This document shows, piece after piece, positions 1-64,000 of a stretch of DNA of 64,000 bases (position 1 is its first letter; each line of letters opens with the position of its first letter). The translations under genes and the position numbers were made by a program. The stretch comes from a virus (taxonomy: Duplodnaviria; Caudoviricetes), in IMG/VR virus record IMGVR_UViG_3300025915_000004, positions 10,597 to 74,596 of that record. One strand, 5' to 3'. A model generated the notes under the pieces. That model saw only the letters and a program-made list of their open reading frames with translations, did no database searches and was not told the DNA's origin.

Positions 1-204
1 CATCCGGTCGTGGTGGTACGTGTCGCGGCCGTTCCGGGTGACGATGAGCGTCAGCCCTCCGGCCGCAGCAGTGTGCACGCCGTCGTGGTCGCGCTCGACG
101 TCGTCCAGCCGCACGTCCCAGCCCAGGTCCTCGCGGTACTCCAGGTGTGCGACCAGGTAGTCGAGCTCGTCCGGGTACGGAGCGTACTGGCGCATGGTGC
201 CCAT
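1..204 (-). CDS. Hypothetical phage protein (runs off left edge)
   Basis: ATG at 204 overlaps upstream TGA; open to base 1 (MGTMRQYAPYPDELDYLVAHLEYR...). Confidence 0.55.
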   Translation of the reverse strand, partial: MGTMRQYAPYPDELDYLVAHLEYREDLGWDVRLDDVERDHDGVHTAAAGGLTLIVTRNGRDTYHHDRM

Positions 205-365
205 CACGGCCTCCATATCCTCATCAGCCAGAAGAACGCGCGCACCACGCGACCGCGCGCTCCGTCGGCCGCTCCGATGTTCTCGTAGCGCAGCAGATCA
301 GGGCACAGGTGCTCTGGAGTGAGCAGCGTGCCGAAGGTCGCGGGTGACGTGGTTATCTGCTGCAT
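204..365 (-). CDS. Small hypothetical protein (53 aa)
   Basis: Stop/start overlaps on both sides; MQQITTSPATFG... Confidence 0.45.
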   Translation of the reverse strand: MQQITTSPATFGTLLTPEHLCPDLLRYENIGAADGARGRVVRAFFWLMRIWRP

Positions 366-616
366 CAGTTGCTCACCGCCTTGTGCAGTCCGGGAATGCC
401 GTCGAGCAGAAGAAGATCGTGGTGTGGATACGTGATCGGAGCTCCGGGGGCGGCGACGGCCGATCCGTTGCTGATCAGCCTGGCCGCGTTGACGTCGTCG
501 GTGTCGTCCCATACGTCGCCGGGCACGATGTCCGGCCAGCGGGCCCGTTCGGTGCCGGCCCGGATCGTGGTCAGTGCCTGCAAACGGGTGGTCATGCCCC
601 TCAATGTAACGCTCAT
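365..616 (-). CDS. Hypothetical protein (83 aa)
   Basis: ATGA overlap with upstream gene; MSVTLRGMTTRL... Confidence 0.55.
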   Translation of the reverse strand: MSVTLRGMTTRLQALTTIRAGTERARWPDIVPGDVWDDTDDVNAARLISNGSAVAAPGAPITYPHHDLLLLDGIPGLHKAVSN

Positions 617-1782
617 GTGCGCTGCCCTGGAGTCCTTCGGCCGGTCGCCAGCTCCCGCGCGGTGGGCCGGTGTGCCGCGCGCAGCTGCGTGCGCCCGAAC
701 CATGCTCCGGCGTGTTCGTCCGGCACGACGCCGAGCCCTCTGCACGCGCGGCAGCGGTCGTACGGGTAGGCGCGGGACGCGGCGGCGCGTAGCTTGCGGG
801 CCGCCGGGACGCGGTTCTCGCTCGCCTCGGCCTGGCGGACCAGATCGGCGATGTACCGCTCGCGCAGCTGGTCGGTGAACGCCCGGTTGACGATGCCTTC
901 GTCGCAGCTCCCGCATGCGACCGTCGGACCGGCGTAGCGGGCACGGCCGGACTGGCGCACGGCGCGTTCCTGCTTGCGGTCGAGGTTTCCGCGCGGACGG
1001 CGGTACTTCGCGTCCAGCCAGCCGGCGATGCCGGGCAGTCCTGCATCGGTCATCGCCCGGCGGCTGAGTACCTTGCGCCCGCCGCGGGCGTTACGGCCGT
1101 GCACAGGGCAGGAGACGGACCCGGCGACCAGCGTGACGCCATCGCGCTGCTCCACGGTGGCGATGCGTCCGGTGCCCTGGCACTTGCAGGTGGCGGCCAG
1201 GTAGATGCCGCGCAGGCTCTTGCCGGGCTCAGGCGGCGGCGGAGGCGGCGGGGGAGCATTCTTCGCTGGAGCCTTCTTGCGCGGCGCGGTTTTCTTCGCT
1301 GGTGCAGGCGCCTTGGCCGATCGCTTGCGCGGTGCCCGCGCAGGTGCATCGGCCGGCTTCCCTGCGGCGATCCGGTCGGCGCGGGCATTCGCCTCTCGGT
1401 ACGCCTTCATCGCCTGCGCCAGGGTGATCGGCTCGCCGGTGCGGGGGTTGGTCGCGATCACCGGACTCGGCGCGCGCTTGCGCGGCGGACGGGGTGCGGC
1501 CTTTTTCGCTGCGGCGGCCTTTTTGCGCGCCGCGGCGGCTTCGCGCTGTTCCCTGCGCCGGGCAGCCTGCTTCTCCCGTTGTTCGCGCCGCTTGCTCGCC
1601 TGGTACTGCTTGCGCCGATTGCCCTTGTTTGTGATCGTTTTCGTGCGCAGCGGCGAGCGCGCGATGTCCGTAAACGTCTGGTGCTTGCCGCCGCTGATGA
1701 ACCTGGCTGCGACCCGGTTCGGTTTCATCGCCCGTGCGGCCTGGCGCCACGGACTGCGTCGGCGCCTACGTCGGGCCATCAT
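613..1782 (-). CDS. Basic Lys/Arg/Pro-rich protein with C-terminal Cys motifs (putative Zn-finger DNA-binding protein), downstream of traB
   Basis: AKK/PAKK-like low-complexity N-half; CKC, CPVH, CGSC, CRAC motifs; start overlaps the traB stop. Confidence 0.7.
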   Translation of the reverse strand: MMARRRRRRSPWRQAARAMKPNRVAARFISGGKHQTFTDIARSPLRTKTITNKGNRRKQYQASKRREQREKQAARRREQREAAAARKKAAAAKKAAPRPPRKRAPSPVIATNPRTGEPITLAQAMKAYREANARADRIAAGKPADAPARAPRKRSAKAPAPAKKTAPRKKAPAKNAPPPPPPPPEPGKSLRGIYLAATCKCQGTGRIATVEQRDGVTLVAGSVSCPVHGRNARGGRKVLSRRAMTDAGLPGIAGWLDAKYRRPRGNLDRKQERAVRQSGRARYAGPTVACGSCDEGIVNRAFTDQLRERYIADLVRQAEASENRVPAARKLRAAASRAYPYDRCRACRGLGVVPDEHAGAWFGRTQLRAAHRPTARELATGRRTPGQRT

Positions 1783-4100
1783 GCGTCCTTGCGCGCCAGT
1801 GCGCTCAGCCGGCGGCGCGCGGTCTCATCGTCGCGCCAATACCGGAAGTCGCGCCCTTCCCGCTCGCTGGTGACGTACTCTGCGGTGCGCCACTCGGCGC
1901 ACAGCGTGCGCACCCACGACAGGGATCGGTCGTGGCCGGCGCGCTTGCCCGTGACACACAGCTCGGACACGGTCGCGCCGCGGTCGCCGAAGGTGGCCAG
2001 CAACTCCCAGTACGCCAGGTGCTTGGCCTCGATCTCGGTCTCGTCCGGGTACCGGGGCACGACCCGCGGGATCCATCCGCCAGTGCCGCCGCGGGCCGGG
2101 GTGTCGTTGACGGCGGCGTCCTGCACGCCGTCTCCGTCTCCGTCCGGGTCGTCGAACGGCGGGGGCGTGGTGACGTCCGGCTCGACGCCGTTCATGATCG
2201 CCTGGAACGCGGCGTCCGACTCCTCGTCCAGTTCCGGCCGGCTGTTCTTGTACTCCTCGACCAGCTGCGCGATCCGCTCGTCGCCGAGCCAGAACCCCTT
2301 GCGCTCGACGGGGACGCGCTCGTCCAGAGTGACCATGTAGAACTTCCCCTTGGTATCCAGTTCGTTCGCCCTGAAGTTGTCGCCGTGCGCACCGTCGTAC
2401 AGCACGATGTTGGTCAGCCGCGGTCCGACGGTCGCCACGCAGATCCGGTTCTGCGCCTGGTCGGTGCCCGACTTGATACCACCGGTCGCCAGGGCGTCGG
2501 GCTTCTGCGTGGCCACCACGATCGTCACGTCGTAGGCTCGGCCGACCTGCATGATCCGCACGTAGTTGGTGGACATGCACGCGACCGCGCGCCGCAGCAC
2601 CGGGTTCTTGTACTTTTTCAGGTCCGTCTGCCCCTGCTTGCGGAACAGCTCGGCGATCTCGTCGATGATCCCGACCAGCGCCGGGCCGTCCGCGGTGTCC
2701 CAGCCGCGCTCGGACTGGCCGGACTCCTGCCGCTTGCGCTTGAGGATCGCGCCGCGCGTGTTGATCACCGCGACCATGGCTTCGAGCAGCAGCGCGGCCT
2801 TCTCGAACGAGTCGGCCGAGGCGTAGGCGGCTTCCTCGTAGATCCCCAGCTCCAGCGAGCCGGGCTTGTTGTCGAGCAGGACCAGCAGCGCGTCGTCCAT
2901 CGCCATCACCTGAGTGGCGATCACGTTCACGACACCGCTTTTGCCGTTGTTCGTCGTGCCGCCGACCACCGTGTGATTGCGGTACAGCGGCAGGTACGTC
3001 ATTTCTCCGGTGGCCGACGGGCCGAGCGGAATCGGGTTCTTGATCGAGCGGACCGTGATTCCCGGAAAAGGAATCTCCTCGGCCAGTTCGTCGATCTCCC
3101 CATACCGCACGGTGAGGCGCACTTCGTTTCCGTTGCGGGTGCGCTGGGCGATGATCTGATTCGCGCCCAGAGCCGAACGCAATTCGTCGCGCCGCGCAAT
3201 GATCGCGTCCGGGCCGACCCCCTTGGCCGGCGCCAGGCGCACGGTGATCCGGAACGAGGACTCGTTGATCCGCTCGAAGCCGTAGACGTCGGTGAGCTTG
3301 ATCCCCAGGCCCTTGATCGCCGCGCCGTCGCCCTCGAACGCCTTCCAGACGACCGACTCCTCATGCGAAAGGATCTTGCCCGGCACGGCAGTTGCCGGGG
3401 CGGAAGTTCCGCCCGGCATTCCGAGGATTGCCGGGTTGGAGGCGGCAGTCTGGCCGACGATGAAGCCGCGCTGATCCTGAAGTCGGGAGTGCCGGTTCTC
3501 GAACCAGGCGTAGAAACTTCCGGCAGTCAGCGGCATCGAAGTTCCGGCACTAAGCCACGACCGGCCGGTGATGCAGGCGGCTCCAAATGCCACCCCCCAG
3601 GCTCCGGCGAGGCCGACCACGTGTGCGCCGCGGGAGATCACACCGTCGTCTCCGTTGATCGCGTGGATCACGTGCACCGCGCCGTACGCCAGCAGTCCGA
3701 CGATCCCGAAGCCGAGGAAGACTGCGCCGAACCACGGGTGGTTGGGCTCGGTGGCCGCCGCGCCCCAGCCGCAGACGTCGCCAGCCAACACGCCGAGCGC
3801 GGGCACCAGGTGGCGGTCCTGCATCCACTGGAACAGGGACCAGCCGGTGCGATCTGCCAAGCCGGGGGTCAGCTGATCCGCCACGTAGTCGGGGATGCCG
3901 GCCTGCTGGCCCCAAGGCTGCGTGGCGGATGGCTGAGACACAGTCGGGCGCTGGACCTGCGCGTTCGACATTGTTGCGAGTTGTTGCGCCACGCCACGCA
4001 GCACAACTTCGCCGTCGCGGCGATCCGAAATCTCGATCGCGTCGATGATTTCGTCGAGTTCTTCTTCCTTGGCGTGGCGGATGGCGTGGCGTCGCATCAT
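1779..4100 (-). CDS. traB: TraB/TraSA-like FtsK/SpoIIIE DNA translocase (actinomycete conjugal transfer protein)
   Basis: N-terminal TM segments, Walker A GTTNNGKS, Walker B LVGIIDEIAE, ATQKP motif, C-terminal winged-helix-like region. Confidence 0.88.
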   Translation of the reverse strand: MMRRHAIRHAKEEELDEIIDAIEISDRRDGEVVLRGVAQQLATMSNAQVQRPTVSQPSATQPWGQQAGIPDYVADQLTPGLADRTGWSLFQWMQDRHLVPALGVLAGDVCGWGAAATEPNHPWFGAVFLGFGIVGLLAYGAVHVIHAINGDDGVISRGAHVVGLAGAWGVAFGAACITGRSWLSAGTSMPLTAGSFYAWFENRHSRLQDQRGFIVGQTAASNPAILGMPGGTSAPATAVPGKILSHEESVVWKAFEGDGAAIKGLGIKLTDVYGFERINESSFRITVRLAPAKGVGPDAIIARRDELRSALGANQIIAQRTRNGNEVRLTVRYGEIDELAEEIPFPGITVRSIKNPIPLGPSATGEMTYLPLYRNHTVVGGTTNNGKSGVVNVIATQVMAMDDALLVLLDNKPGSLELGIYEEAAYASADSFEKAALLLEAMVAVINTRGAILKRKRQESGQSERGWDTADGPALVGIIDEIAELFRKQGQTDLKKYKNPVLRRAVACMSTNYVRIMQVGRAYDVTIVVATQKPDALATGGIKSGTDQAQNRICVATVGPRLTNIVLYDGAHGDNFRANELDTKGKFYMVTLDERVPVERKGFWLGDERIAQLVEEYKNSRPELDEESDAAFQAIMNGVEPDVTTPPPFDDPDGDGDGVQDAAVNDTPARGGTGGWIPRVVPRYPDETEIEAKHLAYWELLATFGDRGATVSELCVTGKRAGHDRSLSWVRTLCAEWRTAEYVTSEREGRDFRYWRDDETARRRLSALARKDA

Positions 4101-4936
4101 CCCGCCTCCCAGCTGTCCGAAGCTGTCCGAAGCTGTCCGAGGCTGTTCGAGAGGCGTTCGACGTCGGCGCGCAGGTTGCGCTCCCAGCGATCCGAGGTGG
4201 GGATCTTGAGCGTGGGGTGTGCGTGGCGCAACGCATCGGCCAGCTGCGTGGCGTTGGGTGCGCTACCCGTCTTCAGGACGTGGCGGGTCCACAGCGGTTC
4301 GGCGAGTTCGGCCCATACGGCGGCGGATTTGCGACCAGCCGAGCCAATGTCGACGACGTTGCCGGAATTACGGGTGGCAGCGGGGGGCGGAACGAGTGCG
4401 GCGCTGCCGCCCCCCGCTGCCGGGTCCGCTTCCGCCCGGCTGCCGGGTGCGGCCGGCGTCTTCAGGGCGGAAACGGACGTCTTGTGCCGGGCGGAAACTG
4501 CCGGGCGGAAGTTCCGCCTCGCCGCAGTCAGCTGCCGCCACAGCCAGGGGGCCAGAGAGCCCCAGCCGAGCAGGAGTACCGGGCCGACGCAGTCGACCGC
4601 CACCAGGCGCCAGTGGCTGTCGTGCAGCGCGACCGCGGTGTTGAGCCACACCATGATCAGGCCGCAGGCGAGTGCCGCCAGGTGCAGCGGCCAGTCGGCG
4701 CCCTCGTGCTCGTGCGTGGAGAGGTAGGACGCCGCGATCACCAGGACCATGACGGCCAGGTCGACGGCCGGGCCGGTCAGATATGCGATGCGGTGCTCGA
4801 CGCCGAGGCTTTCCAGGAATGAGCCGACGTTCCCGAAGGAGAAGAAGAACACCAGCAGCGGAATCAGGGACAGGCCGATACCGACGATCCAGAACGTGAT
4901 CGTCTCCACCGCGTCCGCAGACTTCCGGCCCGGCAT
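4097..4936 (-). CDS. SpdA/DUF2637-like membrane protein of a plasmid/AICE transfer region
   Basis: Four hydrophobic segments incl. GPAVDLAVMVL and GPVLLLGW; C-terminal helical DNA-binding-like region; lies between GntR and traB. Confidence 0.7.
   Translation of the reverse strand: MPGRKSADAVETITFWIVGIGLSLIPLLVFFFSFGNVGSFLESLGVEHRIAYLTGPAVDLAVMVLVIAASYLSTHEHEGADWPLHLAALACGLIMVWLNTAVALHDSHWRLVAVDCVGPVLLLGWGSLAPWLWRQLTAARRNFRPAVSARHKTSVSALKTPAAPGSRAEADPAAGGGSAALVPPPAATRNSGNVVDIGSAGRKSAAVWAELAEPLWTRHVLKTGSAPNATQLADALRHAHPTLKIPTSDRWERNLRADVERLSNSLGQLRTASDSWEAG
4111..4150. repeat. 10-bp tandem repeat AGCTGTCCGA x3 plus one degenerate copy
   Basis: Read directly at 4111-4140, then GGCTGTTCGA at 4141-4150; immediately upstream of the traB start. 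Confidence 0.9.
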
Positions 4937-5679
4937 TATTCCGCCTCCCCGATACGCAGGTCGTATTCCATGTCGAAGATTTCAGCGGACAGGATGATGA
5001 CCAATGCGTCGACAGGCCTGTCGTTGTCCGAGCGCGTGAGTCGCAGCACTCGCATCACCGGGATCCCCGCTGCGGCGATGCGCAGAATCCGCGCCTCTTC
5101 CGAGGTGGGCATGCGCGCCGAGACCCACTCGCGCGCCTTGCGCGGCGGGTAGCCGGCGCGTACCAGGGCTGCGGGCATGGCTCCGCGCAGACGCGCGGGA
5201 CGCTCCAGCTCGGTGCCGCGGGCGATCGGGACCGGGATGTAGTCGATCGCGATCTGTGTCGGGGTGCCGTCTTCGTCGAACATGACGCGGCGCCGGCAGA
5301 TCACCGGCTCGCCGGGCTCGACCTCCAGCTTCTCGGCCACGTCGTCCGGCGGGACGATGCCGCCGACCTCCGGTTTGCTGGACCGGCCGTGGTTGATGGG
5401 CGCTCCGTCGGGGACCGGTGTCACGAAGTCGGCGGAGCGGCTGGAGCGGCGGCGCACTTCGCGCACATACACCCCTTTGCCGGAGACGGCCTGCACCAGT
5501 CCGGCCGCCTTCAGGGCGCGCACCGCCTTCTGCACGGTGTTGGACGACACGCCGTACTGCGCCACCAGCTCGGTGACCGAGGGGATCGCGCGGCCGGGCG
5601 GTATCGTGCCTGATTCGATCTTTCCGCGCAGATCGTGCAGGACCCGCTGATACGCGGGAACGGTCCACTCGTCCGCCAT
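4936..5679 (-). CDS. GntR/HutC-family regulator with UTRA domain (TraR/KorA-like)
   Basis: PAYQRV..DLR..I.SG...PG..IPS..EL...YGVS..TV.KAV..L...GLV....GKGVYV wHTH plus UTRA-like C-terminus. Confidence 0.92.
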   Translation of the reverse strand: MADEWTVPAYQRVLHDLRGKIESGTIPPGRAIPSVTELVAQYGVSSNTVQKAVRALKAAGLVQAVSGKGVYVREVRRRSSRSADFVTPVPDGAPINHGRSSKPEVGGIVPPDDVAEKLEVEPGEPVICRRRVMFDEDGTPTQIAIDYIPVPIARGTELERPARLRGAMPAALVRAGYPPRKAREWVSARMPTSEEARILRIAAAGIPVMRVLRLTRSDNDRPVDALVIILSAEIFDMEYDLRIGEAE

Positions 5680-5690
5680 CGGACGGCCTC

Positions 5691-5741
5691 CCTTCGGTGA
5701 CTATGGCGCTATAGCGCTTGACTTTCACAGTACACCGAAGG
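5691..5741. promoter_or_regulatory. Candidate promoter/operator of the tra operon
   Basis: Inverted repeat CCTTCGGTG (5691-99)/CACCGAAGG (5733-41) flanking palindrome GCGCTATAGCGC (5706-17), just upstream of the GntR start. Confidence 0.55.
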
Positions 5742-5804
5742 TGACGCATCGTGACAGGGGATCGGATGGCAAACTTGACTGAGTCCAGTTACGGCACACG
5801 ACAG

Positions 5805-5840
5805 CGAAGGCGCCCGCGACCGTGTCGCAGAGCGCCTTCG
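5805..5840 (-). terminator. Hairpin terminator candidate
   Basis: CGAAGGCGC/GCGCCTTCG stem with inner GCGAC/GTCGC stem, just after the 5857 stop. Confidence 0.6.
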
Positions 5841-5856
5841 GAGTTTCTGGGTGCGG

Positions 5857-7116
5857 TCAGGGCTTGTTGATCGCGTGTCCGCTGCTGTCGACGTTGCCCG
5901 CCCAGGTGCCGTACGTGCCGGGGTAGCCGGACAGGTCGCCCACGTACCCCCACACGCCGGCGCCGAAGGTGTTGCCCTCGACGTCCACGCTGATCCCGGT
6001 CTGGTTGCGCAGCACGTACGCGCCGCCGCTCAGGTAGTTGCCCTTGACCGTGATACCGGTGTCGGTCGAGCCGCGGTCTTGGATGAACACCGCGGCCGTG
6101 GTGTCCGACCGGACCGGCGCGTCCACGTAATTGCCCTGGATCAGGATGTTGCCACCACCCTGGCTGAAGATGCCGTCCAGGTGCGTGGGGGTGCTGGAGG
6201 TGCCGTTCTGGAACAGGTTGTGTATCCAGTTGTTCAGCACCACCGAGTCCGCGCCGGGGTCCAGACCCTGCGGCATGCCGGAGATGTCGCTGCGCTCGAC
6301 GTCGATCCGGCCGCCGTACAGGCTCCAGACCGGACCCGCGTCCACCCCGGAGGGCATGCTCTTGCCGGGCAGCCAGCCGACGGTGGAGTCCTTGACCACC
6401 ATCCCGGCGTTCGCCGAGTGCCCGAGCAGCGCGTACCACGCGCTTCCGGTGCCCCCCTGCACGATCGAGTCGGTGACCGTCATCGTGCCGGTGCCGGTCC
6501 AGTAGACCGAGCCCTTGATCCAGTCATGGTCGAAGACGAGGTTGGTGCTGTCGCAGCGCAGGCCGTAGGCCTGCCACGAGGAACAGCCAGCGGGCACCGC
6601 TCCACCCGGCTGATACACGGTCAGGGCCGAGGTCGCGCCGAGGTAGCCGACCGTGCCGGGCTGCACGTAGGAGGTTCCGGTCGACGGCGACGCAGAGGGT
6701 GAGACGCTCGCCGACGCGCTCGGGCTGGGCGATGTACTCGGCGACGGCGACGCGCTCGGACTCGGACTCGCCTCGGGCAGCACGGTGAGCGCGCCGTACC
6801 AGGTGCAGGTCGAGTAGACCGTGTAGGGCCCGGACATCCCGGTCAGGGACACCTGCGGCGGGGTCGCGCTGTACGCGTCGGTCTGCGACGTGGATGAGTT
6901 GCCGTCGTCCGAGACCGCAGACACGGCGGAGAGGTAGTAGCCGGTCGTACACGGATCCGTGTAGGTGTGTGACGGATCGGTGACGTGCTGGCTGTAGACG
7001 GTGGTGGGATTGGACGCGTCCGCGTTCGACGGCGCCGCCAGGAGGAAGGTCGCCAGCATGCCGGTCACCGCTACTGCGGCTGCGGATGCGCTGGTGATCA
7101 GTGTCTTTGCTCGCAT
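5857..7116 (-). CDS. Secreted right-handed beta-helix (pectate-lyase-like fold) protein
   Basis: Sec-type signal peptide, Ser/Pro linker (SPSPS repeats), repeating V.V.N..I.G / N.I..N / H.DG motifs. Confidence 0.78.
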   Translation of the reverse strand: MRAKTLITSASAAAVAVTGMLATFLLAAPSNADASNPTTVYSQHVTDPSHTYTDPCTTGYYLSAVSAVSDDGNSSTSQTDAYSATPPQVSLTGMSGPYTVYSTCTWYGALTVLPEASPSPSASPSPSTSPSPSASASVSPSASPSTGTSYVQPGTVGYLGATSALTVYQPGGAVPAGCSSWQAYGLRCDSTNLVFDHDWIKGSVYWTGTGTMTVTDSIVQGGTGSAWYALLGHSANAGMVVKDSTVGWLPGKSMPSGVDAGPVWSLYGGRIDVERSDISGMPQGLDPGADSVVLNNWIHNLFQNGTSSTPTHLDGIFSQGGGNILIQGNYVDAPVRSDTTAAVFIQDRGSTDTGITVKGNYLSGGAYVLRNQTGISVDVEGNTFGAGVWGYVGDLSGYPGTYGTWAGNVDSSGHAINKP

Positions 7117-7128
7117 AGAGCCGAGTGT

Positions 7129-7407
7129 CTACGCGCGGGACGGCGCTGGCAATCGCGTGGTGAAGGCGAGCACTGCGGCAGCCATGGCGGCGTACACACA
7201 GTCCCGGACCGCGTCGGCGGGGTGGTATCCGTAGCGCACCAGCACGACCAGTGCCAGTCCGGTGCACGCCTGGGCGACGCCGGCCAGCCATCGCGTGTAC
7301 GCGCGGTCTTCGGCGGCTGCGGTCTCGCGGGTGATCAGGCCCATGAGCGTGGCGGCGATGCCGAGCAGCAGGCCGAGGGCGAACAGTCCGGCGGCGATAG
7401 CGGTCAT
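7129..7407 (-). CDS. Small membrane protein (3 hydrophobic segments)
   Basis: Hydrophobic 92-aa ORF; GGAG RBS. Confidence 0.65.
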   Translation of the reverse strand: MTAIAAGLFALGLLLGIAATLMGLITRETAAAEDRAYTRWLAGVAQACTGLALVVLVRYGYHPADAVRDCVYAAMAAAVLAFTTRLPAPSRA

Positions 7408-7422
7408 GATCTGTGTCTCCTG

Positions 7423-7641
7423 TCAGTAGGGCAGTTCGTCGGGCTCCATGGAGAAGAACGTGACAACGACTTGGCTCCTCGACCAGCCTCTGTCCGTGCA
7501 CATCTCGGCCAGGGTGTCGTTGAACACCTTGCTGCGGGTCGTCCTGGCGGGCGGGACGATGACCTTCGCGGTCGATCCGATCTCGTATCCGCTGTTGAAG
7601 CCCACTCGCGTCGCGCTCATGGTCACGAAGTACTTCTTCAC
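7423..7641 (-). CDS. Hypothetical protein
   Basis: 72 aa, GTG start with GGAG upstream. Confidence 0.6.
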   Translation of the reverse strand: MKKYFVTMSATRVGFNSGYEIGSTAKVIVPPARTTRSKVFNDTLAEMCTDRGWSRSQVVVTFFSMEPDELPY

Positions 7642-7672
7642 GGCCGGCTCCTCCGGGTTCGGTCGGTCTGAG

Positions 7673-7703
7673 AGCTGCGCGCGGAAGCGATTCGCGCGCA
7701 GCT
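7673..7703 (-). terminator. Hairpin (terminator candidate)
   Basis: AGCTGCGCGCG/CGCGCGCAGCT 11-bp intergenic stem. Confidence 0.5.
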
Positions 7704-7728
7704 TTCGGCCCGGCCGGGCCTTTGTACG

Positions 7729-7932
7729 TCAGCTCTCTACGTCCGTGCGGAAGTCGTCTTCTGCATGCCGCAGTCGGTCCAGTCTGACCACCGCGCTGCC
7801 GTGTGTTGTGGTCTGCACATCGCTGACCATGAGATCAGCTTCGAACAGCCGGTCCCCACGGCGCTGCGACAGCAGTGCGATGGCGTCTTCGGTGAGCTGG
7901 TACTCGATCGGCATGTCGACGTTCTCGATCAT
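7729..7932 (-). CDS. Hypothetical protein
   Basis: GAAGG RBS before MIENVDMPIEYQL... Confidence 0.6.
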   Translation of the reverse strand: MIENVDMPIEYQLTEDAIALLSQRRGDRLFEADLMVSDVQTTTHGSAVVRLDRLRHAEDDFRTDVES

Positions 7933-7933
7933 C

Positions 7934-8122
7934 TCAGTGCCTTCCTTCACGGTTCAGGCGCTCGGCGCGCTCGTTGGCCTCGGCTTTCGATCCGCGCCAG
8001 GTGTACTCCATCCCGGTGATCTTCACATCGGCGCGCTCGACCCTGTCGAACACGCTGTACGTGTCGAAGGCGTGGCCGGGTACGGCGACGTAGCGGACAG
8101 CGGGCTCGGTCTCAGCGTCCAT
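7934..8122 (-). CDS. Hypothetical protein
   Basis: GGAG RBS before MDAETEPAVRYV... Confidence 0.6.
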   Translation of the reverse strand: MDAETEPAVRYVAVPGHAFDTYSVFDRVERADVKITGMEYTWRGSKAEANERAERLNREGRH

Positions 8123-8633
8123 CGGTCTCTCCCAGTGCCTTGAGCAGGTCGGTACGGCTGATCGTCTTGCGCTTGTAGCTCTCGCGCGCCAGCTTGCGCA
8201 CCTTGGCCAGGGCGATGGCGTCAGCCGAGGAACCGCCGTGCGCCCAGCTCGCAACTTCGAGATTGGTCAGCTTGGTGCCGCTGTTCAGCTCGTCCACGTT
8301 GTGCACGGTGCCGATGTGGTCTAGCTCGGCGATGAAGCTGTCGGGCATGACGGCTGCGGCGATGTGCGCCATGCGGCTGTAGGCCTTCATGCGCGTCTCC
8401 AGCAGCGTGCGCGTCTCCACCGCGATCTTGAAAGCGCGCTGCTCGTCCTCCACGTCGCGCAGCAGGCCGGCGTCATCCAGCAGCTGGAGCACGCCGAGCA
8501 GGTAGTCGCGGGCGTGGAAGAGGATCCAGCGCTTCTGGTCGAACTTCGCCAGCACGCGCTGAACGAGCTCGGACACGCGATCCTCGTGCAGGTACTGTGC
8601 GGCTTCTGCGGAGTTGTCCTGGCCGACGGCCAT
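8112..8633 (-). CDS. Hypothetical protein
   Basis: Start preceded by GTTCAGGGAGG motif; helical composition. Confidence 0.7.
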   Translation of the reverse strand: MAVGQDNSAEAAQYLHEDRVSELVQRVLAKFDQKRWILFHARDYLLGVLQLLDDAGLLRDVEDEQRAFKIAVETRTLLETRMKAYSRMAHIAAAVMPDSFIAELDHIGTVHNVDELNSGTKLTNLEVASWAHGGSSADAIALAKVRKLARESYKRKTISRTDLLKALGETDGR

Positions 8634-8668
8634 GTTCCTTGATCCTCCCTGAACGAATCGTGCGGTTC

Positions 8669-8893
8669 TCAGCCTTCGAGGGCGGTCCAGCCGTACGCCT
8701 CGCCGAAGTAGAGGCGCTGGCGCCGTCCGCCGGTGCGGGCGCCGTTCTCGTCCACCGGCAGCAGCCACGCGAACGACGCCGGGGCGTCGTCGGTGCCCGC
8801 GTCCACCATGGTGAACCGCTTGCCGGCCGGGGAGACCAGCACGGTGCCGAATTCGGTGTTGTCCAGATCAATCATGGCGACGGCGGCAGACAT
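8669..8893 (-). CDS. Hypothetical protein
   Basis: Preceded by GTTCAGGGAGG and the 13-bp motif; MSAAVAMIDLDN... Confidence 0.65.
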   Translation of the reverse strand: MSAAVAMIDLDNTEFGTVLVSPAGKRFTMVDAGTDDAPASFAWLLPVDENGARTGGRRQRLYFGEAYGWTALEG

Positions 8894-8921
8894 CTCGATC
8901 CTCCCTGAACGGAACCTGTTA

Positions 8922-8934
8922 ACTGATGACAACT
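8922..8934 (-). promoter_or_regulatory. 13-bp motif AGTTGTCATCAGT, copy 1, overlapping -10-like TATAGT
   Basis: Exact match to copies at 21057, 31206 and 32904. Confidence 0.7.
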
Positions 8935-8957
8935 ATAGCGCGTCCCAGCGGCCCGCA

Positions 8958-9104
8958 CTACGGCAGAGCGCCGGTGAATTTGCCGATCAGCCACAACGCG
9001 GCCGATCCGCCTGCCCAAATGCCCAACGCCGCAAAGGTCAGTGCGATAAGCACCCCCGCGACGTTGGCCAGGCGGATCGGCAGCGATGTGCGGCGGCGGT
9101 TCAT
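8958..9104 (-). CDS. Small membrane peptide (48 aa; below the ORF-track cutoff)
   Basis: TGATG overlap with MazG stop; MNRRRTSLPIRLANVAGVLIALTFAALGIWAGG... Confidence 0.5.
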   Translation of the reverse strand: MNRRRTSLPIRLANVAGVLIALTFAALGIWAGGSAALWLIGKFTGALP

Positions 9105-9496
9105 CAGGCGTCTGTTGCCTGACGGGCCAGCACGGCGGTCACGTTCGGCTTGCGGTAATTCGGACCCTTGACGACCTTGCCGTCGATCACGATGGGCTGG
9201 CCGTCGTCGTCGAGCTTGGTCATGTTCGCGGCGTGCACCTCGGCGAGCACCGCATCCAGGTCGATCCCGTACGTCAGCGCAGTGCCGTAGAGCACATATA
9301 CGCAGTCCGCCAGCTCCTGCGCCACACCGTCGAGGCTGCCGTGCAGCATCGCGTCGTAGACCTCGGTGACCTCGGACAGCAGCAACTGGTGGCGCTGCCT
9401 CGCCAATCCCGCGTCGACCAGCGCAGGCAGTTCGGCCATCGGCAGGCGGAACCTCTCGTGAAACTCGCGCACCAGGTCAGCCGGACTTCTGTTCAT
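9104..9496 (-). CDS. MazG-like / PRA-PH-like (DR2231-type) nucleotide pyrophosphohydrolase
   Basis: VREFH..F, LL.SEV.E, ELAD..YV.YG, EVH.ANMTK, GKV.KGP.Y..P motifs. Confidence 0.85.
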   Translation of the reverse strand: MNRSPADLVREFHERFRLPMAELPALVDAGLARQRHQLLLSEVTEVYDAMLHGSLDGVAQELADCVYVLYGTALTYGIDLDAVLAEVHAANMTKLDDDGQPIVIDGKVVKGPNYRKPNVTAVLARQATDA

Positions 9497-9671
9497 TCCC
9501 CCACACTCCATCTCGATCGTTCTGCTCCTTCACCCTGCTCCACGGTCCGAGAGCGCCGAGGGTGAACAGGCGGGCCTCCACCGTTCGGCGCCGATGCCTC
9601 CACACAGCGCGCCGGATCCGTCTATCCGGCCGTGGCTGCCGCATCACCTGGTCGTGCTGCGCCCACTTCAC
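9477..9671 (-). CDS. Small hypothetical protein
   Basis: GTGA overlap with upstream ORF; Arg-rich. Confidence 0.35.
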   Translation of the reverse strand: MKWAQHDQVMRQPRPDRRIRRAVWRHRRRTVEARLFTLGALGPWSRVKEQNDRDGVWGNEQKSG

Positions 9672-9817
9672 CGCGGACGCCTACGCGACGGCTTCATGAT
9701 CCGGAGCTGGGTCTTCCCGAATGCGACGTACAGGGAGTCATGGCCGCGCCAGATGATCCGGCGCCTGGACTCGCGTGCGCGCCAGATGCCGTTTTCCCTG
9801 TGCCTGCCCCACATCAT
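9668..9817 (-). CDS. Small basic hypothetical protein
   Basis: ATGA overlap; MMWGRHRENGIWR... Confidence 0.4.
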   Translation of the reverse strand: MMWGRHRENGIWRARESRRRIIWRGHDSLYVAFGKTQLRIMKPSRRRPR

Positions 9818-10056
9818 CGGCGCCGCTCCTTCTGCTGCGGCACCAGCGGATCCCAGCGCTGCATCCACCTGAACCCAGGCACGGCGGGCACCGTGATCAG
9901 GGTCACCTGTGCCCATGACGTCAGATGCCAGAACTGGCGGCCGAGCCACTGCGTCAGGTGCCAGATCGCATTGAAATCCGCCGGGCTCAGGCGCACATGC
10001 GAGCCGCCTCCGCGCGAGCTGCCGCGCGCCTCGATGGCGACGAGGATCAGGTTCAC
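9814..10056 (-). CDS. Hypothetical protein
   Basis: GTGA overlap with the DUF4031 gene; Trp-rich. Confidence 0.5.
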   Translation of the reverse strand: MNLILVAIEARGSSRGGGSHVRLSPADFNAIWHLTQWLGRQFWHLTSWAQVTLITVPAVPGFRWMQRWDPLVPQQKERRR

Positions 10057-10385
10057 CCGATCGCCGCCTTCGCCTTCTGCGCCGCCTCGAACCGCGCGTC
10101 GATGATCGGGCCGATGTCCCGGATCCCGATCGGTTTCGCGCCGAGCCGGATCGCCAGCTCCCGCTTGCGATCGATCACGTCGTAGTGCCAGCTCTCCGCG
10201 GCGCGCGATCCCGGCGTGGCTTCCAGCTTGCCGTCCACACACGGGTCCTGGAACCACTCACGGCGCAGGCCGAGCCGCTCCGCGAACGCGTGCAGCTCCT
10301 CCGGCGTGTCCGCGATCAGGTGCGACCACCGGCCGGCCAGACCGCGCACCCGGGCCGGAATCCGCGCGTCGTCCACGTAGATCAT
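10053..10385 (-). CDS. DUF4031-family protein
   Basis: MIYVDD...WSHLIAD..EELH.FA.RLGL.R.WFQ...HYDV...R..AI.LGA signature. Confidence 0.85.
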   Translation of the reverse strand: MIYVDDARIPARVRGLAGRWSHLIADTPEELHAFAERLGLRREWFQDPCVDGKLEATPGSRAAESWHYDVIDRKRELAIRLGAKPIGIRDIGPIIDARFEAAQKAKAAIG

Positions 10386-11086
10386 TGGAACGCCACCCCG
10401 CCATCGACCGTACCCACGAACGTGAATCCGGGCGGAGCCGGCTGCGCATCATGCCCGTCAGCCGGATGCGTGTGGTGCGACCACCAGGCATCCAGGACTT
10501 CGTATTCGCCCGCGCCGCTGCCCTGCTGGTGCTCGACGTACTCGATCTCGCCGCCGCAGACCGCGCACACGCCGATGTCGCCGTGCTTCGGCTGGTCCAC
10601 GTGCGAGACCTTCCAAGACGACGTGGCCGGGTCGAAGGGCTCGGTTTCGCTTCTGAGCACCGCATTGTGTGCGACGAGCGGCGGCTTCAGGTGCTCCCAC
10701 CAGCGGGTGACCGCCACTCCGGTCGTACCTGCGGCCTCCTCGTGGAACTCGATCAGGCCGTCGCAGACCTTGCAGACACCCCGCCTGGCTGTCGGCTGCT
10801 GCTTCTCTTCGACCAGCGGCTCGATCGCCGACCACAGCGGTGACAGGTGTTTGATCGCGGCGTCCCACAGCGGCCTGATGACATTTGCCGCGGCCTTGAC
10901 CGCCTCGGTCAGCTTGAGGTTGTCCTCGCGCAGCTGCTTGTTCTCGGCCGCCAGGGCGCGGATCGAGCCGATGGTGAGCGTGCTCTGCACGGCATCATCG
11001 TGGTACGCACGGTCGATGGCATAGCTGTCGGGTATGTCCCGGGTCAGTTCAAGGTACCCCGGAAGATCTTCCCTGTCCCCTTTCAT
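10382..11086 (-). CDS. Coiled-coil protein with two tandem CxxC...WxH Zn-ribbon-like units
   Basis: GVCKVCDGLIEF...WWEH and GVCAVCGGEIEY...WWSH. Confidence 0.7.
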   Translation of the reverse strand: MKGDREDLPGYLELTRDIPDSYAIDRAYHDDAVQSTLTIGSIRALAAENKQLREDNLKLTEAVKAAANVIRPLWDAAIKHLSPLWSAIEPLVEEKQQPTARRGVCKVCDGLIEFHEEAAGTTGVAVTRWWEHLKPPLVAHNAVLRSETEPFDPATSSWKVSHVDQPKHGDIGVCAVCGGEIEYVEHQQGSGAGEYEVLDAWWSHHTHPADGHDAQPAPPGFTFVGTVDGGVAFQ

Positions 11087-11448
11087 CCGAACGGCCCTCC
11101 CCCGTTCATGCCCATCCCCGGAGGCATGCCTGCTCCGCCGGGGACCGGCAGGTGCAGGCCGCTGGTGGTCTTCAGCTGGATCGCGGTGATATGGCTCCAA
11201 CACAGGTCCAGCACGCCGATCTGCAACAGGGATCCGTTGATGCCCTGCGCCACGGCGAGCGCGGGCTGCGGGACGTCGTCCTGCGTGCCGTCGATCACCG
11301 TGACCGTTCCGTCCGGCGCGACGGCCGCCGCGGCGATGTCGGCCTGGTGCGCCTCGTTCACGGCGTTCTTCCAGGTGTAGGCGCACACGAAGCACCAGCG
11401 TTCGCCGGGCGGCGGCGTGGGGCCCTTGTAGACCACTTCTGCGACCAT
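11083..11448 (-). CDS. Hypothetical protein (CxxC)
   Basis: ATGA overlaps; WCFVC motif. Confidence 0.65.
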   Translation of the reverse strand: MVAEVVYKGPTPPPGERWCFVCAYTWKNAVNEAHQADIAAAAVAPDGTVTVIDGTQDDVPQPALAVAQGINGSLLQIGVLDLCWSHITAIQLKTTSGLHLPVPGGAGMPPGMGMNGGGPFG

Positions 11449-11648
11449 CAGTGTCCTTCTCTCATCAGTGTGTCCCGCCGTGCGGCGGTGGTCTGCGGTG
11501 TGTCGCCGTACCGCGCGGCGTAGTACTCGGCCAGCCAGTTCGGGCAGGCCAGCTCCCACGGGTGCAGCGGCTTCGGCTCGCGCGGGATGAAGACGGCCGG
11601 ACAGTACAGAACCGGCAGCTTCGCCTTCTTGCGTCTGCGGCGGGTCAC
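11448..11648 (-). CDS. Small hypothetical protein
   Basis: Overlapping start/stop chain. Confidence 0.5.
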   Translation of the reverse strand: MTRRRRKKAKLPVLYCPAVFIPREPKPLHPWELACPNWLAEYYAARYGDTPQTTAARRDTLMREGH

Positions 11649-11842
11649 GGGTGACGCCAGGTGCTCAGCCGAGCCAGGTCCCGTGTCCTGTGCGTCGTCG
11701 GGTCGGCCGCTTCGCAGCCGGTGCAGGCGCGGTAGAAGCCGAGAGTGATGTGCCCTTTCACCCAGTCGGCGTACGGCGGCACCAACACCAGCTTCACGAC
11801 GGTCGGGCGCACGGCCCGCACCTCCAGGGCGTGCTCAGCCAT
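11645..11842 (-). CDS. Small hypothetical protein (CxxC)
   Basis: GGAGG RBS; CTGC motif. Confidence 0.5.
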   Translation of the reverse strand: MAEHALEVRAVRPTVVKLVLVPPYADWVKGHITLGFYRACTGCEAADPTTHRTRDLARLSTWRHP

Positions 11843-12182
11843 CGCTACCCTCCAGGCGCCGCCGCTCCATGTCGACCTGCGCCTGCGGGACTTCGTGCGG
11901 GAAGCGCGGCGTGGCGGAGGTGGCCGCCAGGCGTCGGCGGATCTCGTCGTCTGTCAGCGGCTTCGACGGCGCGTACTCCGCCACTTCCTTCTCCAGCTCG
12001 GTCCGCGGCAGCGGCCTCAGTGCGTCGATCACCGCCTGCTTGTTCTCCGCCGTGGGGTTGCGCTCATAGGCGCAGATCAGGCACTTGGACTTGTCTCCGG
12101 TGTCCACGCCCATCACGACCGCGCACTTGTCATGCCCGAGCAGCGAGTGCGCGGACGCGATGATCCACCCGACGCCGTCCAT
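11835..12182 (-). CDS. Hypothetical protein
   Basis: TGATG overlap; CLIC motif. Confidence 0.55.
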   Translation of the reverse strand: MDGVGWIIASAHSLLGHDKCAVVMGVDTGDKSKCLICAYERNPTAENKQAVIDALRPLPRTELEKEVAEYAPSKPLTDDEIRRRLAATSATPRFPHEVPQAQVDMERRRLEGSDG

Positions 12183-12502
12183 CACGCGCTCCGCAGGTGC
12201 GCGCACTGGCTCAGGCGCTTGACCTTGACCGCGCGCTGAGGGATGCCGCCTTCCTCAACCAACAGCGAGGCGAGGAACTCCGAGGCGTACTCATTGTCGC
12301 GGGCTACATGCACGGCAGCGTCCGTCAAGCGGGTCAGCCTGTTCTTGAACTCTTCGGTGGACCGGAAATCAAGCCACCACGCAACACCCTGTCCGGTCGC
12401 GTAGATAGAAGCCTCGTTGACGTACACGCCCCAGTCGTCCACTGCGGCGGCAGCCCGCTCCGCACGCAGCAGCTCGGCCATGATCTCGTCCATCGCGGTC
12501 AT
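12182..12502 (-). CDS. Hypothetical protein
   Basis: TGATG overlap with upstream gene. Confidence 0.6.
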   Translation of the reverse strand: MTAMDEIMAELLRAERAAAAVDDWGVYVNEASIYATGQGVAWWLDFRSTEEFKNRLTRLTDAAVHVARDNEYASEFLASLLVEEGGIPQRAVKVKRLSQCAHLRSA

Positions 12503-13098
12503 CAGGACCGCGCACGCTGTGTCAGAACGGCGCGCTCCAGCGCCGTGAGGTCCCACACGGCGGACACGGCCCACAGGTCGCCGCGGATGTACCGGATCAG
12601 AGCCGGATCCTTCGGGGGCGTGACCGGCTTCCACTCCTCGACCTCCCACAGGATGTGGAAGCCGTGCAGCCGGCGCGGCCGGGGCCGAATCGAGGGCGGG
12701 ATGACCGGCACGATCGTCGCGGCGATCCCGCCGACGTGGTGCGGCGGGGCGTCCTGCGGCTGACGCAGGCGCACCGACTTGCTTCCGACTGCGGCGCCTC
12801 GGTTGCTGCGCCAGTCGTTCTCGCTGGAGAAGACCAGGTCCCGCCAGTCCCACCAGCAGAAGCACGTCGGCGCGTCGGCTCGCACGACCGCGATCTTCGG
12901 CAGCCCGCTGTTCTCGAAGTAGCCGCCGAGTCGGATCGCCTCGGACAGCCGGATGACGCCGAGCCCGCGCGCTGCGGCGCGGTATCCGAGCCGGATCGCT
13001 TCGTCCTCCGTGGTGCGGTCGGACGCTAGCTGCGCTTCGTACTCGGCCAGCTTCTCGCGCGCCTCGGCCGGGTCGATGATCAATGTGCCGAGTTCCAT
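12502..13098 (-). CDS. Conserved-looking phage hypothetical protein
   Basis: GTTCAGGGAGG before start; P.IPP..RP...HILWEV..W....P.DP.L....GDLW.V.A.WDLT..E motif. Confidence 0.75.
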   Translation of the reverse strand: MELGTLIIDPAEAREKLAEYEAQLASDRTTEDEAIRLGYRAAARGLGVIRLSEAIRLGGYFENSGLPKIAVVRADAPTCFCWWDWRDLVFSSENDWRSNRGAAVGSKSVRLRQPQDAPPHHVGGIAATIVPVIPPSIRPRPRRLHGFHILWEVEEWKPVTPPKDPALIRYIRGDLWAVSAVWDLTALERAVLTQRARS

Positions 13099-13169
13099 GT
13101 CCGTTCCTCCCTGAACTTGTCCTCAGACGAGCCTACAGCGGCCGGCGCGAGCCGACCACTGTAGACGCG

Positions 13170-13418
13170 CTACACCGGTGCCGGATCGCGCAGGTACTCC
13201 ATGCGCACCCGGTCGAAGACCGCGGCTTCCCCGGAGGGCAGGGCGTTGGTCGCGTGCACGGGCAGGGCGAACAGCTGCGCGCCGTCGTAGGCGCCGATCG
13301 CTTCGAAGTCGCCGCGGTTGAGCCACAGCTCGCAGTCCTCGTGCACCCAGTAGTACGCCTGGATCCGGGTGTACGAGTCGAGCAGCTTGTACGCGACCGC
13401 GGGCAGTGGAGCCGACAC
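13170..13418 (-). CDS. Hypothetical protein
   Basis: 82 aa, GTG start directly after upstream stop. Confidence 0.55.
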   Translation of the reverse strand: MSAPLPAVAYKLLDSYTRIQAYYWVHEDCELWLNRGDFEAIGAYDGAQLFALPVHATNALPSGEAAVFDRVRMEYLRDPAPV

Positions 13419-13419
13419 G

Positions 13420-13689
13420 TCAGTACCCGCCCCCGACGGCCCGGTTGATGTCGCCCACCACGTCGGCGTCCGGCTGCGTCCACGGCGTGTCGGTGCCGGG
13501 TACGGGGACGATCATCGCGACCCGCCGGCCGTCCTCGACCAGGTACACCGTCTCCGCGTCGTCGATAACCCGGTCGACCAGTTCAACGAGCTGGCCGGGC
13601 CAGTAGCCGGTGCGCCGGTCGATCACCACGCCTTCACTCGCCAGCTCGTTCAGTTCGCCGACCGGCCGGAACTGCTGTTCGTCGCTCAT
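13420..13689 (-). CDS. Phd/YefM-like antitoxin-fold protein
   Basis: LVELVDRV...ETVYLVEDGRRVAMIVP resembles the Phd/YefM N-terminal pattern. Confidence 0.55.
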   Translation of the reverse strand: MSDEQQFRPVGELNELASEGVVIDRRTGYWPGQLVELVDRVIDDAETVYLVEDGRRVAMIVPVPGTDTPWTQPDADVVGDINRAVGGGY

Positions 13690-13898
13690 AGGTGTCCTCC
13701 TACGCTTTTCGTGGTCACGCTCGATGTGGTCAGTCCTGTGCGCTTGATCTTGCCGTTCGGCGAGCGCAGCGCGATGTGCTCGTCCAGCTGGACGAGCGCG
13801 CCGATCACCTCGTCGAGCATCTCACCCTCGGTCGCGGTATCGGTGATCTCGAACTTCATTGTCACCTCGACCAGCGCGGTCCTCGCCGGCCCGCTCAT
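13686..13898 (-). CDS. Hypothetical protein
   Basis: ATGA overlaps. Confidence 0.55.
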   Translation of the reverse strand: MSGPARTALVEVTMKFEITDTATEGEMLDEVIGALVQLDEHIALRSPNGKIKRTGLTTSSVTTKSVGGHL

Positions 13899-14110
13899 TG
13901 GTTCACCTGGTAGAAGGGGACGATCTGCAAGTGGTCGGACACGCCCAGCTCTCCAAGCGACTCGACAGCGGTCTGTGCCGCTTCGTCGTCCGAATAGATG
14001 CCGTACACGCCGAGGATCGCTGATCCGTCAGAGTATGCGCGCACGATGGCGCGCATGGGCTTCAGGTTGACACTGTTGATCGACGCTCTCCGCGTCGGCG
14101 GCTCGCTCAC
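13895..14110 (-). CDS. Hypothetical protein
   Basis: GTGA overlap, GGAGG RBS. Confidence 0.55.
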   Translation of the reverse strand: MSEPPTRRASINSVNLKPMRAIVRAYSDGSAILGVYGIYSDDEAAQTAVESLGELGVSDHLQIVPFYQVNQ

Positions 14111-14358
14111 GTCGTCACCTCCGTTATCTGCAAGTCGTAGTCGATCTCGAACGTCGCACCGTCCGGAGCGGCGGGTATGTGCACGTCGCTGCCCTGCCAC
14201 ACGCCGGTGCCGTCGTCGCCGAAGACGGTCAGCGGCCCGGACATGGCCTTGTGCGGACCGCGGATCTCGTACGACACGGTCAGCCGGCCGCCATGCAGAC
14301 GCACCGCGGTGATCTCGAACCGCTCTCCGTCGCACACCACGTGCCCGAGGCCGCTCAT
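14107..14358 (-). CDS. Hypothetical protein
   Basis: ATGA overlap; beta-rich. Confidence 0.6.
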   Translation of the reverse strand: MSGLGHVVCDGERFEITAVRLHGGRLTVSYEIRGPHKAMSGPLTVFGDDGTGVWQGSDVHIPAAPDGATFEIDYDLQITEVTT

Positions 14359-14711
14359 GCGTCCACCAGTTCGGGGAACGCTTCGTAGTTGTCGAACATC
14401 CGGATGAACTCCTGGGTGGCCGAAGGGAATCCGACCCAAGCCTTCAGAGCCGGGCCGCCTTCGTCGTCGCACCCGCTGCGCCAGTCGAAGGCGGTCACGT
14501 TGTCCGCGCCGACCGACACGAACAGCGAGTTCCCGCCGTCCGGGTCGATGCGCTTGGCCACGAACCGCGCGACGGGGCATTGGCACGGCTCCAGGCGTTC
14601 CCCCTTGATCCCTTCCGCCGTCAGGAACGCGGCGACCGCTTCGGCGTCCTCGAACGCGCCCAGTTCGCGCACCGCGTCGAGCACCTTGCGTGCGAACTCC
14701 TCCGGCGTCAC
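14355..14711 (-). CDS. Hypothetical protein
   Basis: GGAG RBS; C.CPVARF motif. Confidence 0.65.
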   Translation of the reverse strand: MTPEEFARKVLDAVRELGAFEDAEAVAAFLTAEGIKGERLEPCQCPVARFVAKRIDPDGGNSLFVSVGADNVTAFDWRSGCDDEGGPALKAWVGFPSATQEFIRMFDNYEAFPELVDA

Positions 14712-14714
14712 GGC

Positions 14715-15305
14715 CTACTCCTCGACTACGGCGAGATCGGCGCCGCGGTACAGCGCGTCCCAGTTCAGCCGACCGTCGGCCAGCAGCACGGGGACGGGCG
14801 CCGGCTCGGCGGCCGAGGTCTGCTCGAACCCTTCCACGTCGCGCAGCACCGGGTGGCCGAAGTCCAGCACGTACCGTCGGCCGGGGGTCAGTTCGTACTC
14901 GCGGCCGTCGACCACCAGCACGGCCATCTGCGGCGCGGCGGCGCGGACCGTCTTGTCGATGAACTCGGTGTATCCGGCGTCGGCCTGAACCGGCGCCGCG
15001 CCCCCAGGCAGGTCGAAGATCGTGCCCTGCCCCTCCTGCGTCCACGTCTCCGCGGCGCCCTCCAAGGAGGCGTTCCACTCCTTCTCCGCGGTGGAGATCA
15101 CCTCATCGCCGTTCAGCCGCTGCCAGTCCTCGCCGAGCCGGGCGGACAGAAGCTGGCCGATCGACTTGGCCGTGTGGACGCGGCCGTAGTTGTTCGTCTC
15201 CTTCAGCTGCTTCCAGGCGCGGGCCATGGCGCCGATCGCGTCCTGCCGCTCGGCCTGCTCCAGCAGCCACGGCCCGAACTTCTTCTTGCCGGTCTCGGTG
15301 CTCAT
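14715..15305 (-). CDS. Protein with N-terminal YozE-like domain
   Basis: F..WL..Q..R.D.IG.MAR pattern. Confidence 0.55.
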   Translation of the reverse strand: MSTETGKKKFGPWLLEQAERQDAIGAMARAWKQLKETNNYGRVHTAKSIGQLLSARLGEDWQRLNGDEVISTAEKEWNASLEGAAETWTQEGQGTIFDLPGGAAPVQADAGYTEFIDKTVRAAAPQMAVLVVDGREYELTPGRRYVLDFGHPVLRDVEGFEQTSAAEPAPVPVLLADGRLNWDALYRGADLAVVEE

Positions 15306-15751
15306 CGGTCTTCCTCCCTGGCGGACTCGGCCGCTGCGGTGATCTGGTGTCTCAGGTCGATGGCGTGCGCCCTCTCGAACTGGTCGAGCAGGACGGCCGC
15401 CATCCGGTGCGCGGCGCACAGGTTCCGGTACCGCTCCTCGTCCTGCTCGTCCAGCCGGGCCAGCGTCGTGTGGTGCCAGCTGATCAGCTCGGTGCGGTGC
15501 GCGGGGTCGTCGTCCCAGCGCACCAGGATGTTGCCGTCCCGGCCGGAGCCGACGCACACGCCGTGCCGGATGACGCCGCGGTCGTTGACCGTGAACGGAA
15601 CCTCGACCTTGACGCCGAGCTGCGCCCGCACCTGGTGCCCGAGCGCCGCCAGGGTCTGCGCCTCGTGCAGCGTTCCCGCGACGGTGGTGCTGAAGACGCC
15701 CTGCTCGCTGACCTGGACGGGGTACTCGGCGCCGTGAACGGTGATCTTCAC
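15302..15751 (-). CDS. Hypothetical protein
   Basis: GTGA overlap; typical high-GC codon usage. Confidence 0.65.
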   Translation of the reverse strand: MKITVHGAEYPVQVSEQGVFSTTVAGTLHEAQTLAALGHQVRAQLGVKVEVPFTVNDRGVIRHGVCVGSGRDGNILVRWDDDPAHRTELISWHHTTLARLDEQDEERYRNLCAAHRMAAVLLDQFERAHAIDLRHQITAAAESAREEDR

Positions 15752-16014
15752 TGGCCAGCCCTCGGGTACTCCAGCGCCAGCCCGCCGAGCTCCGCGACGT
15801 GCTTGACGTCGTAGAGCCAGGAGAAGGTCCCGACGGATACGGTCACGGTCGCCTCAAGGTGGTCGTTCTCCCACCCGGTCAGGTTGTTGCGGATACCGCC
15901 CGTCAGCATGTCCAGCACCTGCTCGGGCGTTGCACGGTCAAGCGGGACGTACTCACCGGTGATGCACTCGGTGCAGCCGCAGCCGAGCGGGTCGATGGCC
16001 GTGGGCTTCCTCAC
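15748..16014 (-). CDS. Hypothetical protein (CGC..C motif)
   Basis: GTTCAGGGAAG upstream; PLGCGCTECITGEY. Confidence 0.6.
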   Translation of the reverse strand: MRKPTAIDPLGCGCTECITGEYVPLDRATPEQVLDMLTGGIRNNLTGWENDHLEATVTVSVGTFSWLYDVKHVAELGGLALEYPRAGQ

Positions 16015-16055
16015 TGAGCTCTCCTTCTTCCCTGAACTGTTCACTTGTCCGCAGT

Positions 16056-16370
16056 CTACCGTATCGGCGCCTCTTGCAGAAGCCGCATGTCCGGATGCGC
16101 CATGGCGCGGCGGAACTTCGGCCCGTGCGTCCCGCCGTGCGCATTGTCGTCGACCGGGACCCACGCCCGGCACCGCCCCGCGCACGCGTCGTCGCACACG
16201 ATCAGCTCGTAGTGCTCCAGGTCCGACCCCCACGCCACGACGGACGTACCGCGGTGTTCGCAGATGTGCGGGCACGGCCCGGCCGCGATGAGCCGGCGCT
16301 GCTCCTGCGGGTAGCCGGCGAACCAGTGGATCACGGTGTCCGGGTGGTCGATGCTCACGTGGCTGCCCAT
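16056..16370 (-). CDS. Cys/His-rich hypothetical protein
   Basis: CPHIC, CDDAC..RC motifs; GGAG RBS. Confidence 0.6.
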   Translation of the reverse strand: MGSHVSIDHPDTVIHWFAGYPQEQRRLIAAGPCPHICEHRGTSVVAWGSDLEHYELIVCDDACAGRCRAWVPVDDNAHGGTHGPKFRRAMAHPDMRLLQEAPIR

Positions 16371-16372
16371 CG

Positions 16373-17026
16373 CTACTCCGTCCGAACGGCGGCGGTCTCC
16401 GTCCCGTCCTCGGCCGCCAGGATCTCGGCGCGCAGCACGGTGCGCACGGTGCGCTGCGCCTCCGCGGACACGCCGGCCTGCGCCAGGGCGGTGTCCAGCG
16501 CACGGTCCAGCAGTGCGATCTGCCGCTCTTGCAGGTCGAGGCCGCGCTGGTCCAGCCCGAGCCGCAGCGCCTTCTCCGCATGGACGCCGGCCTGGTCGGT
16601 CGCCTTGAGCAGCGCGCCGATCTCCGGGCGCAGGTGCAGGTTGCCGAAACCGTCGTAGTACGTCAGCTCCGGGTGCTCGGCCAGGGCGGCGTGCAGCCGG
16701 GAGGCCATGGCCCGGCTCAGCGCCATGATCCATTGCAGCGTCTCCCCCGGATTGCCGTACAGCTCGATCAGCTCGCGGTCGGTCAGCTCCAGCACGCTCT
16801 TGCGCGCCTCCATGATCGCCTGACGCTCGGCGGTGCGCCGCTGCGCCGCGCCCTGCGTGGTCGGCGCCAGCCCGCCGTGCATGCGGCAGACCGAGGCGCC
16901 CTCCACCGGCCCGTTCGCGCACTGCTCGCCGGCCCGGTTGTGGGCCGTGCACCGGTGCGACGGCGGCTTGCCCAGCAGGTCGGCCATCACGTCGTCCATG
17001 TTCCGGCGCTGCTCCAGCTCATCCAT
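16373..17026 (-). CDS. HGG-motif Zn-finger protein (HGGxSTG-like; possible terminase small subunit-like)
   Basis: C.A.NR.G.QC.N..V.G..VCRMHGG followed by helical/coiled region. Confidence 0.7.
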   Translation of the reverse strand: MDELEQRRNMDDVMADLLGKPPSHRCTAHNRAGEQCANGPVEGASVCRMHGGLAPTTQGAAQRRTAERQAIMEARKSVLELTDRELIELYGNPGETLQWIMALSRAMASRLHAALAEHPELTYYDGFGNLHLRPEIGALLKATDQAGVHAEKALRLGLDQRGLDLQERQIALLDRALDTALAQAGVSAEAQRTVRTVLRAEILAAEDGTETAAVRTE

Positions 17027-17150
17027 GTCCGACACGATACGCCGACATGATCGGCCGTCCATAGGGCGAAAAGGATCATGGAATCGGCAGCCGATCGATC
17101 GGCGTCCCGGACAGTCCTGGACAGCCGTCAAAACAACTCTCTGACCTGCA

Positions 17151-17390
17151 CCGACGTACGTCTCGCATGATCCATCTGTTCGATTTCCCGAACACGATGT
17201 CGACCTAGAAAAGCGGATACGCTACTGACGTACATGGTGTTTGATCCATCTACACTGACGCACATCTCGCATGATCCATCTGATTTTGACGCACGTCTCG
17301 CCTTCCTCATCTGCTATGACGCTAACGAGATTGACACTAAAAACACATCCCTGTTCCCACTCCCTACTTTATCTGTTGTTGAAAAATAAT
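17151..17390. repeat. Iteron-like array plus AT-rich tract: candidate replication origin
   Basis: (T/C)GACG at 17152, 17226, 17256, 17287, 17317 (last four with 30-31-bp period); TCTCGCATGATCCATCTG exact at 17161 and 17265; AT-rich tract about 17330-17390; non-coding, near the helicase gene. Confidence 0.7.
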
Positions 17391-17466
17391 AGGGAGAGGG
17401 GACCAGATACATAGGGGCCGAGTAGAGATTGTGCGTTCTAGCGTTAGTACCGTATACACTGCTGTC

Positions 17467-17820
17467 ATGGCTACCAAGTATGAGATCGAGAATCGGAACG
17501 CCCGTCAGGACGCCGTCACCCTCGCCGTGCAGGAGAAGATCACGAAACCGTGGTGGGGCACGATGACCGAGCTGGTCGAGTTCCTCGCGGTGCAGCTGCC
17601 GTTCCCCCACGTGCTGACGCCGCGCACGCTGTCCGCCACCCTGGCGAAGTTGGAGGACGGCGGCTGGATCGACCACACCGTCCGCCACTGGCACACCGGC
17701 AAGGCCCGCATGGTCGCCCTGATCCCGCCCGGATGGCGGTGGGACAACGAGCATCGGCAGTGGGTCGTCAACGGCTCTCCAGTCCCTACTCAGGAGCCGT
17801 CCCAGACTGTCCCGCAGTAG
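17467..17820 (+). CDS. Stand-alone winged-helix protein, paralog of the helicase C-terminal domain
   Basis: WWGTMTELVEFL...LTPRTLSATL...GKARMVALIPP aligns with WQGTTTELLGHL...WTPRLLSDRL...GDGSRVVRVTPP; -10-like TACACT 6 nt before ATG (possibly leaderless). Confidence 0.75.
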   Translation: MATKYEIENRNARQDAVTLAVQEKITKPWWGTMTELVEFLAVQLPFPHVLTPRTLSATLAKLEDGGWIDHTVRHWHTGKARMVALIPPGWRWDNEHRQWVVNGSPVPTQEPSQTVPQ

Positions 17821-17927
17821 TTGCGGACATCTTCCCGCCCGTGCGACATTGAGAACGGCCCGTCTTCGCCACGAGTCCAGCGGCGTGTCAGCGCCATGGC
17901 CCCTGCGGACTGGACGCACCGGTGAAC

Positions 17928-17978
17928 GCGAAGTCCCCGCGACCGCGGTCCTGACAGACCCGATGGCGGGGACTTCGC
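17928..17978. terminator. Bidirectional hairpin between convergent genes
   Basis: 13-bp perfect stem GCGAAGTCCCCGC/GCGGGGACTTCGC. Confidence 0.65.
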
Positions 17979-18006
17979 TGTTGCCGCGGTCAGCCGCGCA
18001 CCGCGG

Positions 18007-19413
18007 TCACGGCGGTGTCACCCGCACCACCCGCGAGCCGTCCCCCGCGCGCCCGCGCTCGATGCGCCACCCGATCGCGTTCAGGGCCTGCGTCGCGCGC
18101 TCCAGCCGGTCGGACAGCAGCCGGGGCGTCCAGTGCCGCCCCGGTTCGTCCTGAAGACCACCGTGCATCATCAAGTGCCCCAGCAGCTCGGTGGTGGTGC
18201 CCTGCCAGGTGCCGCGCACAGCCTGGCGCAGGGCGACGGCGACCGTGTCACCCTCGGCGATGTCCTCCAGCGCCGAGAACCGCCCCGCGCGCCACGCCCC
18301 CAGGGCGTTGGTGTGCCAGCGGCGGTCCACGGCCGCCACGATCTGCGAGAAGCGCGTGAGGCGGTCGGCGGCGTTGCTGCGCGGCAGCGAGAGCATGTCC
18401 CCGAAGATCTCCGCCGTGCGGTCCAGCAGCCACGCCAGGGCCGAGGGGTGCGCCAGTGCCCAGGTGGCCGCGACTTCGTCGTCGTTGCGCCAGGAGGTCA
18501 GCCGCGAGAGGCGGTGCATGGCGATCCGGTCCGCCAGGTCGCCCTCCAGCCCGCCGAGGGTGATGCCGTTGATCACGATCACGCTCTGGAACGCCGAGAC
18601 GTACAGGTCGCCGTCGGTATATAGCGCGCGGTCCACCCAGCCGTCCCCGGAGGCGGCCTTGCACAGGGCGTCCGACCACCAGCGCGCGATCCCGGAGACG
18701 TTGTCCATCGGCAGCACGTACCGCCCGCTGGCGTAGGCCGCCCAGGTCTTCCCGTCCCGCGGGACCGGGAGCATGGCGGGGGACGCGTCGATCCAGTTCG
18801 ACGTGATCTTCGTGGCACCGGTCTTCGCCGAGCCGGGCGGTCCGCTGATCACCTCGATCGGGTGCGTGATGCCGGGGAAAAGGGACGCGATGCGGCAGGC
18901 GACGTACAGGGCCCAGTCATCCACAGACGCGATGTTGATCAGGTCGCGGACCAAGTCCATGCCGCCGTCGTCCGTCGGAAGGGGCAGCTCCGCCGTCAGG
19001 GACGTCCTGGTGAACAGGACGGGCGGGCGGTCCACCACGCACCAGCGGCCGGGCTCCAGCATGACCGCCTTGCCGTCCGTGCGCCCCAGGTCGAGGAACA
19101 CCGCGCCCTCGTGCCCGGCGATGCGCAGGTTCGGCGTCACCCGGCGCCGGCTCATCGCCGCGCCCTCGGCCAGGTTCAGCACCGTGGTCAGCGCCTCGGA
19201 GTTCGCGGCCCGGCCGGTCTGCGCGTACATGTCCGCGGCGAGGCGCTGGCGCATGCCGTTCGTGCCGCGCATCGGGATCATGACGGACGGGGTGTCGTTG
19301 CGCACCGCGAACAGCCGCCCGTCCGTGGCGCACGAGACGTAGTAGTCCCTTTGCAGGATCTGCATCAGCACGTCCACGGCCGCGATCTGGCCGTTCCCCC
19401 CTGCTCCGCTCAT
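18007..19413 (-). CDS. Primase-associated P-loop helicase / Rep ATPase (AICE/plasmid-type) with C-terminal wHTH
   Basis: Walker A GPPGSAKT, Walker-B-like VLPMDNVS, LYTDGD, GDLADR motifs. Confidence 0.8.
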   Translation of the reverse strand: MSGAGGNGQIAAVDVLMQILQRDYYVSCATDGRLFAVRNDTPSVMIPMRGTNGMRQRLAADMYAQTGRAANSEALTTVLNLAEGAAMSRRRVTPNLRIAGHEGAVFLDLGRTDGKAVMLEPGRWCVVDRPPVLFTRTSLTAELPLPTDDGGMDLVRDLINIASVDDWALYVACRIASLFPGITHPIEVISGPPGSAKTGATKITSNWIDASPAMLPVPRDGKTWAAYASGRYVLPMDNVSGIARWWSDALCKAASGDGWVDRALYTDGDLYVSAFQSVIVINGITLGGLEGDLADRIAMHRLSRLTSWRNDDEVAATWALAHPSALAWLLDRTAEIFGDMLSLPRSNAADRLTRFSQIVAAVDRRWHTNALGAWRAGRFSALEDIAEGDTVAVALRQAVRGTWQGTTTELLGHLMMHGGLQDEPGRHWTPRLLSDRLERATQALNAIGWRIERGRAGDGSRVVRVTPP

Positions 19414-19718
19414 GCTGTCGCTCCCTGGCCGCGCAGTGCGGCGCGGCGGCGTTCCACCGCGCGCTTGAAGGTGTCGCCCGACATGTGCAGGGCGTTGGAG
19501 ATCCGCGAGGTGACCGTGCCGGGCGTCTGCGCGACCAGGTCGACGATGTACGCGCGGTCCGCGTCGGTCACCGGCACCGCGTCGCCGTGCCAGATCCGCC
19601 AGACGGCCACCAGGTCCACCGGGCCCCAGTCCGTGTCCAGGGTCAGGCCGTCCGAGGCGACGCCGGGGTCGTGGACCGGCGGCGTGTCCGTGTGGGTACC
19701 CGCTGTTATGGTGGACAT
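19410..19718 (-). CDS. Small putative DNA-binding protein
   Basis: VDLVAVWR..HG motif and C-terminal HTH-like segment; GAAAGGA RBS. Confidence 0.6.
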   Translation of the reverse strand: MSTITAGTHTDTPPVHDPGVASDGLTLDTDWGPVDLVAVWRIWHGDAVPVTDADRAYIVDLVAQTPGTVTSRISNALHMSGDTFKRAVERRRAALRGQGATA

Positions 19719-19992
19719 CGAGCGTCCTTTCCGATCAAGAGGGCTACGCTCACCCGAAGATCGACGCGGGTCCGCTGCCAACGGGCCCGCTCGACGGATG
19801 GCGCGGGTCATGCCAAACTAGCGCGCGCCGCCGAGACGTACGAGGGCCGCGGGAGACCGGGCTCTCGTGTGCAGGATTCCCGACAGGGCTGCGGTCAAGG
19901 AGGGGATGGATCGGTCCCGAGCGTCACAGACGCGAGGCGCCGGCCGGTTGCGCCGAACCGCGAGAGGCGCCCTTGCAGCCCGCGCAACGAGC

Positions 19993-20033
19993 GCGAGCGC
20001 CCCGTCCGCCCAACAGCCGGTCGGGGCGCTCGC
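19993..20033 (-). terminator. Hairpin terminator candidate
   Basis: GCGAGCGCCCCG/CGGGGCGCTCGC 12-bp stem after the 20048 stop. Confidence 0.6.
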
Positions 20034-20047
20034 CGTGTGCGGACCGA

Positions 20048-21025
20048 TCACAGCAGGCCTTCGTCGACCAGGTGCTCGCGCACTGCGGCCCAGTTCTCCG
20101 AGACCGCCGTCAGCTCCTCGCGCTCGCGCTCCTCGCGGGCCAGCCGCTCTTGCCGCAGCCCTTCGTCCAGGTGCTCGCGGATCTTGCCGTCCACCAGGTC
20201 CGTCAAGACCTGCGGTTCCAGCGCGTCCAGCTCCCAGCAGTCGGTGCCGTACTGCTCGACGTAGGCGGCGAAGCGGCTGTCCGTGGCTTTGGCGTAGTTC
20301 GGCGGCGGGTCGTACTGCCGCACCTGGTCCATGGTCAGCGCGATGCGCTCGACGTAGCAGGTGCTGCCGAACAGGTACAGGCGGTCCTGGATGTCGCGCG
20401 GGATGTCAAGCCCGGTCGGGTCGTGGTCGCCCAGGTACAGGATCCGGGTCTTCACGCCGCGCCGCTCGAAGTGGCGCAGCCGCAGCGCGGCGTCGTGCAC
20501 CAGCGAGTGCGAGGGGGAGCCCTTGCACGCGGTCCAGCTCACGTCCAGCGGCGCGGCGGCGCGGGCGACCACGTCGACCAGCGCGTCCTTCTCCACCCAA
20601 GCCTCGACGTGCTCGTTCTGCCCGTCCCAGTGCGTGATGCCGTACTGCGCCGCGATCGAGTCCAGCGCGTCGGCCGGGTCGCGCCAGCCGCCGTCGCCGC
20701 CCGCGCTCTCACGGCCGCGGTCCTCGATGTGGTCCCAGTCCACCAGGCCGGCCACGCGGCCGTCCGCGATCAGGTCGCCGAGCCACTTGTAGTTCTGCTG
20801 GCAGTTCTTCGTGCCGGTGCCGCTCGGGTTGCCGGGCGTGCGCTGCCCGTCGGTGAAGTACCGCGTGTCCGGGAACGCGTCGGTCGCGATGAACCGGTAG
20901 TACAGCTGCCGCAGCGTCAGGCGCAGCCCCTGCGCCGCGTAGGCCGCACAGATGGCGTCGGCCTGCCGCACGACCTCCAGCCCGGCGTCCGTGAACGACC
21001 GGTGCTCATATCTGATCTTGCTCAT
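20048..21025 (-). CDS. Topoisomerase VI-A/Spo11-like protein (Mini-A-type; 5Y-CAP + TOPRIM)
   Basis: TLRQLYYR (catalytic-Tyr helix), WVEKDAL (TOPRIM Glu), KG.PS, ILYLGDHDPTG (DxD), WELDAL. Confidence 0.8.
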   Translation of the reverse strand: MSKIRYEHRSFTDAGLEVVRQADAICAAYAAQGLRLTLRQLYYRFIATDAFPDTRYFTDGQRTPGNPSGTGTKNCQQNYKWLGDLIADGRVAGLVDWDHIEDRGRESAGGDGGWRDPADALDSIAAQYGITHWDGQNEHVEAWVEKDALVDVVARAAAPLDVSWTACKGSPSHSLVHDAALRLRHFERRGVKTRILYLGDHDPTGLDIPRDIQDRLYLFGSTCYVERIALTMDQVRQYDPPPNYAKATDSRFAAYVEQYGTDCWELDALEPQVLTDLVDGKIREHLDEGLRQERLAREEREREELTAVSENWAAVREHLVDEGLL

Positions 21026-21056
21026 CGTGCATCCTCCCTGAACCCCTGTCGTGCTC

Positions 21057-21069
21057 ACTGATGACAACT
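21057..21069 (-). promoter_or_regulatory. 13-bp motif AGTTGTCATCAGT, copy 2, at a TTGCGC-18-TAAGTT promoter candidate
   Basis: Exact motif; overlaps -10-like TAAGTT upstream of the Mini-A gene. Confidence 0.7.
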
Positions 21070-21989
21070 TAGTACGCGCCGCCTTGGCCGCGCAACCACG
21101 CTTCGCGCAGCCGCCGCTCGCGCTGCTTCTCCCCGTCGATGAATTTGCGGGCGCTCTCGCACAGGGTCAGCACCTCGCGCCACGGCATCCCGGAGGTGTC
21201 CCCCGCCTGCCAGATCGCGCGCAGCTCGCCCAGCACCTGCTCCGCAGGAAGGCGGCGGTGCAGCGAGCAGGCCGCGCGGTACAGCTCGCGGTTGCGCGCG
21301 CCGACCGGTGCGCCGCGGGTCTTAAGCTCCTCCAGGTCGACGTCCTCGCCGCTGTACGCGCCGCCCGAGGACGCCGGCCCGGCCGAGGCGATCCACGCCA
21401 GCAGCCAGGGCGGCGCGTCCGGCGCCGAGCAGAAGCAGCCGTCCGTCCACCGGTAGGGCACCGGGACCTGCTCCCCGGAGCGGTCGGTCATCACCGCCAT
21501 CGACGGGGCGGCGACCACGAGGTTGCCGTCGCCGAGGATGTCCACGCCCGGCAGGATCCGGTTGCGCCCCGGCACCCGCATCCCGGCGGGCGTGCGCAGC
21601 CACAGGTGCACGCCGCCGGACGGGGTCGTGGACACGGCGGGCCCGCGCAGGCCGAGCCCGTGCTGCTGCATGAACCGCCACAGCTCGCCGGGCCCGTCGT
21701 CCCCGTGCTTCACGTCCAGGTCGAGCACGACCAGCCGGGACGGCGAGCCGCAGGCGACGCCGATGTTCGCGGCGCGGTCCTGCCCCCAGCTCCAGCGCAC
21801 CGCGCGGTTGTCGATCGAGGCCCAGTGCACGCCGCCGGAGTCTCCCAGCATCCGGTGCGGGCGCTTGCGACCGCGGACCAGCGCCAGCACCGCATAGCCC
21901 TGGCCCTGGTAGCGCAGGGCGGCGGCGCCGAGCCCGAGCCGGCGCACCGCGGGATCGTCGGCGGCGAAATCCTGATGAGAACAGCGCAT
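21069..21989 (-). CDS. Bifunctional DNA primase/polymerase (Prim-Pol) with PriCT-like C-terminus
   Basis: ANIGVACG, LVVLDLDVKHG, TPSGG.HLW, VAAPS, G.RN..LY..AC motifs. Confidence 0.9.
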   Translation of the reverse strand: MRCSHQDFAADDPAVRRLGLGAAALRYQGQGYAVLALVRGRKRPHRMLGDSGGVHWASIDNRAVRWSWGQDRAANIGVACGSPSRLVVLDLDVKHGDDGPGELWRFMQQHGLGLRGPAVSTTPSGGVHLWLRTPAGMRVPGRNRILPGVDILGDGNLVVAAPSMAVMTDRSGEQVPVPYRWTDGCFCSAPDAPPWLLAWIASAGPASSGGAYSGEDVDLEELKTRGAPVGARNRELYRAACSLHRRLPAEQVLGELRAIWQAGDTSGMPWREVLTLCESARKFIDGEKQRERRLREAWLRGQGGAY

Positions 21990-22063
21990 GTGCACTTCCT
22001 CCCTGACCGTTCGTGCCTTTTCAGTGTACGCTCTAACTGCGGACTAGTTCAGGGAGGAAAGAC

Positions 22064-22615
22064 ATGATCGTCATCAAGGACCATCGCGGTGAGATCGTCC
22101 GGAACGGCCAGTTCGAAGGCGAGCTGGTCGCCGAGGTGTCCACCGACGACGGCGAGCGCGCCCGGTGGATCGAGATCAAGCTCTACCGGCGCACTGACGC
22201 GGACGGGTGGATCATCCACCGCATGTCCGACTCGGTGCTCTACCACCACATCGACACCACCTGCCGCACCCCGAAGAGCGCGCGTCCGGGCCAGCCGATG
22301 ACCGCAGCCGACTTGCAGGATGGCGCCGAGCCGTGCGGCAACTGCCGTCCGCCGGAGCCGGACGACATGCCGCCGGACCACCCGATCCGCATCGAGGTGG
22401 CCAGGAACGTCGTGCACCCCTGGAACACCGAGAAGCAGGTTGTGGACGACCTGGTGATGGACCGGCGCACCGGCACGCCGTACTGGTCGGAGCCGGTCAT
22501 CGAGCTGGTGACCGCGGCCGGCATGCAACACCGCGAGTTCCTAGCGCTGCTTCCGACGGTGGATGCAATGGCCCAGTCGTACATGGACCGCGCAGAGGCA
22601 CGGAGGCAGCCGTGA
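22064..22615 (+). CDS. Hypothetical protein
   Basis: GTTCAGGGAGG upstream; H...C and C..C motifs. Confidence 0.7.
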   Translation: MIVIKDHRGEIVRNGQFEGELVAEVSTDDGERARWIEIKLYRRTDADGWIIHRMSDSVLYHHIDTTCRTPKSARPGQPMTAADLQDGAEPCGNCRPPEPDDMPPDHPIRIEVARNVVHPWNTEKQVVDDLVMDRRTGTPYWSEPVIELVTAAGMQHREFLALLPTVDAMAQSYMDRAEARRQP

Positions 22616-22755
22616 TTCGCTACCTGCTGCACCGCGTGCGCCGGCACGACGCGACCGTGAACCTGCACGGGTTCCTACACGTCTACCACTGCTGGACGTG
22701 CAGCCGGAACTGGAACGGGCTACTGCTGCGCGGCGGCAAGCCGTGGGCGGTGTGA
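22612..22755 (+). CDS. Small Cys/His protein
   Basis: GTGA overlap; HCWTC. Confidence 0.4.
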   Translation: MIRYLLHRVRRHDATVNLHGFLHVYHCWTCSRNWNGLLLRGGKPWAV

Positions 22756-22756
22756 G

Positions 22757-22954
22757 ATGGCCGGACAGAGTCTAGCCTGGCCGTCCTCGACCAGGCTCGT
22801 GTACGCGATTCCGAGCACCGAGGCACATCTGCTGCCGCTGTACGGAGACGGCAAGACCGTCATGTGCGGGAAGTACGTCACCTTTCTGCGGTGGCATGAC
22901 GACGACCACGCCAAAAGCCTGCCCGTGTGCAGGGTCTGTCAGAGAGCGGTGTGA
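22757..22954 (+). CDS. DUF3039-like Zn-finger protein
   Basis: H....G...MCGK.......LPVC..C pattern. Confidence 0.5.
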   Translation: MAGQSLAWPSSTRLVYAIPSTEAHLLPLYGDGKTVMCGKYVTFLRWHDDDHAKSLPVCRVCQRAV

Positions 22955-22955
22955 C

Positions 22956-24740
22956 GTGTCCGGCGTACTCGACGGCGTGCAGCTGCGCCTTATCCGGTCG
23001 ATCGACGACCTGGCGGAGTGCAAGCGGTGGGCAGGCGAGCGGCGCGAAGGTCCGTTGTGCTTCGACACGGAGTCGGCGGGCCTCTCGCCGTATCGGGACG
23101 AGTGCCGCCTGATCCAGATCGGCGACCTGCACACCGGGTGGGCCGCACCCGCGAAGCTGTGGGGCGGCGGCATTCTGGAGATCCTGCGGGACTACCAGGG
23201 CGAGCTCGGCGCACACAACAGCCCGTACGACTGGCGGGTGGTCAAGCAGTTCTCCGGGCTCAAGCTCAACTGGACGAAGATCCACGACACGCTGATCGCC
23301 TGCCACCTCTACGACTCGATCATGCCCCACGGCCTGAAGGCGGCGGGATCGCGCATGGTCGACCCGCGCGCCATGGCGGGGGAGAAGATCCTGAGCGAGG
23401 CGATGGCGGCGAACCACTGGACGTGGGCCACGGTCCCGGTCGACTACCCCGGCTACTGGGCGTACGGCGCGCTGGACCCGGTCCTGACCGCACACCTGTG
23501 GCAGAAGGTCGGGCCGAGCGCGACCGGGGTGTACGCGCAGGCGTACGACCTGGAGCGCGCCACGGTGCGCATCGCCGCGCAGATGATGGACACCGGGATG
23601 ATGCTCGACGTCCCCTACATCGAGCGCTCGATCGAGAAGCTGCTGGACTGGGAGAAGCAGGCCGTGGCGTGGCTGCGCGGCGAGTTCGGGATCACCTCGG
23701 TCAACTCGGCCGCGCAGATCGAGCGCGCGTTCCACTCCCTCGGCATTCCGACGCTCGCGTGGACGAAGACCGGGCAGATGTCGATCGACAAGGACACGCT
23801 CAAGCTGTACGCCCACATGTTCCCGGCGCACCGCAGGCTCATCGAGACGATCTCCGGCGCGCGCAAGACCGACAAGATCGTCAATACGCACCTGCGCAAG
23901 TTCCTGGACCTGCGCGACGCCGACGACGTGATCCACCCGACGATGAACACGATCCAGGCGCGCACCTCCCGCCAGTCCGTGACCGACCCGCCGATGCAGA
24001 CCTTCGACCGCGACGTGCCGATGATCCGCGGCGCGTACCGCCCCAGGCCCGGCAGCGCGTACGTGACGGTGGACGCCGACCAGATCGAGGCCCGGCTGTG
24101 CGCCCACTTCAGCAGCGACCCCGGCATGATCGAGATGTTCCACCACGCCGAGCAGACCGGCGTCGACTTCTTCCGGCTGATGGCCGGGCGCATCTTCCAG
24201 ACCGAGCCGGAGAAGATCGACAAGAAGGACATCCGGCGCCAGCTGACCAAGAACTCCACCTACGCGAAGATCTACGGGTCCGGCCTGGAGAAGATGGCGC
24301 TCACGGCCGGCGTGCCCGTCGATCAGGCACGCCCGGTGTACACCGCGTTCGGCCAGCTGTATCCGGGCCCGGACCGGCTGATGGCGGAGATCACGCGCAA
24401 GTGCCGCGCCGAGGAGAACGCCGGCCGCCGCGGCTTCGTGACCACGCCCACCGGCCGCGTGCTGTACACCGACCGCGGCAAGAGCTACGCGGGCCTGAAC
24501 TACAAGATCCAGGGCCACGCGGCGGAGATCCTCAAGCAGAAGGTGGTCGAGCTCGACGCGGCCGGGTTCGGCCCGTATCTGCGCCTGACCATCCACGACG
24601 AGGTGCTCGCCGAGTTCCCCCGCGAACACGCGCTCGAAGGCCTGGCCGCGATGTCCCGGATTCTGACCGACCGCACCACGTACGCAGTCCCGATCACCTG
24701 GGACGGGAAGGTTCTGGAGGAGCGATGGGTGAAGTCGTGA
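22956..24740 (+). CDS. polA: Family A DNA polymerase with 3'-5' exonuclease
   Basis: ExoI FDTES, AHNSPYD, HDTL, Y.A.D; motif A DADQIEAR; motif B RQLTKNSTYAKIYG; motif C TIHDE. Confidence 0.95.
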   Translation: MSGVLDGVQLRLIRSIDDLAECKRWAGERREGPLCFDTESAGLSPYRDECRLIQIGDLHTGWAAPAKLWGGGILEILRDYQGELGAHNSPYDWRVVKQFSGLKLNWTKIHDTLIACHLYDSIMPHGLKAAGSRMVDPRAMAGEKILSEAMAANHWTWATVPVDYPGYWAYGALDPVLTAHLWQKVGPSATGVYAQAYDLERATVRIAAQMMDTGMMLDVPYIERSIEKLLDWEKQAVAWLRGEFGITSVNSAAQIERAFHSLGIPTLAWTKTGQMSIDKDTLKLYAHMFPAHRRLIETISGARKTDKIVNTHLRKFLDLRDADDVIHPTMNTIQARTSRQSVTDPPMQTFDRDVPMIRGAYRPRPGSAYVTVDADQIEARLCAHFSSDPGMIEMFHHAEQTGVDFFRLMAGRIFQTEPEKIDKKDIRRQLTKNSTYAKIYGSGLEKMALTAGVPVDQARPVYTAFGQLYPGPDRLMAEITRKCRAEENAGRRGFVTTPTGRVLYTDRGKSYAGLNYKIQGHAAEILKQKVVELDAAGFGPYLRLTIHDEVLAEFPREHALEGLAAMSRILTDRTTYAVPITWDGKVLEERWVKS

Positions 24741-25105
24741 ACGGCTTCGGACAGAAGCTGCCGTGGGGCTACGATCCGCAGATGTCGGCCGCCGTCGCCA
24801 AGGCGGAGGATGCGGTGAAGACCACCGGTCCGCGCAAGCTTCTGGAGTGGGCCATCGTTCAGTACATGGACGAGCACTACCCCAGCTACGGCGTCAAGCG
24901 CTGGTCACCGCCGCCGAACCTGCGGCTCGAACTGCACCCGAGCACGCATCATCTGATCAGACAGGACCCTGACTTCGAGTATCCGGGGTCCGAGATCTCC
25001 GAGAAGCTTCAGATACCTATGAAGATCAACCGAGATCTGGGCGAAGGCGAGTGGCGGCTTGTCGTCGTCACCGAGGATGTCAAGACCGAAGGAAGGCTCT
25101 CGTGA
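24737..25105 (+). CDS. Hypothetical protein
   Basis: GTGA overlap with the polA stop. Confidence 0.6.
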   Translation: MNGFGQKLPWGYDPQMSAAVAKAEDAVKTTGPRKLLEWAIVQYMDEHYPSYGVKRWSPPPNLRLELHPSTHHLIRQDPDFEYPGSEISEKLQIPMKINRDLGEGEWRLVVVTEDVKTEGRLS

Positions 25106-25392
25106 AGTACCCCGGCGCGCAGACCGACATGAAGCTGCACGAGGGCGAGGAGTGGAAGGTTCCCGTCGACCCGCACGGCCAGCCCTTCAGCTACTGGGTC
25201 GAGGACCAGGACGCGGACGGCGACGCGGTGCGGCTGATGGAGAAGGCGTGGAACGCCGCACCGCACCACTTCGCCACGCTGCGGCGCATCGGCTGGATCG
25301 ACCAGAAAGGCCGGGTGTGGACGAAGATCCCGCCGTCCGACGGCTTCGACGGCGGATCGCTCACCCCGCTGCTGATCGACGCGAGGGACTGA
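25102..25392 (+). CDS. Hypothetical protein
   Basis: GTGA overlap; GGAAGG RBS. Confidence 0.6.
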   Translation: MKYPGAQTDMKLHEGEEWKVPVDPHGQPFSYWVEDQDADGDAVRLMEKAWNAAPHHFATLRRIGWIDQKGRVWTKIPPSDGFDGGSLTPLLIDARD

Positions 25393-25393
25393 C

Positions 25394-25861
25394 ATGTTGC
25401 CGCCGGCTGTGATGTGGATCGATCCCGGCGGGATGACCGGCCTGGCGACGCTGACCGACGGACGGGACTTCTGGACGGACGAGTTCCCGCCCCAGCAGGC
25501 CGGGCACATCGTCGAGGCGTTCTGCGAGCGGTGGAACTACGGCGGCGTGATCGGATGGGAGAGGTTCCACATCGGTCCGCAGACGCACAAGCTCACTCAG
25601 GAGCCGGTCCACCAGGCCATCGAGATGATCGGCGTGGTCCGGTACCTGGCCACCGGGCGCCACGTGCGGATCCTCACCCCCGCCGCGCCGGACGACCGCA
25701 AGAGCGCCAGCCGGGCCATGCTCGGTGCCCTGGGCGTCTGGCCGGCCGGAAAGGACGATGCGCAGAGTGCGACACAGCACCTGGTCGCATGGCTTCTGCG
25801 GACGGGGAGCCTGCCGACCGCATGGCGTGCTACGCTCGCAACTGCTGACATCTTGAGGTAG
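25394..25861 (+). CDS. RuvC-like Holliday junction resolvase
   Basis: WIDPGGMTG, VIGWERF, IEMIG, DDAQSA.QH RNase H-fold motifs. Confidence 0.8.
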   Translation: MLPPAVMWIDPGGMTGLATLTDGRDFWTDEFPPQQAGHIVEAFCERWNYGGVIGWERFHIGPQTHKLTQEPVHQAIEMIGVVRYLATGRHVRILTPAAPDDRKSASRAMLGALGVWPAGKDDAQSATQHLVAWLLRTGSLPTAWRATLATADILR

Positions 25862-25896
25862 TCGGCACGCAGGATCAGGGAAGAGAGGCACGGCCG

Positions 25897-27813
25897 ATGG
25901 CGTGGGCTGAGATCATCAACGGCAAGCTGACGATCGGGTGCAGCCAGGTGGAGAACCACCTGGCCACCCAGGTTCCCGGCTGCAACTTCGACAAGAGCTC
26001 GAACACCTGGCACGCGCCGCTGTCCTGGGCGACCGTCGTCACGGTGCACATGCTGTGGCACGGCCAGGAGCTGGACGTCGGCCCGGACCTGGCGGCATGG
26101 TCCAAGAACGCGTACGAAGACGTCGTATACGCCTGGTCGCTGCGCAGCCAGCTCGGCGACCTGCTCCTCGACGACGCCGAGGCCGCGCTGCTCGACGAAT
26201 TCGACGACAAGAGCGAACCGTTCCCGGACGGCAGGCCGCGTACGCTCTATCCGTTTCAGCGCGCGGGCGCCTACTACCTGTACAACCGCCGGTCCGCGGT
26301 CCTCGGGGACGAGCAGGGCAACGGCAAGACGCCGCAGCTGATCCGCGCGCTGCAACTGGCCGAGGCCCTCGGCCCGGACCCGCTGCCCGCGCTGGTCGTG
26401 TGCTCGGTCGCGGCGATCCGCAACTGGGAGCGCGAGCTGAACCGGTGGGCACCGCAGCTGCGCACGGTGGTGGTCGACGGCACGGCGCTGCGCCGGCGCC
26501 AGGCGATCGAGCGCACCGACGCCGACGTGTGGATCATCGGGTGGCCGAATGTGAAGGCGCACACCCGGCTGGAGGCGTATCCGGGCACCCGGTTCATCCG
26601 GTGCAAGGCGTGCGGCGGTATCGACGAAGGCATCCCCGCGGCGCGCTGCGAAGTCCACCTGAAGGATCTGAACCAGACCGGCCGGCCGTGGCGCACGGTG
26701 ATCGCCGACGAGGCGCACCGGATGCAGGACGCGCGCTCCAAGCAGACCCGCGCGCTGTGGTGGCTGCTACACCAGGCCGAATACCGCTGGCTGGCCACCG
26801 GGACGCCGATCGCCGACAACATCGGCCAGCTCTGGCCGCTGCTGCACGGCTTGGACACCGCCACGGCTCCGTCCCGCAGCCGGTATCTGGACCTGTTCGC
26901 CGTCAAGGAGCACAACTTCCACGGCGGGGTCACCGTGCTGGGCATCCGGCCGGAGACCGCGGAGACGTTCCACTCCTTCGTGCAGCCGATGATCCGGCGC
27001 ATCCCGCGCAAGGTCGCGCTGCCGTTCCTGCCCACGCGCCTGGAGCCAGTCTTCCGCTATCCGGCGATGAGCCCGGCCCAGAAGCGAACCTACGACGCGC
27101 TGCGGAAGCAGGCCGTCGTCGAGCTCGAAGGCCAGCTCATCGTTCCGCCGAACACGCTGGTGACCTTCTCCCGGCTGTGCCAGCTGGCATCCGCCATGCT
27201 GGAGGTCGTCGAGGGCGAGGACGCCGAGGGGTTCACCCTGCCTCTGCCGCGCATGACCATGCCGTCCTCGAAGGTCGCCGACCTGCTCGACTTCCTCGAA
27301 GACGAGGAAGGCCAGCTGGTCGTCGCGGCCAACTCCCCGCAGTTGGTGGCACTGGCCGAGAAGGCCCTGGCCGCCAAGAAGATCACACATTGCAAGATCG
27401 TCGGCGGGATGAGCGCGGACGACATGGACCAGGCGGTCACCTGGTTCCAGCGCGGCGACTGCCGCGTCATCTTCATCACCGCGGCCGGGGCGGAGTCGGT
27501 CACGCTCACCGCCGCACACACGATCTTCTTCATGCAGCCGGATCCGTCGTGGCGCTCGCGCGACCAGAAGATCTGCCGCATCGACCGGATCGGGCAAGAA
27601 GGCCACCCGCAGGGCGGTGTGCGCATCGTCTACTCGATCACCCCCGGCACGGTCGAGGAACGGCTGTTCCAGCTCGGCGAGGAGAAGGGCGAGCGCGCCG
27701 CGCAGGTCACCCAGGACGCGAACCTGCTGCGCTGGCTGATCAAGGGCGAGGAGAGCACCGAGACGCAGGCGGAGCAGCTGACGATCCCGGAGACCGACGA
27801 TGAGCAGCAGTGA
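25897..27813 (+). CDS. SNF2/SF2-family helicase
   Basis: GDEQGNGKT, IADEAH, ATGTP, G.ESVTLT, Q.ICRIDRIGQ; Zn-ribbon insert CKAC...CEVH. Confidence 0.9.
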   Translation: MAWAEIINGKLTIGCSQVENHLATQVPGCNFDKSSNTWHAPLSWATVVTVHMLWHGQELDVGPDLAAWSKNAYEDVVYAWSLRSQLGDLLLDDAEAALLDEFDDKSEPFPDGRPRTLYPFQRAGAYYLYNRRSAVLGDEQGNGKTPQLIRALQLAEALGPDPLPALVVCSVAAIRNWERELNRWAPQLRTVVVDGTALRRRQAIERTDADVWIIGWPNVKAHTRLEAYPGTRFIRCKACGGIDEGIPAARCEVHLKDLNQTGRPWRTVIADEAHRMQDARSKQTRALWWLLHQAEYRWLATGTPIADNIGQLWPLLHGLDTATAPSRSRYLDLFAVKEHNFHGGVTVLGIRPETAETFHSFVQPMIRRIPRKVALPFLPTRLEPVFRYPAMSPAQKRTYDALRKQAVVELEGQLIVPPNTLVTFSRLCQLASAMLEVVEGEDAEGFTLPLPRMTMPSSKVADLLDFLEDEEGQLVVAANSPQLVALAEKALAAKKITHCKIVGGMSADDMDQAVTWFQRGDCRVIFITAAGAESVTLTAAHTIFFMQPDPSWRSRDQKICRIDRIGQEGHPQGGVRIVYSITPGTVEERLFQLGEEKGERAAQVTQDANLLRWLIKGEESTETQAEQLTIPETDDEQQ

Positions 27814-28027
27814 GATGCAGGGCGGTTGGGTTCTGGACATCTCGTTTCCGCGTCCGTACAGCGGTGTTGACGTGCAGGTGTCCGCCAGTGGCTATCTGGT
27901 GATCACTATTCCGTTTGAAAGTGAAGAGTCGGCGAATGCCGCCCGCAGCGAGATGGAAGTGAGCGTCGTCCCCGGATATCGGGTGATCGCCGGAGAAGTG
28001 GTGAAGGGAGAGCAGGGAAGATGTTGA
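27800..28027 (+). CDS. Hypothetical protein
   Basis: 75 aa between helicase and exonuclease. Confidence 0.5.
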   Translation: MSSSEMQGGWVLDISFPRPYSGVDVQVSASGYLVITIPFESEESANAARSEMEVSVVPGYRVIAGEVVKGEQGRC

Positions 28028-28992
28028 TCTCGCAGTCGGAGATCTATGCGTGGACGCGGTGCCGTAGAAACTGGTATCTCACCTACTACCTGGGCTTCGT
28101 GCCCGCCGACGAACCCCCGGTCGGCAACCGCCAGCTCGGCACGCGGGTGCACACCGCGCTGGAGGCGTACTACGGCTACCAGCTCGACCCGGTCGCGGTG
28201 CTCGCGCTGCTGTACCGGATCGAGACCGCCAAGGCACCCGAGTTCGCGGCCGAGCTGTCGGCCGAGGCGAACCTGGCCGAGGCCATGGTCTCCGGCTACC
28301 TGGAGTGGCTGGCCGAAGAGGGGGCGGATGCCGACTTCGAGACGGTGGCCACCGAGACCGACATCCGCGTCGATCTGCCCGGCGTGCCCGGCGTGCAGCT
28401 GCGCGCCCGCATGGACCAGGTGGCCCGGCGCATCTCCGACGGCGCGCTGTTCTTCCGCGACTACAAGACCGGGTCGACGTTCGAGCTCGCCGAGCAGCTG
28501 CGGCTCAACCCGCAGATGAAGTTCTACACGCTGGTTCAGCACCTGGCCTCGCCGCCCGACGGTCCGAAGCTGGCCGGCTTCACGATCGACACGCTGCGCC
28601 GGGTCAAGCGGACCGCCAAGGCCGAGCCGCCGTTCTACCGGCGCGACCCGTTCGTCTACACCCCGGACGAGATCACCGCTACTCTGCGCCGGGTGCAGTC
28701 CGTTGCTTCGGAGATCGTGCAGCACCGCGCGATGCTGGACGACATGTACCGGCGCACCGGCGGCGCGCTGGACGTGGTCGACAGCGTGCAGCAGTCCGTG
28801 CTGCGACCCACGCCGATCCTGTCGGACTGCAAGTGGTGGTGCCCGGTGCGAGAAATCTGCCCGATGATGGATGACGGCAGCGACTGGTCTGGTAGTCTTG
28901 TCCGCAGTGGGAGGTTCCGCCAGGCGGACCCCTACGAGTACTACCGGGACGACGCGCTCCGCACGATCAGGGAAGAGATGGCGAAGATCTGA
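28021..28992 (+). CDS. Cas4-like/RecB-family PD-(D/E)XK exonuclease
   Basis: S.S.I..W..C.R.WY, GT.VH..LE, R.D....D.KTG, Q..FY, C-terminal C.W.C....IC cluster. Confidence 0.88.
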   Translation: MLISQSEIYAWTRCRRNWYLTYYLGFVPADEPPVGNRQLGTRVHTALEAYYGYQLDPVAVLALLYRIETAKAPEFAAELSAEANLAEAMVSGYLEWLAEEGADADFETVATETDIRVDLPGVPGVQLRARMDQVARRISDGALFFRDYKTGSTFELAEQLRLNPQMKFYTLVQHLASPPDGPKLAGFTIDTLRRVKRTAKAEPPFYRRDPFVYTPDEITATLRRVQSVASEIVQHRAMLDDMYRRTGGALDVVDSVQQSVLRPTPILSDCKWWCPVREICPMMDDGSDWSGSLVRSGRFRQADPYEYYRDDALRTIREEMAKI

Positions 28993-29228
28993 TGACTGAA
29001 CCGACAGCGGAATCCGGTTCCAAAGGCTGGCTCGTGGACGCCCTGGAGACCAGTGCCGAACGCCAGCGCCAGCTCTCGGACATCACGCTCCGCATGACCG
29101 CCGCAGAGGCCCGACACAAGCGGGTCCGTGACAGCATGTCGACGGCTCTCGCCGCGGTGTTCACCCTGGCCTTCCTCTTCGGCCTGGTTATGGGCGCCCT
29201 CGCGATGTGGAACGCGGTCGTCGGATGA
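28992..29228 (+). CDS. Small membrane protein
   Basis: C-terminal TM segment. Confidence 0.55.
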   Translation: MTEPTAESGSKGWLVDALETSAERQRQLSDITLRMTAAEARHKRVRDSMSTALAAVFTLAFLFGLVMGALAMWNAVVG

Positions 29229-30016
29229 CCGTCCAGCCGTACCAGCAGCAACAAGTCGCCCCGGCCTTCAACCAGCAACCGATGCGGCAGCTGCGTCGCA
29301 GTGCTCAGGGCCTGTCGTTCCTGCTGCACGGTCTGCCGAAGGCCGGCAAGTCCAACTTCGCCGACTCCGGCCCGGCGCCGCGCTTCGTGCTCGACGTCGA
29401 GGGCTCCTCCTACTGGACCCCGTCCCGGAAGATCTACTGGGATCCGATGCGCGAGCCGGTGCCGCAGCCGGACGGGAGCTGGGAGACCGCGATCGTGCTC
29501 GTGCGCGAGGCGCGCGTCGTGATGGAGGTTTACCGGGTCCTCAACTCCGGCCAGCACCCCTTCAACTCCGGCGCCATGGACTCCGTCACCGAAGTGCAGC
29601 AGCGGGTCATCGACGATCTGGCCAGGGGCCAGCAGATGGACCGCGACAAGTGGGGTGCGCTGCTGCGCCAGGTCAACACCATGGTCCGGGCATACCGCGA
29701 CCTGATCACACACCCCGTCAAGCCGCTGTGGACGATGACCTTCGTCGCCGGCACGCACCTGAAAGAGGGCCGCTGGCGGCCGTTGGTCCAGGGCCAGGCG
29801 CAGGACTACCTGCCCTACTACGTGGACGTGCTCGGATACCTGGGCGCGGAGCGGGACGGTACCCGGCTGATGTTCATCGGGCCGCACCCGCAGTACGAGA
29901 CCGGTGAGCGCCTGGGAGGGCGTCTGCCGTACACCATGAGGATCGGGGATCCCTCCCACCCCGGCTACACCGCAGAGAGCATGCTCGCGCAGGTTCTCCA
30001 GGGAAGAAGGAGTTAG
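29225..30016 (+). CDS. Sak4-like (AAA_24) ATPase / single-strand annealing protein
   Basis: HGLPKAGKS, LDVEGS, DSVTEVQ, QGQ...LPYYVDVLGYL; flanked by exonuclease and SSB. Confidence 0.82.
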   Translation: MTVQPYQQQQVAPAFNQQPMRQLRRSAQGLSFLLHGLPKAGKSNFADSGPAPRFVLDVEGSSYWTPSRKIYWDPMREPVPQPDGSWETAIVLVREARVVMEVYRVLNSGQHPFNSGAMDSVTEVQQRVIDDLARGQQMDRDKWGALLRQVNTMVRAYRDLITHPVKPLWTMTFVAGTHLKEGRWRPLVQGQAQDYLPYYVDVLGYLGAERDGTRLMFIGPHPQYETGERLGGRLPYTMRIGDPSHPGYTAESMLAQVLQGRRS

Positions 30017-30018
30017 AC

Positions 30019-31002
30019 GTGGCACAGTACGACTTCGGCACGCTGTACGGCCAGGCGGACAGCTCGATCTTCGTTTACGAGCCCGGTGAGGTGGACGCCG
30101 TGGTCGAGGCGTCCACGTGGGGTCGCACGAAGGACGGCACCAAGGGGCAGTGGGACGTGCGCTTCCGCACGACGACCGGCGCCAACGCCGGCCGCGCGCA
30201 GCTCAAGACGCCGATCACGATCAGCGCGGACAACCCCCAGGCGCTCGGGATCATGTTCCGCCACCTGGCGGCCATGGGCATCCCGGTTCCGGACCCGAAC
30301 AACCCGCAGCAACAGCCGTTCTGGGCGCTGGGCTGGAACGAGGAGCAGGTGGCCCAGGCGATGATCGGCAAGCCGGTCCTGCTCAAGATCACCGTCGAGG
30401 AATGGGAGGGCGTCCAGCGCAACAAGGTGCGCGACATCCGGTCGCCGCGCCCCGGCGCCCCGACCACCTGGCCGCAGTTCCAGCAGCCGCAGGCCGCCGC
30501 GCCCGGCTACGGCGCGGCGCCGGGTTATGGACAGCAGCCGCAGTTCCCGCAGCAGCAGCCGCAGGCCTACGGTCAGCCGCAGTTCCCGCAGCCCGGATAT
30601 CCGGCCGCCTCCGCGCCCTACGGCGGTCCGCAGCAGCCCGCTGCGGCGCCCGCGCCTTCCGCACCGTGGCAGCAGCCGCAAGGCGCTCCTGCGGTGAACG
30701 GTGGCCAGCCCGGAGGCAACCCGGCCCTGCCGCCGTGGGCTCAGCCGCCGGTTCCCGGCCAGGGCGGCGTCGGCGAGTTCACACAGCAGGGTCAGAGCTA
30801 CCAGCCCTCCACCGCGCCGTTCCCCGGAGCGCCGCAGCAGAACGCGCCGCAGCCGCAGTACGCCGCGCCGCAGCCCTTCCAGCAGCAGCCGCAGGCCGCC
30901 GCGCCCGGCGCGATGCCCTGGAACGGACAACAGCCCGGAACCGCCCCGCAGGCCGGTCCCGCCGACCCGCAGGGGGCTCCTCCTCCGCCCTGGGCTCAGT
31001 GA
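30019..31002 (+). CDS. DUF669-type single-stranded DNA-binding protein with long Gln/Pro-rich tail
   Basis: OB-fold-like N-terminal ~150 aa ending RNKVRDI; Q/P low-complexity tail; position after Sak4. Confidence 0.75.
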   Translation: MAQYDFGTLYGQADSSIFVYEPGEVDAVVEASTWGRTKDGTKGQWDVRFRTTTGANAGRAQLKTPITISADNPQALGIMFRHLAAMGIPVPDPNNPQQQPFWALGWNEEQVAQAMIGKPVLLKITVEEWEGVQRNKVRDIRSPRPGAPTTWPQFQQPQAAAPGYGAAPGYGQQPQFPQQQPQAYGQPQFPQPGYPAASAPYGGPQQPAAAPAPSAPWQQPQGAPAVNGGQPGGNPALPPWAQPPVPGQGGVGEFTQQGQSYQPSTAPFPGAPQQNAPQPQYAAPQPFQQQPQAAAPGAMPWNGQQPGTAPQAGPADPQGAPPPPWAQ

Positions 31003-31026
31003 TACTGGCCCTTGCGCGGGCACAGA

Positions 31027-31172
31027 CCCGGCTGCGCGCGAGCTCCTCTCCTCCCCCGCCGAGGAGCCGCGCAGCCGGGGACGCCCGTCCCTCGCCTCTC
31101 CGGTAGTAGGCGATCGGACGGGCGAAGAGGGCCTTTCGTCGCTCTGGAGACGGCGAAAGGCCCTCTTTCGCG
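31027..31172 (+). other. Three back-to-back hairpins (structured RNA/ssDNA element or compound terminator)
   Basis: Stems 31027-38/31068-79 (+31042-48/31061-67); 31083-90/31116-23 (+31092-97/31108-13); 31124-41/31151-70. Confidence 0.55.
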
Positions 31173-31180
31173 TTCGGGCT

Positions 31181-31218
31181 TGTGGGCACCTTCACCGGAA
31201 TGCTAAGTTGTCATCAGT
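31181..31218 (+). promoter_or_regulatory. Promoter candidate TTGTGG-17-TAAGTT (extended TGn) with 13-bp motif copy 3 (31206-31218)
   Basis: Read directly; upstream of DUF932. Confidence 0.7.
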
Positions 31219-31261
31219 AAGGCACCGCACCGAGCGGCCCGAACGAAGGAGATCAGGGAAG

Positions 31262-32506
31262 ATGACCGTCCAGCTCACCGCCCGCAACGCCAGCGCCCAG
31301 GAACTGCTGAACATCCTCAACTCGCAGAAGGCGCACAAGCTCGACGTCGTTGCGCCGTCCCGCGCGATCTGGAGCCGCAACGGCCAGCTGGTCGTCGGCG
31401 GCACCGTCGCCGAGATCACCGAGGACGGCGTCACCCCGGTCGCGGGCACCTACAGCCTGACGGAGATCGCCGACCGCGGCCTGGCGGACAAGCTGGGCAT
31501 CGGCCAGACGTACTTCCGCCGCATGCGCGAGGCGGGCCGCACCGACCTGATCGACGGCAACGTCAACGGCTGGCTGCACGGAAACAAGGTCGACGGCAAC
31601 GTCGTGCACCCGGCCGACGACCGCGCGTTCCTGCTGCGCCTCTTCCGCGGCGACGAAGGGCAGCCGGGCGTGGCCCGCGCGATCCTGTCCGACCGGTTCA
31701 ACCTGTCGATGGACAACCTCGACATGCTGATGGCCGTCACGCAGGGCATTCAGGCCGCCGGTGTGCAGCCGGTCGTCAACGTCTCGGACCTGTCCGAGTC
31801 CCGGATGCGCGTGCGGTTCGAGTTCCCCGACGTGTACGCCCGCGCCGAGGGCCTGCTGGAGGGCTACCGCACCCCGTTCACCGGCACCGACCGCGGCCCG
31901 CAGCGCGCCGGACACCGCGACCTCGCGGCGCTGCGCGCCCAGTACGGCGACCACCACATCTTCAACCGCGGCGAGGAGCCGATCGCGTACATGGGCCTGG
32001 ACTTCGACAACTCGGAGACCGGTTCCGGCGCCTACAACCTGACCCCCGTCGTCGTGCTGGTGCGCTGCACGAACGGCTGGACCGACGTACGCCAGGGCAT
32101 CCGCAAGGTCCACCTGGGCAAGGTCCTGTCCGAGGGTGTCATCAAGCCGTCCGTCGACACCGTGCGCGCCGCCGGCCAGCTGATCAAGTCGGAGACCACC
32201 GACGCCGTCACGCAGTGGCTGACCACCGACTACCTCGCCGGTCTGATCAAGGGCTTCGAGGAGAAGGCCGCCGTCGAGATCGCCACCCCGACCGAGACCG
32301 TCCCCAAGGTCTGCACGGGCCTCGGCCTGACCGCTGACGAGGCCAAGAGCGTCCTGGACTTCTTCATCCTCTCCGGCCAGCCGACCGCGGGCGGCGTCGC
32401 CAACGCCATCACCGCCTACGTGCAGACCGTGCAGGACCCGGACCGGGCGTACGAGCTGGAGCGTCTCGCCGTTCCCGCCCTGGAGGCCGTCGCCGCTCGG
32501 CGATAG
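31262..32506 (+). CDS. DUF932/DUF945-family protein
   Basis: L.ILN.Q...K.D, KLGI...Y, RAILSDRF..DN, NSETG.G......V.C.NG.....HLG motifs. Confidence 0.8.
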   Translation: MTVQLTARNASAQELLNILNSQKAHKLDVVAPSRAIWSRNGQLVVGGTVAEITEDGVTPVAGTYSLTEIADRGLADKLGIGQTYFRRMREAGRTDLIDGNVNGWLHGNKVDGNVVHPADDRAFLLRLFRGDEGQPGVARAILSDRFNLSMDNLDMLMAVTQGIQAAGVQPVVNVSDLSESRMRVRFEFPDVYARAEGLLEGYRTPFTGTDRGPQRAGHRDLAALRAQYGDHHIFNRGEEPIAYMGLDFDNSETGSGAYNLTPVVVLVRCTNGWTDVRQGIRKVHLGKVLSEGVIKPSVDTVRAAGQLIKSETTDAVTQWLTTDYLAGLIKGFEEKAAVEIATPTETVPKVCTGLGLTADEAKSVLDFFILSGQPTAGGVANAITAYVQTVQDPDRAYELERLAVPALEAVAARR

Positions 32507-32520
32507 CCTGTAGTTGACCG

Positions 32521-32555
32521 CAGGGCCGTCGTCTCCCCACGGGACGGCGGCCCTG
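32521..32555 (+). terminator. Hairpin terminator
   Basis: CAGGGCCGTCGTC/GACGGCGGCCCTG stem after the DUF932 stop. Confidence 0.65.
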
Positions 32556-32578
32556 CATGTACACGAGAGGACGACGCG

Positions 32579-32905
32579 ATGCCACCCGTCGGGAAGCTGT
32601 ACGAGATCAGGGACGACCTGGCCGGATTCCAGGCCCTGGCGGACATCCTGACGGACAGGTACGCCATCGATCCGCCGCTGGACCGCCGGCGTATCCGCGA
32701 CTGGTGGAACCGCGGCACGCTCAACGCCGCCGGCGAGCACTTCCCGCAGCCGGTGGAGACCACGCACAAGAACGAGGACTCCGGCCGGGCCTACCGGTGG
32801 TTCCGGGTCGCGGAGGTCGACGCCTGGTTCAGCCGCGGCGTGCCGGGGCCGCGAGGATCCGGCTGGAAGTTCTACACCGCGACCGAGAACTCTGCTAAGC
32901 TGTAG
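32579..32905 (+). CDS. Xis/AlpA/MerR-like winged-helix DNA-binding protein
   Basis: G...LA.......I.DWW.RG....FP.P......WF...EV..W pattern. Confidence 0.65.
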   Translation: MPPVGKLYEIRDDLAGFQALADILTDRYAIDPPLDRRRIRDWWNRGTLNAAGEHFPQPVETTHKNEDSGRAYRWFRVAEVDAWFSRGVPGPRGSGWKFYTATENSAKL

Positions 32906-32916
32906 TTGTCATCAGT
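32904..32916 (+). promoter_or_regulatory. 13-bp motif AGTTGTCATCAGT, copy 4, next to extended -10 TGCTAAGCT
   Basis: Exact motif; overlaps the stop codon of the HTH gene. Confidence 0.7.
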
Positions 32917-32951
32917 TAGACCGCAGGACCGGATCAGGGAAGAAGATCGAG

Positions 32952-33422
32952 ATGACGTATAGCGAGACTGCCCGCAGCATCTGCCAGCCGCGCGACAAGC
33001 AGGCCAAGGCCGCGCCGGTGCGCACCGGCCGCGCCGCGCGGATCCGCGTCGGCACCTACGACAGCCCGGCCCGTCGCCGCGACGTCCTGCTGCGCCTGGC
33101 CGACCGCGTCAACGCCGCGGCGGGCATGGTGACCGTGGCCGGCGAGCTGCGCGCCCGCGGCGCGAGTGACGACCTGGTGCGCCGCTACGCCAGCCCGGTC
33201 GGCCGCAAGACGGCCGAGGTGGCTCGGGCGACCGGTGTGCGGACCGAACAGACCGCCCTGGCCGTCGCCGGACGCAGGCTTGTCCCGGCGTTCGGATACT
33301 CGGCCGACTGCCGCGAGCTGGTCGAGGGCGTCATCGACGTCTACGAGCTGGCCGACCCGGACTCGCCCGTCAAGGGCCGCAAGGCTCCGCGCATCCACCT
33401 CACCGACCTGATCGGCGGCTGA
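32952..33422 (+). CDS. Hypothetical protein
   Basis: GATCAGGGAAG upstream; typical high-GC codon usage. Confidence 0.7.
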   Translation: MTYSETARSICQPRDKQAKAAPVRTGRAARIRVGTYDSPARRRDVLLRLADRVNAAAGMVTVAGELRARGASDDLVRRYASPVGRKTAEVARATGVRTEQTALAVAGRRLVPAFGYSADCRELVEGVIDVYELADPDSPVKGRKAPRIHLTDLIGG

Positions 33423-33423
33423 G

Positions 33424-33621
33424 ATGTACGCCGAGACTCCGGCTGCTCAAAAGCTCAGGTACGCGAAGGCCCGTCATGCGGCTGTCGATAATCTGCGTGC
33501 GCACGGACTGGTGATCGCACGTCCCTGGAGCCTGTCCGACCTGCACCTGTTCGCGGTCTCGCAGCTGCTGGACAAGCTCGACGCGATCGTCGAGGACGTC
33601 TCACCGAGTTCAGGGAAGTGA
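33424..33621 (+). CDS. Small hypothetical protein
   Basis: Directly follows upstream stop. Confidence 0.5.
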   Translation: MYAETPAAQKLRYAKARHAAVDNLRAHGLVIARPWSLSDLHLFAVSQLLDKLDAIVEDVSPSSGK

Positions 33622-33622
33622 T

Positions 33623-34309
33623 ATGAAGATCGGAATCAAGTTCGCCGCCGTCCTGCTGACGGCCGCTGTCAGCGCGGCATGTGCCTACGGTCCTTCCGGC
33701 GGCCACCGCAACCCGGCTCCGGCGCCGTCGCAGGCGGCGCCCACGCAGAACAGCGACTGCCGCGGGTACACCTGGGATCCGCCCGGCTGCCCCGACTCCA
33801 CCGCCGGCGCGCACCCCTCGGTCGCCGTATCGGCCAATCCGCAGCCGACCAACCCCGGCGTCGGCCAGGTGTCCGGCGACTGCCACTTCAGCATCAAGGC
33901 GCCGTCCGGAGACACCACGGGCGACACGGGACTGCGTCTCAAGAGGATGTCGTCGGTTCTGGTCGAGGTCGTGGGCATCGTGTACGGATGGTGCTCCGAC
34001 ACCGTCCACGATTTCACCATCGACCTGCACATCTACGCGGCGCCCACCGGCGACGCCAGCGGCGACTTCACCAAGGACCCGAAGGCTTTCGAGGTGAAAA
34101 GCAGGACTGGAGTCCGCACGCCGGTCCCCGGACCCGTCCCGGTCCCGTACGCCATCACCGCGCAGTGCCTGCCCGGCCTGGAGTACCAGCTGGTCTGGTT
34201 CGTCACGGCGTACGACTCGGCGAACAACCTGATCGGCAGCCGGTCCCATCCGTACGGCGGCCGGGTAGCCGAGTTCACCGCCGAGCAGTGCGGCGTGCAG
34301 AGCCGCTAG
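33623..34309 (+). CDS. Putative lipoprotein / exported protein
   Basis: MKIGIKFAAVLLTAAVSAAC signal with imperfect lipobox; Pro-rich linker; several Cys. Confidence 0.7.
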   Translation: MKIGIKFAAVLLTAAVSAACAYGPSGGHRNPAPAPSQAAPTQNSDCRGYTWDPPGCPDSTAGAHPSVAVSANPQPTNPGVGQVSGDCHFSIKAPSGDTTGDTGLRLKRMSSVLVEVVGIVYGWCSDTVHDFTIDLHIYAAPTGDASGDFTKDPKAFEVKSRTGVRTPVPGPVPVPYAITAQCLPGLEYQLVWFVTAYDSANNLIGSRSHPYGGRVAEFTAEQCGVQSR

Positions 34310-34322
34310 GACGTCCAGAGCG

Positions 34323-34362
34323 GAACCGGGTGGCGGCCTTCCTCCTGCCACCCGGTTCTTTT
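34323..34362. terminator. Rho-independent terminator at the junction of the convergent early and late operons
   Basis: GAACCGGGTGGC/GCCACCCGGTTC stem followed by TTTT. Confidence 0.85.
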
Positions 34363-34603
34363 ACGCCTTGCGCACGTAGCCGTGGCTGACCAGCTCGGAT
34401 GCGTTGACCGAGGAGAGGCGCACCCTGTCGCCGACCATGCGCTGCTCGCCTTCGATCGCGATCGGCCGGATCACCTCGTACTCGGCGTCCGTCTCCACGC
34501 CTTCCTCGGCGTTCTCCTCAGCGGCCGTCTTAGCCGACGAAGCCCGCTCGGCGGCGGTGCGCCTCTTGTCCGGGGATGCTGTCGTCTTCTTCGCTGCGGT
34601 CAT
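34361..34603 (-). CDS. Small hypothetical virion-operon protein
   Basis: YEVIRPI..EG....VGD.V.L.......LV..GYV pattern; GGAGG RBS. Confidence 0.65.
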   Translation of the reverse strand: MTAAKKTTASPDKRRTAAERASSAKTAAEENAEEGVETDAEYEVIRPIAIEGEQRMVGDRVRLSSVNASELVSHGYVRKA

Positions 34604-34832
34604 CGGAACCTCCCTGTGCGCTTACCGGCAGGCAGCCGGTAAGCGGATCGGCGCGTGGATCGAGTGCAGGCGGTCTCTCGGCTACCCCGGCCGACGCCGG
34701 TACGTCGCGGCCGAGCAGCGCGAGCACGTGGCGCACCTCGACGTGCCGCACCCCAGAGGCGAGCAACGTCTCCATGGCCGCCGCAGTACGGTCGATCAAC
34801 TGGCTGCTCTCTCGCCTGCTCATACCGGCCAT
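34530..34832 (-). CDS. Possible small hypothetical protein
   Basis: Fills the gap but overlaps the next gene by about 70 nt. Confidence 0.3.
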   Translation of the reverse strand: MAGMSRRESSQLIDRTAAAMETLLASGVRHVEVRHVLALLGRDVPASAGVAERPPALDPRADPLTGCLPVSAQGGSDDRSEEDDSIPGQEAHRRRAGFVG

Positions 34833-34854
34833 GCTAGCCGCCGTCTACGCATTG

Positions 34855-35265
34855 TCATCTGTGCAGGCTCGCGTAGACACCCACCGCGGTCCCCGCAGCC
34901 ACCGCCAGTGTCGTGATCACCGCGAGGAACTTCTGCCACGGCGACCATGATGCTTCACTCTTCGCCCGTGCATCCCGATCTGCTGTGCGCCGGGTGCTCT
35001 CCTGCTGCCGCAGCGCCTCGGCCGTCGCCACCACCGTGTCCGCCGCAGCCCGCGCAGTGGCGATGACCGTGTCCAGACTGGCCTGCATGTCGCTCGCCAG
35101 CTTCTGGAGCGACAGCTTCACCTCGGCGAGCCCGCCCACACCGCGGTCGATCGACCCGTTGATCGCTCTGAGGTGGTTCTCGTGCTCGACAAGCCGAGCC
35201 TCGACTCCACCCTCACGCCGCCCGCGGTCGAACGCCTCCTGCGACGACTCACTCCCGGTGGTCAT
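34855..35265 (-). CDS. Coiled-coil protein with C-terminal TM helix (lysis-cassette type)
   Basis: Heptad region, then WQKFLAVITTLAVAAGTAVGV. Confidence 0.7.
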   Translation of the reverse strand: MTTGSESSQEAFDRGRREGGVEARLVEHENHLRAINGSIDRGVGGLAEVKLSLQKLASDMQASLDTVIATARAAADTVVATAEALRQQESTRRTADRDARAKSEASWSPWQKFLAVITTLAVAAGTAVGVYASLHR

Positions 35266-35635
35266 CGACTGTGTCCTTGTCCGCCCTGATCAGGTTGGTG
35301 TCATCCCTTCGGCGCCCGCGCGGAGTGTCATGCTGCTGGACGCGGTAGATCCACCGGATGCGGTAGAGCTCGATCGACCCGGCCAGGTACAACGACCCGG
35401 TGTAGTACCAGGCGAAAAAGTTATTGCTGACGTTGATACCGAACAGTAGATGAAGAATGGTAGGCAGCAACAGCAGTGTGGTGGCGGAAGAGAATGCGAT
35501 CATGCCGCGGCCCCAAGGGTTCCTCCACCAGGGTGCGAGCATGGTGTACACGGTGATGTAGGCGACCGAACAAATGAACGAGTAGTAGAAACCCGACTCC
35601 AAGAAGTCGATGACCACGCTGTCTCCCCCCTTCAT
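35249..35635 (-). CDS. Putative phage holin (actinophage type)
   Basis: Three TM segments with Y..LAPWWRNPWGR.M motif. Confidence 0.7.
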   Translation of the reverse strand: MKGGDSVVIDFLESGFYYSFICSVAYITVYTMLAPWWRNPWGRGMIAFSSATTLLLLPTILHLLFGINVSNNFFAWYYTGSLYLAGSIELYRIRWIYRVQQHDTPRGRRRDDTNLIRADKDTVDDHRE

Positions 35636-35874
35636 GCCTTTCGTCCCTCATACCCTTCACGCAGCGCTTGTGCCACACGCTCCCCAAGATGATTCACCCT
35701 TTGCATCTCATGGAGCCTTACTATCAAACGCTGCACCTCAGGCTCTCGCGCCCTCGCCTCGGCCACCCTGAGCTTCGCGGACGCCTCGGCGTCCACGGCC
35801 TCCCGCAGGTTCTCCCGGTCCACCTCCTGCTGACCGGACTCGTCCTTTCTACTTCTCCGCAGACGCAGACGCAT
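35632..35874 (-). CDS. Small lysis-cassette-associated protein
   Basis: MRLRLRRS...V..L...L.E....NHLGERV..ALR pattern; lies between membrane genes. Confidence 0.65.
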   Translation of the reverse strand: MRLRLRRSRKDESGQQEVDRENLREAVDAEASAKLRVAEARAREPEVQRLIVRLHEMQRVNHLGERVAQALREGYEGRKA

Positions 35875-36172
35875 CCGGTTCCTCCTTGGGCGCGAGAGGG
35901 AGCGCGGAGATGATGCGGTTGCTGGCATAGCCCAGGTCAAGTAGGTGCTCGGCGTGCTTTGCATCAATTCTGCGTGCCTCCTCGCTGTACTCGTAGGCGC
36001 TGCGCCAACGCGAGGTTTCGGCGTTTGCCTGCGCCACTCGCTTCTCGGCATCCTCCCGGACGTCTTTGAGCTGCTTGTGCCAGACGAGCTTCCCAGTGAC
36101 GATCAAAACCACGATTAAGGTGACCAGTGCGCCCGCACTGGCTTGGAGTGCGGAGGTTCCGAACCCGAACAT
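35849..36172 (-). CDS. Membrane protein (N-terminal TM + coiled coil), lysis-cassette type
   Basis: ALVTLIVVLIVTGKLVW, then W..AY..SEEAR. Confidence 0.7.
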   Translation of the reverse strand: MFGFGTSALQASAGALVTLIVVLIVTGKLVWHKQLKDVREDAEKRVAQANAETSRWRSAYEYSEEARRIDAKHAEHLLDLGYASNRIISALPLAPKEEPDASASAEK

Positions 36173-36174
36173 CC

Positions 36175-38385
36175 TCAGTACACCTGCTGCACACCGGCGA
36201 ACAGTGCCGGAATCTCGGGTGACCCCTGAATCTTCGACCACACGTCGTAGCTCTGTCCGGAGGTCAGCGTAACGACGCCGCCCGGACCCACAAGACACTG
36301 TGCGACATAGCCCTTGATCGTGGTACCGGTCAGCCAGCTGGCCGTGTACCAGGTGACCGGTTGCGCGGGCATGGCCGGTACACCACTGGAGATCGGGAAC
36401 GCCATCTGCACGGCCAGAGGCGCCGTGGTCGGATTGATGGACGTGCCCGCCAGATCCGAGGTCCACAGGACGTTGACCTCTTGCAGGCTGATTGCGGCGA
36501 TCGGCGTGAATCGGTCCATGAGCGCCACCCTCCATCTCGGGCCGGCCGCCTTAGCCGCCCATCTCGGTTGCTGTGGAACGGCACGCCACCGCGGCGGCAT
36601 CTTGCCGACCCGCCAGGACACCGTGCCCGTGACACCGGGCGGAGGCAGGGCCAGTGCGTCGGCGCCATGGCCGGAGTCTGTTGCGGCCGTGCTGAGAACG
36701 ACGACGTCGAAACCGGATCCGGCATCCGTCAGCGTAAGGGACTGCGCGGTGACCGACAGGACGTCTGCGCCCGCGCCGGGCTGGGTGAAAGCCACGACGA
36801 CCGCGGCCGAGTCGGCGCCTGCGGCCGTCTCGGCGAACACGGCCGCCGCCGCAGCCGACTCGGCTGCGGACCCCGCGTCGGCCAGCGTGACCGCAGTCGA
36901 GGCCGAATCGGCTCCGGATCCGCTGTCCGCCGACTGCACCGAGACGACGATCGTGTCCGATCCGGCGCCCGAGTCGGTCAACGAGACGGGCAGGGCCACC
37001 GCCACCCCTGGCGAGAGCAGCTGCGGAGGGATCGCAGGCGCAGCGGCGGCTGGGCGCATCGGACTGAGGATCAGCGCACTGATCTGACCGGTGAGGGCGA
37101 CCGACAGTGTGTCGGCTCCCGTCCCGGTCTCGGACAGCCCGGCCGCCGCGGCGACGAACAGGGTATCGGATCCGGCTCCAGCGTCGGGCAGGGAGGGTGT
37201 ACCCGGAGGAACGGCTGCCAGGGGTTGGATGAGGGGGGCGGGACCGGCTATCGGCGGGGTCGAGCCTCTCGGAGCGGTGATCAGCCCTGGCAGGAAGCTG
37301 GTGAGGACGGCCGCGAGCGCGTCCGACCCTGCGCCAGCGTCGAGTAGCGCAACGGTGTTCGCCTGCGTGTCCGTTCCGGACCCTGAGTCGGCGAGCGGTG
37401 TGACGACGGAGAGCGCGTCAGATCCCGACCCCGCGTCGGGAAGGGCTGTCGGAACCGCCTGGGGCTGCATGAGCGCGGGCGGTGCGGCGGCAGATGACAG
37501 AGGTCTGCTCGGCGGAGTGACGAGCGGTTGGCGCAGCCACGGCAGGACGTTGAGGCTGTCCGATCCGGCGCCCGAGTCGGTCAACGAGACGTTGACTGCG
37601 GCTGCGTCGGACCCGGACCCGGTCTCGGTGAACGCGGGCGCCAGATTGCCTGGCGGCGGGAACAGCACGGGCTCGACGGGTGGCGTGACGAGCGCCTGTG
37701 TCGCGGGGGTGCGCAGGACCGGCAGCGCAACCGCCGGAGCGGACGCGGCGGGTTGGAAGGCCACCGAGACCGCGCCGCAGAACGTGGTCGAGCCTGTGGA
37801 GGTCCAGGCGTTCGTCTCTGCGCCGCCGGCGGAGTTGCCGTAGGCGACGACGACGTTTGCGTCGGCGTTGTTGTTGACGGACTTGTTGTCGACGCTCCAG
37901 CCACCGGTGACGGAGGATGTTTCGGGTCCGCCGTCGTCGGCGAACACGGTGACGAAGAACTCGCCGGACGCGGTGTCCGAGTACGACGGGGTGCATGCGC
38001 CGGCGGATCCGAACGCACTGGCCGCACTGCCGTCGGTGGTTACCTGGATTCCGGAGACCTCGGCAATCCAGAGGCTGCCGACGACCGATGAGCTGAACTT
38101 GATCGTGATCGTGGGTTTGGTGCCCACGTCTCCGGACGGCGTGGCCACGGCGTAGAGCGCGCACTCGCCGTGGCTGTTGTTGTTGCCGAGGTTGACGACT
38201 TTGATCAGGGAGAAGTTGTTCAGCGCGCCGTCTTGGACGCTGTTGATCGTGCCTGCGCCGGACTGTCCGACCGCGAACAGCAACACCGTGCCTGCGGTGA
38301 GGTTGGCGGTGGTGTACGAAAGCGTCCACGTGTTCGACGCGGCCGTGACGGTGTTGCTGTTGGATTGCAGGACTGACCAGGACAC
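36175..38385 (-). CDS. Repetitive virion protein (tail-fibre/baseplate-associated) with likely in-frame internal start at 36519
   Basis: Many (T/P)D(S/A)G.G.D repeats and Pro-rich linkers; GGAGG 9 nt before internal ATG (MDRFTPIAAISL...). Confidence 0.75.
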   Translation of the reverse strand: MSWSVLQSNSNTVTAASNTWTLSYTTANLTAGTVLLFAVGQSGAGTINSVQDGALNNFSLIKVVNLGNNNSHGECALYAVATPSGDVGTKPTITIKFSSSVVGSLWIAEVSGIQVTTDGSAASAFGSAGACTPSYSDTASGEFFVTVFADDGGPETSSVTGGWSVDNKSVNNNADANVVVAYGNSAGGAETNAWTSTGSTTFCGAVSVAFQPAASAPAVALPVLRTPATQALVTPPVEPVLFPPPGNLAPAFTETGSGSDAAAVNVSLTDSGAGSDSLNVLPWLRQPLVTPPSRPLSSAAAPPALMQPQAVPTALPDAGSGSDALSVVTPLADSGSGTDTQANTVALLDAGAGSDALAAVLTSFLPGLITAPRGSTPPIAGPAPLIQPLAAVPPGTPSLPDAGAGSDTLFVAAAAGLSETGTGADTLSVALTGQISALILSPMRPAAAAPAIPPQLLSPGVAVALPVSLTDSGAGSDTIVVSVQSADSGSGADSASTAVTLADAGSAAESAAAAAVFAETAAGADSAAVVVAFTQPGAGADVLSVTAQSLTLTDAGSGFDVVVLSTAATDSGHGADALALPPPGVTGTVSWRVGKMPPRWRAVPQQPRWAAKAAGPRWRVALMDRFTPIAAISLQEVNVLWTSDLAGTSINPTTAPLAVQMAFPISSGVPAMPAQPVTWYTASWLTGTTIKGYVAQCLVGPGGVVTLTSGQSYDVWSKIQGSPEIPALFAGVQQVY

Positions 38386-38474
38386 GGCCGCCCCCGACTA
38401 GTTCAGCGATCCACGGTCAGCGGCGTACCCGCTTCCGCGCTCGGTACGTTCCGCTGAGCCATGGCCGGTCCTCC

Positions 38475-38798
38475 CTAGCTGAGAGGGCCGATGACGACGC
38501 GCTGGCTCGTCCCGAACTTGTACGTGCCCGGCGTGACGTATCCGGACGGCGGCGCCGTCAGCTGGCCCGTGTTGTACAGCTGGTAGAGCGCTTCGGCGTC
38601 GGCCGACGCGTTGAGGGCGGCTTGCGCGGATGCGGCGTCCATGCCCGCGGCCACCAGGTCAGCTGAGGAGTAAGCGCTGATCCATTGGTACAGGTTGTTG
38701 CAGTCGTCCAGCGCGTTGCGCAGTGCGAGCAGCTTGGACTGGACGTTGTTGACGATGTACTGCGCGGTGATTCCCTCGGGGAATCCGATGCCTGACAT
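38475..38798 (-). CDS. Hypothetical virion-operon protein
   Basis: 107 aa in tail gene cluster. Confidence 0.7.
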   Translation of the reverse strand: MSGIGFPEGITAQYIVNNVQSKLLALRNALDDCNNLYQWISAYSSADLVAAGMDAASAQAALNASADAEALYQLYNTGQLTAPPSGYVTPGTYKFGTSQRVVIGPLS

Positions 38799-38834
38799 GG
38801 GCTCTCTTCTAACGGAGGGAGGAGCGCGGACGGC

Positions 38835-39305
38835 TTACTCGGCGACCTTGATGTAGCAGTCATAGGTGACTGCCTGTGCGGAGATTTGCCAGAGCACGAT
38901 CGTGTTGATCGTCGCGCCGGCCCACATGGTGAACTCGCCGGGGTTCCAGGTCCAGATGATGCCGGCTCCGGCCACGGCCTGAAGGTCGGCGCGGCGCCGG
39001 AACGTGCCGGGTGCGGTCGGCGCGGTGCCCCAGGTGGCGGCGACCGTGGTGTTGCCCGCGATGGTGTCGAAGGTGTTGGTCGCCTGCACGGTGGAGATCG
39101 TGCCCGGCGTCACGCCGATGGCTGCGGGCTGGCCGAGGCCGATCTGCGCGACACCCGCACCAGGGGTGTTGAGGAAGACGCCGACTTCGCGGATCTCCGG
39201 CGGGCGCTTTCCGGCGGCGAGCGTCGCAGGGATGATCTCGATGAAGGGTGCTGCCGCGGCGCCGGTGGTCTTGGTCCACCCGACTTCGTAGAGGTGCTCT
39301 GCCAT
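38835..39305 (-). CDS. Hypothetical beta-rich virion protein
   Basis: GGAG RBS; in tail cluster. Confidence 0.7.
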   Translation of the reverse strand: MAEHLYEVGWTKTTGAAAAPFIEIIPATLAAGKRPPEIREVGVFLNTPGAGVAQIGLGQPAAIGVTPGTISTVQATNTFDTIAGNTTVAATWGTAPTAPGTFRRRADLQAVAGAGIIWTWNPGEFTMWAGATINTIVLWQISAQAVTYDCYIKVAE

Positions 39306-39317
39306 TGCCGTTTCTCC

Positions 39318-40001
39318 CTAGGTGAAGCTCAGCGTGACCGTGACGGTCCACGTGGTGCCAGCGCCCTTGGTGCCGGGGGTGGCCAGGCCGTGATTGACCA
39401 TGTCGGCGACTGCGGCCGTGGTGTTCGAACCGCCGGTCGCGGTGCCGGAGTCGACGGCGAACTCCTGCCAGGCGGCTCCGGTGCCGAAGGCGGAGGTGAA
39501 GCTCGCGACGAAGGCGACGGTGACCGGCGCGGCGGTGTCGGTGATCGTCGGTGCTGCGCCGCACAGGACCCAGTTGCTCGTGCCGGTCAGGCCGGTGACC
39601 GACGTCAGCGCCGTGTCGCCAAAGGCCGGCGTGGTCGATCCGGTGCCGATGCCGATCCGGCCGACGGTGGCGGAGAACTGCGTGTTGTGCGTGCCGCCGT
39701 TCCAGTTGGCCGCGAGCAGGCAGTGGTCCCACCCCGCCTTGGTGATCAGATTGCAGTCGTCCTTGCTGTAGACGTCGCATGGCGCGACGCCGAGCCGCAG
39801 GAATCGCCGCTTCGGCAGTTGCAGCCCTGGCACGTCGCCGAGCTTGACCGCGCCCAGGTGCCCGTACAGCTTCCGGGTCACCCAGTCGCTTTGATCCGCG
39901 TCCCACTTCTCGACCAGGATGCTGCCCTGTTCCCGGCCGCCGTCCGTCAGCATAGAGCCGACACCCATTCCATCGCCCGCCTGTCCCTGGTCTCCGGCCA
40001 C
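39318..40001 (-). CDS. Tail-fibre-associated structural protein
   Basis: IGIGTG.T.....DT.L, WQEFAV, TK..G.TW.VTVTL.F motifs. Confidence 0.7.
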   Translation of the reverse strand: MAGDQGQAGDGMGVGSMLTDGGREQGSILVEKWDADQSDWVTRKLYGHLGAVKLGDVPGLQLPKRRFLRLGVAPCDVYSKDDCNLITKAGWDHCLLAANWNGGTHNTQFSATVGRIGIGTGSTTPAFGDTALTSVTGLTGTSNWVLCGAAPTITDTAAPVTVAFVASFTSAFGTGAAWQEFAVDSGTATGGSNTTAAVADMVNHGLATPGTKGAGTTWTVTVTLSFT

Positions 40002-40058
40002 TGCCTGCCTCCCTGCGTTCTTGCGGTCATTGTGCTCTCTGCGGTCACACTGCGACAG

Positions 40059-43000
40059 CTATGTGATCCGGATGATGGCGTCCACGTTGAAGTTGGTGTT
40101 CGATACGGTCGGATTGTTGATCAATGACACGTTTCCGCTGGTATCGATGGTTCCGACGTTCGGGGTGATGGTCGTCGATTGCTGCCCGTTGACATTGAAC
40201 CGCTGCGAGTTGACGGGGTTGTAGTACCCCGATGGCAGAACGAAGATCGTCGCGGCGGGCGTCGTGGACGTGTTGTGGAAGACCCCCGACAGGTGGACGT
40301 TGCCGTCCGGCAGCAGGCGGTACTGAAACGCCTCGACGTTGCCGCTGGATGGCCCGATGGCCCAGCCGGATCCCACACCGCCCGGCGTGTGCCAGACCTC
40401 TTCGACTGCGGGCGATGATCCCGGCTGAACGGCCGCCAGTCCGTTGACCATGACACCGACCGGCACCGAGTTGCCGTACACGTCGGTGAAGGCCGTTCCG
40501 GAGAATGACGCGATCAGGGCCACCGACGCGGTGTAGGTGACCTTCAGCTGGCCGGCCGCCCCGGCGCCGGACGAGACCGGGCTGGTTCCGGTGTGGCTGG
40601 TGACGGACAGGTGGGGTGCGTTCCCTCCGGTACCGCCCTGGAAGTATCCGTAGTAGTTCAGGCTCTGGTTGGGTGCGTGGAAGTACAGGCTCTGCGCCGA
40701 CCCGCTCTGGAACGCTGATCCGACGCTGTTCGGGACGGAGAAGGTCGCCGTCTTTCCTTCCCCGATCGCGTAGCTTCCGATGTGTGTGGAGGACGGGATG
40801 GAGATGGGTGAGGGGAACGAGCTGACCCCGGAGTAGTCGAGGTAGACCGTCATCCCGGAGTTGTACCAGGAGTGCAGGCAGTCCACGGTGATGCTGACGG
40901 AGTCGATCGTCCGACCGCTCAGCGCGCTGACGATGGCCGATGAGTTGAAGTGCGCGAAGCTGAAGAACGTGCCCAGGCTCGGGTCGTTCGCGCAGCCCTG
41001 CTGCATGTTGCCGTTGGTGTTGCTCAGGGTGCGCGGGAAACCCTCGGTGTTGTCGGCGCCGTAGTAGGAGTAGGTCCCGGTCGGGTAGAAGGTGTCCGTC
41101 CGGCTGCTGGATCCTCCGTTGTCTCCCGAGCCGCCGCCGCCTCCACCAGGTGCGGTGCCGCCTGATCCTGCGGCTCCGAAGTTGCCGCCTGTGCCTCCAT
41201 TGCCTCCGCCGGCCGGCGCGGTACCGCCTCCGCCGCCGCTGCTGTTGTGCGGTGAGTCGCTGCCGTCTCCGCCGACCGCGGCCGGGCCCGCCGAACTGCC
41301 TCCGCCTCCGCCGCCGCCGTTGGGTCCGTATCCGTTGCCGCCGTTGCCGCCGTGGTTGCGGATGGTGTTGGTGGATCCTGCTCCGCCGAGGCCGCCGATC
41401 CAGAAGCCCGACGGATTGGTACCGCCGCCTTGGCCGCCGTACGCGTAGACGCTGCGTGCGTCGAACCAGGTGTCGTTACCCTTGCCGCCCCTGCCGTTGG
41501 TTGTCCCGGCGCCTCCGGCGCCCACGTTGTATGTGTAGTCCTGGCCTTCGACGATCGGGTAGTTGGGTTCGCAGGCGTACTCGCCTCCGCCGCCTCCGCC
41601 GCCGCCTGACGCGGAGGTGTTGTTGCCTCCGCCGCCGCCGCCGCCCCAGCATTCGATCTTCGCGGTGCCGGTGGACCCCGCCGGCGCCGTCCATGTGCCT
41701 TCGCCGGAGAGCGTGGTCGTGGCTGTGGTCTTCGCGTAGATCAGCAGTCTGCCGCCGACTGTGTCGAAGACGATGTCCGTCTCCAGGATGGTGCCGCCGA
41801 CCACGCTGGGGTTGTTGATCGTTGAGTTGTCGATGTTGCTGAAGTTGATCTCGCTTTGTTCGATGTCGGCGTTGGAGATGCCGATACCCGTCAGCTGGCC
41901 CTGTGTCGCAGTCAGCCCGGCCTCGTAGGGGTTGCCGAAGACGTCCACGCCGTCGGCCGCCGCCCATGATCCGATCAGGTTGCCGAACGTGCCGATGCCG
42001 TTGTAGATGAACGCGCCTGAACCCGAGCCGGAAGTGTCGAGGATCAGCGTCGCGGTCTCGACGATCGTGCCGTCGATGATTCCGGCGACGACCGTGCCGG
42101 CCGCGATTTGGATCGCGGTGACCGTCCCCGCCTGGATCAGCGCGCCGGGTACCTGCGGCAGCGCGACGACGGCCTGGCCGTACATCGTGTACTGGCTGCC
42201 CATTCCCGGCGTGAAGAAGACGGGCCCGGCCGAGTTGACTCCGGACGGCGCGGTGATGACCGAGGTGACCTGCGTCCAGGTGTTCGCGGACACCGGGGTC
42301 ACCTCGGTGACATCGGCGATCCACACGCCGTTGAGCAGGAACGACAGACCGAGGGACACCGACGTCCCCGGTGTGTAGAACAGGCCGGTGACCAGGTACT
42401 GCTGTCCGGGGACGACGGGGAAAGCAGGCGGGCCCGGCTCGTACGCGGTGCCGCCGCCGGTGACGTTGGATATCAGGCGCAGCGCATACGTGTAAGGCGA
42501 CCCGGCCGGCTGGTTGGTGACGACGCTGACCACGCCAGGGGTGCCGAGGAAACCCGCCCCCGCCAGAGGCATCAGCGATGGTGCGGCGGACGGCTGCAAG
42601 GTCGGCGATTGGAACGCCGTGCCGACGACCCGTGACGCGGCGGATCCTCCGACGATGTCCGAGGTCGGCTGCTGCGGATAGGGGTAGGGAGAGGCGGAGT
42701 CCTGGCTGGCGACGGTGATCGAGGCGCCGGGTGTGCCGCCTCCGCTCGCCCAACCCGCGCCGTCGCCGCCGGTGAGGTACGGATTGGCGTTGAGGACGCC
42801 GATGTATCCGATCTCGCTGGCGGTGATCGGCGAGATCAGCGCTGCCTGGGGTATGCCGGGTACCTCGGTGCTGACCGCGCTCTTGTTGCCGGAGGTGTTC
42901 ACCGCCACCAGGCCGATATAGAAGGTGGTGGTGGACGCCAATGGCTGAATGGTGATCTGGCCGGCTTTGAGCAGCGTCCCGCGCAGCGTGGTTCCGCTGG

Positions 43001-43370
43001 GTGTGAATCCGGGGGTCGCAGAGAGGTGCACTTCGATATCGGCGAAGTCGGCCGGCTGCGCCGCTCCGCCGGTGAACGTGCCATCCCAGATGGCCGTCAG
43101 ACCGCCCGGAGCGGGGACCACACCGGGTGCCGAGGGGACCGGTGGTGCCGGGCCGTTCTGGTCGACCGTGGTGACGGTGCCGTCGGGCTGGACGCCGATC
43201 GTCTGGCGCACCGTGCCGCCGCTCAGGACGAGAAGTGTTCCGTCGTCGATGCTGGATCGGCCGAGCTGGCTGCGGGTCTGCCCCTGCTGGATCAGCCGGA
43301 CCTTCTGTTGGAGCTTGGCCAGCTCCTTGTTGATGGCGGCGACCGCTCTAGCCAGCTGCGGATCGATCAT
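40059..43370 (-). CDS. Large minor tail / receptor-binding protein (FN3-like, CBM-like, Gly-rich and C-terminal fibre-like domains)
   Basis: ATG overlaps upstream stop; P..PS.P...W.G FN3-like region; NP.L.G....W CBM-like region; GGGGG-rich domain; YR...G.V.L.G....TIF.LP.GY C-terminus. Confidence 0.8.
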   Translation of the reverse strand: MIDPQLARAVAAINKELAKLQQKVRLIQQGQTRSQLGRSSIDDGTLLVLSGGTVRQTIGVQPDGTVTTVDQNGPAPPVPSAPGVVPAPGGLTAIWDGTFTGGAAQPADFADIEVHLSATPGFTPSGTTLRGTLLKAGQITIQPLASTTTFYIGLVAVNTSGNKSAVSTEVPGIPQAALISPITASEIGYIGVLNANPYLTGGDGAGWASGGGTPGASITVASQDSASPYPYPQQPTSDIVGGSAASRVVGTAFQSPTLQPSAAPSLMPLAGAGFLGTPGVVSVVTNQPAGSPYTYALRLISNVTGGGTAYEPGPPAFPVVPGQQYLVTGLFYTPGTSVSLGLSFLLNGVWIADVTEVTPVSANTWTQVTSVITAPSGVNSAGPVFFTPGMGSQYTMYGQAVVALPQVPGALIQAGTVTAIQIAAGTVVAGIIDGTIVETATLILDTSGSGSGAFIYNGIGTFGNLIGSWAAADGVDVFGNPYEAGLTATQGQLTGIGISNADIEQSEINFSNIDNSTINNPSVVGGTILETDIVFDTVGGRLLIYAKTTATTTLSGEGTWTAPAGSTGTAKIECWGGGGGGGNNTSASGGGGGGGGEYACEPNYPIVEGQDYTYNVGAGGAGTTNGRGGKGNDTWFDARSVYAYGGQGGGTNPSGFWIGGLGGAGSTNTIRNHGGNGGNGYGPNGGGGGGGSSAGPAAVGGDGSDSPHNSSGGGGGTAPAGGGNGGTGGNFGAAGSGGTAPGGGGGGSGDNGGSSSRTDTFYPTGTYSYYGADNTEGFPRTLSNTNGNMQQGCANDPSLGTFFSFAHFNSSAIVSALSGRTIDSVSITVDCLHSWYNSGMTVYLDYSGVSSFPSPISIPSSTHIGSYAIGEGKTATFSVPNSVGSAFQSGSAQSLYFHAPNQSLNYYGYFQGGTGGNAPHLSVTSHTGTSPVSSGAGAAGQLKVTYTASVALIASFSGTAFTDVYGNSVPVGVMVNGLAAVQPGSSPAVEEVWHTPGGVGSGWAIGPSSGNVEAFQYRLLPDGNVHLSGVFHNTSTTPAATIFVLPSGYYNPVNSQRFNVNGQQSTTITPNVGTIDTSGNVSLINNPTVSNTNFNVDAIIRIT

Positions 43371-44662
43371 GACGCCACCGTAGTGCCGGACGGCTCGTAG
43401 GTGAACGAGTCGCTTCGGGCCATGGTCAGTGTTCCGGTCCTGGTGGCCGGCTGGTACGTGTAGGAGGTGATCCGGTGCCAGATGTCCTGTCCGGCCAGCC
43501 AGCCGTTGCGGACCGACACCAGGATGTCGTCGCCCTGGGCGAAGCTGCCCAGCGGTGCGTCCGGATGGTTCACCCACGTGCAGCTGTCGATCTGCCCGGC
43601 CAGGGGGGACTTGAGCGCGGTGAGCACGCGCTGGGCGAGTACCGAGAGCTGCCCCGCGTCGGTGACGGTCTGGTTGACGACGGAGCCGCACCGGCGCAGC
43701 CGGTTCGCGTCGGGAGCTCCGATCGAGGCGCGCACCGCGGTCGACCCGGTGCCCGCGCCTACCCCGAGCAGCTCGTTGGCGTAGCTGGTCCCGTTGCGGG
43801 ACGTCGTGGCCAGCTGGCTGATGTTCTGGCCTTCGACGAACCGCAGGTTCTGCTGCCGGGTGCCGATCCGCGGATAGCCGAGAATCAACCGGTGGGAGAC
43901 GGCATTCTGCGTCGAGTCCGTCCACGCGTGCGATTCGGACATGTCGAACGGTGTGCCCTGTGCGAGATCGGACAGCGTCTGGCCGCAGTCGGAGGCGTTG
44001 TACCAGGCCAGAGTGTAAGGAGCCAGGGCCGTGATGACGGGGGCTCCGGCGGGTACGTTGCCGGTGGCGGGCAGCACCTGGAGTGTGTATCCGTTGGCCT
44101 GGCGGTTGGCCGTGGTGTTCAGCGTCTGGATCTGGGCCAGGGTCAGGTTGTTCGCCGTCGCGATCTGCGTCAACGTCTGGTTGCCGGGCGCTACGACATA
44201 TTGGGCTGCACCGACTCGGGATGTGCTGGCCGTGGTGTCGACGGACAGCCCGAGGTTCCCGTTCGGTTGAGATTGCAAGTAAGACCAGAGGTAGCGCACC
44301 ACGTTGAGGGGGTCGACGGCGTTCTGCGAGTAGACGGCGCCGTTGTAGATGTTGCCGTTCGGGTAGCCGCGGAAGCCGACCGCGTTCAGGACCCAGCCGG
44401 GCCCGGTGAAGTCGGAGTCCACGAGCAGGCCGCCCCAGCGGATGACGCCGGACTCGACGGCGTAGAGCGCGGTGGACCATTCGTCGAAGATCGGCCGTCC
44501 GTCGCTGCCGATGCGCTCCTTGTCCTGCGGGGTGATCGTCCCCTGGAACTGGTCGGTCGACAGGTCCCAGGTCATCGTGACGCCCGACATCTGGGCGCCG
44601 ACCCGGTCCAGCCAGGTGCCGTCCAGGATGCGCTGAGCGATGATCTGCCAGTTCTCTGCCAT
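43367..44662 (-). CDS. Tal/baseplate-hub-like minor tail protein with LysM insertion
   Basis: R.G..RWGG.L, F..G.NI, D...LGDD..V patterns; LysM YVVAPGNQTLTQIATANNLTLAQIQTLN. Confidence 0.8.
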   Translation of the reverse strand: MAENWQIIAQRILDGTWLDRVGAQMSGVTMTWDLSTDQFQGTITPQDKERIGSDGRPIFDEWSTALYAVESGVIRWGGLLVDSDFTGPGWVLNAVGFRGYPNGNIYNGAVYSQNAVDPLNVVRYLWSYLQSQPNGNLGLSVDTTASTSRVGAAQYVVAPGNQTLTQIATANNLTLAQIQTLNTTANRQANGYTLQVLPATGNVPAGAPVITALAPYTLAWYNASDCGQTLSDLAQGTPFDMSESHAWTDSTQNAVSHRLILGYPRIGTRQQNLRFVEGQNISQLATTSRNGTSYANELLGVGAGTGSTAVRASIGAPDANRLRRCGSVVNQTVTDAGQLSVLAQRVLTALKSPLAGQIDSCTWVNHPDAPLGSFAQGDDILVSVRNGWLAGQDIWHRITSYTYQPATRTGTLTMARSDSFTYEPSGTTVAS

Positions 44663-44667
44663 GCCGC

Positions 44668-45642
44668 CTACTGCGGGGCTTCGAGGAAGTGGCACTGGAG
44701 CGTGAGTGTGCTCCAGGTGTTGATGGAGATCGACCCCTGCACGTTGGCGATGTTCGCGATGCGGGCCTGCGGCTGCACGGTGACGGTCTGGCCTTGCAGC
44801 GAGGAGACATTGATGTTGTCGCCGAGGATGCCGGTCGCGTTGTAGCCGGTTGTCGTCGCGCCGGTGCCTGGGTCGCCCATGCCACCCGGCTGGCTGAGGA
44901 TCGACGATCCGATCTTCAGCTGGAGTGCGATGGACACTCCGTAGGTGACGCCGCCGACCGCCGTGGCCGCAACCATGAACACCACTCGCATCGTCACCGC
45001 CCATGAGGGGATGGCGACGGCGGGGAACGCGGGGCCCCAGTTGCGGTACACGGTCTTGCTGTCCGTCCCGACGACCATCGAGTCCGTGGACACTGGTGTC
45101 AGGACGTAGAGGTCGTTCTGGCGGATCGGGTTGGCCAGCGCTCGCAGATCGGTGATCATCGCGTTGGTGATCGCCGAGGTGCTGGCCGGGATGTCGATGC
45201 GGGCCAGGGGGATGCCGGTCGTTCCGGCGGGCACGGTCGTCGTGCTGCCCGACACGCCCGAGATGTTCCGTGAATAGATCAGGTTGTTCACGGCGGGGTT
45301 CCAGGTCCACGGGGATCCGCTGAACGTGGGGTCCTCTACGCGGGCGATGATCAGATCGGATCGGGGCGAGCCGCCGGTGGCGGACACCGACACGGTGTCG
45401 GTTCCATTGTTGAAGCCGTAGTAGCTGCCTTGCTGGCCGCCGGAGAGCTCCTGCCCGGCGATGACGCAGGACCCGCCGGCGATGTTGACCCCCGCACCGG
45501 GTGTGCCGAACGCCGTGACCTTCAGGTCGGTCGGAGCCATGATGCCGGACTTCTTCAGAGTGCCGGAGTACAGCTGCTGGCGCCAAACTGTCGCGTCAAG
45601 GGTGTTACCGTCGACAGCCCACAGGCCTTGGACCCACGTCAT
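44668..45642 (-). CDS. Minor tail protein
   Basis: P.DLKV.....PG..V....G, R.DLI.ARVEDP, IPLARI..PA....IT..MI.DLR.LA motif. Confidence 0.8.
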   Translation of the reverse strand: MTWVQGLWAVDGNTLDATVWRQQLYSGTLKKSGIMAPTDLKVTAFGTPGAGVNIAGGSCVIAGQELSGGQQGSYYGFNNGTDTVSVSATGGSPRSDLIIARVEDPTFSGSPWTWNPAVNNLIYSRNISGVSGSTTTVPAGTTGIPLARIDIPASTSAITNAMITDLRALANPIRQNDLYVLTPVSTDSMVVGTDSKTVYRNWGPAFPAVAIPSWAVTMRVVFMVAATAVGGVTYGVSIALQLKIGSSILSQPGGMGDPGTGATTTGYNATGILGDNINVSSLQGQTVTVQPQARIANIANVQGSISINTWSTLTLQCHFLEAPQ

Positions 45643-47060
45643 GCGACCGAGCCTCCGATCATCTTGAAAGCATTGCGCCAGGAGACCGTACAGCGCGAGT
45701 TCCCGGTCAGATCCTGCGCCGAGTAGGCGACCGGGACCACCAGTCCGGCGGGGATCATCAGCTGGTCCAGCGAACTGCCGCGCACGACTCCGGACAGGGA
45801 CGCGGCGACCGGCGTCGAGCCGTAGGGGTCGGCGCCGATCGAGCTGGTGATTCCGACGTAGCGGTTCCAGGGCACGGTGGAGATGACGGCCGTCTGGTTG
45901 GGCGCCAGTGTCGTCTGCAATGTCAGGGACGCGGATCTGCCCTGGTACTTGATCGAGGGGTTGACGCACGGCCCGGTGATGGTGATCACAGGCCAGGTGT
46001 CGGTGGTGCCGGCGTTCAGGATCGCGCTGGACTGGTACTGGCCCTGGGTGACGATGACGTCGTCCACGTAGAAGCTGACGGCGCCGGAAGCGCCGTAGCT
46101 GACGGAGAGGGACAGCCACGCCGCTCCGGCCGGGGCTGTCTGTGATCCGCCGGCCTGCGCTCCGGTGCCTGTGCTGCTTGTCGTCGCCGTCGCCGAGCCG
46201 AAGGTGACCGGCGAACCGATGGGCGCGAGGGCGCCATTGAGCCACTGGCCGGTCACCGTGGCGGTCCCGCTGCCCGAGCTGACGCGCACGTACAGACTGG
46301 CCTGGTACGACAGTCCGGCGAGCACGGAGAGGTTCACGTACTTGACGACCGCGTTTCCGGCTCCGGTGATTGCGGCTTTCATCGAGTAGGAGCCGGTCAG
46401 CGCCCAGTCCGTCGACTGGCCGAGGGAGGAGATCAGGTTCTGCGCCGTCCAGTTCCCGGTCCAGGGCAGCTCGAAGTCGGAGTCCGCCGCGGCCACCATG
46501 TTGTCGGCGGTCTGCACTGCGGCCAGCGCCACCGGCGGTGTGAGCGGCGGTGCGACGCCGCCTCCGGTGAACGCGAAGGCCGTGCCGACTGTGAAGGACT
46601 GGAGCACGTCGCCGTAGAACGCGTTGTCGGCGCAGTCGAACTCGGCGGTGAAGGGGATGTACCCCTGGGTGATCATTCCGAGGACGGGCGTGCAGTTGCG
46701 GCCACGGCCGTAGACACGGCGGGTGACCGTGCTGCCCGGATACTTCATCCGCAGCGTGCTGACCGCTCCGGGCGACCACCGTGCGGTCTTGTTCTCCCAG
46801 GCGGCTGCGAAGCTGTCGTAAGCAGCCATCTGCGCCGCTCCGGTGCCGCCCTGCTGGAACGCCTGGCCGGTGAAGGCGATGGCCATGCCGGGCAGCACGT
46901 CGAAGCCGAACCGCCGTCCGTCGTTGTTGACCAGTTGGATGTCCTGGTTCACGCCGGCGCCGGGCTGGATCTCGGTCTTGGCGATGGACACCGTCTGGCC
47001 GGCGCCGAAGACCAGGCCGTCGATCGAGTATTGGCCGGAGGAGAGGACGGGGTCGCTCAT
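45639..47060 (-). CDS. Distal tail (Dit)-like protein with CBM-like insertion
   Basis: Follows tape measure; RRVYGR.R, N.GT..TWP.I.I.GP..NP; DS.FE..W and FYVDDV CBM-type motifs. Confidence 0.8.
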   Translation of the reverse strand: MSDPVLSSGQYSIDGLVFGAGQTVSIAKTEIQPGAGVNQDIQLVNNDGRRFGFDVLPGMAIAFTGQAFQQGGTGAAQMAAYDSFAAAWENKTARWSPGAVSTLRMKYPGSTVTRRVYGRGRNCTPVLGMITQGYIPFTAEFDCADNAFYGDVLQSFTVGTAFAFTGGGVAPPLTPPVALAAVQTADNMVAAADSDFELPWTGNWTAQNLISSLGQSTDWALTGSYSMKAAITGAGNAVVKYVNLSVLAGLSYQASLYVRVSSGSGTATVTGQWLNGALAPIGSPVTFGSATATTSSTGTGAQAGGSQTAPAGAAWLSLSVSYGASGAVSFYVDDVIVTQGQYQSSAILNAGTTDTWPVITITGPCVNPSIKYQGRSASLTLQTTLAPNQTAVISTVPWNRYVGITSSIGADPYGSTPVAASLSGVVRGSSLDQLMIPAGLVVPVAYSAQDLTGNSRCTVSWRNAFKMIGGSVA

Positions 47061-50000
47061 GGGCCTGCCACCGCCGCTTGGAGCTCTAGAAGGCGCAGGG
47101 TGCGGGTCAGTTCGCGCAGTGCGTACGCGGTGTCCCCGGTGCCGTAGTAGGCCGTCTGGTAGGTGCCGATCAGCGGCCGGTCCTTGCCGAGCGCGTCGAT
47201 GAGCCTGGAGAGGTCGCTGCGCCGCCCGGTCAGGGATGCCAGCGGTGTGACGCTGACAGCCTCGGGGCCGCGCTCCCCGACTCCGATCATCGTCGGGTGG
47301 CTGAAGACGGCGTTCAGGCCGCTGCCGTACCACCCGTAGGCCAGCTCGTGTGCCCACGCTCCCGAGGGGCTGCCGTAGCGGCCGAGGATGTAGGAGACCA
47401 TCCACATGATCTGTGTGGCCGGATCCGCGGAGCCGCCCGCAGACGGCGGCCAGCCGGCCTTCGGGTACTTGGTGTAGGGCAGCGCCTGCGCGATGCCGTA
47501 CGCACCGGAGGACGGATTCATCGCGGTGTTGGACCAGCCGGACTCGCGTGTCGCGACGTTGTTCCAGTCGAGCCAGGGCTGTCCGACCGACCATGCCGGG
47601 TACAGCCGCTTGGCCAGGGCCGCGTTCGCACCCGTCGCGCCGCCGGCGTACGCGCCGCCGGTGCTGCCCTGAGTGCTGAACTGGCCGCCAAGCAGACCGC
47701 TGAAGAACTTCGACGCCCAGCTGACTGCGCTTCCGATCATCTTCTTCGGAATGCCGGTGAGCATCTGCGCCAGGTCGCCCGACGCGTTCGGGATGCCGAT
47801 CAGGTCGGTCAGGGCGCTGGTCAGGGCGCTGGTGTCGCCGGTGATCAGGGACCAGACCACCTTGCCCACGTCGGCGGCTCCGCCGGTGAGGGATCCGACC
47901 AGGCCGCCGTTGGCGTATCCGGGGATGCCGACCGCGGCGAACAGCGGCGCGAGTATGGCCGAGTGCGCGGCCGAGACGACGGTCTCGCCGCGGCTGGCGC
48001 GGATCAGGACGTCGTCGGACTTCGGTCCCGTACCGGTCAGGATCTTGCCGCCCGCGGCGAAGGTGCCGATGTTCGGCAGGTCGAGCTTGCCCAGGCCGAT
48101 GGCGTCCATCACGTCGTTCCAGAACCGGCGGATGCCGTTGTCGTACACGGTGCCGATCAGGAAGTTGACCGGGACTTTGAAGACGTCCTCGACTTTGTTC
48201 CACGCGGTCTTGATCGCATCGACGCCGGTGTCGAACCAGCTCGGCACGGTCTTGGTGATGAAGTCGGCGATCTTGGCTCCGAAGTCCTTCCAGATCCACT
48301 GGTAGAAGTCTGATGCAACCTGCTTGATATCGCCCCAGATCTGCGACCAGTGCTTGTACAGCTCGATAGCGCCGAGGGCGATCAGGCCGACCGGCCCGAG
48401 CAGCGGCAGCAGGAACTTGCCGAAGCCGTTCCAGATGAAGTCCCAGGCATCTTTCGCCCACTGCTTGATATCGCCCCAGATCCGCTGCCAGTGCTCGGCG
48501 AGGTAGCCGATCGCCAGCCCTATCAGGCCGATCGCGGTGGGGATGGGGTCGATGGCCAGCAGCAGCAGCCCGAGGACGGGCAGCAGCAGGTGCGTCGAGT
48601 TGAGCCAGTTGACCACGTTGACGATCAGCTTCGCGATCAACAGCAGCAAGGGGGTGAGCACATTGACGATCCCGACGATCGCGTCTCCCAGGCCGCGCGC
48701 CATCAGGTCCGCCAGATGCTCGATCGTCGGGGTGAGTGCTATCAGGACCTTGAGTAGCGGCGGCAGCAGAGCCATCACGAGCTGGGTCAGCGACGGCAGC
48801 AGGGTCAAGATCGCCTTAGTGAATATCTCTATTCCGGCGTTGATCAGAGCCTGGAAAATCTGAAGCAGCGGCGGTACGAACGGTGCGAGCTGCTTCACCA
48901 GCATATTGATAAAGGTGGCGAGGGGTCCGACGACGTTCTCCAGGGCGTCGCCGAGCACCTGGAAGACCCCCGCGTTCTCCAGCACGTTGAAGACGTCGCC
49001 GAGCACCTTGGAGAGCAGGGCGAAGGACGGTGCCAGGGCGCCGATCAGCTGGACGAGCGGCTGGAGGATGCCGACTAGGTCGGCCAGCACGGCGCCCGCC
49101 AGCTCGGCGAGGATCTTGCCGATGGGGATCAGCACGGGTTCGAGCTGCTTGAGCAGGCCCGCGAACAGCTGGAAGGCGGGAGCCAGGGATGTGGCCATGA
49201 TCCCTGCGAGCTGGCCGATGAGCGGCAGGAAGCCGAGCACAAGATCGAGAAGTGCCTTCAGCAGCACGGCCGCCGGCTTCATCACGGGGGCGAAGGCGGC
49301 GAACATCTTGCCCAGCTCGGTGCCGACGGTGCCGAGTACACCCTCCAGCGTGCTCAAGATCGGCTGGACGGCCTTGAACATGGCCAGCAGTCCGGGCAGC
49401 AGGTTCTTGAACAGCTGGCCGATGGAGGAGAGGAACGGCTCCATCAGCGGCGCCACGGCGCGGAAGGCCTGGCCGAGCCCTGGCAACACGTCCTTCGCCA
49501 GCTCGGTGATCCCCTTGACGAACGGTTGGATCAAGGTCGCGGCGCCGGCGAACAGCTGGGTCAGCGGCCCGGTCAGACTCTTCATCAGCGCCGGAACCTG
49601 GGAGAATACCTGCTCCAGCGGTTTGAGCAGCGGCTGCGCCGACTTCTGCAATCCGGCTTGCAGCGATCCGAGGGCCTTCTGCGCCGGATCGTAGAGCTGT
49701 CCTGGGCTGTCCTTCGTGCCGATCAGCTGCTTGGCGCCCAGGGCGACCACGCCCGCGCCGACGCCACCGAAGCCGAGCGCCGCCGTCGGGCCCAGCAGCG
49801 CGGGCAAGGCGCCGAGCGCCGAGGCACCGAGGCCGATCTGTGTCGCCCTCTTCGCGGAGAGGCCGAGGATGCCCGGCCCGGCTGCCGATCCCAGCTTGCC
49901 GAAGAAGCTCTTGAACCCCTCGGCGGTCGGCTTCAGCGCCGCTATGACGTCGTCCGCCTTTTTGTTGCTGCCCAGCATCTGAGAGAGCAGTCGGTACAGC

Positions 50001-50557
50001 AGGCTGTTGTTGCTGCTTCCGCCTCCGCCTGCACCGCCAGGACTGGTGAACTGCCCCTTGGCGTTCCTCGGCTGCCCTGAAGACCCGCCGCCGCCCGGAA
50101 CGGTGCCTCCCGGACCGACACCCCCAGGACCCGGCGCCGGGCCCGGAGCGGACACCGTGGGACGTTGCTGTGCGGATCCGGGTGCCGGACCGCCCGCCCC
50201 GCCTCCGGCGCTGGGCGTGTTGAACATCTTGCCGAGCAAGCCGCCCTGTGCGGCCTGCTGCGCGGACGGAGAGCCGGTCACGGGGTGCGGAGAGAACAGT
50301 GCGTTCAGAGAGCCCAGGACTGAGCCCTGCGGGCTGGTGCGCAGCCGCATGGCGGCGTCGCGGGAGATCTGCTGGTCCAGGTCCGCGAACATCTTGCGAG
50401 CGCGAGTCATCGACGCGGTGTCGAAGACGGCGGAGATCTTCACGACGTGCTTCTGCGACTCGAAGTCGCGCACCCGCTGCTCGGCCCGGTCCATGTCGCG
50501 GTCGAACTGATCGAGCCGGACGGTCAGGGTGGCTTCGATGGCTCCAGCATCGAACAT
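47057..50557 (-). CDS. Tape measure protein with C-terminal lytic transglycosylase (SLT-like) domain
   Basis: Long amphipathic helical repeats; GTGPKSD.V; RESGW...A.NPSSGAYGIAQALP; VGERGPE. Confidence 0.92.
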   Translation of the reverse strand: MFDAGAIEATLTVRLDQFDRDMDRAEQRVRDFESQKHVVKISAVFDTASMTRARKMFADLDQQISRDAAMRLRTSPQGSVLGSLNALFSPHPVTGSPSAQQAAQGGLLGKMFNTPSAGGGAGGPAPGSAQQRPTVSAPGPAPGPGGVGPGGTVPGGGGSSGQPRNAKGQFTSPGGAGGGGSSNNSLLYRLLSQMLGSNKKADDVIAALKPTAEGFKSFFGKLGSAAGPGILGLSAKRATQIGLGASALGALPALLGPTAALGFGGVGAGVVALGAKQLIGTKDSPGQLYDPAQKALGSLQAGLQKSAQPLLKPLEQVFSQVPALMKSLTGPLTQLFAGAATLIQPFVKGITELAKDVLPGLGQAFRAVAPLMEPFLSSIGQLFKNLLPGLLAMFKAVQPILSTLEGVLGTVGTELGKMFAAFAPVMKPAAVLLKALLDLVLGFLPLIGQLAGIMATSLAPAFQLFAGLLKQLEPVLIPIGKILAELAGAVLADLVGILQPLVQLIGALAPSFALLSKVLGDVFNVLENAGVFQVLGDALENVVGPLATFINMLVKQLAPFVPPLLQIFQALINAGIEIFTKAILTLLPSLTQLVMALLPPLLKVLIALTPTIEHLADLMARGLGDAIVGIVNVLTPLLLLIAKLIVNVVNWLNSTHLLLPVLGLLLLAIDPIPTAIGLIGLAIGYLAEHWQRIWGDIKQWAKDAWDFIWNGFGKFLLPLLGPVGLIALGAIELYKHWSQIWGDIKQVASDFYQWIWKDFGAKIADFITKTVPSWFDTGVDAIKTAWNKVEDVFKVPVNFLIGTVYDNGIRRFWNDVMDAIGLGKLDLPNIGTFAAGGKILTGTGPKSDDVLIRASRGETVVSAAHSAILAPLFAAVGIPGYANGGLVGSLTGGAADVGKVVWSLITGDTSALTSALTDLIGIPNASGDLAQMLTGIPKKMIGSAVSWASKFFSGLLGGQFSTQGSTGGAYAGGATGANAALAKRLYPAWSVGQPWLDWNNVATRESGWSNTAMNPSSGAYGIAQALPYTKYPKAGWPPSAGGSADPATQIMWMVSYILGRYGSPSGAWAHELAYGWYGSGLNAVFSHPTMIGVGERGPEAVSVTPLASLTGRRSDLSRLIDALGKDRPLIGTYQTAYYGTGDTAYALRELTRTLRLLELQAAVAGP

Positions 50558-50985
50558 CAGCCGCCGCCACCCTTCCGCGCGTTGCGCGCCGCCTCCAGAT
50601 CCTTACGCATGGCGTTGATGTCCAGCACATCCGCGCCGGTGTCCACGTTCTCCCGGACCGTGGGTCCGACCTGCCCCGACGACTCGCTGAGCGGTGCTGT
50701 GTCGACACTGAACGGGACTTCTTCGTCCTCGCTCAGCATCTCCAGGTACATCCGCTGGTAGTCCCAGCGCAGTGCGTTCCACTCGGCCGGCCCGATGTTT
50801 AGATACCGGCGGACGACATAGAGGATTACCCGGCGGCTGCGGATCGCAGAGGAGTCACTACCGCTACTCCACCGCCGGTCTCGGCTTCCGGGGAAACCAC
50901 CTCCTGCTGGAGCCACGCGAAGAACCGGACCCGGATCCGCATCGGCAGGTCGGAGATTTCTTCGGTCGAGGGTCGTCCCGAGCAC
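50557..50985 (-). CDS. Tail assembly chaperone C-terminal part (gpT-like; -1 frame relative to gpG-like gene)
   Basis: Overlaps the upstream chaperone in the -1 frame; protein-like segment ILYVVRRYLNIGPAEWNAL.W..QRMYL; true start or shift site unresolved. Confidence 0.6.
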   Translation of the reverse strand: MLGTTLDRRNLRPADADPGPVLRVAPAGGGFPGSRDRRWSSGSDSSAIRSRRVILYVVRRYLNIGPAEWNALRWDYQRMYLEMLSEDEEVPFSVDTAPLSESSGQVGPTVRENVDTGADVLDINAMRKDLEAARNARKGGGG

Positions 50986-51278
50986 AGCTTGGAGCAGGCT
51001 GCGGCCATGCCCCGGTACACGTTCAGAAGCTGCTCGGGGTCGTATCCGTCGAGCTGCTGGAAGAACTCCTGCGGGTTGGCCAGGTCCAGTCCGGCCACGT
51101 CCCCGACGATCGCCCCGGCCTCCTTCATCAAGTCGCGCAGATCGGCGATGAAGGAGGTGATCATCTCATCGGAGGGTTCTGCGATCGTCCCCTTGGCGCT
51201 CTTGTGCGGATAGCCCTTCACCGTGGTGAAGTCGTAGTCGAGGGGATCGACTACGGATCCGGCGTCGAATTTGGGCAT
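50826..51278 (-). CDS. Tail assembly chaperone (gpG-like)
   Basis: Position before tape measure; acidic helical protein. Confidence 0.75.
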   Translation of the reverse strand: MPKFDAGSVVDPLDYDFTTVKGYPHKSAKGTIAEPSDEMITSFIADLRDLMKEAGAIVGDVAGLDLANPQEFFQQLDGYDPEQLLNVYRGMAAACSKLCSGRPSTEEISDLPMRIRVRFFAWLQQEVVSPEAETGGGVAVVTPLRSAAAG

Positions 51279-51288
51279 CGTGCGGCTC

Positions 51289-51777
51289 CTACGGCTGGAC
51301 GGGGATCAACTGGTAGGCACGGACCGACAGGTTCGTGATCGTGGTGAATTCGACCACCACGCAGCCTTGTGCCGCCGCGGGAATCGATCCGCCGATCGTG
51401 CCCGTGTACGTCGCGCTCGGATTCTGGATGTTGTAGGTGGCCGGGCTCCACGGGCCGAGATACCCGTACGACGTGGCGCCGAGCGTCACCGTCTCGGTGC
51501 TGGCAGGCGGATAGAGTCCGGTGTTCCCGATGGCGTCTCCGACCAGCACGTTGGTGACCCCGGCACCTGCGGCGCCGCAGTAGTACCACAGGATCACCTG
51601 GCCGTTGTTCGGAACGTAGATGCTGTTGTTCGTGCTCCAGGCCGTGAAGGTGCCGCCCGGCGAGCCGGTGTCGTACCCGGCGGACGGTGCGGTGGGCAGG
51701 ATGCCGTTCAACGTCCCGCTCAAGGCGCCTAGCCCGCTGTTGAACGGGACTGCCTGAATTGCCACTCGTCCGGCCAT
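51289..51777 (-). CDS. Beta-rich virion protein
   Basis: MAGRVAIQAVP...; Gly/Thr-rich. Confidence 0.7.
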   Translation of the reverse strand: MAGRVAIQAVPFNSGLGALSGTLNGILPTAPSAGYDTGSPGGTFTAWSTNNSIYVPNNGQVILWYYCGAAGAGVTNVLVGDAIGNTGLYPPASTETVTLGATSYGYLGPWSPATYNIQNPSATYTGTIGGSIPAAAQGCVVVEFTTITNLSVRAYQLIPVQP

Positions 51778-52130
51778 TACGCGATCACCCTCCACCAGCG
51801 GACTTCGGTTTGTGTGCCGGGCGATGTGAGCCAATAGAAGTACTTGGCTTGTCCGCCGGACTCGCTCCACCCGTCCGGAACGAGATATGTCCCGGCGGAC
51901 GGCAACAGACTGTCGGTCTCTCCAGGCCAGAGAGTACTTCCTGATCCATCTTCCGGGGGAGTGTCCGACCAGTCGGTATTCGCGTATGGACCGGATGCGG
52001 TAACGCAGTAGGCGCCGAGGTCCATGACAGTGACGCCGTCCGTCTCGCCACCGGTGATCCATTCTCGCGCGGACACGACCCCGTTCGAGTCGGCGTTCTC
52101 GGCGTCGCTTCGCCACTGGACAGTCGTCAC
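51777..52130 (-). CDS. Hypothetical protein (Trp/acidic-rich)
   Basis: Stop/start overlaps; visibly more AT-rich codons than neighbours. Confidence 0.55.
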   Translation of the reverse strand: MTTVQWRSDAENADSNGVVSAREWITGGETDGVTVMDLGAYCVTASGPYANTDWSDTPPEDGSGSTLWPGETDSLLPSAGTYLVPDGWSESGGQAKYFYWLTSPGTQTEVRWWRVIA

Positions 52131-52131
52131 G

Positions 52132-52542
52132 TCACACTCCCGCGATCATGATGTAGTCCGCTGTGAATTCGAACCGGCGGTCTTCCGGGTCCAGTGGCAG
52201 CGGTTGGGGTCTTGCCGACATTCGGTGCACGTGCTGGATCTGCACACCGTCGATGTTGACCGGGAAGGGTGCGCCGAGGATCAGTGCGTCGAGCTGCTGA
52301 GCGGCTTCCTCGGCGGCCAGGGGGTTGTTGGAGGGGCCGCGGACTCGCGCCTGGAAGCTCCAGCCGTCGGTGGCCGGCTCCTCGGTGGTGTATCCCGGAC
52401 CTCCGGTCCCGGTGATGTGTACGATCTTGTCCGGTTCGGACACGATCTCCGGCCCGGCGCGCAGCGGGTATCCCGCCTCTTGCCGGGTGTCCCAACCCAG
52501 GGAGGTGATCCAGTCCATGATGACCTGAGTCTGCGCGGTCAC
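52132..52542 (-). CDS. Tail terminator / tail-completion protein
   Basis: I..T.TGGPG, FQ.RVRG....P..AE..A..LD.L, LD..DRR.EF...Y patterns. Confidence 0.78.
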   Translation of the reverse strand: MTAQTQVIMDWITSLGWDTRQEAGYPLRAGPEIVSEPDKIVHITGTGGPGYTTEEPATDGWSFQARVRGPSNNPLAAEEAAQQLDALILGAPFPVNIDGVQIQHVHRMSARPQPLPLDPEDRRFEFTADYIMIAGV

Positions 52543-53069
52543 AGCCGCCCTCGCAGTGCGTGCGGCTCGTTCTTGCCGGGGATGCGGACGACCTTGCCGC
52601 GGCGCATGAAGTAGACCGTCAGACCCGCCGCCAGCCGGGCGCGCAGGATGGCGCGGCTCTTGATCCGCAGTTCTTCCTTGGTCAGCCGGTGCACCTTCGG
52701 CGACCGGTCGTAGATCTCGTGTTCTCCCAGGTGCACCTGCGGATGGCCGGACTTGAGCAGGTCGCCCCACTCGCGTGGCGCTGTGATCTCTACCTGGCCT
52801 GACAGGTGCTCGACCGAACGGCGCATCGCGGCGTGGCCGCCGTCGCGCAGCACGCTGCGCGCGTAGTCGTCCAGGTAATCGCGATAGTTGGCCATCAGCG
52901 GCCTTTGAAGGAACTTCGCCATGCCGCCGCGCGGGTGGTGCAGCTCCAGATGCTCGTGCTGGAAATGGGCGTACACCTGGTCCACGACAACGGTTCCGCG
53001 CAAGTGTCCCTCGCGGCTGCCGGTCATCTCCCGCAGCTGTGCGATCCGCTCGGCGAATGCGGCGGCCAT
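52539..53069 (-). CDS. Neck protein (HK97 gp10-like)
   Basis: YA..QHE.L...HP.GG.AKFL..P and AP...GDL..S motifs. Confidence 0.75.
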   Translation of the reverse strand: MAAAFAERIAQLREMTGSREGHLRGTVVVDQVYAHFQHEHLELHHPRGGMAKFLQRPLMANYRDYLDDYARSVLRDGGHAAMRRSVEHLSGQVEITAPREWGDLLKSGHPQVHLGEHEIYDRSPKVHRLTKEELRIKSRAILRARLAAGLTVYFMRRGKVVRIPGKNEPHALRGRL

Positions 53070-53614
53070 CACTGGTACCAGGCGCTTCCGCCGCCGAACT
53101 GCTCGGCGATGTCGGCCAGGCCCGGCCGCCACATGTCCGAGGGGACGTCCGCCTGCAACGCGCCGGTCATCGGGTTGGTCGCGGTGTTCGAGTCGTCCGG
53201 CGTGAAGACCGGCGGCAGCGGGTTGACGACGTGGCCGGTTTCCTGGCCGACGCCTCCGGGCGCGACGACGTCCAGGCGCAGCTTGCCGTCGCGCACGGCG
53301 TTGAGCAGGGCCTGTGCGTCGTTGTAGCGCAGCCGGACCGGATCGTCCGCCGCCATGGCCTTGCTCTTGCGGTAGGTGACGGTCGCCCAGAACGCCGCCA
53401 GGTCGAGCGTGAGGTCGTGGAAGATGTCCGGCGGAGTGGCCTGCGGGGTGGAGCTGTCGTAGACGCTGCCCGCGTAGACGCTGACCCGGTTGGACGCGGC
53501 CTGGAGTGCGAGGGTGAGCTGCTCATCACTCAGTTGCGCCGCGGTCCCGGTGCCGGCGTCGGTTCCGTCCATGATCAGACGCAGGTCGGAGACCGTGGCG
53601 TACAGGGTGGTCAC
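53069..53614 (-). CDS. Head-tail adaptor (Mu gp36-like)
   Basis: YAT..DL, L..AS.....Y....Y, DLA.FW, V..RY.DA...L..V.DGK..L. Confidence 0.8.
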   Translation of the reverse strand: MTTLYATVSDLRLIMDGTDAGTGTAAQLSDEQLTLALQAASNRVSVYAGSVYDSSTPQATPPDIFHDLTLDLAAFWATVTYRKSKAMAADDPVRLRYNDAQALLNAVRDGKLRLDVVAPGGVGQETGHVVNPLPPVFTPDDSNTATNPMTGALQADVPSDMWRPGLADIAEQFGGGSAWYQ

Positions 53615-53784
53615 GTCACACCGATATCGAAGACGAAGTGCCCGATGTGGAAGGAGAGGTGACCGCCGCCAGCCTGGTGGATGATCCACGCGATGAGGAT
53701 GAGCACCAGGAGCACGACCAGCACCCAGAACAGCACCCAGACGATGCCGGGGACCGTGAAGCTGCCGATCGTGCGCGGTGCCAT
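53611..53784 (-). CDS. Small single-TM membrane protein (57 aa; below the ORF-track cutoff)
   Basis: TGATG and GTGA overlaps; IVWVLFWVLVVLLVLILIAWII followed by His-rich tail. Confidence 0.6.
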   Translation of the reverse strand: MAPRTIGSFTVPGIVWVLFWVLVVLLVLILIAWIIHQAGGGHLSFHIGHFVFDIGVT

Positions 53785-54203
53785 CAGTTGCTCACCCCTA
53801 CGGCGAGACCGGTTGCGGAGCTCGTTCCGTTCCAGAAGCCGGAGCCGCCGCCCATCGACCGCGACGCGTTGCCGACCGGCAGCTGCTGGAGCAGGTTGTT
53901 CGGCGACGCCTGCGCGGTGATCCCGTTCGGCGACGCGTACACCGACGGATACGCGTAGGGCTCATAGGCGGCCAGCCAGGTCCAGGCCAGCGTGCCGCCG
54001 CCGTAGGTCATCGAGATCGAGCCGCCGGGCGGGACCAGGAACGTGCCGTTCGCAGTGCCGAAGTCCACCGAGTTGCCCGCCTGGTCGTAGACGAAGACGT
54101 GGGTGATGCTCGTGGCGCCGGACGTGGTGATCCACACGTACTGGCCGGTGGTGTTGGGGACCTTGACGGTCGAGGCCGGTGCGGTCGGGGATGGGACCGA
54201 CAT
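53784..54203 (-). CDS. Decoration-like beta-sandwich protein (paralog of the 55687-56346 middle domain)
   Basis: GTANGTFLVPPGGSISMTY...WTWL vs GTTNAAYAVPAGGTISVTY...WTWL. Confidence 0.7.
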   Translation of the reverse strand: MSVPSPTAPASTVKVPNTTGQYVWITTSGATSITHVFVYDQAGNSVDFGTANGTFLVPPGGSISMTYGGGTLAWTWLAAYEPYAYPSVYASPNGITAQASPNNLLQQLPVGNASRSMGGGSGFWNGTSSATGLAVGVSN

Positions 54204-54204
54204 G

Positions 54205-54432
54205 TCAGCTCCCTATGTCCTGGATGTCGCCGAGGTACGCGCCGCCCGTCGCGATGGACGTCGATGTCGGTCCGGTGGCCGGGCCGACGGCGGCCAGGTT
54301 GCCCGCGCCGATCGCGGTCTCCAGCGCAGACCCCGCAGGAACGTCGATGAGCGTTCCCATCGCGATCGTCTGGCTGACGCCGTCGTAGATGAACGTCGTG
54401 TCGGCTTTGACGATGCGCAGGTTGGCGGCCAT
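54205..54432 (-). CDS. Small virion protein (AIGAGNL family)
   Basis: Shared TAIGAGNL motif. Confidence 0.65.
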   Translation of the reverse strand: MAANLRIVKADTTFIYDGVSQTIAMGTLIDVPAGSALETAIGAGNLAAVGPATGPTSTSIATGGAYLGDIQDIGS

Positions 54433-54444
54433 GCTGCTGTCTCC

Positions 54445-55053
54445 TTACGACGTCGCGATGGCGGTCAGATCGGTGTAGGTGATCTGGTTGAACGGGCAGA
54501 TCGCCGACAGGGTCAGCGGGTACAGGCGCTGCTGCGCGGCGCGGCGGTACGCGGTCTGCACCTGGCCGGCCGACACCACGGTGGGGATGTAGACGACGCG
54601 GGCAAAGCCGTAGAGGTTCCTGCCGACCACCGCTACCGACACGCTGGTGAAGTTGGTGGACAGCGTCAGCACGCTCTTGCCAGGCTGGCCGGCTCCGGGC
54701 GGGGTGACCGCGATCGTGCCGCAGTTGCCGTATGCCAGGTTGACGTTGGACAGGGTCTCCTCCGAGAGCGACGTCGTCACCTGCAACTCGGCGGTGTTGA
54801 CGGCGACGCCGACCGGGGTGGGCTGCTCCTCGATCGAGATGTTCTGCGTGGTCGGGTTGAAGGTGACCGTGACGCCGGCCTCGGTCGCGCCGACGTACGC
54901 CCAGCCCAGTCCGGTCCACGCGGTGCCCACGCCCAGGTTCTGATCGGACGGGACGGCGGTTCCGGTGGCCGCGACGAACAGGATGCCGGTTCCGTACACC
55001 ACGTTCGTCGTCGTGTAGTTCGGCGGGGTGAAGACGAGGGGCGGTCCGGCCAT
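54445..55053 (-). CDS. Major tail tube protein
   Basis: N...G.G.LF.A......P.D....W...G.T..GV, EE...PV, T.L.E.TL.N..LA.G pattern of actinophage tail tubes. Confidence 0.82.
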   Translation of the reverse strand: MAGPPLVFTPPNYTTTNVVYGTGILFVAATGTAVPSDQNLGVGTAWTGLGWAYVGATEAGVTVTFNPTTQNISIEEQPTPVGVAVNTAELQVTTSLSEETLSNVNLAYGNCGTIAVTPPGAGQPGKSVLTLSTNFTSVSVAVVGRNLYGFARVVYIPTVVSAGQVQTAYRRAAQQRLYPLTLSAICPFNQITYTDLTAIATS

Positions 55054-55054
55054 G

Positions 55055-55375
55055 TCAGCTCTCCTGGTCCTGGGTGAGAGTCACACCGGAGTCGGCGGCG
55101 GCTTCGAAGAACGCCGCAACCTGACTCGCAGGGACCTCGGTGTATTCGGTGCTGAGGACCCGCCCGGCGTAGTGCATCTCCGAATGCGGCGGCTCGACCT
55201 TCAGGCGTACGGAGGTGGCGCTCTCCTGGGCGCCGACCACCGTCGGACGGCGGCGTGACTCTTCGAGCTGCCGTTCCAGATCGGCGATCCGTGCATCGCG
55301 CGGATCCGGTGTCTCGTCCGTCGTGGCCGCGTCGGCGTCCGCCGCGACCGGTTGCTGGCTTTTCGCCGTCGGCAT
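55055..55375 (-). CDS. Hypothetical virion-operon protein
   Basis: GGAG RBS; coiled coil plus small beta region. Confidence 0.65.
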   Translation of the reverse strand: MPTAKSQQPVAADADAATTDETPDPRDARIADLERQLEESRRRPTVVGAQESATSVRLKVEPPHSEMHYAGRVLSTEYTEVPASQVAAFFEAAADSGVTLTQDQES

Positions 55376-55384
55376 CTGCGCTCC

Positions 55385-55687
55385 TCAGTTGCTCAAGCCG
55401 GAGTGGCCGACGTCGTCGGCCGTGGTGATCTGGGTGAGGTTGCCCGCGCCGATCGCTGTGTAGAGCGCGCCGGCCGGATCGAGCAGCAGCTCCATCCCGG
55501 CCAGCCAGGTGGCTCCTCCGCCGCTGCCCCACTTGCCCGATCCCTGGGCGTAGCTGCCGGTGCCGAAGTTGCCGGGTGCGCCGATGCCGGTCGTGGTACC
55601 CGCCGTGGCGCCCGTGATGACGTCGGCGGTGAAGGATCCGGCGGGCAGTGTGACCTTCGAGTTGAGCCGGTATCGGTTGATCGCCAC
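55385..55687 (-). CDS. Small virion protein (AIGAGNL family)
   Basis: LYTAIGAGNL motif; ends GLSN. Confidence 0.65.
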   Translation of the reverse strand: MAINRYRLNSKVTLPAGSFTADVITGATAGTTTGIGAPGNFGTGSYAQGSGKWGSGGGATWLAGMELLLDPAGALYTAIGAGNLTQITTADDVGHSGLSN

Positions 55688-56346
55688 TAGAACCCCCACC
55701 CTGCGGCGGCCGGAACCGCTTCACCGACTCCGGGGTTCGAGTATGCGGGGGTGAGCACCAGATCGCCGAACGACTTTCCGCTGCCGTGCGCGTTCGCGAA
55801 TCCCGCGCCCTGGAGCGCGATCGAGGTTCCCGTAGAGCCGGGCCCGACGACGACGATCTCCGACGCGGCGCCGTCGCTGAAGTACAGCTGCTCGCCGGAG
55901 GCGAACGAGGCGCCGCCCGCGGCGATCGGTATCGCGGTGGCGCCGGCCGACACGCCGCTGCTGTTGGTCGGCAGCAGCCATGTCCAAGTACCCGCTACCG
56001 AGTACGTCACGGAGATCGTGCCGCCCGCCGGGACGGCGTAGGCCGCGTTCGTGGTGCCGGCCTGCACGCCATTCACGTAGACGAAGGTCAGCGTGAATCC
56101 GGACAGGGTGACGATGATGATCGAGCCCTTGTTGTTCGTCACCAGGTTGGTGGTCGCGTTGCCGCTGGAGGGCACGCCGGGAGCAGCGCCCACGGTCACG
56201 TTGCCGGGTGTGAACTGCCACTCGCATCCGGCGCAGCGGTACAGCGTGCCGTTGACGTTCTGCATGCTGCGTTTCACCTGGCTGCCGCACCGCGGACAGT
56301 TCACCACGACATCGGCCGGCACACTGGGGATCCCCGACGACGCCAT
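55687..56346 (-). CDS. Zn-ribbon plus beta-sandwich virion protein
   Basis: CPRCG...YRCAGC; Ig-like domains. Confidence 0.7.
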   Translation of the reverse strand: MASSGIPSVPADVVVNCPRCGSQVKRSMQNVNGTLYRCAGCEWQFTPGNVTVGAAPGVPSSGNATTNLVTNNKGSIIIVTLSGFTLTFVYVNGVQAGTTNAAYAVPAGGTISVTYSVAGTWTWLLPTNSSGVSAGATAIPIAAGGASFASGEQLYFSDGAASEIVVVGPGSTGTSIALQGAGFANAHGSGKSFGDLVLTPAYSNPGVGEAVPAAAGWGF

Positions 56347-56349
56347 GGC

Positions 56350-56748
56350 TTAGCCCGCCTTCGCTGCCCGCGTCCTGCGCGGTGGGATGTCCACCGCGTC
56401 GACCTCGGCGTCTCCCGAAGGCGTCCTCTCGGAGTCCGGGCTCGGCTCGGTCAGCTCCGGGATGCGCTCCAGAACCTGCACGCCGCTGGAGCCCTTCGGA
56501 TCGGGCCGGGCTCCGGCCGCCGGACCGAACTGCCGGTTGGAGACGTGCCGCGGCAGGATCAGCGGCATCTCCTGCCCCTGTTCCTCGATCCTGCGGATGC
56601 GCGGCGGTCCGAACTTCGGGTGCAGCAGGTTCGCCACCCGAGGCTCCTCCGCCTCGAACGTCTCGCCGACGAGGATCAGATCAGTCTGCTTCTCGGCGTC
56701 GCCCTTACGGGGCAGCGAGATGTTCACCAGGGCTTGCCAGCGCGGCAC
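56350..56748 (-). CDS. Capsid-associated protein following the MCP
   Basis: Position after MCP; WQALVNIS....GETFE motif; low-complexity tail. Confidence 0.65.
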   Translation of the reverse strand: MPRWQALVNISLPRKGDAEKQTDLILVGETFEAEEPRVANLLHPKFGPPRIRRIEEQGQEMPLILPRHVSNRQFGPAAGARPDPKGSSGVQVLERIPELTEPSPDSERTPSGDAEVDAVDIPPRRTRAAKAG

Positions 56749-56749
56749 G

Positions 56750-57661
56750 TCACACCCCCGACAGCAGGCAGACGGCCAGCGGCTGGTCCAGGCCGATGGC
56801 GCTGGATCTCTGGGTGTCCGACCGCCAGGTCTTGCGCGGCTCGTCCCGGTAGAGCGGTCCGGCCACGAACGGGACTTCGTCGGCGTAGAAGCCGGCGCGG
56901 TGCCGCTGCATGACGATCGCGTTGCCCGCCGGAACCTGCCGGGAGACCAGCACGTCCAGGTTGAAGATCTTCTGTGGCAGTACGCCGGTGTACAGCAGGT
57001 TCTCCGAGGCGATGTCGCCGATGTACGGGGCGGCGAACGTGCTGCTCTGGAGCAGCGTGTTCTTCGTGCCGTGGTTGATAATCAGCGTGTCGGCCTCGAA
57101 GCCCAGCCACTGCGTGATGCCGGAGGGGCTCACGATGTTGGCGTTCTCGACCAGGTAGCAGGCCTGGGCGATGTCGGCGCGGATCGTCGCCGCGGCGGAG
57201 GACCACGCGTTCGACACGGCGAGGGTCTGGATCGAGGCGTTCGCCACGACCGCCGAGTAGAACGCGGTGTTCCACGAGTAGACCATCGTGTTCTTGACCT
57301 GCAACAGCTGGCGGGTCACCGGGTCGATGGTCTGGCGGCGGCGCATCTCGTCCGACACCATGATCGCCATGGCGCGCTCGTGGGTGAACACGACGCGCGG
57401 GACGCCGATGGATGTCGGCACGACCGGGACCTCGCCGAATTCGGGCCGCACCTCGGGGTAGTCGTCCGCGTACAGCGGCGTCGACTCCGAGTAGCGAACG
57501 GCTCCGGACGGCGCGGCGCCGCCGTTGCGCAGCACAGAGTCCACGATGAACTCGTTCTGCGTGATGTCCAGGATCAGCGCGGGGATGACCAGCGGATCCT
57601 TCAGCAGCTCATTGACGGTTATCCGCGGAGCGTCTGAATATCCGCGTGCACCAGCAGCCAT
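56750..57661 (-). CDS. Major capsid protein (HK97 fold)
   Basis: ITV..LL.DP..IP, GAV.Y.E, E.PE.GE.P, D.LI; position after protease/scaffold and decoration genes. Confidence 0.88.
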   Translation of the reverse strand: MAAGARGYSDAPRITVNELLKDPLVIPALILDITQNEFIVDSVLRNGGAAPSGAVRYSESTPLYADDYPEVRPEFGEVPVVPTSIGVPRVVFTHERAMAIMVSDEMRRRQTIDPVTRQLLQVKNTMVYSWNTAFYSAVVANASIQTLAVSNAWSSAAATIRADIAQACYLVENANIVSPSGITQWLGFEADTLIINHGTKNTLLQSSTFAAPYIGDIASENLLYTGVLPQKIFNLDVLVSRQVPAGNAIVMQRHRAGFYADEVPFVAGPLYRDEPRKTWRSDTQRSSAIGLDQPLAVCLLSGV

Positions 57662-57676
57662 GTCGTCACTCCCCTC

Positions 57677-58180
57677 TCAGAAGATCCGGGCCCGGCCCAG
57701 GAAGTAGGTCGAGCCGCCGATGAGCGTGTTGGCGGCCAGCATTCCGGCGGTGACCCCGCCAGGATGCGTGCAGCGGCCGATGGCCAGCTTCACGTCGGTG
57801 ACGGCGCTGCCGCTGATCACGGTGCCCGCCGTGGTGGCGCTGCCCGTGATGATGTCGCCCTCGTCCACTGCGCCCTGGTACCAGACCCAGATGTCCACGC
57901 CGCCCCAGTAGACGGCGGTGTAGTCGTCCAGGACCGAGATGTCGATCGCGGGCTGGCCGTAGGTGTTGGCTCCGCCGGTCTGCACGGTGATCGGAGCGGC
58001 GTCCTTGCCCGCCACGCCGAGGCAGTGGCGGATCTCCGCGGCCGAAGTCCCGCAGGGCTTCACAGTGAGGTCGGTGGCGGAGCCGGGAGTCGTGGGATTC
58101 ACGATCATCCCGCCGATGACAAGCGCAGAAACCTGCTTGTTCATCGGCCCTTGCTTGTAGTGCGGAAGAACCGCGGACAT
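57677..58180 (-). CDS. Capsid cement/decoration protein (DUF2190-like)
   Basis: GG..V, LGVA..DA, G....G......G patterns; directly before MCP. Confidence 0.7.
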   Translation of the reverse strand: MSAVLPHYKQGPMNKQVSALVIGGMIVNPTTPGSATDLTVKPCGTSAAEIRHCLGVAGKDAAPITVQTGGANTYGQPAIDISVLDDYTAVYWGGVDIWVWYQGAVDEGDIITGSATTAGTVISGSAVTDVKLAIGRCTHPGGVTAGMLAANTLIGGSTYFLGRARIF

Positions 58181-58192
58181 CGGCTCCGCCTC

Positions 58193-58396
58193 CTAGTTTC
58201 CGTTGCTCACGGCGAACGCCTCGCCGGACGTCTCGTGCGTGGTCGTGGTGGACGCCGCACGCAGGTTGCCCGCGCCGATCGCTGTGACCTCGGCTGCGGT
58301 CAGCTCCACGGACTCGCCTCTGTGTAGGGTGCGCGGCGGCGAGTTGTACCCGCTGCCGGCGACCGTCACGGGAGCGGTCACGACGTAGCGGGTCAT
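58193..58396 (-). CDS. Small virion protein (AIGAGNL family)
   Basis: EVTAIGAGNL motif; ends AVSNGN. Confidence 0.65.
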   Translation of the reverse strand: MTRYVVTAPVTVAGSGYNSPPRTLHRGESVELTAAEVTAIGAGNLRAASTTTTHETSGEAFAVSNGN

Positions 58397-59580
58397 GAGC
58401 GCAGCCCGAACATCTGCGCACGGGCGCGCGAGACGACGTCGTCGCGGGCCTGCTCCGCGGCTCCGTGCTGCTCGGGCTCGTCGACCGGTGAGCCCAGCTC
58501 GACGGACAGGTCCATCATGCGGGCGGCCTTGGAGTACTCGGTCAGGACCCTGCGCATGATCTGGCCGGCGTCGACCGAGGTGCCGTTGGACAGGTCGACG
58601 GTGTGGCCGGTGCCCTCCAGCAGAGGCTTGGCCAGGTCCACCAGGAACGGCGGGACACCGTGGTCGCGCACGAGCCTGGCCTTCTCGGCGGCGAAGCGCT
58701 GTGCGTCCAGCTCCGCCGTGATGATGGACAGCTGGCGTTCGTTCTCCTCTGCGCGGACGTTGGCCATCTCCAGCGCCATGGCGGCCTGGTTGGACAGTCC
58801 GGGCGCGGCGGCTGTGACCTCCGCTTCGAACTCGGACTCCAGGGCGGCCAGCTCCTCTTCCGACATGCCCTCGATCAGGGCAGCCAGCTCCTCATCGCTC
58901 AGTTCGCCGCCTTCGCCCTCACCCTCGGCGGTGAGCCGGTCGAGATCCGCATCGGCCAGCGCCGTGAGCTTGTCGAGCTTGTCTTCGGGGATTTGCAGCA
59001 GCTTGGCGAGCCGCCCGCGCTCCTCGGTGGTGAACTCCTCGGCCACGTTCCTCTCCTCGCCTGTGAATACCGCTGTCGATAGGTCCAAAGTCGTGTCGAC
59101 GTCGTTGGACGCCTCGACGGCTTGCCATCCGCCGAGTTGGGGGATGCGGGGGTCGAGCGTGCCGAGGACGTGCTGGACGGCGGCGGAGAAGAACTTGCCG
59201 TCGGCGCGTGCGTAGTCCTCCACGATCCGCGCGGAGACTCCGAGCTTGGGGTTTTCCCGCAAGACCCTGTCACCGCGCTCGGTGGCCGAGAGCTTGATGT
59301 ACAGCCCGTCCTCGTCCACTTCGAAGTCGGTGATCTCGCCGGCGAACCGCTCGGGGTCGTTGGTGTGCTTGTTCTCGGCGTCCGCCAGTTGAAAGGGCAC
59401 CTGGTCGTATGCGCGTGCGCGGAACGAGCGCGCCAGCTCGGCCAGGTAGTCCTTGGTGAAGTGCAGCGTCCGGCCCTTGTAGTCGATGTCGCCGACGGGC
59501 AGGACGCGCTTGCGCCACAGCCGGTTGCCCAGTTCGATCGCCTTCGAGCCGCTGAACGGCGTCAGGACGGCGGCCGTCAT
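58393..59580 (-). CDS. Capsid maturation protease (Mu I-like) fused to scaffold
   Basis: RK.VLP.G, H..DP....G.I, GVSARI, QHVLGTLDPRIP.L; acidic coiled-coil C-half. Confidence 0.85.
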   Translation of the reverse strand: MTAAVLTPFSGSKAIELGNRLWRKRVLPVGDIDYKGRTLHFTKDYLAELARSFRARAYDQVPFQLADAENKHTNDPERFAGEITDFEVDEDGLYIKLSATERGDRVLRENPKLGVSARIVEDYARADGKFFSAAVQHVLGTLDPRIPQLGGWQAVEASNDVDTTLDLSTAVFTGEERNVAEEFTTEERGRLAKLLQIPEDKLDKLTALADADLDRLTAEGEGEGGELSDEELAALIEGMSEEELAALESEFEAEVTAAAPGLSNQAAMALEMANVRAEENERQLSIITAELDAQRFAAEKARLVRDHGVPPFLVDLAKPLLEGTGHTVDLSNGTSVDAGQIMRRVLTEYSKAARMMDLSVELGSPVDEPEQHGAAEQARDDVVSRARAQMFGLRS

Positions 59581-60599
59581 GCCTCGGACTTCCCGCTCAT
59601 GTTCTGCGCCCGCTTGGCGAACGCGAGCGCCCGCTCCGCCGAAAAGCCGCGGGAGCGCAGCTTGGCGTAGATCGCCTTGCCTCTGGGCGACAGGCCGTCG
59701 GTGTCCTCTCCGCCGGAGGTGTCTGCGCCGGAGGTGGTGCGCGGTCCGTCGCCGGCGGACATGGTGGGGGTGGCCAGGGCGCGGATCGCCGGGACGCCGA
59801 ACTTCTCCATCAGTGGTGTCTGCTGGGCGGGCTGGGCGTAGGGCACTGCGGAGCGTTCGGGCGTTGCGGAGCCCTTGTTCCAGGTACCCAGCAGGTCCAT
59901 CAGTGCGGCGCGCTGGTGCGCCCGCTCGGGCAGCGGCTGGCCGCCGTCGGGCGCGGCCGACCATCCCCCGGTCTCCGTCTTTTTGATCGATCCGATCGCC
60001 ATGCCGCCGCGGCGGTGGCGTACCTGCGCGCTGCCGTCGGGGTTGCGGCCGACGACGATGTCCCACGGAGACGTGACCGGCAGCTGATGAGAGAGGGAGA
60101 CGGCTCGTGCACCGGTGTTGGACATCGAGTTGTAGTCGCCGGGACGCGAACTGACCGTCAGGCGTTGGGCCTGGAACCCGGTGGCCTTCTGATCGGCCAG
60201 GGCCGGGGTGCGCAGTTTGGCCGAACCCTTCTCGAAGCTGGGAACGCCGCTGGAGGACGAACGCCCCTCGTGCATGTGCCCGCGCGGCGTGTAGCCGGGT
60301 CCGGTGCCCGCGTGCGTGTGGCTGAGCGACGCGTGCTGGTGGCTGTGTGTCACGGTGTGGCTGTGCGCGTAGCCGCCGGAACGGTAGCCGCCCTCTTCCG
60401 AGCCGGTGAAGCCGAGGACGTTGCTGTGCGAGTGGCTACCCATCGCGGACAGCTTCTTCATACCCTTCCGGCCGTACTTCTTCCGGCCGATGAAGGCGGC
60501 CAGGGCGTCGGGATTGTGCGCTCCCCGCTTCGCCAGGGCTCCTGACAACTTCTTGAAGTTGGCCCCCGATCCGGGCGGGGCTTCGGCGTACGTCGCCAT
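59577..60599 (-). CDS. Head-module protein with HxH-rich segment
   Basis: N-terminal GSG.NF..L...LA.RGA.NP.ALAA.IGRKKYG; HSH/HTH/HMH repeats; C-terminal IY.KL..RGF..ERAL.FA. Confidence 0.75.
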   Translation of the reverse strand: MATYAEAPPGSGANFKKLSGALAKRGAHNPDALAAFIGRKKYGRKGMKKLSAMGSHSHSNVLGFTGSEEGGYRSGGYAHSHTVTHSHQHASLSHTHAGTGPGYTPRGHMHEGRSSSSGVPSFEKGSAKLRTPALADQKATGFQAQRLTVSSRPGDYNSMSNTGARAVSLSHQLPVTSPWDIVVGRNPDGSAQVRHRRGGMAIGSIKKTETGGWSAAPDGGQPLPERAHQRAALMDLLGTWNKGSATPERSAVPYAQPAQQTPLMEKFGVPAIRALATPTMSAGDGPRTTSGADTSGGEDTDGLSPRGKAIYAKLRSRGFSAERALAFAKRAQNMSGKSEA

Positions 60600-60699
60600 G
60601 TTGACACAACCTCCGGTGCGCAGGCGCGCAGAGATCAATCTGCGGGCATGATAGCGCCTGTCAGGCGCGTCAGCACTGTTCGCGCACGATGGACACCGG

Positions 60700-61374
60700 T
60701 TAATCCGCGTTCAGGAATCCGGCACTGATCCCTGCGGGCCTGGTTTGCGCTGAAATCGTGTTTGAAGTCCTCATGATTTTTTGAGAGCCGAATTCCCGCG
60801 CCTGCCCGGAGATGGTCGACAGATCTTCCTTCCGCTCCGGTTCGCCGAGCCATCCCGCTTCGTCGGGGTAGTTGTCACGGATGTGCTCGGCGAGCTTGTC
60901 CGTGTGCTCCTGCGCGCCTCGCAGATGCTTATCGGCGTGTTCCGCGTCGAAGTCCCGCTCGGCGTCGCTCTCACCGGTGAGCATCGACTTCGCGTGGCGG
61001 TCCGCGTGCGCCCCGTCATACATGATCGTTTGGAGTAGATGGGCGAACGACGCGGCCTTGGCCGCCGGGCTGACCGACACGGCGAGGTGCATCGCCGTGT
61101 TCACCGACGTCCATTCGGACGCCTCGTCTGGATAGTGCGCCAGCACGTGGTCCTTCAGCCGGGCCGCCTGGTTCATCGCCTGCTCGACATGATGGCTGAG
61201 GTGCGCGGAGTGGTATTGCCGGATCTCTCCGTCGGAAGCCTGCACGCCTCGCATGTGTCCGGAGGCATGCGCTAGCTGTGTGCGGACGTCGTTGAGCCGG
61301 TGGGCGGTGAACATCGCCGCCGCGCCGCGGTCGTCCGGTACCGGCGGCAGCTGCGTCGGCTCGGAGTCGGTCAC
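60700..61374 (-). CDS. Internally duplicated His-rich helical protein
   Basis: Two ~75-aa repeats AH.L...AHA..H...SD...H...H...L..H....YPDEA. Confidence 0.75.
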   Translation of the reverse strand: MTDSEPTQLPPVPDDRGAAAMFTAHRLNDVRTQLAHASGHMRGVQASDGEIRQYHSAHLSHHVEQAMNQAARLKDHVLAHYPDEASEWTSVNTAMHLAVSVSPAAKAASFAHLLQTIMYDGAHADRHAKSMLTGESDAERDFDAEHADKHLRGAQEHTDKLAEHIRDNYPDEAGWLGEPERKEDLSTISGQAREFGSQKIMRTSNTISAQTRPAGISAGFLNAD

Positions 61375-62819
61375 AGCTTCGCCGCCTGTGCGGTCAGCGC
61401 ATCCGCTTGGGAGAGCAAGTCGGAAATCTGCGTGCGCAACGTCGTGATGAGCTGCTTCTTCGTCGGCTTCCTCGCTGTGGCTGTCGCCGTCGTCGCGGTC
61501 TGCTTGGCTGTCGACGGAGCCGCCACGGTCGTCTTCGCTGGGGTCGGCGATGCGCTCTTGCCCGTGGCACCTGCCTTCGTGGCTGCCGCGGTCTTCGCAG
61601 TGGCGGCCTTCGAACTGGCGAGCAGCGCCGCGAGCTGTGCCGAGAGCGCTCTCGCTTTCACCCGGTCGGCGGCGGCCTGCTTGAGCATCAGCGCCTTGCG
61701 CTGCGCGTCGGCGGACGAGCGTCCCTTGCCCTTGCCCTTGCTCGCGGACTTGTCCTGCTTCGAGCCGGACATCGAGCCGAACTGGCCGCCCTGCGGACTG
61801 CCGGCCGGAACGCGAGGCTGCACAGGCGCCGCGCCGCCGGACTGATTGCTGGGTGCGTTGCCGCCGTCGGGTGCGGCGATGGCCATGTCCAGCGCCCGCC
61901 AGGCTGCTTCCTCGTTGGCGTGTGCCCGCGATCTGGCTGCGCGCTCCTCGCCGAGAGCTCCGCCGGCCGCAGCACGCACCTCGGGATGCACGTGTCCGCG
62001 ACCGCTCGACCAACGGCGCAACGCCCCCCACGCGATTGCCGAGGCGCGGCCCTTGTCCATGCCGCGCTTCTCCATCAGGGCTTTGACGATCTGTTCGAAG
62101 TAGTCCGAGTGCTTGTTGCCCTTCACCCCGTACAGGCCCGGACCACCGGGTTTGCCGTAGGGCGCGGGCGTGGCCGCGAGCCGCGGCGTCTGCGCGGACA
62201 GTTCGATCAGTCGGTCGATGTCCGACCAGGACAGCACCGCCTGCGGGATTGGCCGTCCGGGTAGCCGGTTCTCGCGGCGGCTCGGCGCCTTCGGCCCGCC
62301 GGCCACCGCGCGGTCGGTGCCGGTGTTCTGCACCGGTGCGGACACCATCGCAGTGCGGACGCTCTTGGGTGCTCCCGGCCCGCCGGTCTGTGCCGAGCCG
62401 CGCACGTGCAGCGGATCCATCGAGGCGCCCATCGGCAGGTGGCCGGGCTGGGTGTAGGTGGCCGGTGCGGCACGCAACGCCTGGTTGTGCGCCTCGCCGT
62501 CCTCCAGATCGCGGATCAGCAGATAGTGCCGATTGATCAGATCCATACTGATCTTGGCTTTGGAGTGGCCGTCGTCGTCGAGCACCCCGTGCCGCGTCAA
62601 GGACGTCGGGATCATCGTGTGCATCGCGGATTGCAGATGGCGCTTGGCGCCTTCGTGGTTGCCCGCTTCCAGTGCGCGCGCCGCGTCGCGCAGGTGTTGC
62701 GGCGTGGCCATGCCGGGCAGCTCCGATTCGATCTTTCCTGCCAGAGTCCGCAGGCCGCCGGCAGTACGCCGCTTGTCGACGGACAGCGGGACGGGTGTCT
62801 TCCGGTTAAGCATCGACAA
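61371..62819 (-). CDS. Multidomain head-module protein
   Basis: His-containing helical N-domain; PGL...Y...I..AL......A.AIA...RRW..G.G.V domain; QPRVPAGSPQGGQF; K/A/T-rich tail. Confidence 0.75.
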   Translation of the reverse strand: MSMLNRKTPVPLSVDKRRTAGGLRTLAGKIESELPGMATPQHLRDAARALEAGNHEGAKRHLQSAMHTMIPTSLTRHGVLDDDGHSKAKISMDLINRHYLLIRDLEDGEAHNQALRAAPATYTQPGHLPMGASMDPLHVRGSAQTGGPGAPKSVRTAMVSAPVQNTGTDRAVAGGPKAPSRRENRLPGRPIPQAVLSWSDIDRLIELSAQTPRLAATPAPYGKPGGPGLYGVKGNKHSDYFEQIVKALMEKRGMDKGRASAIAWGALRRWSSGRGHVHPEVRAAAGGALGEERAARSRAHANEEAAWRALDMAIAAPDGGNAPSNQSGGAAPVQPRVPAGSPQGGQFGSMSGSKQDKSASKGKGKGRSSADAQRKALMLKQAAADRVKARALSAQLAALLASSKAATAKTAAATKAGATGKSASPTPAKTTVAAPSTAKQTATTATATARKPTKKQLITTLRTQISDLLSQADALTAQAAKL

Positions 62820-63399
62820 GTTCTCCGTTCCGGATGAAGCCGTGCCAGCCGGTCGGTTGGCTGTGCCAGATCGACGGCGTCACGTCGATCATGGGCGGAG
62901 TGCCGTTGACGGTCCAGAAGTCGCCGTCTCTCGCGGGCTGACTGGTGATCCACTGTCCGCCGTCGGGAAGAACCACGCACCACGATTCGACACGCTGCGG
63001 GTGACGGGCACTCATATGCTCGTCTGCCCACTCGACGCGCCACATCGTGCCGGGTGGGACTTCCTTCAGGCTGCCCCAATGTGCGAACTCGTATCCGTCC
63101 GGCCGACGGTAGATCCGGGAGTCGTTGCGTTGCCACTGGTCGTCGAGGAACCGGTATTCGCAGTTCGAACACTGCTTCGGCCAGCGCTGGTCGTCGTGCG
63201 GCCAGTTGTCCCCGTGCACCAGCTCCGACTCTTCCCAGGTGACCTGGTCGATGATCACCATGGCGTCATGTCCGCGCCATGGCGGTTGCTCCTGTTCCCG
63301 GCCGGCGCAGATCCTGCCGTCCGATCTGCCCCAGGTGAACCGGCGTAGATCCCGGCGGTACAGGCCGGTCGGCTCCGCGATGACGAGCGGGATCCCCAT
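62806..63399 (-). CDS. Protein with CxxC and C-terminal DUF6527-like domain
   Basis: CSNC; W...G......TPSI......WHGFIRNG.L C-terminus. Confidence 0.6.
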   Translation of the reverse strand: MGIPLVIAEPTGLYRRDLRRFTWGRSDGRICAGREQEQPPWRGHDAMVIIDQVTWEESELVHGDNWPHDDQRWPKQCSNCEYRFLDDQWQRNDSRIYRRPDGYEFAHWGSLKEVPPGTMWRVEWADEHMSARHPQRVESWCVVLPDGGQWITSQPARDGDFWTVNGTPPMIDVTPSIWHSQPTGWHGFIRNGELVDA

Positions 63400-63400
63400 C

Positions 63401-64000
63401 TCACACACTCCGAAGTGCGCGGATCAGGCGCTGTGTCCGGGCGCCGCGGAACGGTCCGGTGCCTGTTGACGGCAGCGTCGCGGCGTCGGCGAACGGCGCT
63501 CCGGGTGTGCATCGGCAGGTTCCGCCGTGCACGGTGCCTGGATAGCCGATCAGCGGCATGGCGTCAGCCCGGAAGTTCTTCCCGTCGGCGTCCCTGCACT
63601 CCGGTGTGGTGCGGTCGTCCAGGTGTGTGTACCAGCCGAGCAGCAGGCCGTGTTCGAGCGCGGCCATGTCGACGGCCATGGCCGCTTTCGCACGGGCCCA
63701 GATCGCATCCCGGTGCTGCCCGAAGTAGCGCGTTTCACGTGAAACACCATCAAGCAGAGCTTTTCCGACGCTCTCGCCGTTCGAGCGGGCCCGGCGCAGG
63801 TCGTCGTTGAGCCGGCGGCCGACCGCCAGCACCATCTGCCCGCGCCGTACTTGGTTCAGGAGGGCGACTTGCGCGGTGGCCGGGCCGGCGATCCCGGTGA
63901 CTTCGGGCGGCATGGACATTACGACCTGCACGGCTGATTGCAGCGCTATGCGCTCGATGCCCGCCTGGAGGTAGAGCCGCGCCAGGAGCGCGGTGACGGC
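63401..64000 (-). CDS. MuF-like minor head protein (5' end outside window)
   Basis: W....D.RT..EC...DG.......PG..H...CRC motif; frame open to the right edge. Confidence 0.85.
   Translation of the reverse strand, partial: AVTALLARLYLQAGIERIALQSAVQVVMSMPPEVTGIAGPATAQVALLNQVRRGQMVLAVGRRLNDDLRRARSNGESVGKALLDGVSRETRYFGQHRDAIWARAKAAMAVDMAALEHGLLLGWYTHLDDRTTPECRDADGKNFRADAMPLIGYPGTVHGGTCRCTPGAPFADAATLPSTGTGPFRGARTQRLIRALRSV

Follow-up and report, generated by a model that had tools for sequence, protein, structure and literature searches.

A conserved TraB-like DNA translocase operon of a tailed actinophage: a candidate module for phage DNA movement without virions

The DNA analysed here (a stretch of 64,000 nucleotides, referred to as the window) comes from a soil actinobacterial phage, and the whole record to which it belongs is one circularly assembled tailed-phage genome of 74.5 kb, rated 100% complete. 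On the minus strand, from position 5679 down to 613 of the window, lie four overlapping genes that encode a GntR+UTRA regulator, a DUF2637-like membrane protein, a DNA translocase and a Cys-rich protein, joined by one TAATG junction (4936) and two ATGA junctions (4097-4100 and 1779-1782). An earlier note on this sequence had described a translationally coupled operon of GntR, DUF2637-like and FtsK/TraB-like genes. These genes and their coupling are present, but the operon is on the minus strand, includes a fourth coupled gene (613-1782) that the note missed, and has no terminator at its 3' end, reading on into further small genes.

The operon is preceded by a promoter-like region with a palindrome, as the earlier note had claimed. 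Directly past the stop codon of an upstream beta-helix gene, the sequence can be read as a hairpin (CGAAGGCGC ... GCGCCTTCG; 5805-5840, minus strand), a possible transcript boundary ahead of the operon; no U-tract follows it, and a scan for consensus terminators made no call there. The putative promoter/operator region (5680-5790, minus strand) contains the block CTGTCACGATGCGTCAYCTTCGGTGTAC, which includes a -10-like TACTGT (5727-5732), and the palindrome GCGCTATAGCGC (5706-5717, minus strand) between the flanks CCTTCGGTG and CACCGAAGG, followed by the Shine-Dalgarno sequence GGGAGG. No match to the sigma-70 consensus was found in this region. Both the block and the palindrome are kept in a sibling phage (G004), and the palindrome is a candidate operator for the GntR repressor.

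The first gene (4936-5679, minus strand) encodes a 247-aa GntR-family regulator with a UTRA effector domain of the HutC type, with Pfam matches to GntR (PF00392, 1.9e-18) and UTRA (PF07702, 1.3e-19). It is 72% identical to the copy in the sibling phage and 32% identical (E 4e-17) to KorA of pIJ101, which is likewise a GntR+UTRA protein; the architecture is that of KorA/TraR of Streptomyces plasmids. The linked GntR-family regulator characteristic of TraB-type modules is thus in place, and a repressor role is predicted from its sequence.

The second gene (4097-4936, minus strand) encodes a 279-aa membrane protein. Hydropathy places four hydrophobic helices in its N-terminal part (approximately residues 9-129); a low-complexity linker follows, and the C-terminus forms a small helical domain that is HTH-like. 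Of the earlier label, DUF2637/SpdA-like, the DUF2637 part is supported. In tblastn searches annotated Streptomyces DUF2637 proteins match it with 38.6% identity (2e-7), and DUF2637 accounts for 29 of its 30 nearest clusters in a protein atlas. The Pfam evidence is weak, with the window protein under the cut-off, E ≤ 0.1 in 9 of 21 family members (best E 2.7e-5) and sub-threshold matches at this gene in all five phage genomes. With regard to a possible Spd-type accessory role, the protein has no similarity to SpdB of pIJ101, and SpdA and SpdB of pIJ101 are not DUF2637 proteins. Among the matched Streptomyces DUF2637 genes, the one for the nearest annotated relative is in an AICE with the order GntR / FtsK / DUF2637 / Rep / Xis / Int.

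The third gene (1779-4100, minus strand) encodes a 773-aa FtsK/TraB-like dsDNA translocase with a predicted membrane anchor. A disordered N-terminus is followed by helices (98-221, with hydrophobic helices at 122-179 by hydropathy), an alpha/beta domain (246-335), a RecA-type motor (357-640), a linker and a C-terminal domain (692-772). The protein matches FtsK_SpoIIIE in Pfam (PF01580, 27.5 bits against a cut-off of 24) and the motors of FtsK and TcpA among PDB profiles (1e-13); an AF2 model, which includes the helices at 98-221, and Foldseek give further evidence for this architecture. The motor contains a Walker A motif (GGTTNNGKS, 380-388) and a Walker B motif (IIDEI, 478-482); across 18 homologues neither the lysine of Walker A nor the acidic residues of Walker B vary. 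The C-terminal domain is modelled as helix-helix-helix-strand-strand with pLDDT ~88 and is predicted to be a winged helix that recognizes DNA.

To call this protein a full TraB, as the earlier note did, is an overstatement. Its sole NCBIfam match, plasmid_TraB (NF041214), reaches 22 bits where the cut-off is 800 and covers the ATPase core only, and the hhalign match to Tra of pIJ101 (98.8%, E 7e-17) covers the motor only. In a phylogenetic tree the translocase falls in its own clade, whose nearest sister clade includes gp10 of Streptomyces phage Gilgamesh, while its placement relative to pIJ101 Tra, an AICE FtsK and a cellular FtsK carries support 0. Judged by sequence, the translocase is a distinct phage-associated clade and no equivalog of plasmid TraB. 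A tblastn search of a plasmid collection with the window translocase gave 10 matches (E ≤ 1e-5), and no record of the size of the plasmid-phage pZL12 (~90 kb) was among those 10.

The fourth gene (613-1782, minus strand), whose start and ATGA overlap were located, encodes a basic protein of 389 aa with a basic coiled-coil N-terminal half and a C-terminal half containing eight invariant Cys/His in four CxxC-type motifs, which resemble the DnaJ zinc finger in letter spacing only. No fold or family match was found for it. Its 27 homologues are all metagenomic, are on the same contigs as the translocase, and were found only beside this translocase family.

Within the membrane-protein gene, the part that codes for the linker contains an array of short repeats (4385-4518). 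It consists of five exact copies of the 8-mer GGGCGGAA/TTCCGCCC in both orientations and also holds a 16-bp palindromic double site, GGGCGGAAGTTCCGCC; a second copy of the double site, GGGCGGAAGTTCCGCCC, lies inside the translocase gene (3398-3414). All seven copies of GGGCGGAA in the window fall within ~1.1 kb (3398-4510), five of them within 126 bp, and this spot holds 7 of the 8 copies in the whole genome. The cluster is one of the strongest local 8-mer clusters of the genome. Each of the three reading frames and each orientation is represented among the window copies, which indicates that a DNA motif rather than a peptide is being kept. All nine distinct cassettes that we compared have a short-repeat array at this same place, each with its own, different sequence; in one of them (L044) most repeats share a reading frame, and a repeated peptide could lie behind them. 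In Streptomyces plasmids TraB binds 8-bp repeats of the clt locus and TraR acts as a GntR-type repressor; the clt loci differ among plasmids, but each combines several repeats in direct and inverted orientation (PMC4447253, PMC3583192). The array at 4385-4518 is therefore a candidate clt-like cis-acting locus with the translocase as its putative ligand, although the palindromic double sites would also suit a dimeric regulator instead. A separate inverted repeat lies at the start of the translocase gene, within some 115 nt (3984-4091, minus strand), with CGCCACGCC twice at codons 3-9 and GCGTGGCGTGGCG ~95 nt further downstream. It is letter-identical in five cassettes, its RNA fold z-score is just -1.4, and it is a candidate mRNA structure or protein-binding site.

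The earlier note had proposed looking for homologous phages that keep traB in synteny, and such phages exist. The sibling G004 is collinear with the window phage, shares 95% identity with it in the major head protein and has retained the operon in the same place, with operon genes 61-72% identical and the translocase 38%. The core cassette is also present in at least two phage lineages (G002 and G001/G005) that have portal and head genes and are otherwise unrelated. Identity of the motor is 31% between the sibling phages compared with 85% between unrelated ones. The neighbourhood of the operon is plastic, as the upstream beta-helix gene is present in the window and absent from the sibling. All contigs on which the translocase family and its Cys-rich partner were detected are metagenomic and of phage type, and a single-pattern scan of 185,579 species genomes yielded no close relatives.

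The phage context claimed by the earlier note is borne out by genes for packaging, particle formation and lysis, which make up a full set: terminase, Mu-like portal, major head protein, tape measure, minor tail proteins, holin and an endolysin-like protein. The replication genes (PolA, SNF2 helicase, PD-(D/E)XK nuclease and PrimPol) are of the lytic-phage type. The nearest cultured phages, at 35-41% identity, infect Gordonia, Mycobacterium, Arthrobacter, Streptomyces and other hosts; the host of this phage may be non-mycelial. Several points count against a reading in terms of DNA transfer: a lytic phage that kills its compartment leaves a narrow time window in which DNA export could pay, the translocase lies outside the curated plasmid TraB family and in a clade of its own, and the host may not form a mycelium. 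Many ORFs of the genome have no assigned function, and maintenance genes could hide among them.

Beyond the ends of the window, where the earlier note had suggested looking for circularity, integrase, parAB or att repeats, the record closes into a circle and none of the others was found. Six-frame searches across the 74.5-kb circle detected no tyrosine or serine recombinase, and six-frame searches with positive controls detected no ParB (ParB_N), ParA (AAA_31, CbiA) or protelomerase. The note's statement that no att site or integrase is visible agrees with this and with our search around the operon block, which found no flanking direct repeats of ≥14 nt and no att-like repeats. An AICE nested in the phage genome, with an integrase and a replication gene of its own between att sites, is ruled out by these results (no integrase, ParA/ParB or protelomerase, no att-like repeats flanking the block) and by the same operon being in the same place in the sibling phage. 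The operon is a conserved part of the phage's own genome.

The operon has much in common with the TraB/clt/TraR(KorA)+Spd systems of Streptomyces plasmids and AICEs (pSVH1, pIJ101, pWTY27 and pSAM2 type). In both, a GntR+UTRA regulator adjoins an FtsK-like membrane translocase that ends in a winged helix, the multi-pass DUF2637-kind accessory protein is shared with a Streptomyces AICE, and short direct and inverted repeats lie beside or inside the transfer genes (PMC4447253, PMC3583192). In contrast to those systems, the phage operon belongs to a tailed phage that has no rep, int or xis, its regulator is co-directional and translationally coupled rather than divergent, its repeat array is within the coding sequence of the membrane protein, and it includes an additional conserved Cys-rich basic protein. 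Its translocase is far under the plasmid_TraB cut-off and in a clade of its own, and its membrane protein is not similar to pIJ101 SpdB. Chromosomal FtsK/SpoIIIE shares the motor fold and the C-terminal winged helix, which in FtsK reads 8-bp motifs (KOPS/SRS). KOPS are spread and skewed over the chromosome, whereas the window motif is confined to a single spot, which is the arrangement of clt.

Several precedents exist among Streptomyces elements. The plasmid-phage pZL12/phiZL12 (Zhong et al. 2010), as summarised in PMC3583192, likewise combines phage particle genes with a tra gene in one element, and two genes adjacent to tra are needed for its conjugal transfer. A large FtsK-family gene is annotated, as here, in the Streptomyces phages Gilgamesh (gp10), Mandalore, Naboo, Geonosis, Jaresh and AndoPrime. 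Gilgamesh gp10 (637 aa) is followed by a membrane protein and is 28.5% identical to the window translocase, but the 11-kb region around it has no annotated GntR or DUF2637 neighbour, and Gilgamesh is temperate with a tyrosine integrase, unlike the window phage. Papers on other FtsK-bearing Streptomyces phages mention the FtsK-like gene and neither assign nor test a function (10.1101/2024.02.16.580700, PMC13587820, PMC11536984). Thoma et al. speculated that Spd homologues spread phage DNA and pointed to SpdB2 homologues in phages phiC31 and VWB; those phages are described as having a Spd-like protein only, while the window phage has a motor, a regulator and a candidate recognition site.

These comparisons lead us to propose, at roughly even confidence, that a tailed, non-integrating actinophage has this operon as a conserved module of its own, which works like the TraB-type dsDNA transfer and spreading systems of actinomycete plasmids and AICEs. 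The GntR/UTRA protein would repress the operon at the upstream palindrome, in kil-kor style, until it is relieved. The translocase would then form a membrane ring, dock with its C-terminal winged helix on the repeat array in the membrane-protein gene, the equivalent of clt, and pump the dsDNA genome of the phage itself through a septum or a contact between cells, with help from the DUF2637-like protein in the membrane and the Cys-rich basic protein. Phage DNA may in this way pass from one host cell or hyphal compartment to another with no need of virions. Since no genes for lysogeny or plasmid maintenance are detectable, the likely benefit is that an ongoing infection reaches compartments or cells nearby independently of virions, not a stable life as a conjugative plasmid.

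It is possible, but unlikely, that the pump moves no phage DNA and is directed at the host or at competitors, interfering with septation, sporulation or chromosome segregation or excluding superinfecting phages or plasmids. Papers on Streptomyces phages (10.1101/2024.02.16.580700, PMC13587820) bring up FtsK-like genes in connection with host development but report no tests of this, and the fast evolution and domain swapping of the translocase, apparent from the motor identities given above, is a pattern also seen in conflict genes. Such a factor would not need a cassette-specific array physically linked to its gene, which has the look of a self-recognition site; moreover, the regulator and the membrane partner are of the kinds that transfer modules have, and comparison with known defence systems gave no match past generic ATPase and HTH similarity.

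The conjugative phage-plasmid proposed by the earlier note, a plasmid prophage spreading both as virions and by TraB-mediated conjugation in the manner of pZL12, appears rather improbable. The TraB-type organisation of the module and its being integral to a complete phage stand; the plasmid half lacks support, as the searches turned up no genes for plasmid maintenance. The absence of an integrase fits a non-integrating lifestyle, and function-less ORFs could conceal maintenance genes. The genome also assembles as a circle, but terminally redundant virion DNA would be equally expected to give a circular assembly. pZL12 and its relative pSLE1 are described as having ParA/ParB and plasmid replication functions (PMC4487206), none of which is detectable in the window, and the replication set is that of a lytic phage.

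In Bacillus, phage DNA is trapped in forespores in a SpoIIIE-dependent manner, and by analogy the pump could load phage genomes into prespore compartments at sporulation septation for dispersal inside spores. The same parts, a membrane translocase and a linked recognition array, would serve, and a phage with no lysogeny genes would find another route of persistence useful; yet no sequence feature is specific to sporulation and the host may not be mycelial, and we regard this scenario as doubtful. That the operon is a selfish plasmid- or AICE-derived cassette, a remnant or moron without a role for the phage, is highly improbable: the cassette appears exchangeable, with differing genomic contexts in unrelated phages and a plastic neighbourhood, but it has no integrase, Rep or flanking repeat, its four genes are intact and coupled at the sibling identities given above, and the family and its Cys-rich partner turned up on metagenomic, phage-type contigs only.

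Returning to the transfer module, we speculate further, and more tentatively, that actinomycete phages without lysogeny genes carry a self-specific pump, composed of a TraB-like translocase, a repeat array in the linker of the neighbouring gene and a new Cys-rich partner, which would pass the phage genome into adjacent compartments or cells. Each phage lineage, keeping a motif of its own, would thereby move only itself. If true, this would give these phages a route of spread that is independent of both the virion and the receptor.

The operon lies on the minus strand at window positions 5679 to 613 and consists of genes for a GntR+UTRA regulator (5679–4936), a membrane protein of 279 aa (4936–4097), an FtsK/SpoIIIE protein of 773 aa (4100–1779) and a fourth protein of 389 aa (1782–613). 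Stop codons overlap start codons across all four genes, the junctions being, in order, TAATG, ATGA and ATGA. The translational coupling described in the earlier note is seen at every junction, although the gene list in that note omitted the fourth gene, whose upstream start is confirmed by an N-terminal MARRRR extension common to its homologues. Upstream of the operon, after the preceding gene, there is a hairpin, and a promoter-like block contains the palindrome GCGCTATAGCGC; both block and palindrome are kept in the sibling phage G004, in agreement with the proposal that the operon has its own promoter and palindrome. At the 3' end of the operon no terminator was found, and the gap to the next gene is 17 nt. 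Just upstream of the operon (5857–7068, minus strand), a gene encodes a protein of 403 aa that contains a linker rich in Ser and Pro and weakly matches a right-handed beta-helix. This protein is missing from the sibling, where a homologue of a small membrane protein (7129–7407) directly precedes the regulator; the gene for the 403-aa protein may be depolymerase-like and a recent acquisition.

The first and last 99 bp of the 74,596-bp record are identical, its IMG/VR class is direct terminal repeats, and its CheckV completeness is 100%; these features identify it as a closed assembly of roughly 74.5 kb and not as a prophage within a chromosome. Codon statistics predict 107 genes. The large terminase and a Mu-type portal lie to the left of the window, and the window holds the major head protein (56750–57661), the tape measure protein (47057–50557) and a holin (35249–35635); minor tail proteins, an endolysin-like protein and a DNA methyltransferase are also encoded in the record. 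The replication block (PolA, SNF2 helicase, PD-(D/E)XK nuclease and AAA_24 ATPase) is on the plus strand and PrimPol on the minus strand. With the first 12 kb as query, megablast found no matching phage. The closest cultured phages, with protein identities of just 35–41%, are actinobacteriophages from several host genera, which places the predicted host within Actinomycetota. The term "hyphal" transfer presumes a mycelial host, and the placement extends only to Actinomycetota.

The earlier note considered that its reading would fail if the tra block were an independent element bounded by att-like repeats and equipped with its own integrase. No tyrosine or serine recombinase was found anywhere in the 74.5-kb circle, and no direct repeats flank the operon. 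Phages that keep the translocase gene in synteny, which the note had suggested looking for, do exist. The sibling G004 (72.9 kb) is collinear with the window across almost all genes, with a major head protein 95% identical and replication proteins about 80% identical, and it retains the operon in the corresponding position, with identities of 72% for the regulator, 62% for the membrane protein and 61% for the fourth protein. Three further complete records, G002 (60.5 kb), G001 (116 kb) and G005 (110 kb), have essentially only the cassette in common with the window; portal and head proteins are encoded by G002 and G001, and G005 has the gene layout of G001. Additional cassettes were found in metagenome contigs.

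The regulator is 32% identical to KorA of pIJ101, and the two proteins have both the GntR and the UTRA domain in common. The membrane protein has four N-terminal helices. In each of the five phage genomes tested, sub-threshold DUF2637 matches fall exactly on the gene for it; a match is found in 9 of the 21 members of the family, a protein atlas likewise indicates DUF2637, and a tblastn search matched annotated DUF2637 proteins of Streptomyces plasmids. One of these annotated proteins sits in a textbook AICE, an actinomycete integrative conjugative element, whose genes follow the order GntR, FtsK, DUF2637, replication initiator, Xis-like HTH protein and integrase; the trio of GntR, FtsK-like and DUF2637 proteins is accordingly a true hallmark of transfer modules in actinomycetes. 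A complete AICE-like block was observed within a 573-kb linear plasmid of Streptomyces goshikiensis (L057; NZ_CP108578.1, 218381–232671), in the order divergent GntR, FtsK, DUF2637, replication initiator, HTH and integrase. The fourth protein has eight invariant Cys/His residues, matches no Pfam, PHROG, NCBIfam or PADLOC family, and has no relatives that we could find outside contigs also carrying this translocase family. No meaningful counterpart of its AF2 model (pLDDT 68.8) turned up among PDB representatives (best Z 5.8, restricted to helices) or in BFVD (best E 0.1), and the protein atlas yielded nothing usable. Comparison with known defence systems returned just generic similarities to HTH proteins and HerA/FtsK-type ATPases, and a reading as such a system was rejected.

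Both sequence profile and predicted fold match the translocase motor to FtsK and the TcpA coupling protein. The AF2 model places a disordered N-terminus, membrane helices, an alpha/beta domain, a RecA-type motor, a linker and a confidently modelled terminal winged-helix-like domain in the same order as described for TraB (PMC4447253, PMC3583192), and the family profile matches pIJ101 Tra over the motor with 98.8% probability. The sole NCBIfam model touched is plasmid_TraB, where the protein scores 22 bits and the cut-off is 800. In the tree, the phage and metagenome translocases form one well-supported clade, whose sister clade contains gp10 of Streptomyces phage Gilgamesh, proteins of ~130-kb Streptomyces plasmids and the G005 protein; because of long branches the base lacks resolution, so that for the question of TraB versus FtsK the tree leaves pIJ101 Tra, an AICE FtsK and a cellular FtsK unplaced. 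The "full TraB/FtsK translocase" of the earlier note is an overstatement; the protein is best described as TraB-like in architecture, outside the plasmid TraB family. When bacterial genomes were scanned with the family profile, the one match was short and irrelevant; with a single peptide pattern as its basis, the scan is weak evidence for absence from cellular genomes.

FtsK-like proteins are also encoded by five Streptomyces "plasmids" of 129.7–132.6 kb (CP108533.1, NZ_CP122459.1, NZ_CP107821.1, NZ_CP070374.1 and NZ_CP108441.1) and by two IMG/VR virus records of 129–134 kb (L007 and L008). NZ_CP070374.1, the one placed in the tree, clusters with gp10 of Gilgamesh, a 129-kb temperate phage, and all seven may be Gilgamesh-type plasmid prophages. 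In a 5.3-kb plasmid record of "Pseudomonas sp. SK2" (NZ_CP061945.1), one encoded protein shares 99.8% identity with pIJ101 Tra; a Streptomyces vector or mislabelling of the record is the probable explanation.

All seven copies of GGGCGGAA in the 64-kb window fall at 3398–4510, five of them within 126 bp. In a genome scan of all 8-mers this cluster and one of GCGTGGCG (3920–4253) rank just below low-complexity coding repeats. The five clustered copies are found where the membrane-protein gene codes for the linker, and they occupy all three reading frames and both orientations, so the conserved element is a DNA word and not a peptide; a 16-bp palindromic double site is present in two copies. When the same scan was applied to every related locus, each showed a cluster of a different word in the equivalent position, a few hundred bases before the translocase gene begins: GGGCGGCA in G004, GGCGGCAG in G002, CGGCAACR in G005, the shorter GGTTCCA in G001, and, in other related loci, CGGCAGCG (L004), GGTGACGG (L044), CGTCGGCG (L048/L049) and TCGGCACC (L051–L054). 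The L044 copies are mostly in a single frame, and that array could be a peptide repeat. Separately, three tandem 10-bp units (TCGGACAGCT, sense strand) at 4111–4150, the 3' end of the membrane-protein gene, directly precede the Shine–Dalgarno sequence of the translocase.

The cis-acting clt loci of Streptomyces plasmids are plasmid-specific arrays of 7–9-bp direct and inverted repeats; they adjoin or partly overlap tra, and the cognate translocase binds them through its winged helix (PMC3583192, PMC4447253). The phage arrays are likewise arrays of short repeats that differ between carriers, and by this analogy they provide the strongest argument for a module acting on its own carrier DNA. The best reading, to which we give about an even chance, is that the TraB-like pump would export the phage's own genome, which would allow spread independent of virions.

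It is also conceivable, with a distinctly smaller probability, that the module serves a function directed at the host or at competitors. The motors of the siblings are 31% identical and those of the unrelated phages G004 and G002 85%, and the N-terminal parts of G002 and L004 are 78% identical. On these identities the translocase is a domain mosaic with evident domain exchange, which is compatible with specificity switching and with conflict alike. G001 (63363–63500) and G005 (83998–84135) are identical over the 150 bp that precede the GntR gene. Their translocases, by contrast, are strongly divergent, with 45% and 28% identity, respectively, to the window protein, and the Cys-rich partner is present in G001 and not in G005. 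These differences beside an identical upstream sequence are a further sign of cassette exchange. Another observation concerns the 5' end of the translocase gene, whose initial ~115 nt (3984–4091, minus strand) hold an inverted repeat that is nucleotide-identical in five cassettes (window, L003, L004, L005 and L002). It comprises two to three copies of CGCCACGCC at codons 3–9 and, ~95 nt later, GCGTGGCGTGGCG, which contains CGT, a rare codon in high-GC genomes. This constraint on DNA or RNA may have given rise, as a by-product, to the peptide motifs RHA..RHA and LRGVA. As an RNA structure the repeat scored poorly (z-score −1.4), and its invariant arms allow no covariation count.

Export of the phage genome by the pump has to be distinguished from a conjugative plasmid-phage of the pZL12 kind, which we regard as rather unlikely. 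Searches with working controls found no ParB, no ParA of two families and no protelomerase, and the replication genes are of lytic-phage type; since the label "phage-plasmid" requires maintenance functions, that part of the earlier note is not supported. Loading of phage DNA into spores appears more doubtful still, and a selfish passenger cassette is very improbable.

Spread from cell to cell without an extracellular stage is well known in viruses of animals and plants. In phages, to our knowledge, it has been a matter of speculation only, concerning the Spd homologues of phiC31 and VWB. Thoma et al. suggested that these homologues could spread phage DNA (PMC4447253). The element pZL12 is described as a conjugative plasmid-phage carrying a tra gene (PMC3583192, PMC4487206), and Streptomyces phages routinely have genes annotated as FtsK-like, known there from annotation only (10.1101/2024.02.16.580700, PMC13587820, PMC11536984). 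New here are a complete operon of regulator, membrane protein, motor and partner in phages that show no detectable lysogeny genes, the repeated occurrence of this operon in phages unrelated to one another, repeat arrays that are fixed in position, specific to each lineage and written into a coding linker, and the Cys-rich partner family. A full candidate machine, with regulator, membrane partner, motor, candidate recognition site and fourth protein, recurs in several complete phage genomes, and the idea of cell-to-cell phage spread thereby becomes directly testable. Such a machine would blur the boundary between viruses and conjugative elements in a different way from plasmid-phages of the pZL12 type, and candidate DNA recognition sites written into a protein-coding linker would constrain the evolution of that protein.
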